64,000 nt of DNA. It comes from Octopus vulgaris. Taxonomy: Eukaryota. The stretch is from positions 61,690,001 to 61,754,000 of the forward strand of contig OX597831.1 in the NCBI GenBank assembly GCA_951406725.2, in the 5' to 3' direction. The position numbers and the translations under genes were made by a program. The notes beneath the pieces were generated by a model. The model was not told where the DNA came from and searched no databases. It worked only from the letters and a program-made list of their open reading frames with translations. Shown here piece by piece: positions 1 through 64,000 of this stretch; position 1 is the stretch's first letter, and each line of letters begins with the position of its first letter.

Positions 1-483
1 CACCAATAGTAACAATATCTAAATGAGTTTTATAGGAAAATGAAATTTTTATTGGCATTTTAAAGCAGACAAACCCAGTTATTTGTATCTAAATGACACC
101 TGTGGTGAACGGCTATTCATTGAACTAAGCAGTCTAGTTTCAATTCTTAATAAAATTTGATTCACTTCAAAGTGATGTTGTTACTTAGCCCCTTGTCATC
201 TCCACTAAAACTTGTCGTCAAATACAGTCAAACCACGACCAAGCTATATATTGGTCAATATAGTATCATTAGATACTAAATACCCTTCCATACACCCTAA
301 CATAACCTTCCATTTAAAAAATGCTAAAGCTATGATTTCAAAGAGATTTAGCAGTTATTTGAATAATATGGACAGTTTTATAATTAATAAATTTAATAAT
401 TAATCACCTAGTTTCAGTTCTGATTAGAATCTCATTCATTTTATGCTTTTGTTGCTGTTTAGTTCTATTCCAAGCTTGATTAA

Positions 484-703
484 CCCTTTCGTTACTAAGC
501 CGGCTGAAACTGGCTCTGGTTCTGAGTACAAATGTCTTGTTTTCATAAGTTCTGAATTAAAATCTTCCACCAAACCTTAGTCACAATTCATGTTCCTAAC
601 ACTAGCTTCATGATAACTAAGTTATTTTACTAAATTCTTTGTTATATTTAAAGTAATTGAAAGAAACACAGAGCATCTCAAAATAAATATGGTAATGAAA
701 GGG
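484..703. mobile_element. piggyBac-type MITE (220 bp)
   Basis: TIRs CCCTTTCGTTAC / GTAATGAAAGGG (1 mismatch), flanked by TTAA at 480-483 and 704-707. Confidence 0.8.
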
Positions 704-1008
704 TTAAGCAGACCTATGATCAAATGCATCACAACTGAGACCAGACTTCTTTTGATATGGTGGAAATTAAACTACACTATTCAATTCTGGGTGTGTCTGA
801 AATAGATTTAGCTGCTATTTCTGGTAGGATGAGTGATCACGTAGAGAGTCTCTCATTGGTTCTTTAATTAAAATAGTTTCCATTCTGAGTAGAACCTAAT
901 CCCCTTCATGTTGTTGCTTGATTCCAGGTCAGTTATAACTAAAGAAATCTACAGCCAATTGTATTTCAGCTGTGACCAGTGGGTGTAACCAAGACTATTA
1001 TATCTTGT

Positions 1009-1394
1009 GTGGAGGCGCAATGGCCCAGTGGTTAGGGCAGCGGACTCGCAGTTGTAGGATCGCGGTTTTGATTCCCAGACCGGGCGTTGTGAGTGTTTAT
1101 TGAGCGAAAACACCTGAAGCTCCACGAGGCTCCGGCAGGGATGGTGGTGATCCCTGCTGTACTCTTTCACCACAACTTTCTCTCACTCTTACTTCCTGTT
1201 TCTGTTGTACCTGTATTTCAAAGGGCCGGCCTTGTCACTCTCTGTGTCATGCTGAATATCCCCGAGAACTACGTTAAGGGTACGTGCGTCTGTGGAGTGC
1301 TCAGCCACTTACACGTTAATTTCACGAGCAGGCTGTTCCGTTGATCGGATCAACCGGAACCCTCGTCGTCATAACCGACGGAGTGCTTCCATCC
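1009..1394 (+). mobile_element. tRNA-derived SINE, family D, full length
   Basis: Head with A box TGGCCCAGTGG and B box GGTTTTGATTCC; 12-bp TSD ATTATATCTTGT at 997-1008 and 1395-1406. Confidence 0.9.
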
Positions 1395-2892
1395 ATTATA
1401 TCTTGTAGCAGATTCAGAACCAAATCGCTGGACATCCATGTGAATGCTGCATTGAGTTCACTATTGTTTCATGTGGTTGACCGATTAACCAACCAGTCTG
1501 CTTCAAGTTATCATGTGCTTCAGCTTTGTAGAACCTTCTAAGGACCCTTATAGAAGGTAGAGTTTCAGTGGTACCCTCAGAATGCCAAGATATTTATGTT
1601 CATTCTCTGGCTGTGCAGAGTGAGGGTACAGATTTGCCATCATGAATTTTGGGGAATATTTCCTCAGTTGTGATGGCCTAATTCACAAATCAATATGTAC
1701 CAACTATTTTGTCATGGGCCCCAGAATTGTCTCTCGCAGTGTATATAAATTGTTGTCTTTATTCGTCATCTCATGGCCAAAACAGAAAACACTATGTGCA
1801 ATAAATAAAGCTTCTATTAATTGTTTGTGAGCGTTGCTTATTATTTTATATGCATCCAATAGGCAACAGTTGCAACAATTTAAAGTGACATTACTATTTT
1901 TAAGGTGTTAGGATGTGTTTCCAGGGAGATTTGGAAGATATTTCTAGCAGGTCAAACAACCCTGTAGAGGCTACTTTAAGTAGCTCATGATTCATTTCAT
2001 TTATGATGTTTGTATGAATGGTGCGGAATCTTGGGTTTATGCCAAACTTTAAAAGAAATCAATATTTAAAAGAGATCATTACTGTAGATTGTGGAAGATA
2101 GACAACTAATAGTCTATTTGTTGCACAGAGATGATGAATATAAGCTGAGTATTGATATAGTTTACACCTGAACTATTCTGTTAAATTCTTTCGACACTCT
2201 TAATACCAGTACTTGAGAATGTATCTAATTATCAGTAAGTTGTATTTGAAATATAAAACTATCAAAATAATAATGGTAATTCATCCTTTTAATACACTAT
2301 CAAAATCTTTTGCTGTAACAAACTCTTAACTTCTATTATTATAATTTCATTCAAATCTATGAGGTATTATAGAAACATAAAATAACCAGTAGTTCTTGAC
2401 TGGCTGGTTATGTTTTCTAAAACACTGCCTGTGTGCATCATATATATTCTTTGTTATGAACAACATTATGAACACTGTAGAAACTTGGCTATGTCAGTGA
2501 CATCAGAAAGATAAGTAAAAATAATTAAACTTGTGAAAGCCACACAAAACAGATCAAAAATTAGTATACTTAAGCCAACAAGAAAGTCACTACATGATCA
2601 TGTAACCTTCAAGAAATAGTAGCCAAAAAAATCATCATCAAATTGCATCCAACTATATTAAGGAGAAAGATGTCCTATTGCATAGCAGAGCCCTAGACAC
2701 GACAAACAAGGACCAGTTGGCCAGGTCTGGAACGCATAAAGGTCTATTGGTTCAGGGACGGCCTGGTGCAAAACAACAGCAAAAGCAGTGCAGTCCTATA
2801 TGTGTGCTTTGGTTTTATGGTTACCATTTTAATTAGAAATGACAGCTAAAACCAACTTAGCTGAAGGGAATTTTATTATTGATATATAAACA

Positions 2893-3455
2893 TAGCACTG
2901 GTATGGTTATGTGTTACGCATGGATGAGGACAGCTGTACGAGGAAGTGCCCCACCCTAGCTGTGGAAGAAACTTATGGAAGACATGGGATGAGGTGGTGA
3001 AGCATGACCTTCAAATATTGGGTCTCACAGAGGCAATGACAGGAGACTTGGAGATATGCTGTGATTGATGCTAATGTAGCATGTCCAGACCATTCAAAAG
3101 TACCCTTGATGCATTGGGTAATGCTTGAGAAGACCTGCTGAGTCAAGCAAAACCAAAATCGTAGCTGTGGCAAGTGCCCACTGACTGGCTCCTGTTCTGG
3201 TGTTATGTACCATCAAAACATGATCGATGCCAGTGCCCCCTGACTGGCTCCCATGCCTGTGGCATGTAAAAACACCATCTGAATATGGCTGTGGCATGTA
3301 AAAAACACCCACTACACTCTCGGAGTGGTTGGCATTAGGAAGGGCATCCAGCTGTAGAAGCATTGCCAGATCAGATTGGAGCCTGGTGCAGCTGCTGGCT
3401 CTCCAAACCTCAGTCAAACCGTCCAACACATGCTAGCATGTAAAATGGACGTTAA

Positions 3456-3493
<38 letters not shown>

Positions 3494-3500
3494 AATGATG
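2893..3500 (+). mobile_element. RTE-clade LINE 3' end with (GAT)n tail
   Basis: Decayed C-terminus WYGYVLRMDEDSC...KTWDEVVKHDLQILGLTEAM; 3' UTR shared with 9067-9560, 28605-29160 and 31195-31370; ends GGACGTTAAAG(GAT)n. Confidence 0.8.
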
Positions 3501-3537
3501 GCATATATGCACACACACACACATGTATATATTTGCT

Positions 3538-3610
<73 letters not shown>

Positions 3611-3660
3611 ATATATATATATGTGTGTGTGTGTATGTATGTATATATAAATATATATGA

Positions 3661-4950
3661 TTGATTTGATTTGATCTAGTTTCAACTCATAAGCTGTGGC
3701 CATGCTGGGGCACCACCATTTGGTGTTGCTACATAATTCTACTTTGTTAATTCTTTTTAGAAATTGATGTTTGGTGCACGAAGGAGTTTGATGACACCAC
3801 CCTCATCTGCACTTCCTACTGTGAAGTTGATTCATCTGGGACGCTTGACAGTAAGAGATCTAGTTTCATTTTGAAGACCCTTACATCCATCCTGTGTAGG
3901 TCTCTCAGGTCCTTAGTGAGGATATCAAAGAGCTGTGGTCCTTTAAAGCCCAGGCTCTTGCAATATCTTGTACTATATTTTGATGGAAAATTTGGAGTCT
4001 TTGGCACTATGCAGTGGTGTCCTGTTCTAGCATTAGTGCAACTCTCAATGCCAAAGTTTGGTAAAAGTCCCTCTAGGATCTTCCAGATGTATATTATGGC
4101 ATATTTTCCCCTGCCTATGCTCTGAGTCTTTCCTAGTAGCTAATATGCTGCATAGATGCTATCTTTCTCATGTAGCTTCGTTGGATTGCCTCAAGTTCTG
4201 CAATTAATTTTACATTGGTTGGTGATCATAGATGGGAGCAATAGACAAAGCAGCTTAGGACAAGTGCCATCCAGAGGACTATCATGATTTCCTGATCTCT
4301 CATTCTAAAAGTTCTAAGAATCCATCCGCTCAGCTGCCTGCATTTCATTGCCAACTTAGCAACATGCACATGGAAGGATGCATCATTACTCATGTAAATG
4401 CCCAGATCTCACACTGACTGTGTCTCTGGGATTGCAATCCCTCCAGGTCCAGTCTATTTAATTGGTATTGCATTTAGGTTTGCATGCTGATAGTATAAGG
4501 TTTGAAACTTTGCAGCATTAAACTGCATGGTATTCTTCTCAGTCCACTTGTATATTTCATCCAACTCATATTCCAGGTGCATACCATCTTCATGGTTCTG
4601 TATCACCTATGAGACTTTTGTATCATCTGCATAACTTGTGATCGTAGCTCTCTGTGTGGCTGAGGGCGTATCTGAGAGGGCCATTATGAACAGTAGTGGT
4701 CCCAAAAACAGTACTTTGCTGAACACCACTCATTATTTGCATGTCATTGGAGATGGCCCCACTGGCTACTACCACCTGACTTCTATCCTTCAGAAAGTCA
4801 TGCAGCCATTCTCCCAATTTCCCGACTATGCCGAGATCATGCAGTTTGTAACATATCACTCCATGATCAACTTTATTGAAGGCTTTTGCAAACTTGAGAT
4901 ATATCACGTCCACATCTGAGTGATTGAGCAACTGTTTCAGTACCCAGTCA
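3661..4950 (-). mobile_element. CR1-like LINE, decayed RT and intact 3' end
   Basis: VDVIYLKFAKAFNKVDHG, SGVQQS(GVPQG), YADDTK-type motif, C-terminal VPDE..SNS; ends in (ATCAA)n-type tail; frameshifts and stops. Confidence 0.85.
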
Positions 4951-5227
4951 GAAAACTACCCCAAGCTCTAATCTCTTCTTTGGCCTGTTTTCTATGACTG
5001 AATGCTCCACCTAATGCCAACCACTATACAGAGGTACTGGGTGCTTTTCACATGGTTTCAGCAGCGGTGAGGTCACCCAGTACCTTGCAATACAAGACTT
5101 CTCAAGAGGGAGGTGGTTTAGTGCCAGGTGATGAAAGGTTAGAGTAGGAGTAGAGGATCAGAAATATTTGAAGGGTAGTAAAAGAGTTACAGTCAGAGAG
5201 ACACAAAGAGAAGAGAGAGTGAAGCTT

Positions 5228-5300
5228 GCAGGGAGGTGGCATTGATGGCAGGAAGGTGGCATTGATGGCAGGGAGGTGGCATTAATGGCAGGGAGGTGGC
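5228..5300. repeat. 20-bp minisatellite, about 3.6 copies
   Basis: Unit GCAGGGAGGTGGCATTGATG abutting a SINE head. Confidence 0.9.
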
Positions 5301-5755
5301 AGAAGCGTTAGCACACCGGGTGAAATGCTTAGTGGTATTTTGACTTAATCTGTTTGTCTGTCCTTGTTTGTCCTCTCTGTGTTTAGCCCCTTGTGAGTAG
5401 TAAAGACCTAGGTATATCGTCTGCCTCTACGTTCTGAGTTCAAATTCCGCTGAGGTCGACTTTGCCTTTCATCCTTTCGGGATCGATAAATTAAGTACCA
5501 GTTACGCACTGGGGTTGATGTAATCGACTTAATACCTTTGTTTGTCCTCTCTTGTGTTTAGCTCCTTGTGGGTAGTAAAGAAATAGGTATTTCGACTGTC
5601 TTTACGTTCTGAGTTCAAATTCCGCCGAGGTCGATTTTGCCTTTCATCCTTTCAGGTCGATTAATTAAGTACCAGTTGTACACTGAAGTTGATGTAATTG
5701 ACTAGTTCCCTCCCCCACAAATTTGAGGCCTTGTGCCTCCAGTAGAAAGGATTAT
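5295..5755 (+). mobile_element. SINE family B, nested or tandem multimer
   Basis: Head GGCAGAAGCGTTAGCAC; body GTTCTGAGTTCAAATTCCGC...CCTTTCATCCTTTCGGG..GATAAATTAAGTACCAG present twice; two different 3' tails. Confidence 0.85.
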
Positions 5756-5928
5756 ACGTACACATGTAATTACTATACCCCCCAACCCACAATGATTTTT
5801 ACGGGTAAGTCAAACTCTTTATGTTATTCTCTCTCTGTTTACCAATCAAACTTTCATACTTCTTTCTAGTTTCCTGTTTGCAACTCAACATCACCCACAC
5901 TTTTTTGTCTTTTCACTTTTTGTTTCCC

Positions 5929-5964
<36 letters not shown>

Positions 5965-6338
5965 ATATTTAACAAACAGAAATTAAACTAAAATTATTCG
6001 GAAGCAACCAAAGTATCATTTCTTTATTTGGCTTCTTTCTCTTTATGACCAGACGTAAATAAGTTACCGTCTGCTAAATGCAAAGTCATATCACTTCTGT
6101 TTCACAAAGAAGACGTCTCAAGTCAATATTGAAGGTGAAGTACTTTATTATAGTCATTGAAAAATATTCATTTTATCTTTAGTGTTTATAAAATTGTGCT
6201 CAAGCAGCCATCTATCGCAAAGTGAGAAAGGCAGATTTCTAAAAAGGAAATTGGTAATGTTTAGACTTCTATCAGCTAAAGTTTAAACTGAAAGCAAAGT
6301 ACCTTATCAAATTCATTGAAAATTATTGAACAAAACCG

Positions 6339-6760
6339 GTATCTTTTCGGTTTGAACGGCAGTTTTTACCTAGCAGTGTCATATGAAATTGTCACCCATA
6401 ATTATGACCCTAGTATCGATCTAATGCATTTCAATCTGTTTTAGGGTTAGGGTTAGTTAGGGTTAGGGTGGGGGGAAGGGTATCTTTTTTTCTTCACAAA
6501 TGTAAATAAACCCAATCTGTTTCTTAAATGAGGGACATATACGGCACAGAATGTTTTCACCTCAATAGACGTCATTGATTGGTTGAAATTGCAGAAATTG
6601 AAGAAAAAAACAACAAATATCTTAGAAACTATAGAATTTTCTCAATAAAGCCAAGAGAAAAAGATGTTTTATAAACACACTCTACCAGTATACAAAGTTC
6701 AAAAGTGTTTAGTTACTTGGAAATTATTTTAAAAAACTGCCGTTCAAACCGAAAAGATCT
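6339..6760 (+). mobile_element. Merlin-like MITE with internal telomeric repeats (copy 1)
   Basis: About 28-bp TIR (GG)ATCTTTTCGGTTTGAACGGCAGTTTT; TTAGGG units at about 6441-6468; imperfect 8-bp TSD CAAAACCG/CCAAACCA. Confidence 0.8.
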
Positions 6761-7364
6761 CCAAACCATATTCATATTATTTTTTGATGTCGTGGATGAT
6801 GGTATCATTTTGTTCGATACTATGTCACTCTTGCTGAAAAAATGACACAAATTTTAGAAAAGAGTCAGTGCAGCACATATGCAGTTATGTTTCATATTAT
6901 ATTTGGGTTACTATTTTGACAGGTTATTTTATGAAAGAGATGCATTTACACTCAGAATATTCTCGTTTGCGTCTGAGACAGAAATATTCAAAAGGCAGCT
7001 GTTTCCAGTAAAACCCAACTTTTGTTATGTTTTTAAATAAATGTCAAAAACAAACTTTATCTGTTGTTGAGCTACATGAATGAACATTGTTTCTCTCATG
7101 GGCAACTGTATGTTGCACATGTCAGAGTTGGAAGTCCACGTGATCTTTATTTATGCACCTTCTGGGGGGGAAAAAAACCGAACATTTGTTTATAATGAAG
7201 TTTTGGATTTACATTGAAATCGTAAATAAGAAGAAGTAACACAATTAAGAGGTGAAAGATGACATGGTGCTGGAAATCTGAAGCTTACAAATAAAATGCG
7301 AAAATGTATATAGCATGGCAAAACTATTATATAGGCTGTTGCCCGAGTAATGCTGCACTCATGC

Positions 7365-7466
<102 letters not shown>

Positions 7467-7507
7467 GTGAAAGAAGGTTTGAAAATGCAATTTTAAAAGA
7501 TGTTTAT

Positions 7508-7553
7508 TTACTTGACCGGTTTCACTTTTTTAGAAAAAGATTGTCAAAAGTAA
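7508..7553 (-). ncRNA. Minimal type I hammerhead ribozyme, decayed core
   Basis: Minus strand: TTACTT-TTGACAA-TCTTTTT CT AAAAAAGT-GAAA-CCGG-TC-AAGTAA; 6-bp stem I, palindromic stem III ACCGGU; core differs from CUGANGA at 2 positions. Confidence 0.55.
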
Positions 7554-7559
7554 CATGAT

Positions 7560-7960
7560 GTGTTAGGTACTGGTTGTCACAAAATATTTCAATACATATA
7601 TACATTCTTTGATAATAATAATAACATGTTAAAAACAGTTTCCAAGGGAAGATCTTGGGAAAATATTAAAAAATTTTATATGTTCATTAAAATATTGGTT
7701 ACAAAAGATTACAATACATATATACATTCTTTGATAATAATAAGAGAATGTTAAAAACAGTTTACAGAAATAATTATTAAAAAGTTCAGAGGAATATTGG
7801 TATTGTATCTGTATATATATACACAGAAAATTATAAGTTCAAAAAGGTTGCATTTTGGTAGTATATAAATGTACAATGAGGGAGATATATTTAGTTTGAA
7901 TTGACCTGATTCACCATGTTATCATTAAAGACTATTTTCTATTTCAAGGGACAGTGTAGG
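7560..7960 (-). mobile_element. Probable PLE 3' remnant
   Basis: CPLK..NMV-like remnant upstream of the hammerhead; includes a direct repeat of about 52 bp (7590-7641, 7711-7762). Confidence 0.35.
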
Positions 7961-8387
7961 TGTGTTTGGGTGGGGGAAGGAAGAGTAATGTGGAATTGAA
8001 AAGAAGTTTTTGTTTCTCTTTCAATATTCAGTGGTTTGGGGAATTGGTCTTTAGAGGTCAGAATGGTGTGAGTGTGTGTGTCTTTGTGTGTGTGTCTTTG
8101 TGTGTGTGTGTGTATATATATATATATACATGTGTTTGTGTTTGTGTGTGGGCCGTTTTTGATTGGTCCCAAGGTTTATTGTGGTGTAAGTAGATGTGTC
8201 TGTGTATGTTTAATATTTGGTAGGATGGTGTGTGTATAGGTGTGCACGTTTGTGTGTGTGCATGTGTGTGGTTAATGTTTGTTAGTGTGTTGTGTGTGCG
8301 CTAGTGTGTGTATGTGTTTGTATGTATGTGTGTGATTGGTATTTGTCATGGTGCTGTGTGTGCACATGTGTGTGTATATGTGCATCT

Positions 8388-8536
8388 GTATTAAATTCTG
8401 GCTAGATAAATATCCCAATGAGATCCCGGAAAGAATAAAAAAAAAAAAAGAATTCATCATTGAGGGCCTAACATTTATTCTCCAAAACAACTTTATGAAT
8501 TTTAATAATAAAACTTACTGACAGGTATCAGGAACT
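8388..8536 (+). mobile_element. Penelope-like RT fragment
   Basis: IKFWLDKYPNEIPERI..EFIIEGLTFILQNNFMNFNNKTY*QVSGT matches PLE RT N.F.F..K.Y.Q..GT. Confidence 0.75.
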
Positions 8537-8818
8537 TGTGAGTGCATTTGGTAGACAGAAACTGAAAGAAGCCCGTCGTATATCTGTATATATATATATA
8601 TATATATATATGTGGCTGTATTTGTACTCCAAACATTGCTTAACAACCGATGCTGGTGTATTTACATCCCCATAACTTAGCGGTTCGGCAAAACAGACTG
8701 ATAGAATAAGTGCTAGGCTTACAAAGAATAAGTCCTGGGGGCGATTTGCTTGACTAAAGGCGGTGCTCCAGCATGACCACAGTCAAATGACTGAAACAAG
8801 TAATCGAGTAAAGAGTAA
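8536..8818 (+). mobile_element. SINE family A, 5'-truncated
   Basis: GGTAGACAGAAACTGAAAGAAGCCC, internal (TA)n, tail CAGTCAAATGACTGAAACAAGT(AAAGAGT)n. Confidence 0.9.
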
Positions 8819-9066
8819 ATATTATCAAACAGCTAAATATGAACAAAAGCTAGAAATTACCTTATTCTTAATGATCTTCCAGATAACATCATCCCTAATA
8901 TAACTAACCTTGCTCATAACACATCTTTGTCTTTTTAGTTGAATGAAAAAGTTAATTTATGTAAGCAAATGAAAATGGTCAGCAGTCTGAATGGAGTACC
9001 TGGTGATTGGTTATTTTTGACTGTACAAAACATATTTGTTTCCATTAATCATTGCAGGAACTTAGA

Positions 9067-9560
9067 TCATCATCATCATCATCATCATCATAATCATCAT
9101 CATCGTTTAACGTCCGCTTTCCATGCTAGCATGGGTTGGACGAATGACTGAGGGCTGGCGAACCAGATGGCTGCACCAGGTTTTCAATCTTGATCTGGCA
9201 GTGATTCTACAGCTGGATGCCTTTCCTAATGCCAACCACTCAGAGTGTGTAGTGGGTGCTTTTACGTGCCACTGGCACAGGGCCAGTCAGGTGGTACTGT
9301 CAATGAACTTGCTCGAATGTTTTACTCATGCCTCTGACACAGCTGCCAGTAAGGCAATGCTGGTAACGATCATGCTCCAATGCTGTCTTTTACGTGCCAC
9401 TGGCATGGAGGCCAGATAGCTGCTCTGGCAACGATCATGCTCGGATGCTGCTCTTAATACCCTACTAGCATGGGGCTTGAGTGCCAGTAAGGCGACACTG
9501 GTAACGATCACGCTCAAATGGTGCCTTTTAAGTGCCACTGTCACGGAAGCCGGTTAGCTG
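9067..9560 (-). mobile_element. RTE-type 3' UTR with internal subrepeats and (GAT)n tail
   Basis: Reverse complement of 3290-3500; repeated AACGATCAYGCTC..ACGTGCCAC units. Confidence 0.8.
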
Positions 9561-9779
9561 GCTTCAGATGATATTCTTATTTCTATATTTGGTACTGTTT
9601 CTTCTGAACCATGTAGTCTTAATTTTTTAGATTTAACTTATTCTTGAGTTTATACTTAGAAGAATTAAATCAGATCTATTGCCAAACCAACCACTTATAA
9701 AAGGCTGGTTCCCATTATTGAATTCAGCATTACCATATTCTTTCATAAGTCTCTAAAACACCTTTGTCCCAAACTCTGT

Positions 9780-10130
9780 TGTCACATTGAGGCTGCTCTT
9801 CTTGACCGAGTTCAACATGGGTTTCTACAACACAGCTGGTCACTGTTTCACCAAAAAAACTTCATCTTCTCTTTTATCACAGAGACATTGCTTATTTATC
9901 TGTTTTCTATAAATACCTCACTGGTTGTAATTTTGATGAAATTATTTCCCCTGTTGCTCCTCTTAAGATTAATAATCGATCAACTCATCTTTCTACTAAT
10001 TCTCTTCATTTCACTGTAGTTGTCTGCACTTCTTAGAAAAGTTTCTACTCTAGTAGTTTCTTTACTCTCATGGGACTCTCTTCTTTCGTCTTGCTTCTCA
10101 GATAGTTATAATCTTAATTCATTTAAATCA
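9780..10130 (+). mobile_element. Old CR1/Jockey-like LINE 3' fragment
   Basis: LLDRVQ ... HRDIA.LS.FYKY-like remnant. Confidence 0.45.
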
Positions 10131-10255
10131 ATCTTGTGCTAAAGTAACACATACACACACACACGGCACACACACACGCTCACATTTTCATATATATATT
10201 TATATTTACATATGTATGTATATATATATTTATATATATACTTATATTTTCATAA

Positions 10256-10313
<58 letters not shown>

Positions 10314-11022
10314 ATATATATATATATATTTTATATTTATATGTATATATATATTTATATATTCATATGTATATATATTTAAAAAATATATATATATATA
10401 TATATATATCTTCATGTGTAAATGTATGTATATATTTATATATTCATATGTATGTATATATATATATATATATTTAAGTATAAATATGTGTATATGTATA
10501 TATGTGTGTCTGTTTTTTATATTATTGTTTATATATACTGTTTGTTTTTCTTTGTCTCAAATTGGTGCTTGTAATGTCTAATATCAAACGGTAGTAATAT
10601 TTATCAATATTTAATGTAATAAATCAATATTCGATGTTCGATAAAAGAGCAATTATATCAATGCGAAATGTAATTGAATTTATTTTTCTAGTAAAGCCAT
10701 TGAACTGTGTCATAGCTAGGACACCACCTTGAAGGATTTTAGTTGATTATATCGACCTCTGTACATGGCCTGCTGCTTATTTTATCGACCCCCAGAAGAG
10801 AAGATAGGCAAATTAGTCAAAGAGACAAAACTGGCAGAAAAACGAATATCTCAAGTTGATTATGTTTGATGCACAAGTGTTTTTCCTGGTGTCGATACAT
10901 GACAACAAAACACACTGGCACACAAACCTCGATACTCATGCCTGTAAACTAAAAAAATGAATATGCAGATATGCATGTGCCTATACCGATAAATCTAATT
11001 ATATATGTGTGTATGTATCTAT

Positions 11023-11062
<40 letters not shown>

Positions 11063-11063
<1 letters not shown>

Positions 11064-11401
11064 GGTACAAGCATGGCTCTGTGGTAAGATGGTTGCTTTC
11101 CAACTACATACTTTGGAGTTCAATCCCACTGCATGTCACCATAGCAAATGTATTCTATTACAGCCTTGGGCCAACCAAAGCCTTATGAGTGGATTTGGAA
11201 GATAGACACTGAAAGAAACACTTCATATATATATATGTACATGATAAGCTGAAATTGCAAAGATAATCTGGTACTTGACTGAGGAAAGAAAACTTCAAAT
11301 AACCCGTCCTTGTTATCTTTGTATCGTTTATCTGGATGCTTTGTTGTCCCATTTTTATATCACCTAACTGTCCGGATGCTTTGCATTCTTGTCCCATTTT
11401 G

Positions 11402-11476
<75 letters not shown>

Positions 11477-11478
11477 TG

Positions 11479-11518
<40 letters not shown>

Positions 11519-11525
11519 AGTATCA

Positions 11526-11602
<77 letters not shown>

Positions 11603-11787
11603 TGTCCACCACCACTATCACCACCACCACTTTGCCTCTCTATAATTTAGCAGTTCAGCAAAAGAGACTAACAGAATAAGTACCAGACTTGAAAATAAGT
11701 CCTATGATAAATTCATTTGACTAAATCCTTCAAGGCAGTACCCAAGCATCACTGTAGTCTAGTGACTGAAACAAATAAGAGGTAAAA
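11063..11787 (+). mobile_element. SINE family A, diverged, with insertion in its internal (TA)n
   Basis: Head 11063-11225 and tail 11620-11787; unrelated insert of about 160 bp (11240-11400) between TA tracts. Confidence 0.75.
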
Positions 11788-11934
11788 GCCATATCTGAAA
11801 AGGCTTCACACAGTTTCATTCATGAATTTTACTTATAAGCATTGTACCTGAAGCTTAAGCAGAATAGACATTTATCTAAGATGAAGCACGATGGAATAGA
11901 AGTAGAAAGAGGACCGACTGGTGCTTGGTGTATT

Positions 11935-12175
11935 TTGCCAGCTGAATGGCCTGGAAATGAAGTGTTTTGCTGAAGAACACAACACATCACCCGATCCAGG
12001 AATCGAAACCACAATCTTAGGATCATGATGCTGAAACCCTAACCACTAAGTCATGTGCCTCCACAAATAAATGCACCCTTTTTAAAGCCTAGCCAGGCTC
12101 ATGGGCCCGGTTTCCCGGTGTCTATCGCATATGTACTCCCCAGCTGGATGGGAGGCCAGTCCATCACAGTGTTAC
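11935..12175 (-). mobile_element. SINE family C head joined to the tail of a second copy
   Basis: Minus-strand tRNA head GGAGGCACATGACTTAGTGG..GGTTTCGATTCC, CORE-like GTGTTGTGTTCTT; preceded by tail GAGCCTGGCTAGGCTTTAAAAAGGGTGC. Confidence 0.8.
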
Positions 12176-12667
12176 AAAAATATATCTATACTTAAGAAAT
12201 ATCAAATAGTCATCCAAAATGCTATCAAGTGAAGATTTCATGAAAATTCAGCCACTTTTTTCTCTCTCAGAAGTATTCCTCATTATAAATTGTAAAAACT
12301 AAAAGATGAAACAGGAAAATTTCTCAAGCAGCTATTAAAAGCTGAGTGGCAGATATAATCTTATGGCAGTTTAATATTAATCCTTACCTTTTTATAAATT
12401 ATGCAGAGTCGACACTTCTACAAGTATCTTGGCTGTCTATCAGCATTCAAAGAAAATCTTCACAGTTACTACAACCTCATTAACAAAGTTTTAGAAAAAG
12501 AAAAGAAACAAATGAAAATTATTTTATTTAGGGCTTACATCAACATCAGCTAGTATATTAAAATCTTATAAAGTAAAAAAAAACAACTGAAAATAGTTTT
12601 TAGGCAAGTTTTAAATGAAATGATAAAGTCCTTTTATTTTATTTATTTTATTCATTTTTTTTTTTAG

Positions 12668-12799
12668 AAACTAACAAAAAATGAAATGACCTTTGATAGC
12701 GCTGAAATAATAAGATATCAGAAATGTAGACAGAACGTGACAAATACATTTGATCAAAGAGGACGAAATTTAGTAGATCAGAGATATATTGAATTTATG
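12668..12799 (+). CDS. Candidate internal exon of an unidentified host gene (132 nt, phase 0/0)
   Basis: Long poly-T tract + AG acceptor; open frame KLTKNEMTFDSAEIIRYQKCRQNVTNTFDQRGRNLVDQRYIEFM; weak donor GTACAA; non-repetitive context; no recognised homology. Confidence 0.3.
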
Positions 12800-13183
12800 G
12801 TACAATTTTATTTTTTATTCTTGCTATTTGGAGGTTGAGTTTTAATTACCTTTTCCTTTTCATCAATAATAAAATAAAATAAAGTGAAAGAAGAAAAAGA
12901 AAAAAATTATATATTTTTATTCCTTAGATATTGTCAATTGATTTATAATTGTTTTCTTCTTTCAGATATCAAAGCTATGCAATACAGGTATAGCATATTG
13001 TTTGTTCTGTAGAGGCGTGGTCAACTGATGGTAAAATATAGGCTGATCAGATGACACAGAATTAATGTTACAGATTAGCTGCAGCTGTTGCTGTAGTAAA
13101 GAAAATATCAAAGGCATACCTTGGAGCAAAGTAATTTACACTGATAAAACTGTCACGTGACAAACATCATATATTATTTCACA

Positions 13184-13552
13184 GCTGGAGTGGCTGTATG
13201 GTAAGTAGCTTGCTTACCAATCACATGGTTCCGGGTTCAGTCCCACTGTGTGGCACCTTGGGCAAGGGTCTTCTACTATAGCCTCGGGCCGAACAAAGCC
13301 TTGTGAGTGGATTTGGTAGACGGAAACTGAAAGAAGCCCGTGGTATATATGTGTGTGTCTGTGTTTGTCCCCCAACCGATAGTGGTGTGTTAATGTCCCC
13401 GTAACCTAGCGGATCGACAAAAGAGACCAATAGAATAAGTACTAGGCTTACAAAGAATAAGTTCTGGGGTCGATTTGCTCGACTAAAGGCGGTGCTCCAG
13501 CATGGCCGCAGTCAAATAACTGAAACAAGTAAAAGAATAAAGAGTAAAGAGT
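13184..13552 (+). mobile_element. SINE family A, near full length
   Basis: A box TGGCTGTATGGT, B box GGGTTCAGTCCC, CORE-like CACCTTGGGCAAG, (AAAGAGT)n tail. Confidence 0.9.
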
Positions 13553-13580
13553 ATGTCATTTAAAAGCATATTACTCCTGT

Positions 13581-13929
13581 GAGGGCACATAGCTTAGTGG
13601 TTAGGGTGTTGGGTTTACAATCATGAGGTTGTGAGTTCGATTCCTGGACCAGGCTGTATGTTGTATTTTTGAGCAAGAAACTTTATTTCACATTGCTCCA
13701 GTTCACTCAGCTGTAGAAATGAGTTGTGGTATCATTGGTGCCAAGCTGTTTTTGCCTTTGCCTTTACTTTGGATAACATAAGTGGTGTGGAGAGAGGCTG
13801 CTATGAATGGGTGACTGCTGGTCTTCTACAAACAACCTTGCCTGGATTTGTACTTCGGAAGGGAACTTTCTAGGTGCAATCCCATGCTCATTCATGACTG
13901 AAAGGGCTCTTTACTCTTAACCTTAACTC
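13581..13929 (+). mobile_element. CORE-type SINE family C, full length
   Basis: tRNA head, CORE-like TTGAGCAAG..CTTTATTTCAC..CTCAGCTGTAGAAATGAG; TSD TTACTCCTGT at 13571-13580 and 13930-13939. Confidence 0.9.
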
Positions 13930-14084
13930 TTACTCCTGTAAATATGTCTGTTCTCTGTACATATCTATCTGTGTGTTTGGGCATTTGTGCATGCATTCTT
14001 GTGAATGTATCTTTGATTTAGCAAACTATGAGATTTCCATTAGTAAAAGTTTCACTGAGTCAAAAGGGTCACATAATAAATGTA

Positions 14085-14410
14085 ATAAATAAAAATGCTC
14101 CCTTTTAAAGTCTAGCCAAGCTCATGGGCCCGGTTTCCCAGTTTTTGTGGTGTATGTGTTCCCCAGCTGGATGGGAGGCCAGTCCATTGCAGCGTTACTC
14201 ACTTTTGCCAGCTGAGTGGACTGGAGCAACGTGAAATGAAGTGTTTTGCTCAAGAACACAACACGTTGCCAGGTCCAGGAATCGAAACCACAATCTTAGG
14301 ATCATGATGCTGAAACCCTAACCACTAAGGCACGTGCCTCCACAAATAAATGTGCCCTTTTAAAAGCCTAGCCAGGCTCATGGCTCCGGTTTCCCAGTTT
14401 CTATGGCGTA
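14085..14410 (-). mobile_element. SINE family C (alternative tail) plus tail of a second copy
   Basis: Full copy 14085-14343 adjoining a tail fragment 14344-14410. Confidence 0.85.
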
Positions 14411-14459
14411 TGGCGGGTAGCAATTGTTACCTTCAATGGCTGGCTGTTTGTTTGGCCAT

Positions 14460-15268
14460 GTATCTCAGTATGTGAGACCCTGTTCCTCTAGTGTAATTGA
14501 AGGAGTTGTTGAAGGCATTTGATCACCTTGATATGACTCCAGTAGGGCACCCAAGATTCGCATCAATACCAAGAAGACGGAAATTCTCCAACAGCCTTGT
14601 GCCCCTGACACCAACCCATGCTCCTTCCATGTTGAAGATGTGCCAATTGCTAATGATAACCAGTTCACATTCCTTGGCTCAGTCCTCAACAACACCCTCG
14701 ATCTGACAGATGATATTCTGGGCTGCATTCGTCTTGCCTCTGCTGTTGCTGTTGAGTTGTTGCTGTTGAGTGAACGGTCTTCATCCCAGAGCTCGCAAGA
14801 TGGGAGAAGTCCGAAATGTGGTCCTTTGCTATTTGTAAGACCCGCAGGAGAGAAAGCAGGTCAACACCCGACACCGAGTGTATCGACGGATGGATGAATG
14901 TGTATCCAGGCTCAGCGGTTGCATAGGAAGTCGGGGACAAGAAACAGGAAGAAAGAGTGAGAGAAAGTTGGAGTGAAAGAGTACAACAGGGGTCGCCACC
15001 AACCCCTGCCGGAGCCTCGTGGAGCTTTAGGTGTTTTCGCTCAATAAACACACACAACGCCCGGTATGGCAATTGAAACCACGACCCTCCAACTGCAAGT
15101 CCACTGCCCTAACCATTGTGCCATTGCGCCTCCTGCCTCTGCTGTGTATGGTCAGCAAAGTATTCATGTCCTTCTCAACAAAAACATCAACATTGAAACA
15201 AGAGTGGCTGTCTACAATGCTGTTTGGGTCTCAATCCTTCTATATGGCTGTGAATCTTGGGTGCCCTA
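14460..15268 (+). mobile_element. RTE/BovB-like RT fragment split by a SINE
   Basis: INTKKTEIL...FTFLGS...IRLASA / ASAVYG...VAVYNAVWVSILLYGCESW. Confidence 0.85.
14747..15133 (-). mobile_element. SINE family D with alternative tail
   Basis: Same head as 1009; TSD TGCCTCTGCTGT at 14735-14746 and 15134-15145; (CAA/CAG)n-like end. Confidence 0.9.
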
Positions 15269-15465
15269 TATACACACACATACACAAGTGACATATGTAA
15301 GATTATGTGGCAAAGAAGAGACAAACAAACAATACATGGAGTGAGAAAGCTTAGAAATATAAAAAGTGAAACAACTATGAAAGAAGTGTACAATAAAAAT
15401 GAATGAAGAAACATAAAAGAATGTAACATTTTATGCGATACATTTTATCAGAAAGAATAAAAGAC

Positions 15466-15692
15466 TTAATCCTTTAGCAGTTAAACTGGCCACATCCTGC
15501 CAAAATACTCTACCTGTTTTAATGTTCAAACTGGCTGTATCCGGCTTCTCACACCTACCCTAAAATATAATTCTAAAATATAACAGTTATCTCAACAAAA
15601 TCTCAAAGCTACAATACAATGCATGGTTAATCCAAAGCAATGTTATAAATATGTATTACTTTTGACAGAATAATATGAATGCTAAATGAATA
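15466..15692. mobile_element. piggyBac-type MITE family 2, diverged
   Basis: Reverse-complement homologue of 24347-25078 and 32376-32592; starts TTAATCCTTTAGCA. Confidence 0.65.
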
Positions 15693-16461
15693 AGAGAGGA
15701 AAGAGAAAAAGAAACACATATGTGATATCAAATTTATTATCTGATTACATGGCAGGTCTGGTGTAAAAGGGTAGCTGAAAAGCAGAATAGAAGTATTGGA
15801 AGTGGATGCATAGTCTGAGTCTCAGTGTGACTGCTTAGGGAGATAGAGATTGAGCAAGTGAGAAAGACGGAAAGAAAATACATGTGTGTATGTGTGTGTG
15901 TGTGTGTGTGTTCATGAATGTGCGTTTGTGTGCGTTAATCCACACATATATCCATACCCATTCTGAAAAATAAGGCCTAGGAATTCACTGCATATAGTTT
16001 TTGCATATTCATTGGTTTCCTTAATTATTTTCTACAGTAGACTCACTGCAGGGCTTTGCAAAATTTTCTATTGATGAGATTCCAGTTACAGGGAGAATCT
16101 TAACCAAAATTGTAATGAGTCATAATTGCTATTGTAAGGCCTCACTTCTGATGTTCAATTAATTCCTTTAATATATTGGTCTGATTGGCCCTTGGAAAAC
16201 TGAGACAACTTTTGAGGTTAAATGTGTGTTTACATATATGTGTACATGTGTGTGTGTGTGTGCATGTATATGTATATACACACACATATATGCATTCATA
16301 CATGTATATGTATATGTGTAAATCTATGTATATATATGTTCATTTATCCACCTGTTTCTCTCTCTCTCTATCTATCCATCCATCCATCCATCATCTATCT
16401 ATCTATCTGACCATCTGCCTGTCTATCTGTACACATACACACACTAATATATATATATATA

Positions 16462-16705
<244 letters not shown>

Positions 16706-16863
16706 GGGTTATAATCTCAACAGTGCATTATATACAATATAAATGTATATATATAAATATATAAATATACATAAATATGACCATATCACCATATATATGT
16801 TTCGTTGTTGTATTTGGTTTGCAAGATTTTTAATGTGAATTCGTTTGTTGAAGAATATTTTAA

Positions 16864-17192
16864 TGTGTCTGGGGAAAGTCATTCTGTTTTAATGCCTTAC
16901 TAATTAACACACCGGTTTCATTTCTACTCATTTATTTACTTATGTTTTCTAAAACTTTCATTGCTTCTCACAACCTCTTCAATAGTCATTGACTGTGTCC
17001 ATTATCAAAGCTGTGTTCTTCTTGTTTTAAAAAGGACACAGCTCTGATAATGGACAGAGTCAATGACTATTGAAGAAGTTGCAAGAAGCAACAAAAATTT
17101 TAGAAAAAATAACTAAATAAATGAGTGCAAATTGAGTCGGTGTGTGTGTTAATCAATTAGACATTAAAACAGAATGACTCTCCCCACACACA
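16864..17192. repeat. Imperfect inverted repeat of about 330 bp with a hammerhead motif in each arm
   Basis: Arms of about 160 bp centred near 17026; motifs at 16949-16985 (-) and 17067-17103 (+): CTA-TTGAAGA-RGTTGY..GCAAY-RAAA..TT-TAG. Confidence 0.85.
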
Positions 17193-17209
17193 ATAATATA
17201 TATATATAC

Positions 17210-19140
17210 TAGAAGAGATTAACTTTAAACTTGATAGTAAAATTTATTGTCAAATATAGGGCACAGCCATGGGAGTGAAATTTGAACCCTTTTATGCTAA
17301 CCAGGCTATGTGTTTCTTAAAAGAAAACCTTTATTGGGAAGTAGAGAAAACTTTTGACCAAAATTTCAAGAAATATATTACTGAAAAGTGGAAATGCTTC
17401 ATTGATGACTGTTTCTCTTTTTGGGAGAATTCAAATGATCTACAAATGAAAGAGAAGTGGATCTTTGCCTGTCTCTCATAACATCTATTAGAAGGGGAGG
17501 AATCAAAGTATACATCACAATGTATTTTAGAAGAAGGGGAGGGGAAAAAGTCTTTGTTGAAAAAAGAAGTATAGAAAGGATAGATAGATAGATAGATAGA
17601 TAAATAGGTAAGTAGGCAGGCAAGTAGGTAGGTAGGTTGTATTGTCACCATAGTAACTAAGAATTTTTGATTAAAAACGCAGGGATTTTAAGTGCAAGTA
17701 TGTCAATGCAACCCAACACAGCTTCAAAGAAGAAACTTTCACTGTATAACAATATAAATAGTTACTTTTTTGGTTGTGTGTATGTGCTCTGCATGTCTTT
17801 CAATATCGAGACAATACAACACATACTTTGAAGAAACCCTTTTACTATAATGAGAGGTTGTTATTGTGTGAGAAATTCAGTGAGAGGGAGAGTGTGTATG
17901 CATGAAAGATAGATAGATAGGTAGACTGTCATTACCATAGTAATTTACAAGCCTGTCACTATATAACAGGCTACCATTAAAAGAAGGTGCAAGAATGATT
18001 AACAAATATTTTTACTGACAGTGTTGAGAACCCCTTCGGTCATGATTGACCATGGAATTACACCTAAAAAGTTACCCTCCCAGGCAAAAGTGCAGGCAAG
18101 GTTGTTTATGGAAGACAAGCAGTCACCCATGCATACTGAACTGCCCTCTTCATGCCACCAGTTTTATCCAAGAGACGTCACAACTCATTTCTACAGCTGA
18201 GTGAACTGGAGCAACGTGAAATAAAGTGTCTTGCTCAAGAACACAACACGCAGCCCAGTCCGGGATTCAAAGTCACAACTTCACGATCGTAAGCTCGATG
18301 CTCTAACCACTGAGCCATGTGCCTTCACTGACAGTGTAACGACAGATAAAGACCTAGTATTCAAAAATATTTGAAACACTCTTCACCTATCTATCAAATT
18401 CATGACAGAAACCAATCATAATGACTTACTATTCTAGACATTCACATAAAAAATACTCCACACGAGATTCACAATGCATATATTTTGAAAAAAAACAGAC
18501 GTGCATTAATACTTGAATTTCTACTCATGCCATCCTTCACACATCTAAGGAACATTCCATTCATTAAGGCAAAACTTAGCTGCACAATAGTAGTTGATCT
18601 GAAAATACATCAAATCCATCTCAAGAAACTCAAGGACTTCACATAGGAAGGAAAAATATCTCCTAAAATTAATAAATGATGGAATTAAAAAAGCAATGCA
18701 GCTGGACACATACAGCTGAGGACACCAAAGAAAAGTATTGAAGAAAATGCTATTCCGTTTATCAATACACACAATCCAGAAGCAACCAACATTTTCCATG
18801 CAATAAAAACAAATCTACCAATCTCCTACAAAGTCTCAAATGAAAAGTCTGTTTGATGAAAGCCTCTCACAAAAACAGTAAAACATCAACCAAAAAAAAT
18901 CTTAAAAGACATCTCACAAGATAAAAGTTCACATCTGAGAATAATTCAGAATTCTCCTTGAAGGACTATGCTGATAACAGATGTAGAACATGCAACAACA
19001 AGAATAACTTCAAATGTTTCGACAGTGATTCCCATATGAAATTCAGAAGTTGATTCTCCTTAAAAATAAATGCAATTATAAACTCCCTCATACACTGCAT
19101 AACCTGCCCTAATTACAAGGAAAATTATATTAGCCAAACC
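17210..19140 (+). mobile_element. Decayed Penelope-like element (RT + GIY-YIG)
   Basis: YCQI*GTAMG.KFEPFYAN, WKCFIDDCF, IKFMTE, YLNFYSCHP, and LIHCITCP..KENYISQT; interrupted by insertions. Confidence 0.85.
18025..18326 (-). mobile_element. CORE-type SINE family C
   Basis: TSD ACTGACAGTGT at 18014-18024 and 18327-18337. Confidence 0.9.
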
Positions 19141-19771
19141 AACAATTGCACTTGCCTTTTTTTCTTCCTCTCTTTCTTTTTCCCTTTTTCCTTTCATTTC
19201 TTTTCTCTTTCTTTCTTGCTCTCTTTCTTTTTTTCTTTTGCCTTTCTGCTCCTCTTCTTTTACATTCTTCCTCTATCCAAGACTTCGGAAATTCGCTACA
19301 CCCATGCACTTTAACACACATATGCATACACAGAGAGAAAGAGAGATAGATTGCCTTCAGAATAACAAAATTGACATCTCAAAACATCATTAACTTCAAA
19401 CACCTGTGGAAAATGACCATAAAAATATAATAAAAGCCATCTCTGAAAAAGGAAAAAGGACCCACTCTCTCTCTCTCTCTCTCTTGTTCCTTTCTCTCCC
19501 CTCTCTCTATATATACATCTATCTTTCTTCTTTCTTTTTCTTCCCCTCTTTTCTTGTTTCTGCTTTCCAGTTTTTTTCTCTTTCTTTCCTCCTTTCCTCT
19601 TGTTCTGTCTCCCACTAGCTGAACTTCCAAGGGTCTACCACACACACATGCATATGTACACACATAGGTATGTACACATATATATGCACTCATACACACA
19701 CACACACACAGATAAAAAAAAAATTCTCTTGCAGATTTATATAAAAGGCAGACTATATTCTGTTAAAACCA

Positions 19772-19810
19772 TATCTGATGAGTCTCAAAAATAAGATGAA
19801 AGCACTAATA
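19772..19810 (+). ncRNA. Minimal type I hammerhead ribozyme (PLE terminal repeat, copy 1)
   Basis: TAT-CTGATGA-GTCTCA AAAA TAAGAT-GAAA-GCAC-TA-ATA. Confidence 0.6.
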
Positions 19811-19848
19811 AATAATTATCAAAAATTCTGACTACCCATTTTTCTTTG

Positions 19849-19898
<50 letters not shown>

Positions 19899-19942
19899 AA
19901 TATATATCTATCTATCTATCTTTTGTTTTTTACGTAAACTTT

Positions 19943-19994
<52 letters not shown>

Positions 19995-20076
19995 GTGGAT
20001 TTTTGCCTTAATATATATATGTATGCATAATACTTATATATATTCCATATATTTTATATATTTTCTGTAAAAATCA

Positions 20077-20119
20077 TATCAGACGAGTCTGCAAAGTGAC
20101 TGAGATGAAAGCGCTAATA
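20077..20119 (+). ncRNA. Minimal type I hammerhead ribozyme (copy 2)
   Basis: TAT-CAGACGA-GTCT...AGAT-GAAA-GCGC-TA-ATA; palindromic stem III AGCGCU; same flanks as copy 1. Confidence 0.55.
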
Positions 20120-20170
20120 AATAATTATCAAAAATTCTGACAACTGCCTTTGTCTTTATATATATACATA

Positions 20171-20231
<61 letters not shown>

Positions 20232-21054
20232 CTCTGTGTGTGTGTGTGTACATAAATACTTATATATATTTCTATATATATGCATATGCGAATACACACA
20301 CATGCACATGTACACACACACACACACAAATGGTGCATCAGCTATTAGAGAACAAAATCTGAATTTGAGGGAAACATAAATTATTCATTCAAATAGCAAA
20401 TGTATTTTTATAGAATTTGGTACATATATTCTTACACATGCATAGCAAAAGGCTGTCTAATAAAGCTGGCATCAGCCTAGAATTTTACCTCAATATGGCT
20501 TATGATATGACTAAATGCATTGCTCAGGTAAACATCATTTTATGGCTTAGGTTAATTGAGTGTCAATATAGTCGCATGATGTTAGGGTACACGATGTCCC
20601 ATTATAAAATCAACTCCAAAATTGTTCAAATATTATTTTTACAGAAATATTTTAATATCTACATAATCGCACATGGTCTTGCTATGGGTGAACTGTGGCA
20701 TGCTAGAAGCAAATGTATTTCATATTTTCATTAATAGCAGGAAAGAATGGCTTCGTGTGAGAGGTAGGAAAATACTCTGTCCTTCATGGTCAATGCTTCC
20801 TGTAACCTGGAATTGAGCCAAAATTAAAGAAACTTGTCACTTTTAAGGGCTTTACTACCTGTGTCCACCTGTGTGTGGCTTGCTTTGTTTCTCTTTGCCT
20901 CTTTGGCTCTGTTTCTCTACCTCTCTGCTGTGCTTGGCCAGGTTGTTGCTTGTATGACCCCTTTTTATGTGGGAGCCTCTGGAATATGTTAGAACTTTCT
21001 GTAATATGAGGTGATATTTCTGCAAGCTAAGGTGGCAAGCTGGTGGAGATTTTA

Positions 21055-21410
21055 AGATGCTGGACAAGATGCTTAGCAACATTTTGTCTATTGTTCCTTT
21101 CTGAGTTCCAGTTCTACCAAGGTTGACTTCACTTTTTATCCTTTCAGGGTTGATGAAATGAGTACCAGTTGAACACTGGGGTTGATGTAATTGACTATCG
21201 CCGTTTCCAAGGATTTCAGGCTTTGTGCCTATAGCAGAAAGTATAACATTTTGTCTATCGTTCCTTTCTGAGTTCCAGTTCCACCAAGGTTGACTTCACC
21301 TTTTATCATTTCAGGGTTGATAAAATAAGTCCCAGTTGAGCACTGTGGCTGATATAATTGACTATCCCCGTCTCCAAGGATTTCAGGCTTTGTGCCTATA
21401 GCAGAAAAGG
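21055..21410 (+). mobile_element. SINE family B, diverged, tandem duplication of about 168 bp
   Basis: AACATTTTGTCTAT...GCCTATAGCAGAAA present twice. Confidence 0.75.
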
Positions 21411-21720
21411 ATATTCCTGCAAGCTTATTGGTTGATATTCAGAGCACATCATCTGATCTAAGTATGGTCCGATACTACTTACTAAAGCTGTAAGGCTTTG
21501 ATTCTAGGCTATGCTGCATTGTTCTCTCTTTTGTGTGTTTGAGAGCAAAAGCAAATATTAATAACCCTATTGTAGCAAAAACCAGTTAACAATATGACCA
21601 CATAGCAAATAATTGACAAGCAAATTAGAAAAAGAATGCAAGTGAAAATGTAAATTATTAACAGTGAAAGAAATAAAATATTAAATCTTAGAGCGAGTTA
21701 TAAACAGTAGCTGCAACACA

Positions 21721-22021
21721 TTGCGACGTATATTTGCCATTTAAATATGGCTAACCCCTAAGAGTGGATGCTACTGTAGTTTGTAGCCCCAGGAGGACAC
21801 CTCCTCCAGCTGGCTTTAGACACAATTGTCACACGCCAATGATGGGTCAATACCCAGAAACTAGAGTCCGTGTGTATCGTAAGTTGAAGATGGGAAGGAT
21901 GGCTTCCCTTTGCAAATACTGTCTAAAACCAGCTGGAGGAGGTGTGCTCCTGGGGCTACAAACTACAGTAGCATCCACCCTTAGGGGTTAGCCATATTTA
22001 AATGGCAAATATACGTCACAA
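21721..22021. mobile_element. Fold-back element: arms of about 100 bp with a hammerhead in the spacer
   Basis: TTGCGACGTATATTTGCC...TTTAGACA / TGTCTAAAA...GGCAAATATACGTCACAA; direct repeat AAATAAAATATT at 21671-21682 and 22020-22031. Confidence 0.85.
21830..21874 (+). ncRNA. Type I hammerhead ribozyme motif, variant core
   Basis: CACACG-CCAATGA-TGGGT CAAT ACCCA-GAAA-CTAGAG-TC-CGTGTG; all three stems pair; core is CCAAUGA rather than CUGAUGA. Confidence 0.7.
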
Positions 22022-22652
22022 ATAAAATATTGTTCATATCTAAAGTCACTGTGTGCAAAAGTGTGTTGATAAACAAAACACATGTAATAAAAGAGAAAAG
22101 AAAAATTCCTGTATGTATTACTTAAAGAATTGTGTGGTGTATGTATTTTGTTTGTGTTGAAGGAAATGGAGACACCGTATGTACCAAGCCAATGAAACTT
22201 ATGTTTATAATCGACATGACAGAAACAAGATCCTATAGGAGAAAGTAGCTGGTTAGAAACAAGGCACAGAAAAACATTGTTAATATATCTTCTGTGTGAG
22301 AGTGTTAAGAAAACATGGAAAATGTGTAATTAGATGCACGTGCACGTTATTTACATTAACAAGAAAAATGCAACAAAATTTAGATAGGTGCAAACATTTA
22401 AAAAAATAGAAAGTGAAAGCCATTAAAGAAAATAGTGATATAGATGCATAGATGGTGTATAAATGACTAGAAGTATAGAACACCATTGCAATATACAAGT
22501 ATGCAACTATCTGCAAATGAGTTCTGCAGAAAATATGCTTTAACTTGGATGTGTCTGTTGTAAGGATATAACTATACTTGTAAATCACTGGTTGGAACAA
22601 ATTTTTTGTTTCTGAACAATAACGAAATGGAATGTATTATAAAAAAAAAACA

Positions 22653-23066
22653 GGCGCAGGAGTGGCTGTGTGGTAAGAAGCTTGTTTACCAACCACATGG
22701 TTCCACGTTCAGTCCCACTGCATGGCACCTTGGGCAAGTGTCTAATACTATAGGCTCAGGCCGACCAAAGCTTTGTGAGTGGATTTGGTAGACGGAAACT
22801 GAAAGAAGCCCGTCGTATATGTATATATATATATATATATGCATGTGTGTGTTTGTGTGTCTGTATTTGCCCCCCTAGCATTGCTTGACAACCGATGCTG
22901 GTGTGTTTATGTCCCCATTACTTAGCGGTTCAGCAAAAGAAACTGATAGAATAAGTACTGGACTTACAAAAGAATAAGTCCCGGGGTCGAGTTGCTTGAT
23001 TAAAGGTGGTGCTCCAGCATGGCCGCAGTCAAATGACTGAAACAAGTAAAAGAGTAAAGAGTAAGA
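22653..23066 (+). mobile_element. SINE family A, full length
   Basis: GGCGCAGGAGTGGCTGTGTGG head, internal TA/TG tract, AAAGAGT tail. Confidence 0.9.
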
Positions 23067-23889
23067 GTATTCTAAAAGAGAGTTCTAGAAAAGCTCTTTT
23101 GCAAAGTTTATGTGTGAAACAGTTGTTGATGTCAGCATTGAGTTGATAAAATCAATGGTTGCCAATATGATTTGCACTGACGAGTATTTTTAATATCATA
23201 GTCTCCTGTGTAAATGCTTGTTCTGTAGTCAGTAAAGTGGAAGCTGTGTAGTTAAGTGTCTGTGTCATCAGAGTAGAACATATAGTTGCTGGCCTTCCTC
23301 TGTCATTGAAAGTCAACAGTGTTTATAGCTTGATTGAATGTTGGGTTACCATTTTTTGGTGAGGATAGATGAAACATCCAGGTTACCATAGTTGATAAAA
23401 TGCTGGATTTTAGAATTAGTTTGTAGAAGTTGAATTTTGTGGGTCCCCAATGAAGAGAGATGTTAAATGGGTGTCAATATATTGGTATGATGTTAGGCTG
23501 TGAGATGTCCCATAATAAAACCAACTCCAAGGTAGTTTAAATAACATTTTTTTTTTACAGGAGTATATCAGTACTTAGATAATTACATTGTGGCTTGCCA
23601 TGGGTGTATTGTGGTGTTCTCAGTGCAAATGTAGTTCTTAGTTACATTAATAGAAGAAAAGTGAAAGGCAGGAAAAATACTCTGTTCTTCAGAGCTGACA
23701 ATTCCTTTAACCTGGGGCCGAGCTGTCACCAAAGAAATTTGTCTGCTTAAAGGGCTTATCTGTCCACTTGTGTCTCTCTCTAACTCTTTGCTTTTCTGCA
23801 TCTCTGCTATGCTTACCTGTGTTGCTGCTTATATAATCTCTTTTTTATGTATATATATAATCTCTTTTTATTATCTCCCTTTAAGTCAG

Positions 23890-24307
23890 TACTAAAAGAA
23901 AAACAACCATCTTTGGCTTCAACATGAAAGGCATTCTTCCATCAATCACATACAGCGAGGTTGACATTTTAGAGGCTGGAGAAGTTTGAAAGGTAAATGA
24001 TGCCCTACCCAACTTATTTGCCAGACAATGCCCCATCTGATACTTATTTATTCCACAGTCTTCAAAATCATTTGGATGGAAAAATCATGAATTCTATAGA
24101 TGAAATCAGAACAGTACTGGAGGAGTATTTTTCATCAAGGACAAGTAAATTTTGGAAGTGGGGCCTGGCAAGTCTACCAGATAGATGGAAGTGCATTGAA
24201 GAAAATGAAGGAGAGTATATTTTAGATTGAAAAGAACTTGTTTATCTTAATTTTGAAAAATAAAAGAAGTATAAAAAAAACTGTGTTAATTATAGGATGA
24301 CCCAATA
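23890..24307 (+). mobile_element. mariner transposase 3' fragment with right TIR
   Basis: YPTYLPDNAPSDTYLFHSLQNHL...LPDRWKCIEENEGEYI; ends GATGACCCAATA. Confidence 0.85.
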
Positions 24308-24346
24308 TCAATACACCAAATTTCTCTTCCATTGCCTATTCTTTAA

Positions 24347-25078
24347 CCCTTTAATATTCAGATTATTCTGTTTAATATTAAACTTATTAATTCATATTGT
24401 TTTGGATTAATGAAGCATTATCTTCATTATTTACATTATTTATATTTGATGGATATTTGTCCTCATCTTGTTTGTTGTTAACACGTTTCAGGTGTCTTGG
24501 GGAAATTTTGAACCTGGGTTCTCATTCTTAAGGTATTTTTTTGATGTTATTATTATTAAAGTCACTGCCTAGAATTGAACTCGGAATCAGTAGCCTGTGC
24601 TTTTAACCACTACGCCACATGCCCATGGGCAATTATGGAGTGAATTTTAGGGTTTATAAATCTAATATTCTCCTATCCTTCCTTAATACCGGTTTACATA
24701 TGCTGTTCATATCTGCACTCGGTCTGCTTAGGAGGTTGTTGTGTCCTAGCATATGTGCTGCTTCTTTAAGTTTCCATATTTTCCAGTGGTGTTCTCTGTC
24801 TATTATTTTAACTTCATCCCACAGGGGGTGGTGGTCTCCATTTTTCTATACATGATCATGTATAAATACAAATATAAATAATGTAAATAATGTACATAGT
24901 TCCTCATCTCTTAAATATAGAACTGAAGCATTATCTTGTTGCTTTGAGATTTTGATGTTGTGACTGTTCATTTTTAGAATGACATTGTAGGAAAGGTAGT
25001 AGAGGCCAGATCTTGCCTGTTTGAACATAGAACATGTGGAATAATTTGGCTGAATATGGCCAGTTTAAACACTAAGGG
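24347..25078. mobile_element. piggyBac-type MITE family 2, interrupted
   Basis: TTAA-CCCTTTAATATTC ... AAACACTAAGGG-TTAA; contains a 499-bp insertion. Confidence 0.75.
24425..24923 (-). mobile_element. Composite retro-insertion with tRNA-like segment and inverted end
   Basis: 14-bp TSD TGAAGCATTATCTT (24411-24424, 24924-24937); tRNA-like A/B boxes at 24562-24624 (-); inverted copy of CATTATTTACATTATTTATATTTG (24425-24448 vs 24867-24890). Confidence 0.75.
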
Positions 25079-25381
25079 TTAAGGTGATTTTTATGCATAT
25101 ACTTACAAAATATTTGGCATTTCCTGGAAGAAATTTATCTACAGGAGGCCATTTTTTTAAAGAACATATTAATTCTGCATAAATTTACTTTTTTGAAATG
25201 CAGTGCTTTGTAACTGAGATGCACAGATAATTTATTTGCATTTCAAATAACCCACACTTGAATGACTGTCTTGGTCGCAGTGACTGAATCTGAAAGCAAC
25301 ATTGGTAGTGTTGTCTTGCTGCTGTTTCTCCATCAGCTTTGCTTTTCTTCATCAGCAATCGTTAGCCTCCTTTTTCATCTT

Positions 25382-25609
25382 ATTTCTTTATTGCCCACAA
25401 GGGGCTAGACATAGAGGGGACAAACAAGGATGGATAAAGTGATTAAGTCAATTACATCGACCCCAGTGAGTAACTGGTACTTAATTTATCGACCCTGAAA
25501 GAATGAAAGGCAAAGTTGACCTCGGCGGAATTTCAACTCAGGACGTAACGGCAGATGAAATACCGCATAGCATTTTACCCAGCATGCTAATGTTTCTGCC
25601 AGCTCACCA
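25382..25609 (-). mobile_element. SINE family B
   Basis: TSD CCTTTTTCATCTT at 25369-25381 and 25610-25622. Confidence 0.9.
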
Positions 25610-26194
25610 CCTTTTTCATCTTGTTGAACTATTGTCTAGTTTCAGTTCCAGTGGAAGTGATTACTAGCAATGTTCTCCCTCCTTTCAATGTTCACATAAG
25701 GAGATTTCATTTTTCTCTTTCTGGCACTCAAACACAAGATTTCATTCTTGCTGAAGCAAAAATGAAATCTTGTGTTTGCGTGCCAGAAACCAGTTCTCCA
25801 TATAGCATATCTTTCAGAATCCAACCATCTGATAAAGCAGCGTATGTGGCCCAACCATTGTAGTAGGATGAAAAAACTGAGGGAATCAGTGCACAAGCCA
25901 GGGTCTCATTGTTGGTGACTCAGATTGTTCAGTGTTTGTCACAGGCTATGCAATGTTCAGTGCTGAAATATTGATTTTGTTTAGTGTACATGCTTTAGGC
26001 CTCACTGATTTAGCCCTTGGCCTGTCCACATCATTTTCATAAAATTGCCCTAGATGTTGATGCTCATTTTCAGACTTTTAGTAGGCCCTTGTTTCTAGCG
26101 TTCTGTGTAATATAAAGCTTTCCTACCAGAAGTTCCAAGTTACACAGATGTGTGAAAAGAATTAGAAATGTGTGTAATATATGATGTATGACCC

Positions 26195-26517
26195 ATTAGT
26201 AAGGGCATTGGGCTCACAATCATGAGGTAGTGAATTCGAATCCCAGATAGGGTTTTGTGTTGTGTTCTTAAGCAAGATATTATTTTACATTGCTCCAGTT
26301 CACTCAGCAGTAGAAATGAGCAACGAGGTCTCTGGTGCCAAGCTGTATCGGCCTTTGCTTTTACCTTGGATAACATCAGTGGCATGGAGAGGAGAGGCTG
26401 GTATGCATGAGTGACTGCTGGTCTTCCATAAAATCAACCATGCCTGGACTTGTGCCCCAGAGAGGAACTTTGTAGGAGTGATCCTATGGTCATTCATGAC
26501 CAAAGGAGGTCTTTACC
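26195..26517 (+). mobile_element. CORE-type SINE family C
   Basis: Homologous to 13581-13929. Confidence 0.85.
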
Positions 26518-26518
26518 T

Positions 26519-26752
26519 ATTTCTTTATTACCCACAAGGGGCTAAACATAGATGGGACAAACAAGGACAGACATAGGTATTAAGACGATTCCATCGACCC
26601 CAGTGCATAACTGGTACTTAATTTATCGACCCCGAAAGGATGAAAGGCAAAGTTGATCTCGGCGGAATTTGAACTAACAGCGTAACGACAGACGAAATAC
26701 GGCTACGCATTTCGCCCGGCGTGCTAACGTTTCTGCAAGCTTGCCGCCTTCT
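26519..26752 (-). mobile_element. SINE family B inserted in the tail of SINE C
   Basis: TSD TCTTTACCT at 26510-26518 and 26753-26761. Confidence 0.9.
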
Positions 26753-27039
26753 TCTTTACCTTTTATCTTTTTATCGACACCAGGAAAATACATGCTGTGT
26801 ATCACGTACGATACACAGGATAGGCAAAGCAGCATACTGAGGATGCAGGCTCTGACTATTACAGCCATTTTGTGAAATATTAACTTACATCTCTCCATCA
26901 CTCTCATTGTCAGCCTGGCTAGTATAAAAATTGCTCGTCTAATACATCTATTGATCTCAGACATCAGAACGGCATAGAAACCATGGAAAATCTATCAAGA
27001 TATCTGTATTGTAATGTATTACTTATAATGATAATTGTA

Positions 27040-27447
27040 TGGCTGTGTGGTAAGTAGCTTGCTTACCAACCACATTGTTCCAGGTTCAGTCCCACTGCAT
27101 GGCACCTTGGGCAAGTGTCTTCTACTATAGCCTCAGGCCGACCAAAGCCTTTTGACTGGATTTGGTAGATAGAAACTGAAAGAAACCCATCGTATATATA
27201 TATATACATATGTATATATATATGTGTGTGTGTTTGTGTGTCTGTGTTCGTCCCCCCCACCAATATTGCTTGACAACCAAAGCTGGTGTGTTTACACCCC
27301 CGTAACTTAACGGTTCGGCAAAAGAGACCGATAGAATAAGTACTAGGCTTACAAAGAATAAGTCCTGGGGTCGATTTGCTCAACTTAAGGCGGTGCTCCA
27401 GCATGGCTGCAGTCAAATGGCTGAAACAAGTAAAAGAATAAAAGAGT
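27040..27447 (+). mobile_element. SINE family A
   Basis: Homologous to 22653-23066. Confidence 0.9.
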
Positions 27448-28353
27448 ATATATCTATATGGTGTTACATTTTTATCCATTTTAAAAACGAAGCAGAATTT
27501 TATAGCCTGTTGCCCTTTTCACATATGTTGGATTTACAATAGGTTCCTCAATAGTAAATTCCTTAGTATTAGTAGGTAGCCTTTGACAACCTAATGCATT
27601 TACATCTTTCCCTTCTCTAAAATAAAAAAAAGCTGTTTATTTATCTCTGTCTGACTATCTATCTCACCTTGTTTCTTTATATGTGCATGTGTGTATGTAT
27701 ACATGCATGTATACATGTAGCAGACTTTGCTAAAGAAGACCACAAGTCAGATGGTAATATAAACTCTACTATGGATCAAGTTTAGTGTCCAAGGAGAAGA
27801 ACAGTTCCTCAGATTGACTTCCATATGCAAAGTTTTAGGCACAAGGTTTGGGGTGATCAGAGACTGCAGTGGGTAACGCTTGCCAATCTGCTGTGCTGCT
27901 GGATCACAACAAACCAATATTTGTAGCTTTTATCTTTTATCTGTTTCAGTCATTAGACTGTGGCCATGCTGGGGTACTGCCTTGAAGAACTTTTGGTTGA
28001 ATGTATTGACCACAGTACTTATTTTTTGCCTTTTAAACCAACCTGGTACTTTTTCTTCTATTGTTCTCTTTTTTCTAAACTCCTAAGTTACAGGGATGTA
28101 AACAAACCAATTCTGGTTGTCAAGAGGTGCTGGGGGACAACCGCAGTAACAAAGAGAGAGATGCATACACACACACGCATATATTTTTTGTGTGCATATA
28201 TATAATGATTTTTTGGCTAATTTTGAAATTAAATCAGCAGTTTATATTTACTGTTGAGAAGACCGCGCGATTGCGGTAGATTTTGAAAATTTATAGCATA
28301 TAGACTGGAGGCTTCCTTACCATCGCCTCATGGATATATACTCGTCCTTGGCT

Positions 28354-28447
28354 TCTCTGCTGACGAGGCACACCAGTTGTAAAAAATTTAATTTAATTTA
28401 ATTAATTTGTTTACCAAAGTTTGCTGAAACTATGCATAGTCCAGAGA
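28354..28447 (+). ncRNA. Type I hammerhead ribozyme, intact catalytic core
   Basis: TCTCTG-CTGACGA-GGCA...TGCT-GAAA-CTATGCATAG-TC-CAGAGA; 6-bp stem I; stem III is the 12-nt palindrome ACUAUGCAUAGU; predicted cut after GUC at 28441. Confidence 0.85.
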
Positions 28448-28604
28448 TGAAAGGGGTAAACGTTTTTATTTCTCTTTCAATTTCAGAATTATAACTATTA
28501 GCGGTTTGAGTTTGGCTGCTCTTTCTAGTGAGTCGAATGTCCTATTATGGCCATTCCTTATATTTTTGAATATATATATGTATATATATATATATATATA
28601 TAAT

Positions 28605-29160
28605 ACCTAACAAATGAAGTGAGTTCATGGCTTGCAGGATGCCCTGCAGTGCTAACCTTGGATTGTAGGGTAACCTGCTGTGCTTGAGGAGACTTATTGA
28701 GTCAAGTACATCAACATCAAAATAAAAATTAAATGGATATTCTAGTTGTGATACCTGTGCCAGCAGCACGTTCGCCTTTACAGAGGAAATGACGAAAGAC
28801 TGAGACCTGAGATATGCTGAAGTGAGTTCATGGCTCACTGGATGGCCTGCTGTGCTAACCTTGGATTGTAGGGTGGCCTGCTGTGCTTGAGGAGACCTAT
28901 TGAGTCAAGTACATCAACAGCAACATGAAAATAAAAATCAAATGGAAATTGTAGTCATGATACCTGTGCCGGTGGCACGTGAAAAGCACCCACTACACTC
29001 ATGGAGTGGTTGGTGTTAGGAAGGGCATCCAGCTGTAGAAGCACTGCCAGATCAGAATGGAGCCTGGTGAAGCCTCCTGGCTTCCTAGACCCTGGTCGAA
29101 CCGTCCAACCCATGCTAGCATGGAAAACGGACGTTAAACGATGATGATGATGATGATGAT
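28605..29160 (+). mobile_element. RTE-type 3' end with tandem duplication of about 200 bp and (GAT)n tail
   Basis: GAAGTGAGTTCATGGCT...GATACCTGTGCC present twice; GGACGTTAAAC(GAT)n. Confidence 0.8.
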
Positions 29161-30924
29161 ATATATATATATGATGGACTTCTTTCAGTATCCATCTACC
29201 AAATCCGCTCAGAAGGTGTCACACAGTGGGACTGAACCCAGAACCATGTGATTGGAGAGCAAGCATTTCACCACACAGCCACACCTGATTACACTTCAAA
29301 ATAAACATAGATAACCTTATTTAGAGGCTACCACACTATTTTATAAAGAGCAAGGAATACATTTTCAGTAAATCGTAAGCTCATACTCTAATAATACAGT
29401 ATTTCTATATTGGTTTAGTTTGTAAGAAGGCTTTGTGTCTACGGCTTTCATAGCTTCTCCTTTTCCATAGACAGCTGAGACTGCCGAGGTTAACTCTTTA
29501 AGTATGACATTCTAATATTGTAACAACACAGCATAGCCCGACCAAGCTGACTGTAGCAATATATTATAGTACTCTCATACTAGCGATACTTTCAAAAGAT
29601 AAATTACTTTCATATTGATTTTGCCAGAATATTTTATTATTGATTGATTACTTACTTGCTTCTTTTTTTCTTCTTTTTTTTTTTCTACATAGAAATGAAA
29701 AGTTTAAGTCATCATAGATAATTTAATCTGCAATGTGATGTGGAATAAGATAAAAGATGTCTTTCCAATAAGATTTGCTAAACAAGATATGATCGATAAT
29801 CATAGGATATAATTAAAGGTATTGAATTTCACAAACAGAGGAGTAAAGTATCAGCAAAAAAGTTCATAGGATTAATTGTGGAAATGAATAGAGAAGTGAA
29901 TTCAATAGTTCATGTGAGTACCAGAGAGTTAATATAAGCTAAGAATACTTACTACCTGTTGAAGGATATATAGAAATCAAGACACAAATCATAAGTTAAT
30001 GAGGGAGGATCTGCACAAGTTGGTCTGCTAAAAATAGCAGTCAAACACTCACTAAACTATAGCCTGCTGTCATTAAAACTGATATGCTGAATAATATAAC
30101 CTCGTCTGTGTTAATTTCAAAAATAACAGACGGTAATTATAACCTGAATGTTTTTGATCCTAGATCAACAGTTCAATCAGAGTTGATCTGGAGTTAAACA
30201 GCAATAAATAACAATATAGGATATTGCAGTGCATAGTAATTAATTAATTATATACATATGAGAAAATATTTCTAGCTTTTCTCTAAAACCGTATGGGGTT
30301 ATAACCCCTGGTGCTTCAGGAATATTACATAACGCACCATAATGTATATGAATTAATTCCTAATAGAATTAATTAATGTATAAATAATCAATACGATTAG
30401 TTTTAATTAATATATAAAATTAATTAATTTATATGTTCTATGTTGTGTTATATAATATTCCTAAAATATGAAGCTTATTAAAACTAACTTTATTAGAATA
30501 ATATTCCTTTGGTTAACTTTTCCATGCATTGTAGTAGCAGTTGTGGTTAGAGATGTTTAAGTTGAAGCTAAATGTTACTGAGTTGACTATGATCAAAAGC
30601 AAGCTAGCCATGGCAGTCCCAACTTATTTTCAGGTATAGTCAACTTTGGACAACACTATGTAGTGGCTGCTTTTTTTAAGACAGAAGAATATAGTTTTAA
30701 AAAAATTTTGGATACTATTTTCAGCAAATCAGATGCCACAGACTGTTCCATCAAAGACTCACCTCATTTTTGAAGTTATAAACTCCAAAACTATATCAGA
30801 GTTAGACTTGAAATACTTTCTTGAATTCTGATAATATAAAAATTATATCTGGCACAGAAGGAATATGATCAATACTTTTTTTTTTATCTCCAAAAAGTGA
30901 AAATATAATCAAAAATATCTTCTT

Positions 30925-31120
30925 TCATCTTTTATCTGTTTCAGTTATTGGACTGTAGCCATGCTGGAGCACCGTCTTGATGGTTCTTATCAAATAAATC
31001 AACTGCAGTACTTATTTTTGTGAAGTCTGGTTCTTATTCTATCAGACTCTTTTGCTGAACTGCTAAGTTACAAGGACATAAGCAAACCAACATTGGTTAT
31101 CATGTGTTGGTGGGGAAAAC
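30925..31120 (-). mobile_element. SINE family A 3' half
   Basis: TGTTTCAGTTATTGGACTGTAGCCATGCTGGAGCACCG. Confidence 0.8.
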
Positions 31121-31194
31121 CACAGACTATGTTCTCTTTTTTCACATATCTTTAACAGAGTCCACTCTGTTACAAGCTTTCAGACTGTTCTGAT

Positions 31195-31370
31195 GTCATC
31201 ATCACCATCATCATCATCATCGTTTAGCATACGCTTTCCATGCTGAACCAGGCCCAGTCTGATCTGGCAGTGTTTCTACAGCTGGATGCCCTTCCTAACG
31301 CCAACCACCCCATTAGTGTAGTGGGTGCTTTTTACGTGCCAGGCAAGGTTGGCAACAGCCACGACTGGTT
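31195..31370 (-). mobile_element. RTE-type 3' UTR fragment
   Basis: (CAT)n followed by CTACAGCTGGATGCCCTTCCTAACGCCAACCAC. Confidence 0.8.
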
Positions 31371-31921
31371 GGTGGATGAATAACTTAATACTTTGATGTG
31401 GTGCTTTCTACTGCACTTCTGCTTGTAAAAAGATCCAGGTGGGATTGCTTGACTTCTAGATAGTAAAGGAACCGGATTCTATAATTCAGGTTTTGAAAAA
31501 CTACCCCATTTCCTGTCAGGTTCACTTCAGTGTCTACTTAAGAAGATCAAAATAGTTCTATGCAGCAACATGTAATTAGTTGTTACTCCTTTTCTTTCTT
31601 CCCCTATTGTGAACATTTTGCAAACTTAAAGGGTGTCCCATTCTTTACTTATGAGTAAGCCATAATAACATACTGTATAAGCCAGTTCAGTTTACTCAAT
31701 GGAATCAACTGAGTCTTCAATCACCATTATCAGTAGGTGTTCAAATTTAATAATGGTTTCAGATTTGATGTTAGGAGAGAGGGTAAGCCAATTACATCGA
31801 CTCTAGTATTCAACTGGTACCTATTTTATTGACCCCCAAAAGGACGAAAGACAAAGTTGACCTTGCTGGTATATTCAGATTTAATAATGTAATGTAAAGT
31901 GTCCAGTTACATTACATTTTT

Positions 31922-32213
31922 GTGGAGGTGCAATGGCCCAGTGGTTAAGGCAGCAGACTCGCGGTCAGAGGATCGTGGTTTTGATCCCCAGACCGGGTGT
32001 TGCGTGTGTTTATTGAGCAAAAATACCTAAATGCGACCCCTGTTGTACTCTTTCACCTCGACTTTCTCTCACTCTTTCTTCCTGATTCTTGAGTAACACT
32101 GCAATGGACTGGCGTCCTGTCCAACTGGGGGGGGGGGGGGACACATATGCTACAGAAATTGGGCCCATGAGCCTGGCTAGGCTCGAAAAGGGTGCATAAA
32201 TAAAAAAAAAAAA
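31922..32213 (+). mobile_element. SINE family D head with the tail used by SINE C
   Basis: Head as at 1009; tail GATGGACTGGC-like...GGGCCCATGAGCCTGGCTAGGCT..AAAAGGGTGCAT as at 14085-14200 (-). Confidence 0.85.
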
Positions 32214-32375
32214 TGTGTCAGTTTACATTGCTGCCACTTCTTGCTGTGGTGAAATTCACTATTCCTTAGCAGTGAAAATGTACCAATAAGAGCCAAATGC
32301 ATTATGCAGTACAATATATTAACTTCTGAACCTTCGGGTCGTAATCTGGAATTCTTCTCACACACAGGAACATAT

Positions 32376-32592
32376 TGACCCTTTAGTATTCAGATTAATC
32401 TATCAAATGTAAAACTTATTTCTTCACAATTACTCATGCATTATCATGTAGATTCAGTATTTCAATGATGTGATTGTTTATTTTCAGAATGACATTGTAG
32501 AGTAGGTGTAAGAGGCCAGATCTGGTTGAATTTAACATAAAAACCAGTATAATATTTGGGCTGGGTATGTCTGGTCTAAATGCTAAAGGGTA
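32376..32592. mobile_element. piggyBac-type MITE family 2
   Basis: TTGA-CCCTTTAGTATTC ... AAATGCTAAAGGG-TAA. Confidence 0.7.
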
Positions 32593-33445
32593 AAATATGA
32601 TATGCATACACTGAAGATTTTGGAACAATTTTTTTTCCGTAAACATTTACATAATTCCAATTATTTCTCCTGGTACATACTGTCAAAGAGAGGATTAGTC
32701 TTTCATATAGATTTTTTAAGGCAGTTTTGCATGTGATATTTTTTTATGCTACTATATTCCCCGGGGCTGAATTATTATGCAAATTTCTTTACTGGAGATG
32801 TCTTAGTGTTTCCTGTTACTTTTCTTGATATTAATTAAACAGTGAGATTAAATAAAGGTTATTTCTTGTCAGTTTCTTATTTTAGTTCTGCTGACTGACA
32901 ATCAAACATTTTGCCGAGAGGTAAATGGAATAAATGCTAGTGACTAAGTTTAAAGTCATGACCTTGTTGAGGACAACCTACCACTCTACCCACAGACTTA
33001 GTAACACTGCAGGAATATAATTGTTACATGTCTCAGTTATTTCAGAATCTTTTAGCATGTAGTTGAGTTACAGTTCGACTGTGAAATTAATTTTCTTCGC
33101 TTTTATTTTTAATTTTGTTCTTAAACATACAAGCAATGAAATAATTAAAAATAATTGGAGAATTAAAATAAAGCAATGTAGCAATCAATGTTTGAAAAAC
33201 AAAAAATTACGCTGTAATATAAAGTCTTCTTCCAAATGATATATTTAGCAATCTTATTCAGGTTTTGTCAGGTTTGAAGGATTATTTCTATTAATTTCAC
33301 TTTCTCATTTATTGAAAAAATCTTGTTGCCTAGCATAGTGGCAGAGATAATATCAAATAATTTTTAGCCTATGTAATTGAGAACAAACATCCATACTTGA
33401 TTAATTTCATTAATCCTTCATTTACCAATCCACTATTTGCATTAT

Positions 33446-33750
33446 TTCTTTTACTCTTTTACACTTACACTTGTTTCAGTCATTTGACTGTGGCCATGCT
33501 GGAGTACCGCCTTTAGTCGAGCAAATCGACCCCAGGACTTATTCTTTGCAAGCCTAGTATTTATTCTATTGGTGTCTTTTGCTGAACTGCTAAGTTATGG
33601 GGATGTAAACACACCAGCATCAGTTGTCAAGCAATGTTGGTGGGACAAAAACATACACACAAACATATACACACACATACATATATACACATATATATGA
33701 CGGGTTTCTTTCAGTTTCTGTCTACCAAATCCACTCACAAGGCTTTGGTT
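33446..33750 (-). mobile_element. SINE family A, 5'-truncated
   Basis: Reverse complement of the family A body and tail. Confidence 0.9.
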
Positions 33751-34385
33751 ATACATATGTATATACATATGTATATATATTTCAATCACATCATTTCTTT
33801 CATGAATTTGCTCATTTCAGCTAAGTTCTTACAACAATATTCATAACATTATTTTTCCATGGCCCCTGTTGTAGCCAGTTGTTGTTCTTTCTTCTTTGTA
33901 TAGGCTGCAATTATTCATGAGATTATTAAGTGGGCTCCAGTCCAGCTAATCTTTGAAGAAATAATTAATCCAGGTAAGCGTTTGCAATCTTGTTCTAACC
34001 TTGTGAAGTGGAAGGAATGATGTGATTGCTGGATAGTGATAGTCAGGGTTCCTCTAAGCAGGATATGTTAGAAATCCTAGAGATTGGAAGAGAACACTCA
34101 AAAAATGTCCAAGATAATGTGGATAAGACATAATCAAAGTATTCAGGTACAGATGGAAGAGAAAGATATGGTCAAGAGAAGAATGGAAGTTGATAGTGAC
34201 CACTGACATTGAAGATATCTCAAAGTTTGATTGACACAACAAATAAAGTAAAGATTTACATGCACATACACATACCTACACTACATATGCACACATATAC
34301 ACAAATATACATAATATATGAATGTAAATATAAGCATATATATATTTCCTCCATCTTCCTTTTTTGGGATCTTTCATTTTCCTAT

Positions 34386-34420
34386 GTTTCTGACGAAGAG
34401 CTCCGCTCGAAACGTTAAAC
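34386..34420 (+). ncRNA. Minimal type I hammerhead ribozyme
   Basis: GTTT-CTGACGA-A-GAGC TCC GCTC-GAAA-CG-TT-AAAC within a unit of about 175 bp (34346-34520) bounded by (TA)n. Confidence 0.8.
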
Positions 34421-34518
34421 CCTCCTTCTTTCCTTCTTTCCTGAGCGTCCAATAATACTATACTTGTTCCACGTCCTCGCGTTGTGTTTTCTCTTTGTGT
34501 TTTCATGTTTGGATTAAC

Positions 34519-34553
<35 letters not shown>

Positions 34554-34563
34554 GTATGTATGA

Positions 34564-34741
34564 AACTAATTGAGAGATGAACCACCATTCCACAACTCAT
34601 TCAATGAAGAACCCATCCAAAACCATGCTCTGAGACATATTCCATACAAAATATTTTGTATGGAATATGTCTCAGAGCATGGTTTTGGATGGGTTCTTCA
34701 TTGAATGAGTTGTGGAATGGTGGTTCATCTCTAAATTAGTT
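34564..34741. repeat. 178-bp spacerless palindrome
   Basis: 89-bp arms with centre CAAAAT|ATTTTG at 34652/34653; single mismatch (34572/34733). Confidence 0.95.
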
Positions 34742-34980
34742 ATATACATATATTATATATTATATATTATGAAGTTTGGTCTAATTTTATTATGCCTAAT
34801 TTTACCTGTAAGGTTGGAATAATTTATTCCCTAATATTATTATTATATGTATGTATGTGTGTATGTGTATACATATGTGTGTGTATATATATGTGTATAT
34901 ATTTTATATATATATATAAATATATGTATATATTTGTACATATATACAAACATGTATATACACACACACACACATACATG

Positions 34981-35076
<96 letters not shown>

Positions 35077-35244
35077 TGTCATTATAAGATCCAAAGATCT
35101 AAGTGCAAGAAGTTTGTAAGCTTCAAGCAGTCCAGAGTAGGTATAAAAACACAACATTCAGGAACAATAGTAATTCATTGGCATCAAAGGTTGTAGGCTT
35201 TTCCCATACTGAAATTTGATGGGCTGAAAAATTATACATATATA

Positions 35245-35412
35245 GGTGTAGGAGTGGCTGTGTGGTAAGTAGCCTGCTTACCAACCACATGGTTCCAGGT
35301 TCAGTCCCACTGTATGGCACCTTGCGATATTGTCTTCTACTATATCCTCGGGCCGACCAAAGCCTTGTGAGTGGATTTGATAGACAAAAACTGAAAGTCC
35401 ATCGTATGTATG

Positions 35413-35501
<89 letters not shown>

Positions 35502-35502
35502 A

Positions 35503-35533
<31 letters not shown>

Positions 35534-35552
35534 ATATATATGTGTGTGTATG

Positions 35553-35583
<31 letters not shown>

Positions 35584-35802
35584 GTATATGTTTGTGTGTC
35601 TGTGTTTGTCCCCCTAGCATCGCTTGACAACCGATGCTGGGTGTGTTTACATCCCCGTAACCTAGCAGTTCGGCAAAAGGGCCCAATAGAATAAGTACTA
35701 AGCTTACAAAAAATAACTCCTGGGGTTGATTTGCTCGACTAAAGGTGGTGCTCCAGCTTGGCCACAATAAAATGACTGAATCAAGAAAAAGAATAAAAGA
35801 AT
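35245..35802 (+). mobile_element. SINE family A with expanded internal microsatellite
   Basis: Head and tail intact; about 190 bp of TATG/TA/TG repeats. Confidence 0.9.
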
Positions 35803-36239
35803 ACACACACATACAAGCATCAGACTTAACTATTTGCAAATATCCCAACAGAGTTGTGAAAACGCTGTTGTTTGAGGGCCTGCAATCAGTGAACTATTTT
35901 CTTTGAACAGTCGTCCTATCTTTTGCAAAACTATAGAAGGTTTTAGGGTTTGTCTTTACATTTTTACGGCTCTGGTTTCTTTCTCTTCGATCTGCATTTC
36001 ATGGGAATGTTTGAGTTTACTTTCGATATCAAGTTGTGTTTGTTTGAAATAGGATTCTTTGCTTTCTCTTAGAAGCCCAATTTTGATCGTCTGAGGTCTC
36101 TACTCGTCATTTCATTTTGTTTTATGACCATTTTCTGAATACCTTCCCAATCAACTTTATGAAAGTTCTGTTTGGAAAGGAGTTGGCTGCTTCTAATATC
36201 GTACATATCTGCAGTTTTCTATGGATTATACATTGTTAG

Positions 36240-36470
36240 AGACAGCGAGCTGGCTGAAACGTTTGTGCGCCGGGCGAAATGCTTAGGGGTATTTCGTCTG
36301 TCGTTACTTTCTGAGTTCAAATTCTGCCTAGGTCGATTTTGCCTTTCATTCTCTCGGGGTCGATAAATAAAGTACCAGTTTCACATTGGGTCGATGTAAT
36401 CGACTTAATCCGTTTGTCTGTCTTTGTTTGTCCCCTCTATGTTTAGCCCCTTGTGGGTAGTAAAGAAATA
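36240..36470 (+). mobile_element. SINE family B
   Basis: TSD TATACATTGTTAG at 36227-36239 and 36471-36483. Confidence 0.9.
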
Positions 36471-36676
36471 TATACATTGTTAGTTCTATTAAGTTATGAT
36501 CTGAGAAAATAGTTGGTGTCACTAATGGATGAGTGCTATGTTATTTGTGAAGCAGAGTCTAGAGAATTTTTACTCCTCGTTGGGTGGAGCCCTATTTACT
36601 CCATAAAGAGCATGTTTGTGAGGTAGAGAGAGATTTTGCTTACCTTTGTTCATGCAGTGACATACCTATATACCTA

Positions 36677-36889
36677 TTTCTTTACTACCCACAAGGGGCT
36701 AAACACAGAGGGGACAAACAAGGATAGACAAACGGATTAAGTCGTAACTGGTCCTTAATTTATCGACCCCGAAAGGATGAAAGGCAAAGTTGACGTTGGC
36801 GGAATTTGAACTCAGAACGTAACGGCAGACGAAATACGGCTACGCATTTCGTCTGGCGTGCTAACGATTCTGTCAACTCGCCGCTAAAA
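36677..36889 (-). mobile_element. SINE family B
   Basis: 18-bp TSD GACATACCTATATACCTA at 36659-36676 and 36890-36907. Confidence 0.9.
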
Positions 36890-38299
36890 GACATACCTAT
36901 ATACCTAAGAGGAGTCAGCTTTCAGGCCATTCAACATTAGGGCAGTTGAAGTGTCCTAGAAGAAACATGTGAATGCTCTCATCTAGGCTGGTTAATACTT
37001 TTTCCAGCTTCTTGAGCCACTTTTCAAAAGAGAACCCATAATTTGGCACACCTGGTGGGTGATATATATAGAACACATTACCATCTTGATTTGATTAATG
37101 TATATTATTAGAGTGCTACCAATTGAGTTTGAGTGCAAGAGCAGGGCTACAGGTGTGAAATCTTCCTGAATATACATTGTAACCCCACCATGATCTCTTT
37201 TTCTTCTGTCAGTTTGAAATACAACTTATATATACATATATACACATGCATATGCTTGCAGATGCACATAGACATATGCAAACACACATATTCACACACA
37301 TATATACCTGTATTTGCATGCTGTGTGTGTGAGAGAGAGTGTATGTATGAGAGCTTGTGTGTGTGGTGGGGGGGAGAGAGAGAGAGACTATAATATAGTT
37401 GTGCTTGGGATTTAATGACATTCGTTGTTGCTTGAAATGCATTTACTGTTAATCAACCTCCTGATTGATTCAAGTTGTTATTCAGGAAAAATATCGATAT
37501 CCTTTTGATGGACAAATTGTATAGTGAGTCTTTCATGTTGTTCATTGTATATTCTGCTCCATTAATCCTCTACTGTTACCTTTATAAATGTTTGAAGTGT
37601 GTCTTCAGACTGAATTTTGCTATTCCTGTTTCGTTAACTGAATAGCTCTCCTCTATACACAACTCATGTTCACATTTGCAGGAAAAACAATTCAGTGATG
37701 ATATGGATTCTATCAACTCCGTCCTTGGTGAAAATAAAGCTCTTTTGAATCTGAAACTTTGTGAGTAAAGTGTAAATATTTTTTTTTATATAAATATTAT
37801 ACAGGGGCAATGAATTTGCAATGGTAACTGAGAATATACCACTATAAACTTCTTCATGTGTATTCACTATAGAACTACATCTGTAGCTGTTTAATGATTT
37901 TTGTTGAACTGCAATGATACTGTTCTTCAAAGTTGTGTAACATTCATTTATTATAATTTCACTGACAGGTAGTGGGTCTGCAGGATTGTTGGATCTTTGG
38001 ACAAAAATTCTGCTTAAATTCTGCAAATTACCTACGCCATAAATGTATTCAACTCTTTTTTTTCTTTTGTATAAGACTAAGTCCCCTGGCTACTGCATAT
38101 ATGGTTGGTTAATTATCATGCTGATAGCTACTGCTGAATAAGACACACATGGCAATGACTGTCCTCTTATCACCAACTTTTGATTCTTAAGATTGTTTCC
38201 CCTTCTCAGGTAGAGATAGTCTTTACTACCATTGGGTAATTATGACGTCTAATATAGGTAAAAATAATAAATTTAAAAAATCATGTTGTAAGTTATTTG

Positions 38300-38505
38300 C
38301 GTTGGGCTCACAATCATAATGAAGAGAGTTCCATTCTCAGACCAGGCTCTGTGTTATGTTCTTGAGCAAGACACTTTATTTCATGTTACTCCAGTTCACT
38401 CAGCTGCAGAAATGAGCATGAGCAACTGCTGGTCTTCCACAAACAATCTTGCTTGGACTTGTGCATCGGAGGGGAACTGTCTAGGTGCAATCTCATAGTC
38501 ATTGA
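38300..38505 (+). mobile_element. SINE family C, internally deleted
   Basis: TTCTTGAGCAAGACACTTTATTTCA..CTCAGCTGCAGAAATGAG. Confidence 0.8.
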
Positions 38506-38856
38506 TATACCTGTATTTGTCTATGTACACATATATACACACATATATACGATATATTAATATTTCACTTATGCATAAGGATTCTAATAACCTAGTGTTA
38601 GAACACAATATACATATTCAGAATAAAGTGTTAGTAGAGTACAGAGAGTATTATGAAATTAAATATATGACCAGGCAATAAGAATTTCGAAATATACTTA
38701 CATTAGCTTACAGTTGTTTCGGCAGTGCACTCAGAGTTGAGGGCTCGTGCATTGCATCCCTTCATGCATTCCTATAATGAAGTTGATTATGTAATTCCAG
38801 TTCCCTTGTCATTGATCTAATTTCCTATTACTGTCATTACTTGCTTCATGCCTTGT

Positions 38857-38891
<35 letters not shown>

Positions 38892-38939
38892 CATACATAC
38901 ATGCATACATACATACATACATACTTACATACATACATT

Positions 38940-38967
<28 letters not shown>

Positions 38968-38970
<3 letters not shown>

Positions 38971-39360
38971 GTGGCCTGGGAGTGAAGTTTGCAATGGCAA
39001 CTCTTTGGATGTCCTCCTGGAAAACTTCATCACCAAAACGAGCGAGAATAGAAAAATTTTTGGAATTGGCAACTGTTTTGGGACTGACAACTTGCTCTGC
39101 TATGTTAGAGGCCTTGCAATGAGGATTATCTTCTTTACAAAGTGAAGAGTCCAGTCAGAGGGCTCTGGTCGACGTGGGTGAGGTGATGTGAACTCCTTCC
39201 CATCTTTGATGAACTGCTCAATCACTTTGTTAACTGTAGAAAGCAGGATCCCACGGTTTTCTGTGATTTTATTCAAAGCCCACATTCAAATTGACCCACA
39301 ATATGGCTTCTTTGAAATTCGGACAGTTCCAATGCTTCTTTTGTATGTGGCATGATTAAA
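38968..39360 (-). mobile_element. Tc1-like transposase N-terminal fragment
   Basis: HTH-like LSTVNKVIEQF..G..TSPHPRRP..RTL-type remnant. Confidence 0.5.
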
Positions 39361-39446
39361 CAGTAAAATATGTCAATTTATGAAAAAATATAAACCTTTT
39401 CAAGTTAATATAAACCTAAAACAGTTCTATTTACTTCTGTCATGTC

Positions 39447-39522
<76 letters not shown>

Positions 39523-39588
39523 TATATATATATATATATAATATAAGTATAAGAATGTGCATTGTCAGTTTAATTAAAAAATTCTATA

Positions 39589-39675
39589 TGTGGCTGAAGA
39601 TTGCTCGACATTTTAAAACTGATGTAATACTTACAGTGTTTGATAAAATGAAGTAGCATGAAACACTTGTACTAC
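39589..39675 (+). ncRNA. Type I hammerhead ribozyme with long stem II
   Basis: TGTGG-CTGAAGA-TTGCT..CATTTT..AAAC..TGTAA TAC TTACA..GTTT..AAAATG..AGCAT-GAAA-CACTTG-TA-CACA; unit bounded by (TA)n on both sides. Confidence 0.75.
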
Positions 39676-39706
39676 ACTACCTTGGATATCTTTGTTGCTT
39701 ATTTTG

Positions 39707-39754
<48 letters not shown>

Positions 39755-40090
39755 TATACACATACCTATATACATACATATAATTTTAATGTTGAGGCTG
39801 CTTTTGTTCAGTGACATACCTTTCTAGGGATTTTGGTGGGGTTTCTCTATTTTTGTTCTTCTTACTTTGTGAAGAAACCTAACTTCAAGCAACTTTTTAC
39901 TGACCAATTTTTCAACACTTTTTTTAAAGTCTGGGAAAGGTAAGTAGAGGTGCAATATTGAATTTTGTAACCCCGACAAAATTTTAGGGGAGTGCAAGTG
40001 CACCCACTGCACCCCTGTTCCTGGGCCCGCGTATACACACACACATATGCACACATGCAAATATAGATATGAAACTAACATATACAAATA

Positions 40091-40301
40091 TAGAAGGTGG
40101 GCCAAAATTCAGACGCAAAATAAGTTCAATGTTCTCCAGAATCGTTCAAAGACACACTTCAATTTTTCTAAAATCGCATAGAGTAAATAAAAACAATGAT
40201 GCATACACACATACTTATACATGATAAACAAAAGGAATAATAATGACAACAAAACTAAAATGTCAAATGTTTTGGTGCATAACTTTTGGCCCACCCGGTA
40301 T
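40091..40301. mobile_element. Tc1/mariner-type MITE
   Basis: TIR-like AGGTGGGCCAAAA / TTTTGGCCCACCCGG with TA flanks. Confidence 0.55.
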
Positions 40302-40884
40302 ATACAGATAACAATAGGCGTATTGAGCACTTTAGTGTCTATTTACTTCAGAATTCATTTTCTTAATGCATTTTGACGAAATAATTATTTTCACACCTCC
40401 AAATATTGATTTTTTTCCCTAACTTACCATTGTAGTCTTGTGGGATATATACCCCTGAATGTTGATAGGTTGTTCAGTAAATTTAAATATCTTGGTGCTT
40501 GACTGTTGCTAGTAGACTTCATTTGAATAAACTCCTGATTATGTTATTCCTTTATGTCTACAACACATCTGGCCGGGCTGCTTGCAGGGCCAGTTTGGTT
40601 ACAGGAGCACTTTTCTGTTTCCTAGGGGTATTGCAATTTATATTGATTTATATGTATGCTCTGAAATATTTTCTTTTTACTCTTGTATATAACAAAATTG
40701 TTTGTTTCATTGAGATCTCCTGTAGCTACTTTGGAAATGATTTTCTCATTATACTTTGATGAACACATATAAAGAAAATAAGGAAGAGAAGAAAGGAAGG
40801 ATTGATTGATGGATGGACGTGTGTGTTTTGATTATGCAGTGTCATGGCAATACCAATAGTCAGATTTTAGGAATTAGTATACTT

Positions 40885-41112
40885 GGCGAGCTGGCAGAAC
40901 CGTTAGCATGCCGGGCGAAATGTGTCACCGTATTTCATCTGCCGTTACGTTCTGAGTACAAATTCCGCTGAGGTCGACTTTGCCCTTCATCCTTTCAGGG
41001 TCGATAAATTAAGTACCAGTTGCGCACTGGGGTCGATGTAATCGACTTAATTCGTTTGTCTGTCCTTGTTTGTCCCCTCTATGTTTAGCCCCTTGAGGGT
41101 AATAAAGAAACA
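40885..41112 (+). mobile_element. SINE family B
   Basis: GGCGAGCTGGCAGAACCGTTAGC head through TAATAAAGAAA tail. Confidence 0.9.
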
Positions 41113-41514
41113 TATATTCCACATTATTAAGTGGGGAAGATGTGATTTGTGTGATGTTTTCCACTCTAGGCACTTATATGAAGCAGCAAGTCAGTATAGA
41201 GTGTATTATTAATTCATATACGAATGGAAAAAGAACAGGAGCTGTAATTATACTTTTATTAGCTTACAGCTGTTTCTGTCATATGAACCCATGCAGCCAG
41301 ATTTGAGCAGACGTATGACAGCTTATACTTAACTGAGAACAATTCCAGTTTATAAGCCTTATCAATAGGTGTCATTGATTAAAGATAATGTCTTTATGAG
41401 CAGGTCGATTCTCTAGGTTTTATTCCTGTATTCAGACGCTGCCTGATAATTTATGTTATGCATACAAAAGAAATCAATATTGATAAGCACACATTGCATT
41501 GTAAATTGTATATA

Positions 41515-41650
41515 TGCGCAGGAGTGGGTGTGTGGTAAGAAGCTTGCTTCCCAACCACATGGTTGTAGGTTCAATCTCATTGCGAAGCACCATGGGCAAG
41601 CCTTGTGAGTGGATTTGCTAGACAGAAACTGAGAGAAGCCTGTTGTATAT
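41515..41650 (+). mobile_element. SINE family A 5' part
   Basis: GCGCAGGAGTGGGTGTGTGGTAAGAAGC head. Confidence 0.8.
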
Positions 41651-42229
41651 GTATATGTAAATATAATGAGAGGGAGTGAGAGAATGTAATAGCAATGAGA
41701 GAAAGGAAACGGCAGAGAGCACGTCATGTATCTTCTGTTTTTCTCCATCACAACATACGAATGAGAAAGGAAGAGGCAATAGATGAATAATGAAAGGGGG
41801 GGGGAAGTCAGTGTTTCAACTCTGTGTGAGTGTGTGTGTGTAAAAGGGAGGTATGTGAATGTTTGTGTATGTGTGTATGCAATGGAAATGGAATGGTGAA
41901 TGTTCAATGATGAAAAGAAAAATCAAACAGCATTTCAACTCTGAGTAATATTTGTGTATGTGTGTGCATGTAGAAGGGAAGTAAGTGAATGTATGTGAAC
42001 AGTGACAAGTGTATTAATTTGATTTACCATCCATATCTTCTACTATAATAATACTCCATCACAACATATGAATGCGATAGGAAGGGGTGATAAATGAATA
42101 AGGAAGGGAGGGGTGATGGCAAATTTTGTAGTGGGATGATGGAATTTCTATGGTGAATAAAAAAAGTCAGCACTTCAACTCTGCATGAGTATATGTATGT
42201 GTATATAAAAGGGAATATGAATGTGTGCG

Positions 42230-42714
42230 TGTGTGGTTGCAGAAATTGTCTGACAGCATTGATTGGATTCTCTTGCTTGTGTCATATGGTGCAGACTCCT
42301 GTTGCCAGACATAGGGTCTTCCAGCTGTCACCCTCTTGAACCAGGGCAGCACAACCTCCTCCAGGTGCTTGATGGAAGTGTCTGCATTGAGTCTGAGGCC
42401 TTGTAGAAGATGAATGGAGGTATAACATCGCCATCAGTAGTGATCATTCCAAACTCCATGATGTTGACTGGATGTTTGATTTTTATCACTTTCAGTACAT
42501 GTTCTCAGATTGTACTGTCTTCAGACTGACACCCAAACAAACTTAAATGTCTGTGTTGTAGCTTCTGGTGCAAATGCCAAATAGTACAGCATGTCGTTTC
42601 CAAATTGCTGGCAGAGTAAATTGCATCATGGTGCTGTTTTCCTCTCAGACGGTGCCCAACTGACCCTACCATACTGTATATAAAATATTGACATTTTACA
42701 CATCCCACCCTGTA
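42230..42714 (-). mobile_element. Tc1/mariner superfamily (DD37D/maT-like) deleted element
   Basis: KHPVNIMEFGMITTDG...EEVVLPWFKRVTAGRPYVWQQESAP; left end TA-CAGGGTGGG. Confidence 0.7.
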
Positions 42715-42735
42715 CACACACAAACATATATATAT

Positions 42736-43018
42736 AAAACAAAATAGAATGAAAAACTACAGACTTGTATGGTTAAAAACTATATTAAAATCGTCATGTT
42801 ATGAAAATGTTATAAAATTTTGTATATAGTGATATTGTTTTTGGAGAAATAACCGGTCTCACCTTTTCTTTTCGAATTTCTCAAATCTCTTTACTGATGT
42901 CGTGTCATCTTTTTGCTAAGGTGTGATGTAGAAGAGTTTCAAACAGGGGGAGGTAATTGGGTATTTTTTAACCATATAATACAAGTCTTCTGTAGTTTTT
43001 TTCATTCTATTTTGTTTT
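42736..43018. repeat. Short element with inverted ends of about 45 bp, between TA tracts
   Basis: AAAACAAAATAGAATGAAAAACTACAGACTTGTATGGTTAAAAA (42736-42779) with inverted copy at 42965-43018. Confidence 0.75.
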
Positions 43019-43059
43019 TTATACATCCAACCATGTGCTTTCACATACCAACTTTCTCA

Positions 43060-43201
<142 letters not shown>

Positions 43202-43268
43202 GACAGAGAGATAGAGAGACAGAGACAGAGAGACAGACAGACAGATAGACAGATAGATAGATAGACAT

Positions 43269-43331
<63 letters not shown>

Positions 43332-43514
43332 TTTAATTATCTCGATAGTTGACAGTCTGTAGTTAACTTAATTTGAGTAAATTCTTGATCTAGTTATTCA
43401 CTTATGATGTTAATTAATCTGGTTGGGTTGCTTGCAGGGCTAGTTTAGTTACAGTAAAGCTTATACGAGCAGGTGTGGGTCTGTGGTACGAAATTTGCTT
43501 CCAAACCACATGGT

Positions 43515-44640
43515 AAATCTATGTCTTGCAAAAATAGTTACACCAAAAATAAGGTAACTAATACTAAAACCATTTGGTTAATTATTCCATACGGGAGATT
43601 AATTAAATCTAATCTTCCTTTGCAGTTTCGTGAAGCTATTATTAGGAATTTTCCAAAGAATTCTAGGTATTACTCTATTATCAACTCACACACGCTTAGG
43701 ATTGTTTTTTCCAACACAAAAAATCTCTTACAAATTATCTCTTAACATAATATTAACCAGTTAACTATTGATACAATTACTATTACCAACATTAATTTAG
43801 CTAATACCATCCATCACCCCTAGGAATATTAATATCAAGGTTATTGTACTGAAGTCAATTACAACAGAATCAAGTTTATGTCAAATAACTCTAAAATTAA
43901 AAATTCTATATACCAGTGTAAAATTACTACTAGTAATGAAGTTCTTTTTATATAGGAAGCACATCTCAGTTATCTAAAATAATTTCTAATCATTACTCTA
44001 CATTTAGTGATAGGAATAAACGTAACAGTACATGGCTTAGTAAATTAACTTGGTATCTAAAAGACCACAATAAACTATTTAATTTAGATTGGTTGATTCT
44101 CTCAATCTCGATACCTGTAATTCTGAACTATTTTTTATTCTTTATTCTTTTTTCTAAAACCCCTTATAAACACGGTTATAGAGCGTGCATACCGATGTAA
44201 ACATTGGTAGAAACACACCTTTAGTTCACATAAGTGATATCTATCATTATATATAATTTAAACATTAATTTTCTTCTTACATTTTACATTCATTAGATAT
44301 ATCTTTTTCCAAGTCTATATGGTATTATTTAATATACATATAGTCATATACTTCTCATTTATTTAGTTTTTCTTTCCTTTATCCCTCCTCTTTCTATAGG
44401 ATACCTTTCTATAGGATATCCTATAACGTTTGTTTGAAACAATCTTAGTAGCGTTCGTTAATCACTATACATATCCATCATTTTGAGTTAAAATGTCTTA
44501 TAGATGAGTTTCATTGATTCACTTCCCTGAAGAGAAGATTACATTGCTTTACACCATTTTATTCCTTTGGAATAAACCAGTGATATCTTCAAAACATGTG
44601 TCGGAAGTAAAAGAACCTGAATAACACCTGCATTTAACTC
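43515..44640 (+). mobile_element. Decayed PLE 3' part (thumb, GIY-YIG, terminal repeat)
   Basis: IWLIIPY..FP.N..IINS.TLRI.FSN..N..QIIS*HN; SIYQC...FYIGST...NH.STF...STWLSKLTWYLK. Confidence 0.8.
44521..44608 (+). ncRNA. Type I hammerhead ribozyme at PLE 3' end (CpG-decayed)
   Basis: ACTTCC-CTGAAGA-GAAGAT...TTTATTCC TTT GGAATAAA...ATCTTC-AAAA-CATGTG-TC-GGAAGT; perfect 6-bp stems I and II; GAAA mutated to AAAA. Confidence 0.8.
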
Positions 44641-44641
44641 C

Positions 44642-44688
<47 letters not shown>

Positions 44689-44734
44689 CATACATACATA
44701 CATACATACATACATACATACATACATACATACA

Positions 44735-44915
44735 TTTATGTGTCTGTGTGTTTGTCCACCACCACCGGTTGACAATCAGGGATTGTGCGCTTATGTCCCC
44801 ATAACTTACTGGTTTCACAAAAGAGACTGTTGGAATGAGTACTAGGTTTTGAAAATAAGTACAGGAGTCGATTTGTTCAACTGAAATTCTTCACGGCGCT
44901 GCCCCAGCATGGCCA
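44735..44915 (+). mobile_element. SINE family A 3' half
   Basis: Diverged tail; a family A head fragment lies at 43468-43514. Confidence 0.75.
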
Positions 44916-44924
44916 TATATATAA

Positions 44925-44958
<34 letters not shown>

Positions 44959-45708
44959 ATATACAGAGAGAGACAGACAGACTGAGAGAGAGATACGTAC
45001 ATAAATGCACATACACATACATATTGAGTATGAGTGACGGAAGCAGTATCAATTCTGGTTGGCAATCTGCATATTCTACTTAACGTGGTTGCATTGTTAG
45101 TTCACTGTATTACGGCAGTATTCGCCTTGAGAAATTCTCTCATATATGTATGAATAGAATTTCACACATACATAAGTGTCGCCCGCACACACAAACAAAC
45201 ACACACACACAGATTCATATAGCTGCACATAACTATGTACACACAGACATCTATTTATATATATAGTCAATGGAACGACTGTGACGAGGCTTATCATTTG
45301 TTCATACGAAGCCATTTAAAGCTATAATATTCAAACTAAAGTAAAGTTTGCAACCCGAAGTCAAATTTCCTACTCGTGTAATTTAAGAAATTTTAGCAAC
45401 AAAACAAATAACTTTCCAGTTAACAATTTATTGGGCTTCTATAAAAGAACAACATAGAACTCTATACGTATTCATATAATTTGTTTTTATGAGGTTTTTG
45501 TTTGATGGAGTAGTTGCTGATTTTGTTGATGCTAAAGTTAGCATTCGAAAACTAATTTTATGTTTCTGCACAATTTCTGAGATTGTAATTAGTTAGCTTG
45601 AGAGGTCGCACAGTATGGACCAATTGATCGCAGCGTGACTGGTTATTCTAGAAAGGTCAAAGTTTACTGAGTAAAATAAGTAATAATACATTTGCTGTAG
45701 ATAATGTA

Positions 45709-46990
45709 TTGGGTTGTCCGGAAAGTTCGTGCCGATTTTTAAAGGCAAGAAAAAGATCAGTAAATACATGCCATTACATTTTTAATCAACCAAATATGAA
45801 CCATTTTGTTGCACAATGTGTCTTCATCTTTCCTTTAACTTGAAAATACCCTCTTCCCGGAACTGAGGTGGTTTCATGGCAAAGATTCATCAAGGCATCT
45901 TTTTACATCATCCAAGGAATTGACATTTTTACCATTAAGACCATTCTGCAGAGACCTGAATAAATAGAAATCCGAAGGAGCAATATCTGGTGAATATGGA
46001 GGGTGGGTATCACATCCCAGCTGAGCTGCAACAAGTTTTGTCTGGTTCCCAAAGAAACGTGCGGTCTTGCATTATCATGTTGGGAAACAACACCCTTCTT
46101 GTTGGCCAATTCTGGACGTTTCTCTTGAATTGCTGCTTTAAACTCGTCCAGTTGTGGGCAGTATTTCTCAGAATTAATTGTCTGGTTACTTGGGAGAAGC
46201 TCATAGTAGATAATTCCTTTCCAGTCCACCCAGACACAAAGCAAGACTTTTTTAGGGTTAAGACCCGCTTTTGAGGTGGCTAAGGGTAGCTCATGTCACT
46301 TACTCCAGGATCGCTTTCTCTGAACATTTCGGTAGATAATCCATTTCTCATCACCTGTCACAATTTGCTTTTAAAAAGCGCGTTTTCATTCCGTTTATAA
46401 AGCGAATCACAGATGGAAATGCGATCCAAAAGGTTCTTCTCACTCAACTCATGTGGTACCCAAACATCGCAGCGATTTGTGTACCCAAGCTTTACCAGGT
46501 GCTCATGAACGACGACGGATTTTGATAGGTTAAGGCTTCTGTCAATTCTCGGGTTGTACAATGTGGGTTATTCTCAATTAATGACTTGATTTGGACATCA
46601 TCTGTAGTGGGTGGTCTGCCTGATCGCTCTTTATCAATGAGGCTACAATCTCCAGCTCGGAACCTTGTGAACCACTTCCATACAGTTCTTTCAGATAAAG
46701 AAACATCACCGTAAACTGCGCATATTTCTTTGGTTGCTTGTGAGGCATTTTTTCCTTTACGGAAAAAGAAAAGCATCAAGCGCTGAAAAGGAACTTTCTT
46801 ATCTTCCATTTTAAAGGGTTACAGAATCAACACACGTTATAGGAACATTAACCTTCTTCCACGAAAAATAGCTTAAGCTGTGCTCTAAACGGAGGTGTAG
46901 TCAAATCCTATTTTATGGGCTCAACCATGTTCTAAAATAAGTCGAAAGTTAAACTACTATAAATCGGCACGAACTTTCCGGACAACCTAA
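45709..46990 (-). mobile_element. Full-length mariner (DD34D, mellifera-subfamily-like), transposase pseudogene
   Basis: About 30-bp TIRs TTGGGTTGTCCGGAAAGTTCGTGCCGATTT; TA/TG flanks; MEDKKV..FRKGKNASQA, WVPHEL, TGDEKW, HDNARPH, SPDIAPSDFYLF split by frameshifts. Confidence 0.95.
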
Positions 46991-47530
46991 TGTATATGAT
47001 ACATTTTAAACCAAAATTAAAAACAGTGGAGCTCATTCAGGTTTACAAAATCCTATTTTTATTTTCTTGATATTGTTTAAGCCCAGAGCTTTCCTCGTTG
47101 AAGGAATCTAGAATTAAAGACGTTCCAGCTATGACAATCTCACCTTTATAGTTTTTAAACATGTAGCAAAAATCAGTTTGGTATTTTGAAGGATGAGCAA
47201 TTATCGCCCATATCGTCTTTAAATCTTATCTTAAAGACAGTTTGTTGAATTGGTATCGTTAATTAATAACTACGAGTAATATACTATCATCAATGCAGTC
47301 AATCCATTATCTTATCTGAATACAAAATACTGTATAGATTTCGAAGTAAAAATCACTATACATATCTCTTACATTGAGTGTCATTGATCAGAGATAACAA
47401 TTTTGTAAGCCAAGTTGATGATCTGTTTTGTTCACTTATTGAGTCACTGTCTTGTAATTTACATACAGCATACGGAAGAAATCAATATTCTAAAACACTG
47501 ATTTTATTGATAATTCTAAGTACATATATG

Positions 47531-47591
<61 letters not shown>

Positions 47592-47644
47592 GTGTGTGTG
47601 TGAGTATATTTTTGTGTGCATGTGTACATATTGGATTGTTTTAT

Positions 47645-47989
47645 TACTCTTTTATTTGTTTCGGTCATTTGACTGTGGCCATGCTGGGGCACCGCCTTGA
47701 AGGGTTTTACTTGAGGAAATCAACACCAGGATTTATTTTTTAAAAACCCTTGTACTTATTCTATCGGTATCTTTTACTGAACAGCTAAGTTACGGGGACG
47801 TAAACAAACCAAGACCGGTTGCCAAGCGATGGTGAGAAGACAAACACGCGCACACACACACACAAACACACGCATACGAGTTTCTTTCAGTTTCCACCTA
47901 GCAAATTCATTTACAAGGTTTTGGTCGGCACGAGGCTATAGTTGAAGACATTTGTTGAAGGTGTCACGCGGTGGAACTGAACCCAGAAC
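47645..47989 (-). mobile_element. SINE family A
   Basis: Reverse complement of family A; head truncated by a PLE. Confidence 0.85.
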
Positions 47990-48807
47990 ATAGCTTTGTC
48001 ACACAACATGAAAAGCAACATACTGATAGCAGACTTAGGGTAATGAACAACGTGTCCCTTCTATGCGAAACCTATGAAACAAAGAAACATTTACAGAACT
48101 TTATGCACCGCATGCAGTTCTCTGGATTTGACCAGAAAGACAGGGTTTAGGTATACAGGGAAGCTAAAAAGAAGTTAGATAACATTGTATGTCCCGAAAC
48201 CAGTGGTACCTGCCCTAGGCACAGAAGTAAAGACTGGAATAGGATACAGAGAGTTTGTGACAAAGCAAACAAGGTGACAAGACTGACAAATATCAAACAG
48301 TGATGTTTGTAGTGGTCACAGCTCATAGAGAACTAGTCTGAAGATTTAGGAAAGCTCTGAAGGAAGCCAAACTCAATATTAAGATCGTTGAAAAGCCAGG
48401 GAGCTCCATCAAACCACAACTTTGTAGGATGTACCCCTGTGTGAATGCATGCACCAATGATAACTGCGTGGTATGTAAGATTAACCCTGGCATTAACTGT
48501 AGACTTAGAAATGTAGTCTATAGCATTAGATGCATAGAAGGTGCTTGTAAAGACAGGAACATGGTATACATGGGTGAGACATCTAGACGCATTGTGGAGA
48601 GACTTAATAGACATTTGAGACAATATGACGAAAAAACAGTCCTCCATACTCCAGCAACATGTCAAAGACCAACATGGAGGTACTCGGGGTCAACTTGCAT
48701 CTATCCGAATTTTATCCAAACACCCGAAGCACCCAACACTCAGACAAGTACAGGAGTACATCCTCATAAATGAAATATCCCCAGTACTAAATAGGAAATA
48801 TGCGTAG
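47990..48807 (+). mobile_element. PLE C-terminus with Cys-rich linker and GIY-YIG endonuclease
   Basis: C..C.NDNCVVC...NCRLRNVVYSIRC..C...VYMGETSRRIVERLNRH / SILQQH...RQVQE.ILI....PVLN; one frameshift near 48633. Confidence 0.9.
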
Positions 48808-50456
48808 AAGGTAGTCATACCTCAATACCAACAGTTTATATATACACATGTAGAGTTGTTGTAGGCTGTTATGTAGACGTGTATATATTTATACATAAAC
48901 AGATAGATAAATAGATAGATAAGTGCATAGGTAATGGGGATAGACAAGCACACACACATGCATAAACAAATGAAGACTGAAACACATGACCATATACACA
49001 TAGAACACTCAAATATGCACACACAAAGAGACAGAAACACACAAATACACACACATACAAATACATAATCATGAACATACAAACACATGAATATCCAGAA
49101 TACATACAAGCATACACACACGCATACATAGATATATGCATACACACATACATACATACATACATACACGCATACATAGATATATGCATACATACATTCT
49201 CTTATGAGAAACATTGTGCTGGAGTGGTGGGGGGAGCATGAATGCCAGGGATCAACACTGTCATCCCCTTTGATATTATAAGCATATATAAAGCAGATAC
49301 AAATAAGAAATCCCCGTCCACCCAAAAACCTGACTCGTACAGTTTTTGACGAGATCTATTAGGATAAAATCCGGGCCGGCCCTGGATAAAAGGCAAAGTT
49401 TACCTTCATTGGGTTCGAATTCAGAATGTAAGTGTAATGCGTTGTATCGAATGCCCTAACGAATCTGCCAATTAATCGCCCGAATCTTGAGTGAGATTAA
49501 ATTGATATGTCTTCAAAGTAGGCGAGCAACTAAGTTAGAGAAGCATCGCTGTATCGTTCACTTAACTCAGTTATTTATGAATGTATGAATTTCCATACAT
49601 GTGAAATAGTATTGTCAGTGATAGCCAAACATTTCATGAATTAATGATTCTGCAGTGGTCTGTCACTTACTATAAGCTTATGTAACTTGTTGCCGTCAAT
49701 TTCTCCGTCATAATGCCATTATTAAGTTAGTCAACGTTTTATATCTCTTCCTATCTCTCTTTCTATGTTTCTTTACATCTCTGTTTCTCTATTTCATTCA
49801 TTCCTCCATCAGTTTGTCTACATTTTTCTCTCTATTCCGTTTCTTTTCTTATTCAAATACAGCTCGAGGTAACGTCGTTGCTCGCCGCCAAGAAATAACG
49901 GTCAAATCTCTTTTAAAGCACTTTGAAAAATTCATTACAAGTTGAACATTTAACGAGAAAAAAGATAGAATAGTTATGGCTGTTATACTTTTGATCTTAT
50001 ATCTGTTCGTTCATAATTCAATTAATCTTTGAAACTAAGAGGTCTTGTCTTTACACGATTGGTGCTGTCTTACCGTAGGAATCTCTTTGGATCTCCCGTC
50101 TTTCATCTCTAAACACGAAAGATGCTGTAGTAATAATTTTATTTTAGCACGTGGCCAACAGTTTTAAAGGACGAAGTTTAGTCGATGCCACCAACTCCTG
50201 TTGGTGATTTGAAATCAGAAAGAAAATATCCGGAATAAATACCTGTAAGCAGTCTTAGAGTAGTCATTCTGTTAACCTAGCCTTACCCCAGAGAAATTAT
50301 GACAATAAATACAAGAAAAACCTCGTTATATTCTGCTAATACATTGCCAAAACTCATTTCAAATATATAGACAAAACTTAGAATTTGAGCGGAGAGGAGG
50401 AGCCGATTATATTGATCCAGTTATTGTTTAATTCTTGCTCAGTGTTGATCAAATAC

Positions 50457-50507
50457 TTGATACATGGTCATAGTTGATACATGGTCATAGTTGATACATG
50501 GTCATAG
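50457..50507. repeat. 17-bp tandem repeat, 3 copies
   Basis: TTGATACATGGTCATAG x3. Confidence 0.95.
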
Positions 50508-50616
50508 CCGCTCTACCCTTTATAATCCTTCTCTTTATGAAGTGCTTTTATTTTTATATCGGGAAATATCCATCATGTCATTCATTACAATTGTGTGTGA
50601 TTTGGTTACTATTTTT

Positions 50617-51030
50617 GGAACTTTTCGGTTTGAACGGCAGTTTTTAAAAATAATTTCCCGTAACTAAACACTTTTAAACTTCGTATACTGGTAGAATGTG
50701 TTTATAAAACATCTTTTTCTCTTGGCTTTATTGAGAAAATTCTATAGTTTGTAAGATATTTGTTGTTTTTTTTCTTCAGTTTCTGCAATTTCAACCAACC
50801 ACTGACGTCCATTGAGGTAAACAACATTCTGTGCCGTATGAATATGTCTCTCGTTTAAGAAACAGATCGGGTTTATTTACATTCCTGAAGAAAAAAAGAT
50901 ACCCTTCCCTCCACCCCTAACCCTAATCCTAACTAACCCTAAAACAGATTGAAATGCAATAGATCGATTCTAGGGTCATAATTATATATCACACCGCTAG
51001 AAAAAACTGCCGTTCAAACCGAAAAGATCC
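50617..51030 (-). mobile_element. Merlin-like telomeric MITE (copy 2)
   Basis: TIRs GGAACTTTTCGG.. / ..CCGAAAAGATCC; TSD CTATTTTT/CTATTTGT. Confidence 0.85.
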
Positions 51031-52617
51031 CTATTTGTTTAGCAGACTGAACAACCATGTAGTGGAAGTTGCATTGTTGTGTCGTTCAGTTAACCCTGTT
51101 ATTTACCAATGCATAAAACCCTAAACATCTTAAATAGAATTGTCACTGATAGCTGAACATACAATGAATCACTGATGGTTTTACAGTTATGTCTGTTGGT
51201 AGAATGTTAAGTTCCTTGTTGCCGTAGTTTATGAATGCTACTTCCAAATTTCATTCATCTCTGTCTGCGCCTTTCTTCGTCAGTCTTTCTCTATTTACAT
51301 CTCTATTTTATTTACTTCTTTCTCTTTACGTTTTATATTTTTGAGTCTACCTATTTCTTCCTTTCCGTTTTTATATCTAGACTAAGTGGAAGTGCCCATG
51401 TAACTTGTTAGAAATTATCAACCTAACCCCTTAGATCACAACCTGTAGTTTTAAAGCAGGAAGTTCAAACCGAACAATATGATCATAATTACACTTTTCT
51501 TTTGAGAACAAAAGATAGAATGGGGATAGTTGGAATTCTTTGATCATAGGTTAGTCCAGTGAAGTCTGTACTGGACTTATGAACAACTACAAATACACAT
51601 TTCCAAGCCACACTCTCTGGCATTCTGTGACCATTTATTGAATAAAATCGTTTACTGTTGCTGTCAAGAAGAATTGTATTTTTCTATTATTGTTTTCAAA
51701 ATAGAAAACAAAAAAGACAGAGAAAGACAGTACACTTGAGGGTGAGTATATGGTCAAATATTGTGATCTTAATATTTGACCAGTTCTTATTTTGTCGAAA
51801 TTAGTAGGACCACCGGTGAAGCTTACATCTAGCATATTTGAAACACAGAACATAAATGGCTGTAACTAAATACGGAAAGTAATTTTTTCTGGTACATTTA
51901 CAATTCATACGATTCATCACCCTTCAATATATTACTTCTAATAATCATTTTATTATTTGCCACAAAATGGACGGATAATGGAATATTACAATGAAAAATT
52001 GACGATAACTCTGAGATATTATGCACAAATGATTTCATAAAAACAGTCTTGGGAAGAAACATTAAACAACAGACCAGAATGGTAATTTCTCAGTTGGGGA
52101 ATAGATATTTATCCGAATTACCCTAGCTATTAATGATAATCTCCCTTCATTTAAAGACATGCGTAGTAAATTCATTTGATAGGATAATCCTCACTAGATC
52201 ATCAAGCTTTCGAGGAATTCATAGCATATCCCTCTCCATCCTCACTTTCAGATTGGTTTGATAATAGCCTTGTGCTGAACTTAATGATAGTCGTTGCTTG
52301 TTTGTTTTTTTAATGATGTCCAATACATAACCGCTCACGTCACAGCCTCTAGAGAGAGAGGAGAAATCCTTAAGTTCCTCTACAAATGAAAGGAGATTAA
52401 ATAACCTTTACAAGGAACTCAGATGAAGGTTGGATTCTTAAGCTTGACAACAGCTCTTCGACAGAATTTCACAGATCATCAATTCTCGGGATATTGTTGG
52501 ATGAAACGATTTCTCGCCCTCATGCATCTTGGTCGGGCACAACTGACAGCAATGCGGTGCTATAGTGTTTTTACAACCAATCTTAAACTGGTAGTACATA
52601 CCAGTAACACTGTCAAT

Positions 52618-52817
52618 CGAGCTGGCATAATCGTTAGCACGCCGGGCGAAATGCGTAGCCGTATTTCGTCCGCCGAGGTCGACTTTGCCTTTCATCCTTT
52701 CGGGGTCGATTAAATAAGTACCAGTTACGCACTGGGGCCGATATAATCGACTTAATCCGTTTGTCTGTCGTTGTTTGTTCTCTCTGTGTTTAGCTCCTTG
52801 TGGGTAGTAACGAAATA
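52618..52817 (+). mobile_element. SINE family B with internal deletion
   Basis: Head and tail present; B-box segment deleted. Confidence 0.85.
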
Positions 52818-53508
52818 GGTATTGATCAGCCCCTGATCAGTACCAATCAAGTAGGCATATGATCAAATTAGTTCTTGCTATGCCTATATTGTGGTCTTGT
52901 TTTCAGATGTAGTTTTATCTACTACTGTATTAATCAACGTGTCTTTAAATTATTTTGGTGTGATAGAGGTGTGTTGGAATGAGATTTGGCTGCAGTTTCT
53001 AGCAGATCTAGCATGAATATCAAAAGCATCCTTCTTGGGATGTTAAATATTAAAAGCATTGTTTTGAATGCTAGGCTTGAATGACTGATCTGATTTGCTT
53101 TGTTCTGGTGGAATTGGTGATAGATTAAGAAGCTTGTTTGGGCGAGGTTTTAAGACACATGCAGGACTGTATGGAAAGGTGAAGCGTTAGGTATAGCAAT
53201 ACCACTGGCTTTGCCGAATTAATGCTTCTCTTCAAGATACTTATACTTTAATTTATATCATAAATATATAAAATCCGAAATACCTCACATATTGTTGATA
53301 GTGAGTGGCTAAATATCTTGTGAAGGAATTACTATTCTATGTCTGTCAAATACTGTAACGTTACCTATCTTGCTAAACTAAAAATATTTTACGTCGTATC
53401 AAAATCATGTCATAATCATTTTTTATATTTCTAACCATGCTTCGTTATGTCAATATTTCTCTATTTACATCTCTATCATGATTTAACCCTTTCTCAGTCA
53501 GCTTAATT

Positions 53509-53895
53509 GAATCTTTTCGGTTTGAACGGCAGTTTTTTTTAAAATAATTTCCACGTAACTAAACACTTTTAAACTTCGTATACTGGTAGAATGTGTTTAT
53601 AAAGCATTCTATAGTTTGTAAGATATTTGTTGTTTTTTCTTCAATTCCTGCAATTTCGACCAATCAATGACGTCTATTGAGGTGAAAACATTCTGTGCCG
53701 TATGAATATGTCCCTCGTTTAAGAAACAGATTGGATTTATTTACATTTGTGAAGAAAAAAGATACCCTTCCCCCACCCCGAACCCTAACCTTAAAATAGA
53801 TTGAAATGCAATAGATCGATACTAGGGTCATAATTATGGGTGACAATTTCATATGACACCGCTAGAAAAAACTGCCGTTCAAACCGAAAAGATCC
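53509..53895 (-). mobile_element. Merlin-like telomeric MITE (copy 3)
   Basis: TSD GCTTAATT/GCTTCATT; same TIRs. Confidence 0.85.
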
Positions 53896-54532
53896 GCTTC
53901 ATTTACCCCCGTATCCATATAATTTACTTAATTTTATATTTATGTTTGACCGTAACAGTAAAATCTGTTTCAAATCACACCTTATTTTCTTAATTAAAAT
54001 AGGAAAGATATTGATTAGTGATTTACTAGTTGCATACTAAAAATTAAAAAAACAAAATAGTGTAGTTACGGCTTTAGCGTCTTTGATCAAAGTTCTGCTC
54101 GATTAGCTTTCAGCTGGAGTAATTACCAACAATATACAATGATATACTGACTCCCTTCACCGTTCTGTGAACACAAGTGTTCGGTATTCAATAAGATCAC
54201 TTATTATTATGCTTATGTAGAATCCTAATTACTAATTATTGTCAAAGAAAACGGAAGGCCAGAACATATTTCTTGATCAGGAGTAAAAGAGCAATGAAAT
54301 CGAAGACTGTTATTGATAATGTAATGTAATGGACACGAAAGAATGAAAGACAAAATTGACATCGGATGGATTGGAACACTCAACGCAAATGGCCGTAACT
54401 AAAAGCTCAACATATTTTATCCAAATTTCTATTGATTCTGCAAATACATCGTCTATAATATCTCTAATATTAATTTCATTGGAACGACAGGGTCGGAAAC
54501 TGAATGTGTTTTTGTGTAATTATGGACACATA

Positions 54533-54695
54533 GGCGCAGGAGTGGCTGTGTGGTAAGTAGCTTGCTTACCAACCACATGGTTCTGGGTTCAGTCCCACTG
54601 CGCGGCATCTTGGGCAAGTGTCTTCTGCTATAGCCCCGGGCCGACCAATGCCTTGTGAGTGGATTTGGTAGACGGAAACTGAAAGAAGCCTGTCG

Positions 54696-54726
<31 letters not shown>

Positions 54727-54909
54727 ATATATTTGTGTGTCTGTGTTTGTCCCCCTAGCATTGCTTGACAAACGATGCTGGTGTGTTTACGTCTCCGTCA
54801 CTTAGCGGTTCGGCAAAAGAGACCGATAGAATAAGTACTGGGCTTACAAAGAATAAGTCCCGGGGTCGATTTGCTCGACTAAAGGCGGTGCTTCAGCATG
54901 GCTGCAGTC
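54533..54909 (+). mobile_element. SINE family A, young copy, tail clipped
   Basis: CpG-rich, near-consensus sequence. Confidence 0.9.
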
Positions 54910-55692
54910 TATTTTCAAAGAGTTGAAAATAGATGACAAATGATAGGTAAAAAAAGATACGTACTTGAGCTTAGAAAAGTCATACAATTTACAATTTTTA
55001 TTTTTAAATATTACTTGTGTAATATATAAGAGGTTAGAGTAGGTTATTTTCAAACATTAGTGGAATAGCTAATGGTAAAAGGGAATAAGTAAATTTAGAC
55101 GAATGTAGTGCAACAAGAAATTATCGAATTTAGAGTACATGATTTGAACTGCAATTAATATAGGGAAGTGTATTTTGGGTGTTAACATACCTTTATAAGT
55201 TCATTAGGTAAAAATAAACGAACTTAATGTTAAGGCAGGAAAATGTTTAGTTATATCTTGAATACACATGAGACTTTTCTAAATACATAGAGAAGATTGA
55301 ATCGAAGTATATTATAAAGATATATAAAAACAAAACAAAAAAACTATATGCATTTGGAAATGGAGAAAGGTTTGTTAGTCTAATAACATAAAGGGCAAAA
55401 AGAAGAAATAACTAGGTAAAGAGAACTAAAATAGATATTGTGTTAATTGGAATAGTTCGGTTCGTTGGGGTGTGGTTTTGAAGATAAATACGTAAGTAAC
55501 TAATATAACATTAAAAAAAAATATTAGTTAAAGGATTAGATAAGGTGTAACGGTTGGATGATTAGGATGGTTGTGACGAAAGCCAGAATTATAGAATAAT
55601 GACAAAAATAAAACAATCAGTTAGTTAATTAGATGTATTTAAATCAGATTCAGATATACAGTCAAAAGATCGATTATTATTAGAATATATAT

Positions 55693-55911
55693 ATTTCTTT
55701 ATTGCCCACAAGGGGCTAAACATAGAGGGGACAAAGAAGGACAGACAAAGGTATTAAGTCGATTACATCGACCCCAGTATGTAACTGGTACTTTATTTAT
55801 CGACCCCGAAAGGATGAAAGGCAAAGTCGACCTCGGCGGAATTTGAACTCACAACGTAACGACAGACGAAATACGGCTACGCATTTCGCCCGACATGCTA
55901 ACGTTTCTGCC
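55693..55911 (-). mobile_element. SINE family B
   Basis: Reverse complement of family B. Confidence 0.9.
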
Positions 55912-56699
55912 GTTATAGTCGGTCAAATGGGTTGTCTAATGTATAATGAATAAAAGTAATGTGCAAAAAGTGGAAGGAAGCGATATGTGAGACAACAGAA
56001 AATAAATTTTGTTATAAAGAACGAAATATACTAAATATTTATGCATCGTATTACTGATGTAGGAAAAAAAGATAATGAAGTTGTATTGGCTAGTTATATT
56101 TTGATAACTTGGTTTATGGCAAGTAACTATTTGATTAAAAATCGGCTATGTAAACCTAGGGATAAGAAAATTCTATTGCAGTGGGGAAAGTAAAGAAATA
56201 GAAATATGTGTTTCTCTAAATAAGACTGGTACAAGAGTGAGGTAATCAATGAAATGATGTATTGGAGATAGAAAGAACATTATTAAGGTATATTAATAAG
56301 ACTTCTAAGGGGAGTAATTAGAATTAAATTAATTTATCAGCAAGAATTATGTATGGATATAGGATTTAGTTTGATGCTGAAGATATGTTTTCAGGATTTT
56401 ATATATACATAAAGGAATCCTTTCAACCGATAAAAGACAAACTAGAGAACTACTGATGAGTTTTAACATATAATTTTTTCATGAAAAATCACAAATATTT
56501 GGTTGTCATACATTAGATTAATAAACTATAATTGAAAAGACAGTGGAATAATTGCCTAATATCTATTTAGGAAATTTCTTGCTAATATTAAAGAAATCTT
56601 CCGCTGAGGATGACTTTGCCTTTCGGGGTCGATAAAATAAGTACCAGTCGACTTACTCCCTCTTTCAATCTTGCTGGTCTTGTGTCAAAATTTGAAGCC

Positions 56700-57750
56700 A
56701 ATATTAAAGAAGTCACACCTAACCTTTATGGAAAGACACCCGAGGGATAACCGAGGTAATTAGATTAACTGCACACCAAGTTAACACTAAAAATCCAGAA
56801 TTTGGCATAAAAGAATACCTCTCGCTTTTCATGCTACCGATTAATCCCCTTACTCTGTGATAGATAATATTATCACGTTCGTGAAATTTGTCATTTCTTG
56901 GGCTATCTTTCCATATAGCTCCAATATTATGTTTCGCAATAGTGATGTCGGATTATATAGAGACGATGGTCTACTAGTTTTGAAATCGCAAGAAACATGC
57001 ATATCTGAAGATATGTAGATTGACTATTACCAAGAAAGACATCATTACTAAAATCAACTTTTTAAAAATGTTAATTTAGATTTGTTGGTTTCTTGAAGGA
57101 AACCAAGTGAAATTTTGCAATATATACGCAAATATTTTAATGTTATTAAATTTCGATTATCTTAACTCTGTTGATTAGGATTTTGCTACAGAATCTAAAC
57201 CTTCAAACTACTTTAGATCATTAACGTCCACGGAATAGATTGTATGAAATAATTTTTTCTCAGAACTTACACTCATCTAGTTTGTAAAAGCTAAACTCAA
57301 CCAATGATATTAATCTTAATGTTTCGAAATTCTAACTAACCTTAGTTTGTATATCCTAGAATATAAATGCTTTGTTCGTGATATAGTATATCAATGCAAT
57401 ACAGAAAATAAGTATTCAAAATATACATTTATCCCTGTTAACCCCTTATCTTTTAATATGATCTTTACTAATCACATTTAGAATCAGCATAAGAATTACT
57501 GAAAATTTGTCTCATTTCATAAGGAAGCTGAAAAACTGAGTTTAACTTACAACCTAAAATGAGGCGACACAGGTTGCAAATTATATTGGTTTTTATGTAC
57601 ATCTGAGAGCATAGTCAACCTCCACAGCAAAAATTGTGAAAGGATGTTTCTTTTACTAAGAAAATCCTGGAAACATATCCACACCATAATATTAGATCCT
57701 ACACACGTGAGTCATTCTTATTTACAAGTAAGAATTATCTAATTATATTT
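56700..57750 (+). mobile_element. Highly decayed PLE
   Basis: DVGLYRDDGLLVL at 56944-56982; YIG remnant near 57582. Confidence 0.6.
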
Positions 57751-58792
57751 AGATCTTGCTCCAATCTCTTTCATTTACCGTATTCATATACTTCTATTAT
57801 TGCTATCAACATATATTTATGGCAAGATCTTCGTTTCTCTATCACAACAGAAATAACTATCCTCTCCCCAAGTTCACTTAACTTTCATTTTCCTAGCAAC
57901 ATTATTCATTAAAAGTACAAAAAAAAAGGCCCTTCGTTTCGAAAATAGAATTAACCTACTCTCTTCTAAACTTGATTATCTTTTAACTAACTCCAATTAG
58001 TTACATAAATAATTAGTATATTTCCTTCTATAATACAATTTATTTTCATTTGTGCCACATATCTATTTCTTCCAACTTTAACACATTACTTTCGTGTACA
58101 CTAGTTTAAGCTCATTGTTTAACTATATCTCCTTCCAATGATATTCAATTTCCCCAAGGAATATATCGGAATTTCGTTTAATACTTATACTTAATTACTT
58201 CTAACTTACTACTTATTAATATTTTACACACCCTCTTTCTTCACAAGCAAGCTAATCACCCAACCACAATATTTTATATAATTCTTTAATGCTTTCTTTC
58301 CATTTGTTACTCCATTCTTATCTGTAAAACCACACCCCCAACATTTGAACTACTCCAATTAGCACTATATCCAGGTTACTTCTCTTTAGCTAGTTATTTG
58401 TTTTACTTCTTATTATTCATGTTATCTCGCTAATTAGTCTTCTCCATTTCAGAATGCTATTTTTAAGGGGAAGTCCGGAAATAACGGTCTGGAGCGGAAA
58501 ATTTTCAAAACAAATCGGTGGCCGTCAAATTCATGTTGGCTTCTGCGCCTGAAGCAATTTTTCATGACGTTTATTACAATCTATATTATACATCTCATTT
58601 AAATGTTTTTTAAGTTTAAGTTTAGACCGAGAGGCTTGTATTAGTCTAGCTTTAGGGTTCGTGATTAGGTTTAGAGAGGGAAGTAAAGGGACCAGATGTT
58701 GACGGTCGGAAAACTCTATTTTGTGTTGAAATTTATGTTCATAGTTTTAGCAGCTGGTTTTAAAAATTTATTTCAGAATTATAAAAAACTGA

Positions 58793-59223
58793 GGGTCGTT
58801 TCGGCTTGAATGGCAGTTTTTAAAAAATAATTTCCACGTAACTAAACACTTTTAAACTTCGTATACTGGTAGAATGTGTTTATAAAACACCTTTTTCTCT
58901 TGGCTTTATTGTGAAAATTCTATAGTTTGTAAGATATTTGTTGTTTTTTTTCTTCTTCAATTTCTGCAATTTCAACCAATCAATGACGTCTATTGAGGTG
59001 AAAATGTTCTGTGCCGTATGAATATGTCCCTCGTTTAAGAAACAGATTGGGTTTATTTACATTTGTGAAGAAAAAAAGATACCCTTTCCCCCACCCCTAA
59101 ATCTAACTAACCCTAACCCTAAAATAGACTGAAATGCAATAGATCGATACTAGGGTCATAATTACGAGTGACAATTTCATATGACACCGCTAGAAAAAAC
59201 TGCCGTTCAAACCGAAAAGATCC
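58793..59223 (-). mobile_element. Merlin-like telomeric MITE (copy 4)
   Basis: Same TIRs and body; partial TSD AAAACTGA/AAAACCTT. Confidence 0.85.
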
Positions 59224-59476
59224 AAAACCTTATTTATATAGTGGTGTAGCGTGGTTATGATGAATGACTTGTCAGTTTACATACATCTTTTATTGCTACG
59301 TTATTACAAGACATTCATGCAATACAAGCAGAGTCAATCCTATATCAACATCGTATTTTAAAGGTGCTGGAGATCTTCTGCAGAAATTCGATAATTAGGC
59401 TAATTTTTCACATCGATGCATATTCATGTGGCCTTGTTGATTCTTCATCCATCTCCGGGTTGAGTACAGCGATGTA

Positions 59477-60032
59477 TTGGGTTGTCCGGAAAGTTCGTGC
59501 CGATTTAAAGTAGCTTAACTTTCGACTTATTTTAGAACATGGTTGAGTCCATAAAATAGGATTTGACTACACCACCATTTAGAATACAGATTAAGCTATC
59601 TTTTCGTGGAAGAAGATTTATGTTCCTATAACCTGTGTTACTTCTGTAACCCTTTAAAATGGGAGATAAGAAAGTTCATTTTCGGCACTTGATGCTTTGG
59701 GAACCAGACAAAAACTGCTGCAGCTCGGCTGGGATGTGTTACCCTGTACTCCATATTTACCAGATATTGCTCCTTCGGATTTCCACTTATTCAGGTCTCT
59801 GCAGAATAGTCTTTATGGTAAAAATTTCAATTCCTTAGATGACGTAAAAAGATACATTGATGAACTCTTTGCCATGAAACCACCTCCATTCTGGGAAGAG
59901 GGTATTTTCAAGTTAAAGAAAAGATGAAGATGCATTGTACAAGAAAATGGTTCATATTTGGTTGATTAAAAATGTAATGGCAAGTATTTATTGACCTTTT
60001 TCTTTCGTTTAAAAATCGGCACGAACTTTCCG
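59477..60032 (+). mobile_element. Internally deleted derivative of the mariner at 45709-46990
   Basis: Same TIR; MGDKKVHFRHLML fused in frame to GTRQKLLQLGW..PYLPDIAPSDFHLF; right TIR clipped. Confidence 0.9.
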
Positions 60033-60275
60033 CACAAAATCGGTATTTAGGCAGTGTGTTACATATCCCAGTGTCCCAATAATTACAGGTATAAACTTGG
60101 ACTTATAATCTGGATAGAGTAGTAGCAGATTACTCATTAGTTCAGTGTAGGTATTTATTTTTCCGTTGATCTTTAGTTTTATGTTAATATCTGTTGGGCA
60201 GCTGATTTCTACAGCTGTACACAGTTTCTCTCCCTTATTCCAAATTATTATGTCAGATCTATTATGTTCACATAT
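60033..60275 (-). mobile_element. R4/Dong-like LINE restriction-like endonuclease fragment
   Basis: HNRSDIIIWNK.EKLC..VEISCP.D.N...K..TY.EL...FIPVIIG.LG (PD-(D/E)xK-type RLE); abuts (TATG)n at 60276-60445. Confidence 0.75.
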
Positions 60276-60595
60276 TATGTATGTATGTATGTATGTATGT
60301 ATGTATGTATGTATATATGTTTGTATGTATGTATGTGTATATGTATGTATATGTTTGTATGTATGTGTATATGTATGTGTATATGTATGTATATATGTGT
60401 GTATGTATGTGTGTATGTATGTGTATATGTATGTATGTATGTATTTCTTATCGAGTGTGTGTGTGTGTAATTCAATTATCTGAGTAGAGATAATTGAGCT
60501 ATGTATATATTCATATAATTTCATTTTCTCTATTCAGAAAATTAATACGCTTAATTAATTTAGGACACAAGCAAGTTTTTACTGTGATTTTACTA

Positions 60596-60657
<62 letters not shown>

Positions 60658-60871
60658 CCTTCGCTTATTTTCATCAAAGAAACCCGTATAGGTCCATATA
60701 TAAACTAACAACTTTCCTGTTCTCTTCTCTGTATTAAACGAAATCCACTTTATGTGCCTTACTTCACAAGTGTTACAACAGAACATTGTTTCACTTAAGC
60801 AATCATGACTGGCTGTTAGAACGCGCCATAGAAAAATTACGAGAAAATGCCAGATATTCATTCGAGATTCA

Positions 60872-61308
60872 GAACGGCAGTTTTTTTCTAGCGGTGTCAT
60901 ATGAAATTGTCACCCATAATTATGACCCTAGTATCGATCTATTGCATTTCAATCTATTTTAGGGTTAGGGTTAGTTAGGGTTAGTTAGGGTTAGTGTTAG
61001 GGTTAGGGGTGGAGGGAAGGGTGTCTTTTTTTCTTCAGAAATGTAATTGAACCCAATCTGTTTCTTAAACGAGGGACATATTCATACGGCACAGAATGTT
61101 TTCACCTCAATAGACGTCATTGATTGGTTGAAATTGCAGAAATTGAAGGAAAAAAAACGACCAATATCTCACAAACTATAGAATTTTCTCAATAAAGCCA
61201 AGAGAAAAAGGTGTTTTATAAACACATTCTACCAGTATACGAAGTTTAAAATTTTTTAATTACGTGGAAATTATTTTTAAAAAACTGCCGTTCAAACCGA
61301 AAAGATCC
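60872..61308 (+). mobile_element. Merlin-like telomeric MITE (copy 5), left TIR clipped
   Basis: Longest TTAGGG/TTAG tract, at 60959-61008. Confidence 0.85.
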
Positions 61309-61742
61309 TTAAAAATGGCTGAGAACCACTAATTTTAAATACATTCAGTAAAATAAGCAGACCATCACCGAAAAAGATCCAGTCAAGCCAATCTCATCTT
61401 CATTTTACAACATAGTTATTCATATAGTACTCACATACTCCTGAATGTCCCTTCCAATAATTGAAGTGTATGATTTGAGTGAGTACTTGGCTGTTACTTT
61501 TAGCTACCTGAACTTTCACGAAGTGATTCCATCGCTGAATCTTTCAATTAATTATATTACAAAAATATGAAATCTAGATCCTCATGAATACTATTGACAG
61601 CGATAGCTAGACAGCCAAAGATTTTGATGAATTAATGTTGATTTTAAAGTAGTCTGTCACATCCTATAATGTTGTGTACTGTGTTGCCATAGTTATATAT
61701 CTGTTACGTCATAATAACATCTTATCTCTCTACGTAGTTTCC

Positions 61743-61787
<45 letters not shown>

Positions 61788-62134
61788 CCTTGCTCGCTCG
61801 CTCTTTCTTTTTACATATCTGCCTCTTTCATCTATTTGAATGTTTTGCGTTCTTGTCCCATTTTGTATTTATATATATATATTTTTTATACATCTATTAT
61901 ATTTACTCCTTTATCTGTTTGCTTATTTACCTAGTTCTTCCCGTCTTTTTCACTACACCTCTTTCTTTATACATCGAATAAGCCTTCGTCTTCACTCGAA
62001 CTTTTTGAAATAGTAGCTATAACACCCTCTAGCCAGCTACTATCGTCTTAAAACAGGAAGAACAGTACATTAGATTGCATTGAAGCTGCTTTCGCGTTTT
62101 CCCGTGACTCTCAGTCGCCATCCAATTCCATTAT

Positions 62135-63250
62135 TTTGAACTTGAACTGGGAGACTGAGTCATAATGAATCTTTCATTAGCTGATTGCACAACCATGGAC
62201 GCTACACCTAAGCAGTTCAAGATACCGGCAACTCAGACAGTCGCCCGGGGCGCCATATGTTAGGGGGCACCAAGGAGGGTGTGACAAAGACAAGGAAATT
62301 TCCACGACCGTCAGCTTGTTCACGCCAAATTTCAGCTTGTCCGGGGTGGTAGCAACCCTAGGGTCCCCAAAGTCCATTCTTCCTAACCGTGGTGGGGAAT
62401 CAAACAATGAAACAATGAAAAACTTAAGCCAATACATAAGATTATTTAATTTATATTATTTAAATATATAAATCTGATTTTTCCCTGTAAGTTTGGATTT
62501 ATTCCCTAATATTTATTATATATATATATATATTGAACTTGAACTGGTAGCAACGGGTAGTGTCAGAGCTATGAGGCGGGAACTTCGGTTCCTGGTAGGG
62601 CCACCCAAGGCGGATTGGTCTGACACCGAGTGGTATTAGGGCCACAACCCGGCAGACGGTGAAAATCCTCGGAGTGTCTGTTTCGGCAACCGGCGGCTCC
62701 TCGGTCGTTCTGTCCCTGCGTCTGCGGACAATCTGCGGCAAACAGGATGTCTCTACATGTGGGATTGTTGGGGACCGCTTGTAAAATCCGCATATTCCCA
62801 AGAAAATTCTTCCGTGGTAGAAGAAGCCGACTCAACCCGCCCAGGGTGAATGTCGTCACAAGTACAAATAAGTAGGGTCGGCCCTGCTCCTAAGGATGCG
62901 CTACAGTTACTTTCTTGATACAGTTTGGTTATATTGACCGCTGATCTTCTAGGATTCTTCCGCTCAGAATCAATGTAAGATGCACCATTGACTCATTTGA
63001 GCTCTTTACTACCTCTTGACAATCCGCCATGCTGTAGTCGCATAGTTACGGGTTGTCCTTTGGCGGGGCATAGCACCCGTTCAGACACCGTGTCAGGCCA
63101 TTAGCTAAGCTAATTGAAGATGCGTCTTTTGATGAAAATGATGAGATGCTCGTGGTTGAAGCGGTTTTTGATGTTAAGTTTGCTCCATCAAAGTTCGGTC
63201 CAGTCTAATCGTCAGCAACAACGCCCAGCGATGGCGTCCAACGTTTCAGT
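62135..63250. mobile_element. GC/CpG-rich element(s), possibly a non-LTR retrotransposon 5' region
   Basis: Two segments each starting TTGAACTTGAACTGG (near 62136 and 62533); minus-strand GGGTGGCCCTACCAGGA..CATAGCTCT resembles RTE 5' UTR motifs; no recognisable ORF. Confidence 0.4.
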
Positions 63251-63514
63251 GTTTAATAATATTTTCAATTATTGCTGTATCTAAGAACAATCCATCCAAT
63301 TAGTCAATTATTAAACAGACGCACGGATTGCTATTATCATTCTCTTCTGTATTCTACCATTAACTGGTGTAGTGTAAGAAACTATTTTTGTCACACTCCG
63401 CTGCTCTGTTCACCGATCTCTCTTTAATATCGACGAAGTTTCCAATTGATAATTTATTAAAGACACTATTTATTTACGTAGGCATTCATTTATTTTCTGT
63501 TGTTGTTGCTATCG

Positions 63515-63622
63515 TAACCATCACCATCATCATCATCATCATCATCATCGTCATCGTCGTCGTCGTCGTCATCATCATCATCATCGTCATCATCGTCATC
63601 ATCGTCATCATCGTCGTCGTCG

Positions 63623-63677
<55 letters not shown>

Positions 63678-63720
63678 TGTCATCGTCGTCGTCATCACCA
63701 TCATCATCATCACCATCATC

Positions 63721-63785
<65 letters not shown>

Positions 63786-63865
63786 TGTCATCGTGGTCGT
63801 CATCACCATCATCATCATCACCATCATCAACAGCAGCAGCAGTAGTAGTAGCAGTATCGTCATCA
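63515..63865. repeat. Compound (CAT/CGT/CAC)n trinucleotide microsatellite
   Basis: Source of the poly-I, poly-M, poly-D and poly-S ORFs. Confidence 0.95.
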
Positions 63866-63964
63866 AACAATGTACAAATTAAAATGTGTAGACACGATGT
63901 GGGAGTAGGAATGGCGGAAGTGTATTTATAAGTTTACAGAGAATAGCCTGCTTTCTCCTAAATA

Positions 63965-63990
63965 ATATTTACATTTACACTCTTCTTCAG
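63965..63990 (+). other. Candidate 3' splice acceptor
   Basis: TTTACATTTACACTCTTCTTCAG|GTGACC; an exon would begin at 63991. Confidence 0.35.
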
Positions 63991-64000
63991 GTGACCTCAC

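What the first reader, a model, noticed from the sequence alone, without database searches (positions are those of the whole stretch)
28354..28447. Best-preserved hammerhead, plausibly still active
Seen: all core nucleotides intact, 6-bp stem I, a 12-nt palindromic stem III able to fold as 4 bp plus a tetraloop or to dimerise, GUC cleavage triplet, and a long AT-rich stem II loop. Inference: if the + strand is transcribed as an intron, it could cleave the pre-mRNA co-transcriptionally.
Basis: partly seen in the sequence, partly recalled or inferred. Interest (0 to 1): 0.7.

Follow-up and report, generated by a model that had tools for sequence, protein, structure and literature searches.

The report
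Worn ribozyme in octopus retrozyme copy
This is a real hammerhead (self-cutting RNA) motif, but it is one slightly mutated passenger copy of a small non-coding jumping repeat found at over a hundred places in a probable octopus genome; the repeat is likely pasted by Penelope-type enzymes, and nothing shows that this copy sits in, or cuts, a host gene's message.

Summary
The hammerhead is real: core, 6-bp stem I, 12-nt palindrome and GUC site are as described, and stems co-vary across four sister families (11 of 19 pairs with double changes). It lies in a 384-nt partial copy (28203-28586) of a 469-nt non-coding unit (128 loci fetched), circularly permuted and ending in (TA)n. This fits a non-LTR retrozyme with Penelope-type footprints: two fixed 3' ends, and mirror-image arms that use one end each (46 of 46 classifiable junctions). 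It is the best hammerhead in this window but not in its family. Three changes touch it: G10.1-C11.1 became G-U (119 of 131 copies keep G-C), the first pair of a predicted loop II/stem I pseudoknot is broken, and the stem II hairpin lost a base. It is solitary, so it cannot release a monomer and has no partner in cis for the palindrome. No host exon was found in about 264 kb, so the intron idea is unsupported. Five of 210 copy ends start exactly at the cleavage site, a hint that the family cleaves in vivo. This scan reported octopus retrozymes with these footprints before, on other DNA.

The parts
28203..28586 (+). Partial copy (unit positions 230 to 469, then 1 to 143) of a 469-nt retrozyme-like unit; lacks only the stretch between the two fixed 3' end sites
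   Evidence: 96.6% identical to the family consensus; 18 of 118 segments over 300 nt are closer
28354..28359 (+). Stem I, 5' strand (pairs with 28442-28447); a distal extension 28345-28349 / 28452-28456 is predicted
   Evidence: 5 of 6 pairs show double changes across families
28360..28366 (+). Catalytic core C3-A9 (CUGACGA)
28367..28425 (+). Stem II: 4 pairs with G10.1-U11.1 (family G-C; C>T at 28425), an internal loop, and an AU hairpin 28379-28414 with one base lost at about 28383
28372..28376 (+). Loop II strand of a predicted pseudoknot with 28348-28352; first pair broken here (G>A at 28372 facing C28352)
   Evidence: GCC/GGC in three families, ACC/GGU in one; duplex -7.0 (consensus) vs -3.3 kcal/mol (this copy)
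28426..28441 (+). G12-A14, 12-nt palindromic stem III, C17; predicted cleavage between 28441 and 28442
   Evidence: 5 of 210 family segments begin exactly at this site
28572..28602 (.). (TA)n target into which the 3' end (site A) of the copy merges

Best explanation
This is a real type I hammerhead motif inside a single partial copy of a 469-nt non-coding repeat family, most likely a non-LTR retrozyme copied by Penelope-type enzymes, and this copy is likely a weakened passenger rather than a regulator of a host gene. Shown: the unit runs from cleavage site to cleavage site; copies are circularly permuted, end at two fixed sites in (TA)n, and often form mirror-image pairs with one arm from each site. 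Inferred: master copies give multimeric RNA, the hammerheads (helped by a loop II/stem I pseudoknot and probably by palindrome dimerisation) cut it to monomers that circularise, and a Penelope-like RT/endonuclease cuts both strands of a TA target and starts cDNA at two internal sites about 90 nt apart on the same RNA. This copy would be one arm begun at site A that ran 384 nt through the cleavage junction. It has since decayed. If transcribed on the + strand it would cut slowly or not at all, and with one ribozyme it could not release a monomer.
For: Family: 40 scored matches at 93-100%; 73 and 96 exact pattern matches; 128 merged loci, 210 segments. 147 of 210 segments cross the cleavage junction and 49 exceed unit length; 176 of 210 3' ends fall at two sites. 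Of 67 head-to-head junctions, 46 join A with B, none join A-A or B-B, and 21 have one or both ends elsewhere (Fisher p 2e-12). Sister families repeat this: 9 of 11 and 10 of 10. Arms of one locus share variants at 0.020 per base against 0.005 for shuffled arms (max 0.009 in 300). Circular consensus folds at -128.7 kcal/mol, z -5.9, 0 of 100 shuffles as low. A sister family has a roughly 7-unit run between two TA tracts with 4 of 5 whole units identical. Two-site internal initiation with cleavage of both strands at AT-rich DNA is shown in vitro for a Penelope-like element (PMC11167929); inverted 5' copies, a one-sided tail and (TA)n targets are Penelope hallmarks (PMC8557442). Decay; the hammerhead fold has predicted probability 0.0003 here against 0.014 for the consensus (no tertiary contacts modelled).
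Against: No circular RNA, cleavage or expression was shown. No autonomous partner was found: 20 loci of one GIY-YIG family share only a 23-nt motif with the unit at one locus. An uncleaved tandem transcript would also give junction-crossing copies, and repeat passes within one segment differ more often than they share variants (142 differences, 88 shared; 39 of the shared come from one locus). One sister-family junction joins two B-type ends. Activity may be better than I predict: two families carry A-A at 10.1-11.1, and an A-C mismatch at the first pseudoknot pair occurs in 4 of 20 copies of one family. Even the consensus hammerhead is not the predicted minimum-energy fold. Loci were partly chosen by exact patterns over the core, which inflates the share of intact cores.
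Confidence: 0.75

Rival explanations
1. The copy is an active intronic ribozyme that cuts a host pre-mRNA during transcription.
For: Core intact, 6-bp stem I, 4-bp stem III, GUC. Non-canonical 10.1-11.1 is common in sister families. Long introns could hide exons beyond what was scanned.
Against: No host exon in about 264 kb. The sequence is a young multi-copy mobile unit with changes that weaken stem II and the predicted pseudoknot. It has no second hammerhead of its kind in cis. In Xenopus only 1 of 9 predicted retrozyme dimers cleaved in vitro (10.64898/2026.07.22.740005).
Confidence: 0.07
2. The unit is the orphan terminal repeat (pLTR) of a coding Penelope-like element; tandem and permuted copies come from a linear multimeric transcript, and cleavage plays no part in mobility.
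For: All insertion footprints are Penelope-like. In the anole element ribozyme mutants insert normally in vitro (PMC11167929). Retrozymes are proposed to derive from pLTRs. Most segments run through the cleavage site (147 of 210).
Against: Position 469 joins straight back to position 1 with no coding body; no common element body emerged upstream of the 71 free 5' ends (7 pairs alike up to the junction, not identified further), and the GIY-YIG frames in flanks lie away from the copies. The hammerhead has full stems with covariation, unlike minimal pLTR hammerheads. 5 of 210 5' ends lie exactly at the cleavage site (p 1e-4 for a preset site, 0.047 for any site).
Confidence: 0.17
3. The hammerhead-like pattern is a chance match in AT-rich repeat DNA.
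For: No Rfam hit; local fold z only -1.33; loose descriptor hits 8 of 200 shuffles.
Against: 89% of cells paired and 78 double-change cells over four families, against 29-38% paired for slid controls; invariant core; unit length defined by the cleavage site.
Confidence: 0.01

Closest known systems
Metazoan non-LTR retrozymes (coral, mussel, axolotl: Cervera and de la Pena 2020, PMC7229834; vertebrates: Li, Clavereau and Pollet, bioRxiv 10.64898/2026.07.22.740005)
   Same: Non-coding unit of a few hundred bases, low GC, one type I hammerhead per unit, tandem copies, strongly self-paired circular fold, coexistence with Penelope-like elements.
   Different: Unit is 469-490 nt (170-450 in PMC7229834, 51-972 in the preprint); most copies are dispersed, under about 1.5 units and in mirror-image pairs; stem III is 4 bp in a 12-nt palindrome; stem II carries an extra hairpin and a predicted Watson-Crick pseudoknot to stem I. 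Expression as a circle is not shown here.
Endonuclease-bearing Penelope-like elements and their pLTR hammerheads (PMC4209133, PMC8557442, PMC11167929)
   Same: Type I hammerhead with palindromic stem III, AT-rich or (TA)n targets, 5' truncation, inverted partner copy, two internal start sites with a tail on one end only.
   Different: No RT or GIY-YIG frame; tail about 90 nt rather than 30-40; full rather than minimal hammerhead.
Pseudoknotted hammerheads (Perreault et al. 2011, PMC3088659)
   Same: Base pairing between stems I and II replaces non-canonical loop contacts; disrupting it cut activity 20- to over 100-fold in that paper's construct.
   Different: Here it joins an internal loop of stem II to an internal loop of stem I and is only 3-5 pairs; predicted from covariation, not tested.

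Membership tests
Type I hammerhead ribozyme | Core CUGANGA, GAAA, UH around three stems with stem I open | tested here: met
Type I hammerhead ribozyme | Stems supported by covariation | tested here: met
   11 of 19 pairs with double changes in 24 sequences of four families; related sequences, so not independent events
Type I hammerhead ribozyme | G10.1-C11.1 pair (canonical form; recalled, and called conserved in PMC2837043) | tested here: not met
   G-U in this copy; G-C in 119 of 131 copies mapped to the family consensus; A-A in two sister families
Type I hammerhead ribozyme | Loop I-loop II tertiary contact | tested here: inconclusive
   pseudoknot predicted in the family; first pair broken in this copy
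Type I hammerhead ribozyme | Self-cleavage at the predicted site | not testable with these tools
   indirect, family level only: 5 of 210 5' ends at the site; none in two sister families (30-33 ends each), whose loci were chosen for whole ribozymes
Non-LTR retrozyme | Non-coding unit of a few hundred bases with one type I hammerhead, repeated head to tail | tested here: met
   periods 469-470, 472-475, 490
Non-LTR retrozyme | Stable, highly paired circular fold | tested here: met
   z -5.9, -5.2, -4.0 for three families
Non-LTR retrozyme | Two consecutive hammerheads at the locus (criterion for an active element in the 2026 preprint) | tested here: not met
   this locus has one; 4 of 210 family segments have two
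Non-LTR retrozyme | Expressed as circular monomer RNA | not testable with these tools
   only assembled contigs of unrecorded library type were available
Penelope-like element (autonomous) | RT plus GIY-YIG reading frame between pLTRs | tested here: not met
Penelope-like element (autonomous) | Inverted 5' partner copy, one-sided tail, microsatellite target | tested here: met

The most novel reading that the evidence does not exclude
A 469-490 nt cephalopod retrozyme superfamily uses a hammerhead variant with a Watson-Crick pseudoknot between internal loops of stems I and II, an always-palindromic 12-nt stem III and, in two families, an A-A pair at 10.1-11.1. It cleaves in vivo, circularises, and is written back by a Penelope enzyme that primes both cut DNA ends at two exclusive sites on one RNA molecule, leaving a fossil record of both cleaved linear and circular templates.
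Probability: 0.45. Interest if true: 0.5.

Novelty: new member of a known kind. Interest (0 to 1): 0.25.

Why it matters
For this locus, little: it is one ageing copy among well over a hundred. For the family, the exclusive use of two start sites and the small peak of ends at the cleavage site give a sequence-level test of the long-suspected link between animal retrozymes and Penelope enzymes. The four sister families also form a natural mutational series for the pseudoknot and the 10.1-11.1 pair. The scan has reported the Penelope footprint for other octopus retrozyme families already.

Tried and rejected
Rfam: no hammerhead family at gathering score or E<=10. RNA: no RNA holder listed. Contigs of three runs guessed to be RNA and one of unknown type cover parts of a family copy at 85% likeness, with no pile-up of ends and one back-joint in the run of unknown type; they cannot be assigned to this locus or show strand or circularity. 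No read-level test of transcription around the locus was obtained. Host gene: 121 and 62 filtered open frames in about 264 kb, and 10 picked window frames, gave only transposon-type domains plus one sub-threshold hit; 6 of the 127 frames listed were left out. Autonomous partner: the window's GIY-YIG family does not share the unit; not found. A spliced intron over the cleavage site (GT at 28379, strong AG near 28487) was considered; no joint matched it, so it is untested. Rolling-circle test by shared variants between passes: mixed. No measured rate for G10.1-U11.1 was found.

Full report
Observation. The sequence at 28354-28447 (+) is as described: 6-bp stem I, CUGACGA, a 4-bp stem II, GAA, a perfect 12-nt palindrome and C17 at 28441. 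Rfam does not score it and the local fold is unremarkable (z -1.33). A loose descriptor hit 8 of 200 shuffles. The strong evidence comes from relatives, below. A relaxed scan found one other, minimal hammerhead in the window at 34390, so 'best preserved' is fair for the window.

What it belongs to. The stretch 28203-28586 matches many other loci (40 scored at 93-100%; 73 and 96 exact pattern matches). The 156 fetched stretches merged into 128 loci with 210 segments. The unit is 469 nt from cleavage site to cleavage site, with tandem periods of 469-470. It is non-coding, and its circular fold is far more stable than shuffles (z -5.9, 0 of 100). Three sister families were reached from chance neighbours; two have units of 472-475 and 490 nt and are 72-76% identical to this one and to each other.

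Insertion footprint. 147 of 210 segments cross the cleavage junction and 49 are longer than one unit. 3' ends fall at two sites, A (unit 131-146; 90) and B (221-241; 86), and run into (TA)n, while 5' ends scatter. Of 67 head-to-head junctions 46 join A with B and none join like with like; 21 have an end elsewhere. The two arms share variants four times more than shuffled arms, in the 50 of 67 pairs that overlap enough. Sister families show 9 of 11 and 10 of 10 A+B junctions, with one B+B-like exception. This matches a Penelope-like protein that cuts and extends both strands at AT-rich DNA and starts at two internal RNA sites (PMC11167929, main text parts 1-2 of 4 read), and the inverted copies, one-sided tail and (TA)n targets of Penelope-like elements (PMC8557442, passages). 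Five of 210 5' ends lie exactly at the cleavage site, the top position (p 1e-4 for a preset site, 0.047 for any site), which would be expected from cleaved linear templates. Circular versus uncleaved multimeric template is not settled: passes within a segment share 88 variants and differ at 142, while a sister-family run of about 7 units has 4 of 5 whole units identical, which recent tandem expansion could also give. No autonomous partner was identified.

The ribozyme across families. In an unfitted alignment of 24 hand-picked sequences, 89% of cells pair and 11 of 19 pairs have double changes; slid controls pair at 29-38%. The number of pairs with double changes did not exceed shuffles (155 of 500 reached it), and the sequences are related, so this is support, not a probability. 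Stem III stays palindromic in three variants, which favours dimerisation: the duplex is -17.3 kcal/mol and the lone hairpin 0; dimeric cleavage through palindromic stem III is the known mode in animal type I hammerheads (PMC4209133, passages). The internal loop of stem II can pair with the internal loop of stem I: GCC/GGC in three families, ACC/GGU in one (counts anchored on the CC/GG, 11 copies without anchor and 15 unclassified left out). Such pseudoknots are common in hammerheads and matter for rate (PMC3088659, passages). Two families have A-A at 10.1-11.1 (25 of 27, 23 of 23).

This copy. It is young (96.6% to consensus; 18 of 118 long segments are closer) but has three changes in the ribozyme: C>T at 28425 (G10.1-U11.1), G>A at 28372 (first pseudoknot pair; -7.0 to -3.3 kcal/mol) and a lost T in the stem II hairpin. 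The first two are CpG transitions. Of 131 complete hammerheads in 108 loci, 118 have an intact core, 119 have G-C at 10.1-11.1, 58 are fully paired and 53 differ less from consensus than this one (loci were partly selected by exact core patterns, and a few sister-family copies are included). The constrained hammerhead fold costs 4.6 kcal/mol over the minimum here and 2.1 in the consensus. I found no measured rate for a G-U at this pair (passages of PMC2837043 and PMC544870), so slower cleavage is inferred, not shown. The copy has one ribozyme and fails the two-ribozyme criterion for an active retrozyme used in bioRxiv 10.64898/2026.07.22.740005 (parts 1-3 of 5 read), where 1 of 9 tested dimers cleaved.

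Host gene. Filtered open frames across about 264 kb gave only transposon-type domains. Short exons may have been missed, and transcription of the locus is untested. The intron-cleavage idea therefore has no support here but is not excluded.

Comparison and novelty. The family meets the sequence criteria for metazoan non-LTR retrozymes (PMC7229834, parts 2-3 of 6 and passages read), whose authors name Penelope-like elements as likely movers. That main text does not mention octopus or cephalopods, and searches for hammerhead+octopus+Penelope, retrozyme+cephalopod and octopus+ribozyme+repeat listed no paper on such a family (listings only). Supplements were not read; those of PMC7229834 cover more invertebrates and may include one. 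Within this scan, 140 findings hold the words hammerhead, retrozyme, octopus and Penelope, several with the same two-ended footprint; none matched this sequence. My reading was fixed before I saw them.

Verdict. A real hammerhead in an ageing, solitary retrozyme copy: new member of a known kind, interest 0.25.

Noticed in passing
window 34381-34419 (+), within about 34330-34520: Minimal Penelope-type hammerhead (CUGACGA, short stem II, 4-nt palindrome) in a short repeat that ends in (TA)n; similar sequence flanks L019.
   Followed up: partly
window 48342-48770 (+): Broken GIY-YIG fragment (Pfam E 5e-5) of a large family (150 scored of 6401 candidates); many matches show an in-frame TGA, not examined for a shared position or selenocysteine.
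   Followed up: partly
window 45906-46818 (-): Broken mariner/Mos1-type transposase.
   Followed up: no
G000:C18:61993572-61996206 (L074), about 275 kb from the finding: Cluster of tandem and inverted copies of the same family with two-ribozyme segments, interrupted by later insertions; a better test substrate than this copy.
   Followed up: partly
L232:2786-6049: About 7 tandem units of a sister family in one run between TA tracts; 4 of 5 whole units identical.
   Followed up: partly
L242 (near 780 and 1355), L066, L077, L145, window 52987: A 16-nt motif of the unit (positions about 74-89) recurs in other repeats, one of which (L242) also holds a further hammerhead-like sequence; possibly a shared recognition element.
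   Followed up: no
family alignment: A>G exceeds T>C on the ribozyme strand (25.9 vs 13.2 per 1000) but only in subfamily-diagnostic columns; absent elsewhere (8.2 vs 10.1). Weak hint of inherited RNA edits, few independent events.
   Followed up: partly
L060:6249-7379, L135:4123-5001, L087:5917-6462: Long open frames of other Penelope-like families with GIY-YIG domains; candidates to screen as movers.
   Followed up: partly
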